Of a DNA stretch of 5,611 nucleotides, positions 1 through 5,611 are shown in pieces. Numbering within the stretch: position 1 is the first letter of the stretch; each line of letters starts with the position of its first letter. Source of the DNA: a virus; the IMG/VR virus record IMGVR_UViG_3300045988_003906, positions 1 through 5,611 of that record. One strand, given 5' to 3'. The notes under the pieces were generated by a model. The model saw nothing but the letters and a program-made list of their open reading frames with translations, was not told the DNA's origin and did no database searches. The position numbers and the translations under genes are program-made.

Positions 1-55
1 AAGCACTGGCACAGGAGGGGCGGGAAGAAAACCGGGAAGAAAACCAAGCAAAGAT
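1..55. repeat. Terminal redundancy, copy 1 (identical to 5557..5611): overlap of a circular genome assembly
   Basis: Read base by base: aagcactggcacaggaggggcgggaagaaaaccgggaagaaaaccaagcaaagat occurs at 1..55 and again at 5557..5611. The unit length is therefore 5556 nt. An ORF continues in frame across the implied junction. Confidence 0.95.
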
Positions 56-130
56 GAACTCGAATACAAACCAGGAAGAGATTACATCGGGAGCAAAAAC
101 GTCGAATTTTGGAAAGGAAAACTAAAATAA
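1..130 (+). CDS. VP2: 3' end of VP2 (minor capsid / DNA pilot protein), wrapping from 4838..5556 across the circular junction; partial in the linear window
   Basis: The frame is carried over from 4838 (position 1 is the third base of a codon; codons start at 2, 5, ...). It reads ...[40 protein letters not shown], then TAA at 128..130, directly abutting the VP4 ATG at 131. Confidence 0.85.
   Translation, partial: STGTGGAGRKPGRKPSKDELEYKPGRDYIGSKNVEFWKGKLK
21..44 (+). repeat. Perfect 12-nt tandem duplication (cgggaagaaaac x2) inside the VP2 C-terminus, encoding GRKP-GRKP; also seen at 5577..5600 in the redundant copy
   Basis: 21..32 and 33..44 are identical. The duplication is in frame (12 nt = 4 codons). 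Confidence 0.9.
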
Positions 131-1150
131 ATGGGATGCAATAAACCGCTAATCCGGTTTTATGTGCCTCATAACAGAGAGGCGAGCGGGCGAGTGTACT
201 CACTCGCCTCTTTTAACGAGATACACAAAACCAAAATAACTTACGAAGATTTAATATACAGGAAAGATGTAATGTTGATACCATGCGGACAATGCACCGG
301 ATGCAGACTCCGCAAACGCAAAGACTGGTCTACACGAATGGAACTAGAAGCATACGGACACAACAAAGAAACCATCTGGTTTATTACACTGACTTATGAT
401 GATGACCATGTACCAACACAAGACACAGAGACAGGCGAAATCTACAAGGGTGGCATAAACATCTGGAAAGGCACCTCAGAGCGTCCAAGAACAGCGCAAA
501 CTCTAAGCGTAGAGGATACCCAACTATTTATAAAAAGGCTCAGAAAGGCCGTCAAAGAGCCTCTGAGATACTTTTTAGCGGGAGAATACGGAGACAACAC
601 AGCACGACCGCACTATCACATGATACTATACGGGTGGCATCCAGACGACTTAGAACCAATACACAAACTGTCAAGACACGGTCATTATACAAGCGATAAG
701 CTAGTAAAAATCTGGGGACAAGGTACAGTGGACATAGCACAGGCAACACCAGAGACATATAATTATGTTGCAGGGTATGTAACCAAAAAACTATACGGGA
801 ACGACAAAAAACGTTACCAAAAAATGGGTTTAATACCACCATTTTGCACCATGAGCCGTAAGCCGGGGCTCGGGGACAAGTGGTTTGAGGACAACCAAGA
901 GCGACTCTGGCAACAAGGATACATACAGCTTACCAACGGCAAGAGAGCCGCAATACCAGAATACTACTGGCGAAAACTAGAGGCCACAAATCCCGAAAAA
1001 GCATGGAGAATCAAGAAGTATCGGCAGGGAAAAGCTATAGCGTCCCTAATCGATAGAAACTCGGAAACCGATAAACCATATGCAGAGCAGTTAAAAGACA
1101 AAGAAACCTCCATGTCAAAGAAAATGAGCAAAGCCAAAGGAGTATTTTGA
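131..1150 (+). CDS. VP4: VP4, Microviridae replication initiation protein (HUH/rolling-circle endonuclease)
   Basis: 339-aa ORF with the three rolling-circle Rep motifs in order. These are WFITLTY (motif 1), ARPHYHMILYGW (HUH, His codons at 611..619) and YNYVAGYVTKK (tyrosine motif, Y codons at 758, 764 and 776). An N-terminal Cys cluster PCGQCTGCRLRK is typical of gokushovirus VP4. The ATG abuts the VP2 stop. Confidence 0.95.
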   Translation: MGCNKPLIRFYVPHNREASGRVYSLASFNEIHKTKITYEDLIYRKDVMLIPCGQCTGCRLRKRKDWSTRMELEAYGHNKETIWFITLTYDDDHVPTQDTETGEIYKGGINIWKGTSERPRTAQTLSVEDTQLFIKRLRKAVKEPLRYFLAGEYGDNTARPHYHMILYGWHPDDLEPIHKLSRHGHYTSDKLVKIWGQGTVDIAQATPETYNYVAGYVTKKLYGNDKKRYQKMGLIPPFCTMSRKPGLGDKWFEDNQERLWQQGYIQLTNGKRAAIPEYYWRKLEATNPEKAWRIKKYRQGKAIASLIDRNSETDKPYAEQLKDKETSMSKKMSKAKGVF

Positions 1151-1163
1151 CACTTTGGTGTCA

Positions 1164-1210
1164 CTCAGCCAAGTAACTATCAAGTAAGATACTTGGCTGA
1201 GAATTTTATT
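1164..1210 (+). terminator. Hairpin terminator candidate after VP4 (end of the genome-length transcription unit)
   Basis: A perfect 12-bp stem, ctcagccaagta (1164..1175) pairing with tacttggctgag (1190..1201), has a 14-nt loop and is followed by aattttatt. A second 6-bp hairpin, tgacac/gtgtca (1148..1153 / 1158..1163), encloses the VP4 TGA stop. The loop is large for a classical intrinsic terminator. Confidence 0.55.
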
Positions 1211-1219
1211 GAATCATTA

Positions 1220-1263
1220 AATGCACACGCACGCGCACGTAATCGCGCACGCGCACGTGCATT
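1220..1263. repeat. (GCGCAC)n-like alternating purine/pyrimidine tract arranged as an imperfect palindrome
   Basis: Hexamer register: ACGCAC GCGCAC GTAATC GCGCAC GCGCAC GTGCAT. The 13-nt direct repeat cgcacgcgcacgt occurs at 1228..1240 and 1246..1258. The outer inverted arms are aatgcac (1220..1226) and gtgcatt (1257..1263). Strictly alternating Py-Pu runs cover 1222..1241 (20 nt) and 1244..1261 (18 nt). Folded as a hairpin by hand it gives about 14 of 19 pairs, and all mismatches are A.C. Confidence 0.85.
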
Positions 1264-1318
1264 ATATTATTATTTTTATTATTAACTTGTTGTAGACGTA
1301 GTAGTAGGGAGTGTTGAA

Positions 1319-1402
1319 ATGTTGAATACTATGAATTTTTATCCTTGGAACGATATTTTTTGGCTAATTTTAATGTTGATACTTTTGTGGAAAACATGTT
1401 GA
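1319..1402 (+). CDS. Candidate 27-aa hydrophobic micropeptide (speculative)
   Basis: Hand translation gives MLNTMNFYPWNDIFWLILMLILLWKTC, with a stop TGA at 1400..1402. AGGGAG (1306..1311) lies 7 nt upstream of the ATG. The ORF sits in T-rich non-coding-looking DNA, which yields hydrophobic codons by composition alone. Confidence 0.2.
   Translation: MLNTMNFYPWNDIFWLILMLILLWKTC
1386..1394 (-). promoter_or_regulatory. DnaA-box-like 9-mer (TTTTCCACA on the minus strand), copy 1
   Basis: The + strand reads tgtggaaaa, whose reverse complement is TTTTCCACA. This fits the relaxed DnaA box TT(A/T)TNCACA. It is embedded in the 21-nt repeat. Confidence 0.35.
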
Positions 1403-1423
1403 ATTGTTGAAAGTGTAGCAATA

Positions 1424-1443
1424 TGCACAAAAACCTTTGTGCA
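1424..1443. other. Perfect 8-bp hairpin between the two 21-nt repeats
   Basis: tgcacaaa (1424..1431), loop aacc, tttgtgca (1436..1443). Confidence 0.6.
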
Positions 1444-1449
1444 ACATTT

Positions 1450-1458
1450 TGTGGAAAA
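1450..1458 (-). promoter_or_regulatory. DnaA-box-like 9-mer (TTTTCCACA on the minus strand), copy 2
   Basis: The + strand reads tgtggaaaa at 1450..1458, in the same orientation as copy 1 and 64 nt downstream of it. Confidence 0.35.
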
Positions 1459-1528
1459 CCTGTTGAAACTGTTGAAACTGTTGAAAAAGCAATTAAAGGC
1501 CGTCCGGCGAGCGAAACCGAGAAGCCAC

Positions 1529-1568
1529 GTCATGCTCTTTGCACGGCGCACCGCGCCTAGCGCATGAC
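1529..1568. other. GC-rich nested hairpin inside a GC island (about 1497..1572); candidate ssDNA structural element
   Basis: The outer stem is gtcatgctct (1529..1538) pairing with agcgcatgac (1559..1568), 10 bp with one T.C mismatch. The inner hairpin is ggcgc (1545..1549), loop acc, gcgcc (1553..1557). The element is flanked by AT-rich sequence. Confidence 0.5.
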
Positions 1569-1573
1569 CTCTC

Positions 1574-1622
1574 AAAAAAAGTTTAAAAAAACTATTGACA
1601 AATCTAAAAAGTATAGTATAAT
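1574..1622 (+). promoter_or_regulatory. Near-consensus sigma70-type promoter with UP-element-like A-tracts
   Basis: TTGACA (1595..1600), a 16-nt spacer, then TATAAT (1617..1622). Upstream is A7-GTTT-A7 (1574..1591), which falls at about -38 to -55 relative to a predicted start near 1629. Downstream, AAAGGAAGG (1633..1641) lies 9 nt before the ATG at 1651. Confidence 0.75.
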
Positions 1623-1650
1623 ATAATCGAAGAAAGGAAGGCAACAAAAA

Positions 1651-1848
1651 ATGAAAAAGCCTAGACTGAACGAAAGGACCATCGCAAGACTCGAAATCTA
1701 CGGGCTAGCATGGTGCAGCAAATATTACTACGAGATAAAAGACTACATGGACTCGGAAGGAAATCGTTACGAGACACTTGAACGGACAAATCTTAAAACC
1801 GGAGACATAGACGAATTCGACTGGGATGAATACATTAAAAAGGCTTGA
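1651..1848 (+). CDS. Hypothetical 65-aa protein, first gene after the promoter; no family recognised
   Basis: The ATG has a GGAAGG Shine-Dalgarno 9 nt upstream and the consensus promoter 30-55 nt upstream. The stop TGA (1846..1848) sits in the loop of a terminator hairpin. The base composition is A-rich like the other coding regions. Protein: MKKPRLNERTIARLEIYGLAWCSKYYYEIKDYMDSEGNRYETLERTNLKTGDIDEFDWDEYIKKA. Confidence 0.7.
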   Translation: MKKPRLNERTIARLEIYGLAWCSKYYYEIKDYMDSEGNRYETLERTNLKTGDIDEFDWDEYIKKA

Positions 1849-1864
1849 CAAGCCTTTTTTTTTT
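1837..1864 (+). terminator. Intrinsic terminator-like hairpin plus T10 run after the 65-aa ORF
   Basis: aaaaaggctt (1837..1846), loop gac, aagccttttt (1850..1859), within a T run spanning 1855..1864. The upstream A-run makes it symmetric. A weaker second hairpin, agcac/gtgct (1888..1892 / 1896..1900), followed by a T run, lies downstream. Confidence 0.6.
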
Positions 1865-1949
1865 ACCTATACTGGAAACAGTTAAACAGCACAAAGTGCT
1901 TTTTTTACAAAACAATTTATACAAAAATAATTTTAAGGAGGTGTTTGCT

Positions 1950-2054
1950 CTGACTCTCAAAGAAATTAACGCGCTGTTTAACAACATCCGCAAAATCTTA
2001 GCCATGTTGGATAAGATTTACCACGCCGTAGAAAGCAAAAAGCCCGAGGAATAA
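1950..2054 (+). CDS. Possible 34-aa helical peptide initiated at CTG behind a perfect Shine-Dalgarno (uncertain start)
   Basis: AAGGAGGTG (1935..1943) is the strongest SD in the window. The only in-frame start-like codon at proper spacing is CTG at 1950, 8 nt after GGAGG. Product: (M/L)TLKEINALFNNIRKILAMLDKIYHAVESKKPEE. The track's TTG start at 1845 lies inside the terminator stem. Confidence 0.3.
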   Translation: MTLKEINALFNNIRKILAMLDKIYHAVESKKPEE

Positions 2055-2074
2055 CAAAAAGCCCGAGGAATAAC
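2037..2074 (+). repeat. Perfect 19-nt tandem duplication aaaaagcccgaggaataac x2
   Basis: 2037..2055 and 2056..2074 are identical. Copy 1 encodes KKPEE plus the TAA stop (2052..2054). Copy 2 supplies GAGGAA (2065..2070) 7 nt before the GTG at 2078. Confidence 0.95.
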
Positions 2075-2077
2075 CAA

Positions 2078-2299
2078 GTGAAAACATGGAACGTACGAGA
2101 TCAGACCGATACAACACTAGCGATGACACTCGCAAAAACTTACAAGGAGATCGAGGCGACATACAAGCACGTAAGAACAGCCGCCACGATAGAAGACGCA
2201 AAATTTTATATCGAAATGGCATTTCGCAAAAAAAATTTTGCAAATGAAATCGAGATGGAACAAATCCGAAGGAGAATCAACAATGGCGAAGAGGAGTAG
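2078..2299 (+). CDS. Hypothetical 73-aa protein (GTG start); no family recognised
   Basis: The GTG has a GAGGAA SD at 7-nt spacing. The predicted protein is helical and charged (…AKTYKEIEATYKHVRTAATIEDAKFYIEMAFRKKNFANEIEMEQIRRRINNGEEE). Its 3' end overlaps the next gene by 17 nt and contains that gene's SD. Confidence 0.55.
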   Translation: MKTWNVRDQTDTTLAMTLAKTYKEIEATYKHVRTAATIEDAKFYIEMAFRKKNFANEIEMEQIRRRINNGEEE

Positions 2300-2402
2300 A
2301 GTACGCAAATCCAAAGACGCAAAAATTTACAACAAGACCGCACGAAAGACCAAGGCAATCAACCTTGGCACCGGTGCAATGCGAGGGGGCATTAGATTAT
2401 GA
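2283..2402 (+). CDS. VP8: Small highly basic DNA-binding/packaging protein (phiX174 J-like; gokushovirus ORF8/VP8-like); absent from the ORF track
   Basis: Hand translation gives MAKRSRVRKSKDAKIYNKTARKTKAINLGTGAMRGGIRL (39 aa, 13 K/R). AAGGAG (2269..2274) lies 8 nt before the ATG. The stop TGA (2400..2402) overlaps the next ATG (2399) as ATGA. The size, charge and C-terminal RGGxR(L/F)-type ending match my recollection of the small basic peptides of SpV4/Chlamydia-type microviruses. Confidence 0.72.
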   Translation: MAKRSRVRKSKDAKIYNKTARKTKAINLGTGAMRGGIRL

Positions 2403-2638
2403 TTAACGTGTATGGTATCTACGACCAGTGTGCTATGTGCTACATCACCACATTTAACGAGCGAGACGATAAAGTCGCCGAGCGCAACTTTAAGATTGCG
2501 CTCACGGACGAACAAAACATCATGAGCAAGACGCCAAGCGACTACAGACTTGTGCGGCTCGCAAAGTTTGATGAAAACGAAGGCACATTCAAAGAAGAAA
2601 AGGAGAACATTTACGATGGCGTATCGCTCAGTAAGTAA
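2399..2638 (+). CDS. VP5: VP5-like small non-structural protein (ORF5 family, proposed ssDNA synthesis/packaging role)
   Basis: 79-aa ORF in the canonical position immediately upstream of and overlapping VP3. GAGGGGG lies 9 nt upstream of the ATG. The pattern INVYGIYD...F...AERNF...P.DY.LVRLAKFDENEGTF resembles what I recall of gokushovirus VP5. This needs HMM confirmation. Confidence 0.65.
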   Translation: MINVYGIYDQCAMCYITTFNERDDKVAERNFKIALTDEQNIMSKTPSDYRLVRLAKFDENEGTFKEEKENIYDGVSLSK

Positions 2639-3110
2639 CTACAGACAAACCGCAGCGGCATGGCCGACCGAAGCCGGCGAAAGTGTGAGACGTACATACC
2701 TTTGGGAGCGAAACGAAAAAGGCGAAAAAGTACTGAGGCTCGACCAGACAATTGACCAACAAGCGGAAATAAATAGCTACCTAGAAGAAACCAAAATAGA
2801 AAACATCATACGGCGGGCAAGCATCGACCCAAACATTGCAGCGCGAATCGCGCCAGACCTTGGCGGCGGCATCCAAGACTACACCGAGGCACCGCAGACA
2901 CTGGCAGAGCTCCAGAATATCATGATTCGGGCTGAGCAGATTTGGGACGAAGTGCCGAAAGAAACCAAACTCAAATTTGACAACGACGTCGATAAATTTA
3001 TTGCATCGTTCGGCACAGTCGAATGGGCTAAAAATCTGGGCATATATCAGGAAAAACAGACCGAAACCGAAACGGCCAAGGCAACGGAGGCTAAAGAATC
3101 TAAAGAATGA
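2616..3110 (+). CDS. VP3: VP3, internal scaffolding protein
   Basis: I chose the ATG at 2616 (MAYRSVSNY...) because AAGGAG (2600..2605) precedes it by 10 nt. The track's TTG at 2550 and the ATG at 2571 lack an SD. The central/C-terminal region DYTEAPQTLAELQNIMIRAEQIWDEVPKETKLKFDNDVDKFIASF matches the conserved core of Chlamydia-phage-type scaffold proteins. The stop overlaps the VP1 ATG (ATGA at 3107..3110). Confidence 0.85.
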   Translation: MAYRSVSNYRQTAAAWPTEAGESVRRTYLWERNEKGEKVLRLDQTIDQQAEINSYLEETKIENIIRRASIDPNIAARIAPDLGGGIQDYTEAPQTLAELQNIMIRAEQIWDEVPKETKLKFDNDVDKFIASFGTVEWAKNLGIYQEKQTETETAKATEAKESKE

Positions 3111-4792
3111 ACAGAAACAAAGATGCAGGATTTAACCAAGTTCCGCGGCTGGACATCACGCGAAGCCGCTTTAAAAGACGGCAAGACGTCAAACTAACGC
3201 TAAACGCCGGGCAACTTATCCCGTTTTATGTCGATGAGGTGTTACCGGGTGACACTTTTAGCATTGACCAAGCGGCGATTATCCGCATGACAACGCCCAT
3301 CTTTCCAGTCATGGACAACTGTTACATGGACATCTATTATTTTTTCACACCTAACCGGATTTTGTGGAAAAACTGGAAAAGATTTATGGGCGAGAACGAC
3401 AAAGGGCCGTGGGCACAAGAACAAGAATATACCATACCGCAAATCGCATGCAAAGACGGAACAGAACAAAGCCCCCTGCCAAAAGAAGGAAGCATCCTTG
3501 ACTACATGGGCATACCGACAAAAGTAAACAAAAGTACAGAAACACAATTTTACATCAATGCACTACCCGTTAGAGCTTATGCCATGATTTGGCAAGAGTG
3601 GTTCAGAGACCAAAACGTAGACAATCCAGCAATTATCTCAACCGAAGACGCAACAGTGGACTACACAGACGATGTAAATAAAGGCATGGACGGGAAAACA
3701 CCGGACATTGATTACATTCTTCAAAACGCATATAGAGGCGGCAGACCTTTGCCGGTAAATAAGTTTCACGACTACTTTACCTCAGCGTTGCCGAGTCCGC
3801 AGAAAGCAGGAGAATCAATAACAATCCCAATGGGCGGAAAAGCCCCGGTAATCGGATACGAATATAACAGCAACACGAAAACGCCAGGCAAATTAAATTT
3901 TGTAACTCATGTCGGACAAAATTCAACCATCGAAAATACCGAAGAAGGACCGCTACAGCTGAACGCCTACGTAATCGAAGATGGAAATTACTATTTCGAA
4001 AGCATGGACTTGTTCACAGACATGAGCAAAGTAAGCAGTACAACCATCAACCAGCTGAGACAGGCTTTCCAGGTACAAAAATATTACGAACAGTTAGCAC
4101 GAGGCGGAAGCAGATACCGCGAAATGATTTATTCGCTGTTCCACACAAAAATTAGCGATAAAACAGTACAAATCCCGGAATATCTGGGCGGAACACGCCT
4201 TACAATCAACATGAGTCAGGTAATCCAGACCAGCGGAACAACAGCTGAAAGTCCGCAGGGCAACACAGCAGCAATAAGCGTTACGCCATACAATGGGCAC
4301 ATGTTTACGAAAAGTTTCGAGGAGCACGGCTACGTTATAGGTGTATGTTGCATCCGACACGACCACACCTATCAACAGGGGCTCGAAAGGATGTGGAGCC
4401 GTAAAACCAATCTAGACTTTTACTATCCGGTGTTCGCAAATCTGGGCGAACAAGCAATTCTCAAGAAAGAAATCTATCTAGGCGACACGAAGACCAACGA
4501 AGAGGCATTTGGATACCAAGAAGCATGGGCAGAATACCGAATGAAGCCAAACCGAATCTGTGGCAAATTCCGCAGCAACGCAACGGGAACGCTTGATAGT
4601 TGGCACTATGGTGACAACTACGATAAGGTACCAACCCTAAGCCAAGCATGGATGAAGGAGGGAAACTCTGAAATTCAGAGAACTCTCGCAGTAGACAACG
4701 AACCACAATTTATCATGGACACGGTCATTGACAACACCAGCGTAAGACCCATGCCAATGTACAGCATTCCGGGTCTCGTTGACCATCACTAA
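3107..4792 (+). CDS. VP1: VP1, major capsid protein (Microviridae F-like jelly-roll)
   Basis: 561 aa. The N-terminus FNQVPRLDITRSRFKRRQDVKLTLNAGQLIPFYVDEVLPGDTF is a hallmark of gokushovirus VP1. It is the longest ORF, sits in the canonical position after VP3, and is translationally coupled to it. Confidence 0.97.
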   Translation: MNRNKDAGFNQVPRLDITRSRFKRRQDVKLTLNAGQLIPFYVDEVLPGDTFSIDQAAIIRMTTPIFPVMDNCYMDIYYFFTPNRILWKNWKRFMGENDKGPWAQEQEYTIPQIACKDGTEQSPLPKEGSILDYMGIPTKVNKSTETQFYINALPVRAYAMIWQEWFRDQNVDNPAIISTEDATVDYTDDVNKGMDGKTPDIDYILQNAYRGGRPLPVNKFHDYFTSALPSPQKAGESITIPMGGKAPVIGYEYNSNTKTPGKLNFVTHVGQNSTIENTEEGPLQLNAYVIEDGNYYFESMDLFTDMSKVSSTTINQLRQAFQVQKYYEQLARGGSRYREMIYSLFHTKISDKTVQIPEYLGGTRLTINMSQVIQTSGTTAESPQGNTAAISVTPYNGHMFTKSFEEHGYVIGVCCIRHDHTYQQGLERMWSRKTNLDFYYPVFANLGEQAILKKEIYLGDTKTNEEAFGYQEAWAEYRMKPNRICGKFRSNATGTLDSWHYGDNYDKVPTLSQAWMKEGNSEIQRTLAVDNEPQFIMDTVIDNTSVRPMPMYSIPGLVDHH

Positions 4793-4808
4793 AAAGAAAG
4801 GGGGAAAA

Positions 4809-4837
4809 GCCCGGGGCATTACCCCGGGCATATTTTT
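4809..4837 (+). terminator. GC-rich hairpin plus T-run between VP1 and VP2 (attenuator/terminator candidate)
   Basis: gcccgggg (4809..4816), loop catta, ccccgggc (4822..4829): a perfect 8-bp, all-but-GC stem. It is followed by atattttt, running straight into the VP2 ATG at 4838. Confidence 0.55.
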
Positions 4838-5611
4838 ATGGGACTTTTATCAGCAGCACTACCAATACTTAAATCAATAGCACCATCAGTAATAAGCTGG
4901 GGCATAAATAAACTCCTAGGCGGCAACATGGCAGAAAGCAGCGGAGGAAGCCAACAGCACAACGAAAGCTCAAGCCAAGGAGGCGGTTACAGCAACAGCG
5001 CCAGCGGCGTAAACAGAGACCAAAACTTACAAGACTGGAATAGTATGCTCGGAGCAATCCAAGCAAATATGCAAAGTCAACAGAAATTTAACCGCAAAAG
5101 CATGTTTGAACAGATGGGTTATAACACCATGGCAGCAATCACTCAGGGAGTATACAACCAAATAAGCAACAACGCGGCAATGAGCTACAACAGCGCCGAA
5201 GCGGCAAAAAACAGAGCTTGGCAAGAACAAATGAGCAACACAGCATACCAAAGAGCCGTAGCCGATATGAGAAAAGCAGGAATCAATCCTATTTTAGCAT
5301 ATCAGCAAGGCGGGGCAAGCACACCGGGTGGAGCACAAGCAACAATCAGCGGAGCGAGTATGGGACTTGCAAGCAGTAGTGCGGCAAGCGCAAGTGCTCT
5401 AGGAGTAAGCCAGAACCACAACAACACATGGAGCAAGAGCGAAAGTAACTGGTACAACGCAGCACAAGCGGTCGGAGACGCGACAAGCTGGCAACACACA
5501 AGCGCAGACAAGGCATTCAACGAATTCAAGGACGTCTTTAACAGCCTCAGCAGTCTAAGCACTGGCACAGGAGGGGCGGGAAGAAAACCGGGAAGAAAAC
5601 CAAGCAAAGAT
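4838..5611 (+). CDS. VP2: VP2, minor capsid / DNA pilot protein; open at the window end and completed at 1..130 (282 aa in the circle)
   Basis: The ORF is not in the supplied track because it has no stop before the window end. Hand translation of all 258 codons to 5611 found no stop. It reads [29 protein letters not shown]... with the conserved core [31 protein letters not shown] typical of gokushovirus VP2. It also has Gly/Ser/Gln/Asn-rich tracts and lies in the canonical position after VP1. The unique part ends at 5556. Confidence 0.9.
5557..5611. repeat. Terminal redundancy, copy 2 (identical to 1..55)
   Basis: See 1..55. The sequence is redundant and not an extra genomic repeat. Confidence 0.95.

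Follow-up and report, generated by a model that had tools for sequence, protein, structure and literature searches.

A DnaA-origin-like non-coding region and a variable gene cassette follow the replication gene in a clade of gut gokushoviruses

RESULTS

Organization of the interval between VP4 and VP8

The window, which is the whole 5,611-nt stretch analysed here (IMG/VR record IMGVR_UViG_3300045988_003906), represents a whole circular genome: its two ends overlap by 55 nt, which leaves 5556 nt. The VP4 gene, which matches phrog_942 and encodes a gpA-like HUH Rep, has its 3′ end at position 1150; the VP8-VP5-VP3-VP1 block starts with VP8 at position 2283. Judged from its sequence, the 1.1-kb stretch 3′ of the replication gene is a clade-wide control region, followed by one swappable cassette and two conserved small genes. 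No credible gene was found in residues 1151–1650, which are non-coding; three small ORFs (ORF1–ORF3) follow, and searches of all small ORFs against Pfam and PHROGs gave nothing significant. A preliminary description of this DNA had listed the gene-free 500 nt, the repeats, a promoter, terminators and three family-less small ORFs, and all of these features and their coordinates are confirmed. The possibility of a chimeric assembly, which it had also raised, is refuted by seven independent assemblies that are 100% identical over 1101–2330.

The same description regarded the interval as an inserted accessory module. The region is real, it holds origin-like and regulatory DNA and one lineage-variable gene, and it is absent from classical gokushoviruses. 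However, alignment to relatives indicated that the layout is common to a gokushovirus clade from human, pig and monkey gut, so the interval is not private to the window genome; only the gene in the ORF1 slot is accessory. The module is absent from the cultured gokushoviruses SpV4, phiMH2K and Chp2, and generality across gokushoviruses is therefore rejected. Because the classical 4.4–4.6-kb gokushoviruses lack it, the interval represents extra DNA at the subfamily scale.

Hairpins and GC islands

The GC islands and hairpins of the non-coding part are real. Hairpin H1 (TGACAC-TTTG-GTGTCA, plus strand, 1148–1163) overlaps the VP4 stop codon, which is TGA, TAG or TAA in the relatives; the hairpin is kept in close relatives. 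Hairpin H2 (1164–1201) is composed of one 12-bp stem, whose arms are 93% complementary, and one 14-nt loop that presents TATCAAG (1178–1184), the single occurrence of this heptamer on the plus strand of the window. The pair 1167:1198 is compensated, being A:T, C:G or G:C among genomes. TATCAAG is located in the loop of an 11–15-bp stem in 65 of 78 genomes, and the stems belong to three unrelated families. This invariant heptamer is a likely site of recognition by VP4, the Rep protein, and a candidate for nicking by it. With the viral strand taken as coding-sense, the H2 loop reads TATCAAG and not the nick core CTTGATA of gpA/pC194 type, which occurs on the plus strand only at 4592, within VP1; a role as nick site is uncertain, because CTTGATA is read in the loop only on the strand opposite the genes. 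H2 is also terminator-like, with AATTTTATT directly after it.

The RY element (1221–1262) is a GC-rich imperfect palindrome of alternating purines and pyrimidines followed by a T-rich tract, which may act as a terminator-like boundary and is predicted to be prone to Z-DNA. Its alternation is ≥0.9 in 55 of 62 genomes; elsewhere in the clade, the position is occupied by alleles that consist of an ordinary GC hairpin and a T-tract. Hairpin H4 (1424–1443, TGCACAAA-AACC-TTTGTGCA) lies within the repeat array; in the clade its stem is invariant and its loop is variable, and divergent genomes have other hairpins there. The second GC island (1497–1570) contains a nested hairpin (1529–1568) and exists as several alleles among genomes. 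Compared to shuffled sequences, folding of the region has a z of −2.8 on the plus strand and −4.5 on the minus strand. For both GC hairpins, the minus strand gives the better fold (38 of 42 variants for the RY element, and 48 of 49). Of the conserved core, only H4 appears in the centroid fold.

AT tract, TAG triplets and repeat array

Downstream of the RY palindrome lies an AT-rich tract (1261–1286) of 25 consecutive A/T, the proposed DNA-unwinding element; over 62 genomes, the 30 nt upstream of the triplets average 81% AT. The triplet run TTG TTG TAG ACG TAG TAG TAG (plus strand, 1287–1307), proposed to be DnaA-trios (3′-GAT-5′ equals 5′-TAG-3′), shows almost no variation; in the 62 genomes, TAA and CAG are the only variants of the three box-proximal TAGs, and many genomes have (TAG)5–6. 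The spacer GGAG (1308–1311), a GC cluster that reads GGGC, GGCAC or GGGGA in relatives, separates the trios from the first repeat.

The repeats had been called iterons in the preliminary description, and they are indeed far in excess of chance: TGTTGAA occurs seven times, always on the plus strand and within 1312–1485, versus 1.08 expected (0 of 200 shuffles). In a longer frame, they are ten same-orientation 9-mers, TGT(G/T)GA(A/T)AN (plus strand, 1312–1487), which start at 1312, 1320, 1374, 1386, 1397, 1405, 1450, 1461, 1470 and 1479 and which we propose to be DnaA boxes; CTGTTGAAA forms one three-copy tandem at 1460–1486. Several of them are only 8–9 nt apart and overlap or abut each other, compared to about 11 bp in the low-affinity DnaA-box arrays of E. 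coli. The commonest repeat is TGTTGAAA, not the classical TGTGGATAA, although site 1386 is a perfect TGTGGATAA in 44 of 62 genomes. At the same repeat sites, position 4 alternates between G and T, and position 7 between A and T. In the 62 cores, position 4 is T 491 times, G 125 times, A twice and never C. The Spo0A 0A-box, TGTCGAA, requires C at this position; it was absent from all 62 cores and was rejected.

The 9-mer is the reverse complement of TT(T/A)TC(C/A)ACA, the published DnaA-box consensus of Mollicutes, which we located after the motif had already been seen. With at most one mismatch, this consensus has 20 matches in the window versus 6.1 ± 2.6 expected (0 of 200 shuffles), and nine same-strand sites within 176 nt versus a mean of 1.45 and a maximum of 4 in 500 shuffles. 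In contrast, the window's cluster of four matches to the classical TTWTNCACA (at most one mismatch) is not above chance (shuffle mean 2.75, maximum 7). Under a cluster rule of at least three such boxes with mean spacing below 100 bp, five boxes were found in 1386–1487, four on one strand; shuffles reach seven.

The order of these elements was compared with that of the basal unwinding system (BUS) of bacterial oriC, for which the orientation of B. subtilis boxes 6/7 was assumed from that of E. coli R1. On the plus strand, the H2 loop hairpin, the GC hairpin, the 25-nt AT tract, the TAG trios, GGAG and the ten boxes follow one another; from the AT tract onwards, this is the arrangement of B. subtilis (5′-boxes-GC-CTACTATTACTTCTACTA-AT-3′) and C. 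difficile (5′-CACCTACTACTATTACTACTATGA-3′) in reverse complement. A BUS has at least three consecutive trios with central A, preferentially 3′-GAT-5′, especially beside the box; TAG TAG TAG is present at 1299–1307, with one more TAG at 1293. The published spacer is GC-rich and about 4 bp, with the box at most 16 bp from the first trio, as is GGAG here. The published search allows at most two mismatches to TTATCCACA or to a species-specific box within 16 bp of the trios. The two trio-proximal boxes of the window, TGTTGAAAT (1312) and TGTTGAATA (1320), have three mismatches each to the classical TTATCCACA, one above this limit, and one to the Mollicutes consensus; the homologous sites of relatives read TGTGGAAAA, with one mismatch.

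(TAG)3 alone occurs somewhere in 6.3% of shuffled genomes. The composite of (TAG)3, a spacer of up to 16 nt and a box with at most two mismatches to TGTGGATAA was found in 20 of 73 genomes versus 1 of 1460 shuffles; with at most three mismatches, it was found in 63 of 73 genomes, the window included, versus 3 of 1460 shuffles. The preliminary description held that no function could be read from this DNA. For the non-coding part this is too pessimistic, as its grammar matches a known DNA-unwinding system. Persistence or replication control, which it had suggested, may be involved, and nothing points to anti-defence.

Conservation and mobility of the module

Conservation was compared among nine genomes picked by whole-genome similarity. 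The H1-H2 segment is the most conserved of the genome (0.934). The AT/trio/box region scored 0.834, compared to 0.869 for VP4, 0.771 for VP1, 0.800 for ORF3 and 0.368 for ORF1. The non-coding part matches the best coding sequence in conservation and exceeds VP1. Genomes selected by motif had suggested a core conserved far better than VP4; the unbiased set gave comparable, not higher, conservation. The motifs are kept in genomes that are only 68–76% identical, while the intervening DNA changes. In KX513876, the module is inverted and lies between VP2 and VP4, the VP4 is 35% identical, and ORF2 and ORF3 are absent. The grammar of the module is thus conserved and independent of its orientation relative to the genes, in agreement with a site that a conserved factor of the host would use in duplex DNA.

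No similarity was found between the core and plasmid DNA. The 17-mer GTAGCAATATGCACAAA was found in nine viral contigs of 34–60 kb, which share the bare 17–18-mer and nothing more; by a rough estimate, nine is about the number expected by chance for an exact 17-mer in such a collection.

Cassette and small conserved genes

An A-tract and the sigma-70-type promoter P1 (plus strand, 1574–1622) follow the second GC island. P1 consists of TTGACA (1595–1600) and TATAAT (1617–1622) separated by 16 nt; as described before, it is of consensus type (12/12), and its −35 and −10 positions are kept in all close relatives despite the differing downstream gene. Over 54 nt, the P1 region shares 91% identity with DNA of Enterococcus phages; the matches cover the promoter alone (1574–1627), and a relation to Enterococcus phages was discarded. 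ORF1 (plus strand, 1651–1848; 65 aa) is the variable, moron-like cassette gene. It has only seven protein clusters, and its slot, 200–750 nt in length, holds at least seven unrelated ORF families among genomes. The ORF1 model (pLDDT 71) contains one helix, three strands and one helix, and a structure search of the PDB gave no significant match. One intrinsic terminator with an 11-bp stem and a T-run (plus strand, 1837–1866) closes the cassette, in agreement with the internal terminator proposed before, which we found at 1837–1859. It overlaps a promoter-like TTGACA-17-TATACT (1845–1873). The predicted promoter and terminator of its own, together with a variable gene in otherwise collinear genomes, suggest that the cassette is moron-like.

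Upstream of ORF2, a hairpin with T-run (1888–1907) and a promoter-like TTTACA-16-AATAAT (1904–1931) form one plus-strand element (1888–1931) that is kept in nine of nine genomes, including those without the 1837 terminator. ORF2 (plus strand, 1950–2054) is indeed 34 aa in size, as estimated before, when read from the CTG located 8–9 nt after AAGGAGG; the start is CTG in 36 and TTG in 2 of 38 genomes, and 37 of the 38 have a Shine-Dalgarno-like motif. Variation by codon position is 92/40/174, and the product is predicted to be a helical peptide. A 19-nt exact tandem duplication (plus strand, 2036–2073), private to the window's lineage, spans the ORF2 stop and supplies the Shine-Dalgarno site of ORF3. 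ORF3 (plus strand, 2078–2299; 73 aa, GTG start) overlaps the VP8 start; it has 336 protein clusters, all on microvirus-size contigs, and 27 invariant residues. The ORF3 model (pLDDT 89.5) is a two-helix hairpin (helices 6–33 and 38–68), whose significant structural neighbours in BFVD are uncharacterised Microviridae proteins only. No significant PDB match was found for it; the best ones, the two-helix hairpins of encapsulated ferritins (E about 0.3), are generic and were rejected. By these patterns, ORF2 and ORF3 are conserved clade-wide genes.

DISCUSSION

Proposed function of the non-coding module

We give a somewhat better than even chance to the reading that the non-coding module is a host-DnaA-dependent duplex-opening origin element, which would act on the double-stranded replicative form. 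From the motifs and their order, we infer DnaA binding, unwinding and a purpose of the unwinding as follows. In the replicative form, the stronger boxes 1386, 1450 and 1479 would be occupied by host DnaA-ATP, with cooperative filling of the weaker TGTTGAAA sites. The oligomer would cross GGAG from the trio-proximal boxes 1312 and 1320 onto the plus-strand TAG trios (1293–1307), and would melt the AT tract (1261–1286). The opened DNA may load host helicase for plasmid-like replication of the replicative form, or, alternatively, help to expose the neighbouring hairpin to VP4. In such a scheme, 1148–1570 would be the non-coding replication and control region, 1574–1866 an autonomous promoter-gene-terminator cassette whose gene is exchanged between genomes, and ORF2 and ORF3 conserved small proteins heading the VP8-VP5-VP3-VP1 block.

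Microviruses are textbook rolling-circle replicons, thought to need Rep and host elongation and priming factors alone, and a need for DnaA is not known in any rolling-circle phage. In a literature search, no paper paired Microviridae with 'DnaA box', or gokushovirus with DnaA. The cultured gokushoviruses, SpV4 from a mollicute host included, are without the module, which counts against the DnaA-origin reading, as do the chance-level clustering of classical boxes, the occurrence of (TAG)3 in shuffled genomes, the surplus mismatch of the two trio-proximal boxes in the window, the choice of the Mollicutes consensus after the motif had been seen, and the tight box spacing. A further step is tentative and rather doubtful: that a gut microvirus clade acquired a chromosome-type DnaA-dependent origin, by which the replicative form could persist like a plasmid, independent of rolling-circle replication. 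If true, this would be an ssDNA 'phage-plasmid' lifestyle that explains long-term gokushovirus carriage in the gut, and the box dialect could be used to predict the hosts of gokushoviruses. With a chromosome-origin grammar, these abundant and uncultured phages of the gut would make use of DnaA, the master initiator of their host, which bears on phage persistence without integration; the 230-nt module would also be one compact natural test case for the DnaA-trio model.

Other explanations of the same features were weighed. The 9-mers could be iterons for a phage protein (VP4, ORF2 or ORF3), as in iteron plasmids and CRESS-virus origins, with a coincidental likeness to DnaA boxes. The array adjoins the Rep gene near a hairpin with conserved loop, TGTTGAAA predominates over TGTGGATAA, and ORF3 has a weak PHROG match to an HTH protein (E = 0.03). 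However, the same repeat is found where VP4 is only 35–55% identical and where ORF2 and ORF3 are absent, the ORF3 product is charge-neutral and predicted to be a plain two-helix hairpin, one site is a perfect DnaA box in most genomes, and TAG trios, GC spacer and AT tract in the correct polarity are not expected of Rep iterons; we regard this explanation as unlikely. It is quite unlikely, too, that the boxes bind DnaA as a sink (titration, as datA) or as a transcription operator. Box clusters are well established to titrate DnaA, and about 10 boxes are densely clustered on a high-copy replicon, but such a function needs boxes alone and leaves the nearly invariant trios, spacer and AT tract in BUS polarity unexplained; moreover, 108 nt with a GC hairpin separate the end of the array from the P1 −35 downstream.

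Several stable hairpins, in a region that folds better than shuffles, would suit a single-strand origin. ssDNA phages need such a site somewhere; at it, synthesis of the complementary strand is started by RNA polymerase, primase or a PriA primosome, which hairpins of the packaged strand attract (phiX174 PAS, G4 origin, plasmid sso). We consider it improbable for the region, as single-strand origins are orientation-dependent, yet the KX513876 module is inverted relative to the genes; the two GC hairpins prefer the minus strand, and the conserved core is made of repeats, not helices. The 1497–1570 island alone could be such an origin. A product of the conserved core, either a 27-aa membrane peptide (1319–1402) or a structured non-coding RNA, is very improbable. 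The micro-ORF, the one conserved-looking frame within 1151–1650, is hydrophobic and intact in 50 of 72 genomes, but copies that are conserved otherwise contain in-frame stops, some 10 genomes have another sequence there, variation by codon position (140/212/231) is without third-position bias, and no promoter lies upstream; it was rejected as a gene; an Rfam search gave no match (best E = 0.11, a spurious miRNA). Some gokushoviruses carry dif motifs in their non-coding DNA, and enterogokushoviruses have a dif-like XerC/XerD integration site. Here, the best matches to eight dif sequences (28-bp motif) have 16–19 identities, no more than shuffles with means of 17–18. Among 185,579 genomes, a VP4 scan found no integrated relative, and a single contig of 5.8 kb, binned in a MAG, was all that the core pattern recovered. 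A dif/XerCD site with prophage integration is hence scarcely credible and was rejected.

Host of the phage

The sigma-70-type promoter, strong Shine-Dalgarno sites, the standard genetic code (table 11) and mollicute-style boxes point to a Bacillota rather than a Bacteroidota host. A mollicute of genetic code 4 is excluded as host, as TGA serves the phage as a stop codon. Prevotella, suggested by the single MAG-binned contig, was discarded as unreliable in view of the strong Shine-Dalgarno sites found at every gene and of promoters of −35/−10 type.

Comparison with known systems

The proposed DnaA-dependent element shares element order and polarity with the bacterial oriC BUS (B. subtilis incC, with DnaA-boxes 6/7, GC spacer, trios and AT-rich region), which is predicted in most bacterial origins. 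In both, at least three box-proximal trios of the commonest type 3′-GAT-5′ have an AT-rich tract on their far side and, across a GC-rich spacer of 4 nt, tandem boxes of one orientation on the near side, with more boxes upstream. Different from BUS, the phage module is located in a 5.5-kb ssDNA phage and not beside dnaA/dnaN, its box dialect is mostly TGTTGAAA (TTTCAACA) at a tight spacing of 8–12 nt, its proximal boxes in the window exceed the published mismatch limit by one, and its DnaA binding is putative. The phage family TGT(G/T)GA(A/T)AA is the exact reverse complement of the Mollicutes box, both degenerate positions included, although many phage sites end in a deviating base (T, C or G); that consensus derives from few mollicute origins.

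DnaA-dependent origins of plasmids and phages include pSC101, P1 oriR and R6K, and the ABC primosome uses a DnaA-box hairpin, the 'A site'. Like the former three, the module may represent a mobile replicon recruiting the host initiator via DnaA boxes beside an AT-rich region; pSC101, P1 oriR and R6K additionally depend on an iteron-binding Rep of their own. Here, the boxes all point in one direction, so that no box-containing hairpin like the 'A site' is formed. The rolling-circle nick core of phiX174 gpA and pC194 type is CTTG/ATA. The phage likewise has a gpA-like HUH Rep, and ACTTGATA in the conserved H2 loop in minus-strand reading; different from the phiX174 origin, which lies on the viral strand and has no hairpin, its core is in a hairpin loop on the strand opposite the genes. 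Morons of tailed phages are promoter-gene-terminator units between core genes. ORF1, with its own predicted strong promoter and terminator and a slot occupied by unrelated genes, resembles them, except that the cassette is in a microvirus; with this slot, an exchangeable position for cargo is documented even in ssDNA phages of 5.5 kb.

Composition and distribution of the VP4-to-VP8 interval

The window represents the complete genome of a gokushovirus, circular and 5556 nt long, with its ends overlapping by 55 nt. The original metagenomes are runs ERR636399 and ERR636400 of PRJEB7369. All genes (VP4, VP8, VP5, VP3, VP1 and VP2, which runs across the window ends) are on the + strand; VP4, the replication initiator, occupies 131–1150 (+) and VP8 2283–2402 (+). 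One 12-nt tandem repeat (CGGGAAGAAAAC, ×2.1) lies at 21–45, equivalent to 5577–5601, inside VP2, close to the terminal overlap.

The elements listed for the interval in the preliminary description were confirmed. There is no credible gene in 1151–1650, which is followed by three ORFs of 65, 34 and 73 aa (ORF1, 1651–1848; ORF2, 1950–2054; ORF3, 2078–2299) with no significant match in Pfam or PHROG. The consensus promoter P1 (TTGACA-16-TATAAT, 1595–1622) matches at 12 of 12 positions; the internal terminator is an 11-bp stem with a T-run (1837–1859). The iteron-like repeat TGTTGAA occurs seven times within 174 nt, on the + strand only (expected 1.08; 0 of 200 shuffles), and CTGTTGAAA forms a 3-copy tandem. 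Hairpins or structured GC islands are located at 1148–1163 (H1), 1164–1201 (H2), 1221–1262 (RY element), 1424–1443 (H4) and 1529–1568.

Contigs from several human-gut datasets, for which different assemblers were used, encode the exact ORF1 protein; over 1101–2330, seven independent assemblies show 100% identity to the window, which rules out an assembly artefact. A dif site and integration are unsupported for the interval, and no similar DNA was found on plasmids.

Alignment to related genomes showed that the interval is not private: eight gut gokushoviruses (human, pig and monkey) are collinear with it at ∼77–86% identity, and 46 GenBank phage records match part of it. None of the eight carries any annotation there. 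Since nothing comparable is present in SpV4, phiMH2K or Chp2 (4.4–4.6 kb), the interval is extra DNA at subfamily scale, yet an old feature common to the ∼5.5-kb gut clade.

Conservation of the segments

Segment conservation was calculated as mean pairwise identity among nine genomes picked only by whole-genome similarity. H1–H2 has the highest identity of all segments (0.934), and the block of AT tract (1261–1286), TAG trios (1293–1307) and boxes (ten same-strand 9-mers, 1312–1487) reaches 0.834; VP4, VP1 and the whole genome have values of 0.869, 0.771 and 0.758. ORF3 (0.800) and ORF2 (0.698) are followed by the promoter region (0.500) and ORF1, the lowest segment (0.368). Of the proposed inserted accessory module, the extra origin-like DNA and one variable gene therefore stand, but not a single inserted module, as its parts differ in conservation.

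The non-coding region is kept as DNA. One hydrophobic micro-ORF of 27 codons (1319–1402) was rejected: it is intact in 50 of 72 genomes, carries stops in otherwise conserved copies and lacks third-position bias. Rfam gave no match for the region.

DnaA-box-like repeats and putative DnaA-trios

The repeats were analyzed in an alignment of 62 distinct genomes with 620 site instances. In 44 of the 62, site 1386 reads TGTGGATAA, which corresponds exactly to the DnaA box TTATCCACA in reverse complement; in the window this site is TGTGGAAAA. At five sites, TGTTGAAA and TGTGGAAA interchange. Position 4 of the 9-mer is T in 491 instances, G in 125, A in 2 and never C, which excludes Spo0A-type boxes; position 7 is A in 514 and T in 100. 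The Mollicutes DnaA-box consensus given in a review is TT(T/A)TC(C/A)ACA, and its reverse complement, TGT(G/T)GA(A/T)AA, is exactly the repeat family derived from the phage alignment. The boxes are 8–9 nt apart, an unusually tight spacing. Directly 5′ of the first box come GGAG (1308–1311), then TAG TAG TAG (variants TAA or CAG), TAG, and the AT tract (mean 81% AT).

The bacterial oriC basal unwinding system (BUS) is defined in the literature as one or more DnaA-boxes, a spacer of ≤16 bp including ∼4 GC-rich bp, trios and then the unwinding region; it has at least three trios with central A, 3′-GAT-5′ being the most frequent, above all beside the box. Matches to the classical box TTWTNCACA (≤1 mismatch) are unremarkable, with four on one strand in the window cluster where shuffles average 2.75 and reach 7 at most, and a (TAG)3 run appears somewhere in 6.3% of shuffles. 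With the Mollicutes consensus there are 20 matches versus 6.1 ± 2.6 expected (0 of 200 shuffles), nine of them on the same strand within 176 nt versus a mean of 1.45 and maximum of 4 (500 dinucleotide shuffles). The composite of (TAG)3, a spacer of ≤16 nt and a box with ≤2 mismatches to TGTGGATAA was found in 20 of 73 genomes versus 1 of 1460 shuffles; allowing three mismatches, in 63 of 73 (window included) versus 3 of 1460. The trio-proximal boxes of the window have three mismatches to the classical box, one over the published rule; the homologous sites of relatives (TGTGGAAAA) satisfy that rule. Comparative sequence evidence supports reading the non-coding core as a putative unwinding module of the DnaA-box/DnaA-trio type, carried by an ssDNA phage.

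Two further good DnaA-box matches lie in VP1, TTTTTCACA at 3341–3349 (+) and TTTTCCACA at 3363–3371 (−), in opposite orientations and 22 nt apart start to start.

Possible binding partners of the module

In genomes only 68–76% identical, trios, spacer and boxes are retained and the DNA in between, H4 included, is replaced. L102 (KX513876), whose VP4 is only 35% identical and in which ORF2 and ORF3 are not detectable, has the same trio/box module at 5386–5566, inverted relative to the genes and lying between VP2 and VP4; the module therefore appears to be a movable unit. This inversion argues against a function carried out by the packaged single strand or by a sense transcript. Binding of the repeats by a phage-encoded protein is disfavoured as well, because the module is independent of ORF2 and ORF3 and constant despite Rep divergence. 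Taken together, these points speak for a conserved host factor that acts on duplex DNA. The boxes could also be a pure DnaA sink or operator, but this would leave the trios unaccounted for.

Hairpins and GC elements beside the module

The heptamer TATCAAG (1178–1184) is present in 65 of 78 genomes, every time in the loop of an 11–15-bp stem, and these stems fall into three families unrelated in sequence; in H2 itself (stem 1164–1175/1190–1201) one pair is fully compensated (A:T, C:G or G:C). A loop that stays fixed while its stems interchange is the mark of a protein recognition site presented by a hairpin. CTTGATA, the reverse complement of the heptamer, is the nick core of pC194-type Reps and phiX174 gpA, which are relatives of VP4. 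The H2 loop reads CTTGATA solely on the strand opposite the genes, and for that reason a VP4 nick site there is a lead, not a result; the sole + strand CTTGATA (4592–4598) is inside VP1.

The RY element shows purine-pyrimidine alternation of ≥0.9 in 55 of 62 genomes; its + strand is (R-C)n with almost no T. It is Z-DNA-prone, and the minus strand folds better by about 6 kcal/mol in 38 of 42 variants, in part owing to the (R-C)n composition. In genomes without it, an H2-type hairpin directly adjoins the AT tract. The second GC island (1497–1570) has several alleles. Within the clade, the stem of H4 in the box array is invariant and its loop varies, and divergent genomes (L095–L097) carry other hairpins at its place, e.g. 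CGTCA-aaa-TGACG; in these alignments its position and structure are kept, its sequence is not.

Variable cassette and downstream small genes

The −35/−10 positions of P1 are kept in all close relatives, and the gene downstream differs. In 38 genomes anchored on both sides, the slot measures 200–750 nt; two of them have no ORF in it, and the others together carry at least seven unrelated ORF families. A database of 5.8 billion proteins contains 7 protein clusters for ORF1, versus 336 for ORF3. The ORF1 model (pLDDT 71) contains one helix, three strands and one helix, and found no significant neighbour in a PDB structural search. Judged from its layout, the promoter, one variable gene and terminator form a moron-like unit. 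Positions 1574–1627 (A-tract and promoter) are 91% identical over 54 nt to ∼144-kb Enterococcus phage DNA (PP582184, PP582187), probably because both converged on a strong promoter of Firmicutes type. In more distant relatives, the VP4-to-VP5 interval holds a peptidase M15 gene (L100, 1726–2118; L102, 1358–1759), which makes it a general cargo position among gut gokushoviruses.

ORF2 is coding, given its variation by codon position (92/40/174). Its start (1950–1952) is CTG in 36 of 38 genomes and TTG in two, with AAGGAGG 8–9 nt upstream; the conservation of a non-canonical start hints that translation is deliberately kept low. In L001, one in-frame TGA two codons 5′ of the CTG makes an upstream in-frame start impossible. 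In ORF3, 27 residues are invariant, the stop overlaps the VP8 start, and the structure is modelled with confidence (pLDDT 89.5) as a two-helix hairpin; fold searches gave nothing beyond generic helical hairpins (E about 0.3) and Microviridae proteins that are themselves uncharacterised. Standing at the head of the VP8-VP5-VP3-VP1 block, ORF2 and ORF3 may belong to its late/morphogenetic programme.

One 19-nt exact tandem duplication (CAAAAAGCCCGAGGAATAA, ×2, 2036–2073), seen in none of eight close relatives, copies the final ORF2 codons and stop and supplies the GAGGAA ribosome-binding site for the ORF3 GTG start. Recent slippage, by now fixed in the window lineage, appears to have produced it: all seven independent assemblies have it. 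Five close relatives have an extra hydrophobic mini-ORF of ∼38 aa between VP8 and VP5 (e.g. VNVIITVGAGATIIAMCSATFALIVMGIDIVKNWRKNK; L001, about 4757–4870, and homologous places in L002, L003, L005 and L006), which is absent in the window (at 2399–2402), L004, L007 and L008; its product may be a membrane or lysis peptide.

Host

Sigma-70-type −35/−10 promoters, the Enterococcus phage-like P1, strong Shine-Dalgarno sites at every gene, TGA as stop codon and the mollicute-style box dialect together point to a host in Bacillota, not Prevotella. One whole microvirus genome of the clade (CALBJK010000280.1, 5840 nt) was placed in an 'uncultured Prevotella' MAG, probably through a binning artefact in view of the phage's Shine-Dalgarno sites and −35/−10 promoters.

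Proposed mechanism and comparison with known origins

On the replicative form, DnaA-ATP would occupy the stronger boxes first and then fill the weaker ones, spread from boxes 1312/1320 past GGAG to the TAG trios of the + strand, and open the AT tract. The opening could serve helicase loading, leading to plasmid-like replication and carriage, or could expose the adjacent H2 hairpin to VP4.

The BUS of B. subtilis reads 5′-boxes-GC-CTACTATTACTTCTACTA-3′, with the 3′ end away from the boxes, and that of C. difficile 5′-CACCTACTACTATTACTACTATGA-3′, upstream of the unwinding element; the + strand of the window shows this layout in reverse complement. Different from the gut clade, cultured gokushoviruses do without the module.

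Follow-up and report, generated by a model that had tools for sequence, protein, structure and literature searches.

Genome context of the cassette

The window (the whole 5,611-nt stretch of DNA analysed) is a single circular gokushovirus genome of 5556 nt, with positions 1–55 recurring at 5557–5611, and its nearest GenBank records are gut gokushoviruses of human, monkey and pig. All genes in the window lie on the + strand. The 500-nt non-coding stretch from VP4 to a promoter at 1595–1622 contains a cassette of ~230 nt (1261–1487), in which an AT tract is followed by TTGTTGTAG-ACG-TAGTAGTAG, a 4-nt G-rich spacer and ten TGT(T/G)GAA boxes compressed into 176 nt. The boxes are named as slots by their offsets from TTGTTGTAG (1287), which are 25, 33, 87, 99, 110, 118, 163, 174, 183 and 192.

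131–1150, + strand: VP4, replication initiator (phrog_942, 5.8e-111)
1261–1286, + strand: AT-rich tract ending in AAC, presumed DNA-unwinding element, adjoining the trios
1287–1307, + strand: trinucleotide track TTG TTG TAG ACG TAG TAG TAG, read here as DnaA-trios
1308–1311, + strand: G-rich spacer GGAG, 4 nt, from the last trio to the first box
1312–1328, + strand: proximal tandem boxes TGTTGAAAT and TGTTGAATA (slots 25 and 33; 8 nt apart)
1374–1413, + strand: box cluster B, TGTTGATAC (1374), TGTGGAAAA (1386), TGTTGAATT (1397) and TGTTGAAAG (1405), spaced by 12, 11 and 8 nt
1424–1443, + strand: hairpin TGCACAAA-AACC-TTTGTGCA with a perfect 8-bp stem
1450–1487, + strand: box cluster C, TGTGGAAAA (1450), TGTTGAAAC (1461), TGTTGAAAC (1470) and TGTTGAAAA (1479), spaced by 11, 9 and 9 nt
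1595–1622: promoter, 12/12 consensus, ~110 nt downstream of the array
1651–2640, + strand: small genes including VP5 (phrog_1670)
3107–4792, + strand: VP1
From 4838, + strand: VP2, running over the circle junction

Searching Rfam at the E-value threshold returned a chance miRNA match only, outside the array; no tRNAs were found in the window, and no promoter of at least 9/12 was found within the array. Coding of a small protein by the array was ruled out, as box spacing and reading frames differ among clades.

A single class of repeat

The repeats listed in the preliminary description of this DNA are all present: eight TGTTGA(A/T) copies on the + strand only (1312, 1320, 1374, 1397, 1405, 1461, 1470 and 1479), the 9-mer CTGTTGAAA in three exact tandem copies (1460–1486), a 21-nt repeat pair (1383–1403 and 1447–1467; 95% identity, 64 nt apart) and TTTTCCACA on the − strand at 1386–1394 and 1450–1458. 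So too are the perfect 8-bp hairpin stem, in which 1424–1431 pairs with 1436–1443, and the AT tract at 1261–1286, where TRF reported an ATT repeat (1261–1284). The enrichment checks that had been proposed came out clearly, with 12 TGTTGA(A/T) in the window against 2.06 ± 1.33 expected and 4 TTWTNCACA matches against 0.55 expected; neither count was reached in any of 200 shuffles.

The description had divided these elements into iterons and two DnaA boxes. The elements hold, but the division into separate classes does not: TGTGGAA at 1386 and 1450 are further copies of the array repeat, giving ten TGT(T/G)GAA slots of one class. As the G variant is concentrated among relatives in slots 25, 99 and 163, the supposed DnaA boxes are the G form of this one repeat. 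Upstream, TTGTTGTAG-ACG-TAGTAGTAG (1287–1307) stands 4 nt from the first box, and the pattern TAGTAGTAGNNNNTGTKGAA matched once in the window and never in 200 shuffles. Its 5′-TAG-3′ units are equivalent to the DnaA-trio 3′-GAT-5′, and the complement of the track, CTACTACTAC, bears TnnT repeats, resembling the B. subtilis DnaD recognition element (DRE).

Conservation among relatives

We picked 80 relatives by VP4 protein alone, 61 of which had enough sequence to assess. Counting the cassette as present where five or more boxes of one strand fell within 200 nt, we found it in 61/61, so that the conservation of the array asked for in the preliminary description was borne out; altogether it was found in ~140 microvirus genomes with VP4 identities of 34–100%. 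BLAST with the spacer region matched ~50 GenBank gokushovirus records, for many of which the spacer is the sole detectable nucleotide similarity to the window. No cassette was found in Chp2, phiMH2K or SpV4, which are gokushoviruses of cultured hosts, and no similarity to it in the plasmids of PLSDB. In large viral contigs the anchor pattern matched low-complexity runs only, probably coding repeats, with no boxes near.

The box offsets are fixed in ~60 relatives with VP4 43–96% identical to that of the window, including those at 43–57%, while the sequence between boxes varies. Such fixed offsets argue for an ordered complex acting on the adjoining DNA. Across 53 dereplicated sequences, TTGTTGTAGnnGTAGTAGTAG is the most conserved part at 1.87 bits per position; the boxes reach ~1.6 bits, the spacers between them 0.6–0.9 bits, and the sequence just upstream 0.12 bits. 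A short TATAT-rich run immediately 5′ of AACTTG is also conserved (1.14 bits over −12 to −1), and the trio-to-box spacer is 4 nt across phage cassettes.

For the boxes themselves we used 64 dereplicated cassettes with ten slots and 594 box calls, which gave the consensus T-G-T-(T 0.84/G 0.16)-G-A-A-A; C and A at position 4 are each 0.00 in the matrix, the per-slot counts showing one C and one A. Spo0A 0A boxes, which we take to be TGTCGAA, were ruled out by the C at this position in only 1/594 box calls. Slot 25 is TGTGGAAAA in 21/64 relatives, and slot 99 (1386 in the window) is TGTTGAAAA in 31/64, TGTGGATAA, the exact canonical DnaA box, in 11/64, TGTGGAAAA in 8/64 and TGTGGACAA in 1/64. This swapping among T-type, G-type and canonical boxes suggests that a single reader accepts all of them.

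The hairpin is a more local feature. A conserved box-like TGTGCAA (1437–1443) falls on its 3′ arm, and TTTGTGCAAC is conserved 13 nt ahead of slot 163; relatives do not keep the sequence that pairs with this arm, and the 56% clade has CGTCAAAATGACG a few nt upstream instead, so the 1424–1443 stem is confined to one clade. The products of ORF65 and ORF73, for which no PHROG match was found, had been put forward as binders of the array. Neither is co-conserved with it: ORF65 occurs in 7/28 close and 2/72 other cassette genomes, and ORF73 was not detected in most of the distant clades.

Orientation, position and folding

Among 140 anchor-bearing microvirus genomes, the cassette lies forward and downstream of VP4 in 117 and is inverted at that place in 7. 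In the other 16 it is inverted between VP2 and VP4; these form a clade with VP4 ~35% identical, where it stands 70–390 nt upstream of VP4. Two of the inverted genomes (L070 and L080) retain the post-VP4 hairpin, a GC-rich palindrome and the downstream promoter in their own orientation. The occurrence of both orientations and two genome positions indicates that the cassette is a self-contained element. Skews at fourfold sites were alike whichever way the cassette lay (AT skew 0.535 forward versus 0.554 inverted; GC skew 0.049 versus 0.067), although this is a weak test of the packaged strand, given the strong A-richness of the coding strand in every genome.

Folded as single-stranded DNA, 1261–1490 was no better than shuffles (z = +0.59) and its boxes were unpaired; the sole stable stem in the cassette, 1424–1443, holds no full box. 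The upstream flank at 1151–1262 is strongly structured as a single strand (z = -3.73). The lack of excess single-strand structure in the cassette fits a duplex protein-binding site, and together orientation, neighbours and folding point to a duplex protein-binding element that is independent of strand and neighbour.

The same order of elements in bacterial dnaA–dnaN spacers

Bacterial genomes were scanned once for TGTTGAA in close groups of three, which gave 120 matches, most of them simple tandem repeats from Bacteroidota and others, and also irregular arrays in Oscillospiraceae, Ruminococcaceae, Ruminococcus and Clostridiales assemblies. Four of these arrays, which have jag, yidC and rnpA upstream, sit between Pfam-confirmed dnaA and dnaN, and two further genomes reached through DnaA homologues brought the total to six (L249, L227, L276, L244, L343 and L345). 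Both genes were confirmed in all six (Bac_DnaA at 1e-63 to 5e-70, and DNA_pol3_beta); the bacterial genomes compared are mostly metagenome bins. The six dnaA–dnaN spacers, chromosomal oriC regions of Oscillospiraceae, Ruminococcus and Clostridiales, are filled with the same grammar as the phage cassette, in the shared order of AT run, TAG trios, G-rich spacer, tandem boxes and further box clusters.

L227 spacer: atatatgttTAGTAGTAGTAGTAGGGGG-TGTTGAAAC-TGTTGAAAAC
L276 spacer: GTAGTAGTAATAGGGGG-TGTTGAAAC-TGTTGAAAAC
L244 spacer: TAGTAGTAGTAGTAGGGTA-TGTTGAAAC-TGTGGAAAAG
L249 spacer: TAGTAGTATTAGTAGTGG-TGTTGAAAA-TGTTGAAAAG
L343 spacer: GTAGTCGTAGTAGGGGGG-CTGGAAAC-TGTGGAAAT
L345 spacer: TAGCAATAGCAGTAGGGGGG-ATGGAAAC-TGTTGAAAC

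The counterparts of the phage trios are TAGTAGTAGTAGTAGG (L227 and L244), GTAGTAGTAATAGG (L276) and GTAGTCGTAGTAGG (L343), separated from the boxes by GGGG in L227 and L276 and by GGTA in L244. The pair TGTTGAAAC-TGTTGAAAAC has the same place relative to the trios in bacterial oriCs as the proximal pair has in the phage, and T-type boxes that come after a G-type box at 11-nt spacing are likewise seen in bacterial oriC (for example TGTGGAAaaccTGTTGAAaacTGTTGAAaac in L244). The oriC-style architecture of DnaA boxes with an AT-rich block that the preliminary description had seen in a microvirus thus has its match, as the same module, in the dnaA–dnaN origins of Oscillospiraceae and Ruminococcus. 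WalR/PhoP-type direct repeats were set aside on the strength of this oriC match.

TGTTGAA occurs at 19–32 per kb in the dnaA–dnaN spacers versus 0–1 per kb in their flanks. In most of the six, TTTTCAACA is the dominant box and canonical TTATCCACA is scarce or absent, with nothing within one mismatch of the latter in two spacers. DnaA boxes must be present in an origin that adjoins dnaA, and TTTTC(A/C)ACA is the only abundant candidate, which argues that it is the DnaA box of this lineage; that DnaA recognises TTTTCAACA we infer from its dominance in these spacers. Domain IV of the lineage DnaA reads RDHSTIVY, versus RDHTTV(L/I)H in E. coli and B. subtilis, and P423 is replaced; we presume that these differences fall at base-contacting positions. 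A tie between these changes and the T-type box is suggestive only, and the link is loose because L343 has the same DnaA motif and mostly G-type boxes, an observation that counts against a DnaA model. Among Firmicutes whose boxes are canonical, the base-contacting residues of DnaA are conserved; Thermotoga has other residues there and another box (PMC7561715).

On this comparison, the phage 'iterons' are best read as host-lineage DnaA boxes with DnaA-trios alongside, and in our informal judgement DnaA probably binds them. As the phage version of the cassette matches the oriC of gut Oscillospiraceae and Ruminococcaceae, these families are, going solely by motif similarity, the probable hosts.

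Comparison with the basal unwinding system

In the basal unwinding system (BUS) of bacterial origins, an AT-rich region, DnaA-trios, a short G-rich gap and boxes oriented TGTGGAnAA follow one another in that order (PMC8287927, PMC6669920), the DnaA-trio being defined in PMC8287927. We used the criteria of Pelliciari et al. 2021, in which the GC-rich gap is ~4 bp. The first box should have at most two mismatches to the species motif or to TTATCCACA. The complement of the proximal box (1312–1320), ATTTCAACA, has 1 mismatch to TTTTCAACA and so falls within this limit with the lineage box; its 3 mismatches to canonical TTATCCACA count against a DnaA model. In the 21/64 relatives with TGTGGAAAA in slot 25, there is 1 mismatch to the canonical box, within the limit. 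At least three consecutive NAN are expected 0–16 bp away, and TAG TAG TAG lies at 1299–1307, 4 nt off, on a strand that reads 5′-trios-TGTGGAnAA-3′, with strand and side as the box orientation demands. A second tandem box, with up to four mismatches allowed, is TGTTGAATA at 1320–1328, whose complement TATTCAACA has 1 mismatch to the lineage box, and the AT-rich unwinding region beyond the trios is 1261–1286, with a shorter TATAT run in relatives. As far as sequence can tell, every BUS element is present in the cassette.

The trio order also agrees with published origins, for the trios printed for B. subtilis, which are the complement of the DRE 5′-CTACTATTACTTCTACTA-3′ (PMC10201434), follow it. 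The trios printed for C. difficile, which are the complement of CACCTACTACTATTACTACTATGA, agree likewise. The order at E. coli R1 is also in line with that of the phage trios and boxes.

Order and polarity are the same as in the bacterial systems (the B. subtilis incC DnaA-box#6/#7 with trios, C. difficile oriC2 and the Oscillospiraceae/Ruminococcus form), and the box variants TGTTGAAAA and TGTGGAAAA, the G-then-T boxes at 11 nt and the TnnT-rich trio complement are held in common. The differences are that the cassette is carried, away from dnaA and dnaN, by a 5.56-kb ssDNA phage with its own HUH initiator, either way round and at one of two sites in the genome, and that on the 5′ side of the trios the phage also bears an invariant AACTTGTTG. 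In the phage, adjacent 9-mers of the proximal pair overlap by one base, as the two boxes are spaced by 8 nt, versus 9 nt in bacterial origins; this spacing counts against a DnaA model.

The theta origins of pSC101, F, P1, RK2 and R6K rely on a plasmid Rep bound to 17–22-bp iterons, with few, auxiliary DnaA boxes. The cassette resembles these plasmid and phage-plasmid origins in that a mobile replicon draws host DnaA through boxes beside an AT-rich region, and differs in having the DnaA box as its sole repeat class, plus trios. The plasmid-type theta grammar with iterons that the preliminary description had proposed did not survive: the repeat unit is 7–9 nt, and no iteron-type Rep was found among the five proteins scanned (ORF65, ORF73, a basic 39-aa protein, VP5 and VP4), VP4 being the only initiator, so an iteron-type theta replicon was ruled out.

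A putative DnaA-dependent step on the replicative form

Microviridae replicate, in the textbook account, by a phage HUH nickase with host elongation factors. For this phage we lean towards a further component, in which 1261–1487 would be a compact, phage-borne BUS of a bacterial chromosomal origin, by which the replicative form would be replicated or maintained through DnaA and independently of VP4. The anatomy of the cassette, its conservation, its independence of orientation and the identity of its grammar with that of bacterial oriC are observations. That DnaA binds here, that the duplex opens and helicase is loaded, and at what stage of the life cycle this would happen, is our reconstruction, as follows. 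On the double-stranded replicative form, host DnaA-ATP would fill the ten same-orientation boxes TGT(T/G)GAAA (complement TTTTC(A/C)ACA), and the proximal pair (1312–1328) would guide a DnaA oligomer onto the neighbouring trio strand (1287–1307). The AT tract at 1261–1286 would then melt, with opening to ~1300, and the exposed strands, including the TnnT-rich trio complement, would recruit the host helicase-loading machinery. Rolling-circle synthesis by VP4 would afterwards provide the packaged strands. It counts against the DnaA model that a phage already equipped with an HUH initiator would not obviously require another way of initiating replication.

The main rival keeps DnaA and drops the firing: the cassette would act as a sink that titrates DnaA-ATP, delaying or stopping host initiation, or would tie the phage to DnaA status. 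We think this unlikely, though ten host-type boxes per genome and an indifference to orientation and position are what a decoy would show, and B. subtilis incC plasmids do inhibit chromosomal initiation (PMC6669920). Titration needs boxes alone, yet the trio track, at 1.87 bits, is the most conserved part; nor would a decoy call for the length of the 4-nt spacer to be kept, the AT run to be retained or the box offsets to be fixed to the nucleotide.

The remaining three readings (VP4 iterons, a DnaA-responsive promoter and a complementary-strand origin) fit the evidence less well. VP4 as the binder of the array, as the preliminary description had suggested, would make the cassette a rolling-circle double-strand origin, with repeats bound by the HUH initiator, on the model of the pMV158-type bind locus and the iterons of CRESS-DNA viruses, and a nick at the conserved AACTTG/TTG, to be compared with CAACTTG/ATA in phiX174. 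VP4 is indeed a replication initiation protein (phrog_942, 5.8e-111) of the same initiator family as gene A protein, every microvirus needs a nick site somewhere, and AACTTGTTGTAG is nearly invariant and absent from bacterial origins. The phiX174 origin is 30 nt inside gene A, CAACTTG/ATATTAATAAC, and has to our knowledge no boxes and no trios; the hexamer AACTTG (1284–1289) is common to both phages, whereas the cassette is intergenic and its sequence past the hexamer differs. Of the phiX174-type nick sequence the cassette shares AACTTG only, another candidate being the complement of the 1164–1201 hairpin loop, ACTTGATA. Box sequence stays constant, without co-variation, while VP4 ranges from 34 to 100% identity; the identical repeat, trios and spacer stand in bacterial oriC, where there is no VP4; and a canonical DnaA box substitutes at slot 99. 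An inverted nick site would also switch the packaged strand, and the fourfold skews, a weak test, are alike in both orientations. We therefore regard an origin of this kind as improbable. AACTTGTTGTAG is nonetheless more invariant than the trios of bacteria, which could come from an additional reader specific to the phage, for instance VP4.

More doubtful by a shade is DnaA as a transcription factor that, according to the DnaA-ATP level, would act on the 1595–1622 promoter, or on VP4 where the cassette is upstream. The 12/12 consensus promoter ~110 nt downstream would suit this, as would the position 70–390 nt upstream of VP4 in the ~35%-VP4 clade; against it, the promoter keeps its place in genomes where the cassette is turned round or relocated, repression has no role for trios or an AT tract, and ten phased boxes are far above the number at known DnaA-regulated promoters. 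Least credible of all is the complementary-strand origin raised in the preliminary description, in which DnaA boxes on the packaged strand would nucleate a DnaA/DnaB/DnaC-type primosome in the manner of the A-site (ssiA), where a DnaA box in an ssDNA hairpin stem assembles the ABC primosome: a replicon with a single-stranded stage and DnaA boxes is shared, and in the upstream-of-VP4 clade and L089 the last box and an inverted G-type box, TGTTGAAAACT-caa-AGTTTTCCACA, form a 10/11-bp hairpin with a DnaA box in duplex form, but such a terminal hairpin belongs to some relatives only, and in the window the boxes are direct repeats outside any stem, the cassette folds like shuffles (1261–1490, z = +0.59), the strong structure lies in the flanks instead (1151–1262, z = -3.73) and the cassette occurs both ways round relative to the genes, inverted in 23 genomes. 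An A-site hairpin signal was accordingly ruled out in the window.

Implications for microviruses and their hosts

Iterons, DnaA boxes and trios were not described for Microviridae in the literature searched, nor was TTTTCAACA named there as a DnaA box. The BUS itself is known; what appears to be new is a chromosomal-type origin module on a rolling-circle ssDNA phage. Returning to the DnaA-dependent reading, a conserved chromosomal-type initiator module in ~140 microviruses would imply a second, DnaA-dependent step in their replication, one so far not looked for. We tentatively entertain, as a possibility that falls short of an expectation, that in this large gut gokushovirus clade the double-stranded form is replicated or maintained as a DnaA-fired minichromosome built on a captured or convergent host oriC module, with VP4 rolling-circle replication for packaging only. 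If so, microviruses regarded as 'lytic' would have a carrier state like that of a plasmid, coupled to the cell cycle of the host.

For a major group among the gut Clostridia, the comparison also points to an apparently unrecognised DnaA-box dialect, TTTTCAACA, and to domain IV changes in DnaA that match it, and the cassette may give a sequence-based host prediction for an uncultured phage clade. Should the DnaA-dependent reading be right, the dialect of boxes and trios would be a readable signature of hosts among Oscillospiraceae and Ruminococcaceae, whose DnaA would recognise TTTTCAACA.

Structured elements and a promoter around the cassette

The following features lie on either side of the oriC-like cassette in the window:

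1164–1201, 12-bp hairpin, a stem-loop in the window sequence shortly 3′ of the stop codon of VP4 (the phage HUH replication initiator)
1221–1262, palindromic GC-rich tract in which purines and pyrimidines alternate, (CG/CA)n
1529–1568, imperfect GC-rich hairpin, GTCATGC...GCATGAC
1574–1627, perfect promoter, TTGACA-16 nt-TATAAT, with an A/T-rich upstream region

Comparison between clades revealed that the stem of the 1164–1201 hairpin co-varies while its loop stays constant, as CTATCAAG(T/A)AAG. The complement of this loop is ACTTGATA, which matches the phiX174/pC194 nick-sequence core exactly. In the clade with the cassette upstream of VP4, a similar GGTGTCA-stem-loop is found between cassette and VP4, in the orientation of the genes. 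The 1164–1201 hairpin is a candidate site for recognition or nicking by VP4; alternatively, it may simply be the VP4 terminator.

The 1221–1262 palindrome contains an exact 13-nt direct repeat, CGCACGCGCACGT (copies at 1228 and 1246), and a tract resembling it adjoins the cassette, on either side, in most relatives. It might adopt a Z-DNA or cruciform conformation, or could act as a single-strand origin; its minus strand carries GCGCGTG, the Lactococcus Chi sequence. The 1529–1568 hairpin is conserved at the nucleotide level in relatives that have little else in common with the window (for example H20, a BLAST relative), and its orientation is unchanged where the cassette is inverted.

At the 3′ end of the cassette in the clades of relatives L086, L088, L089, L094, L124 and L135, an inverted G-type box (G at box position 4) comes after the final box, TGTTGAAAACT-caa-AGTTTTCCACA, and the two form a palindrome of 10/11 bp that is not present in the window's own cassette. 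This palindrome would be predicted to present a DnaA box within a hairpin stem, on either strand.

Enterococcus phage sequences match the 1574–1627 promoter at 85–91% identity over ~50 nt, which probably reflects convergence on the Firmicutes consensus promoter; a Firmicutes host fits both this promoter and the AGGAGG-type ribosome-binding sites. Separately, a 19-nt sequence, CAAAAAGCCCGAGGAATAA, is exactly duplicated in tandem at 2036–2074, and the duplication runs across a small ORF's stop codon.

Coding-strand skew

At fourfold-degenerate sites of the coding strand, across the whole window and ~140 related genomes, A greatly exceeds T (AT skew ~+0.55, the same whatever the cassette orientation) and GC skew is near nil. 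This A excess is the opposite of the composition of phiX174, which is T-rich.

Related modules on large contigs and in bacterial genomes

Canonical unwinding modules, such as aaaatatataat...GTAGTAGTAGGGGC-TGTGGATAA-TGTGGATAAG, were also found on large viral-labelled IMG/VR contigs of 8–160 kb (L326, L328, L329, L334, L337 and L341), with 6–10 boxes nearby; dnaA was not found in the retrieved stretches of these contigs. The modules may be phage- or phage-plasmid-borne origins, or may represent bacterial contamination.

In the Oscillospiraceae, Ruminococcus and Clostridiales genomes L227, L244, L249, L276, L343 and L345, the dnaA–dnaN spacers are made up of TTTTCAACA and TTTTCCACA boxes. The DnaA C-termini encoded there have RDHSTIVY (Oscillospiraceae/Ruminococcus DnaA) in place of RDHTTV(L/I)H, and are without P423 and R405-P406 (E. 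coli numbering). Together, these spacers and the altered DnaA may constitute an undescribed, lineage-specific DnaA-box dialect.
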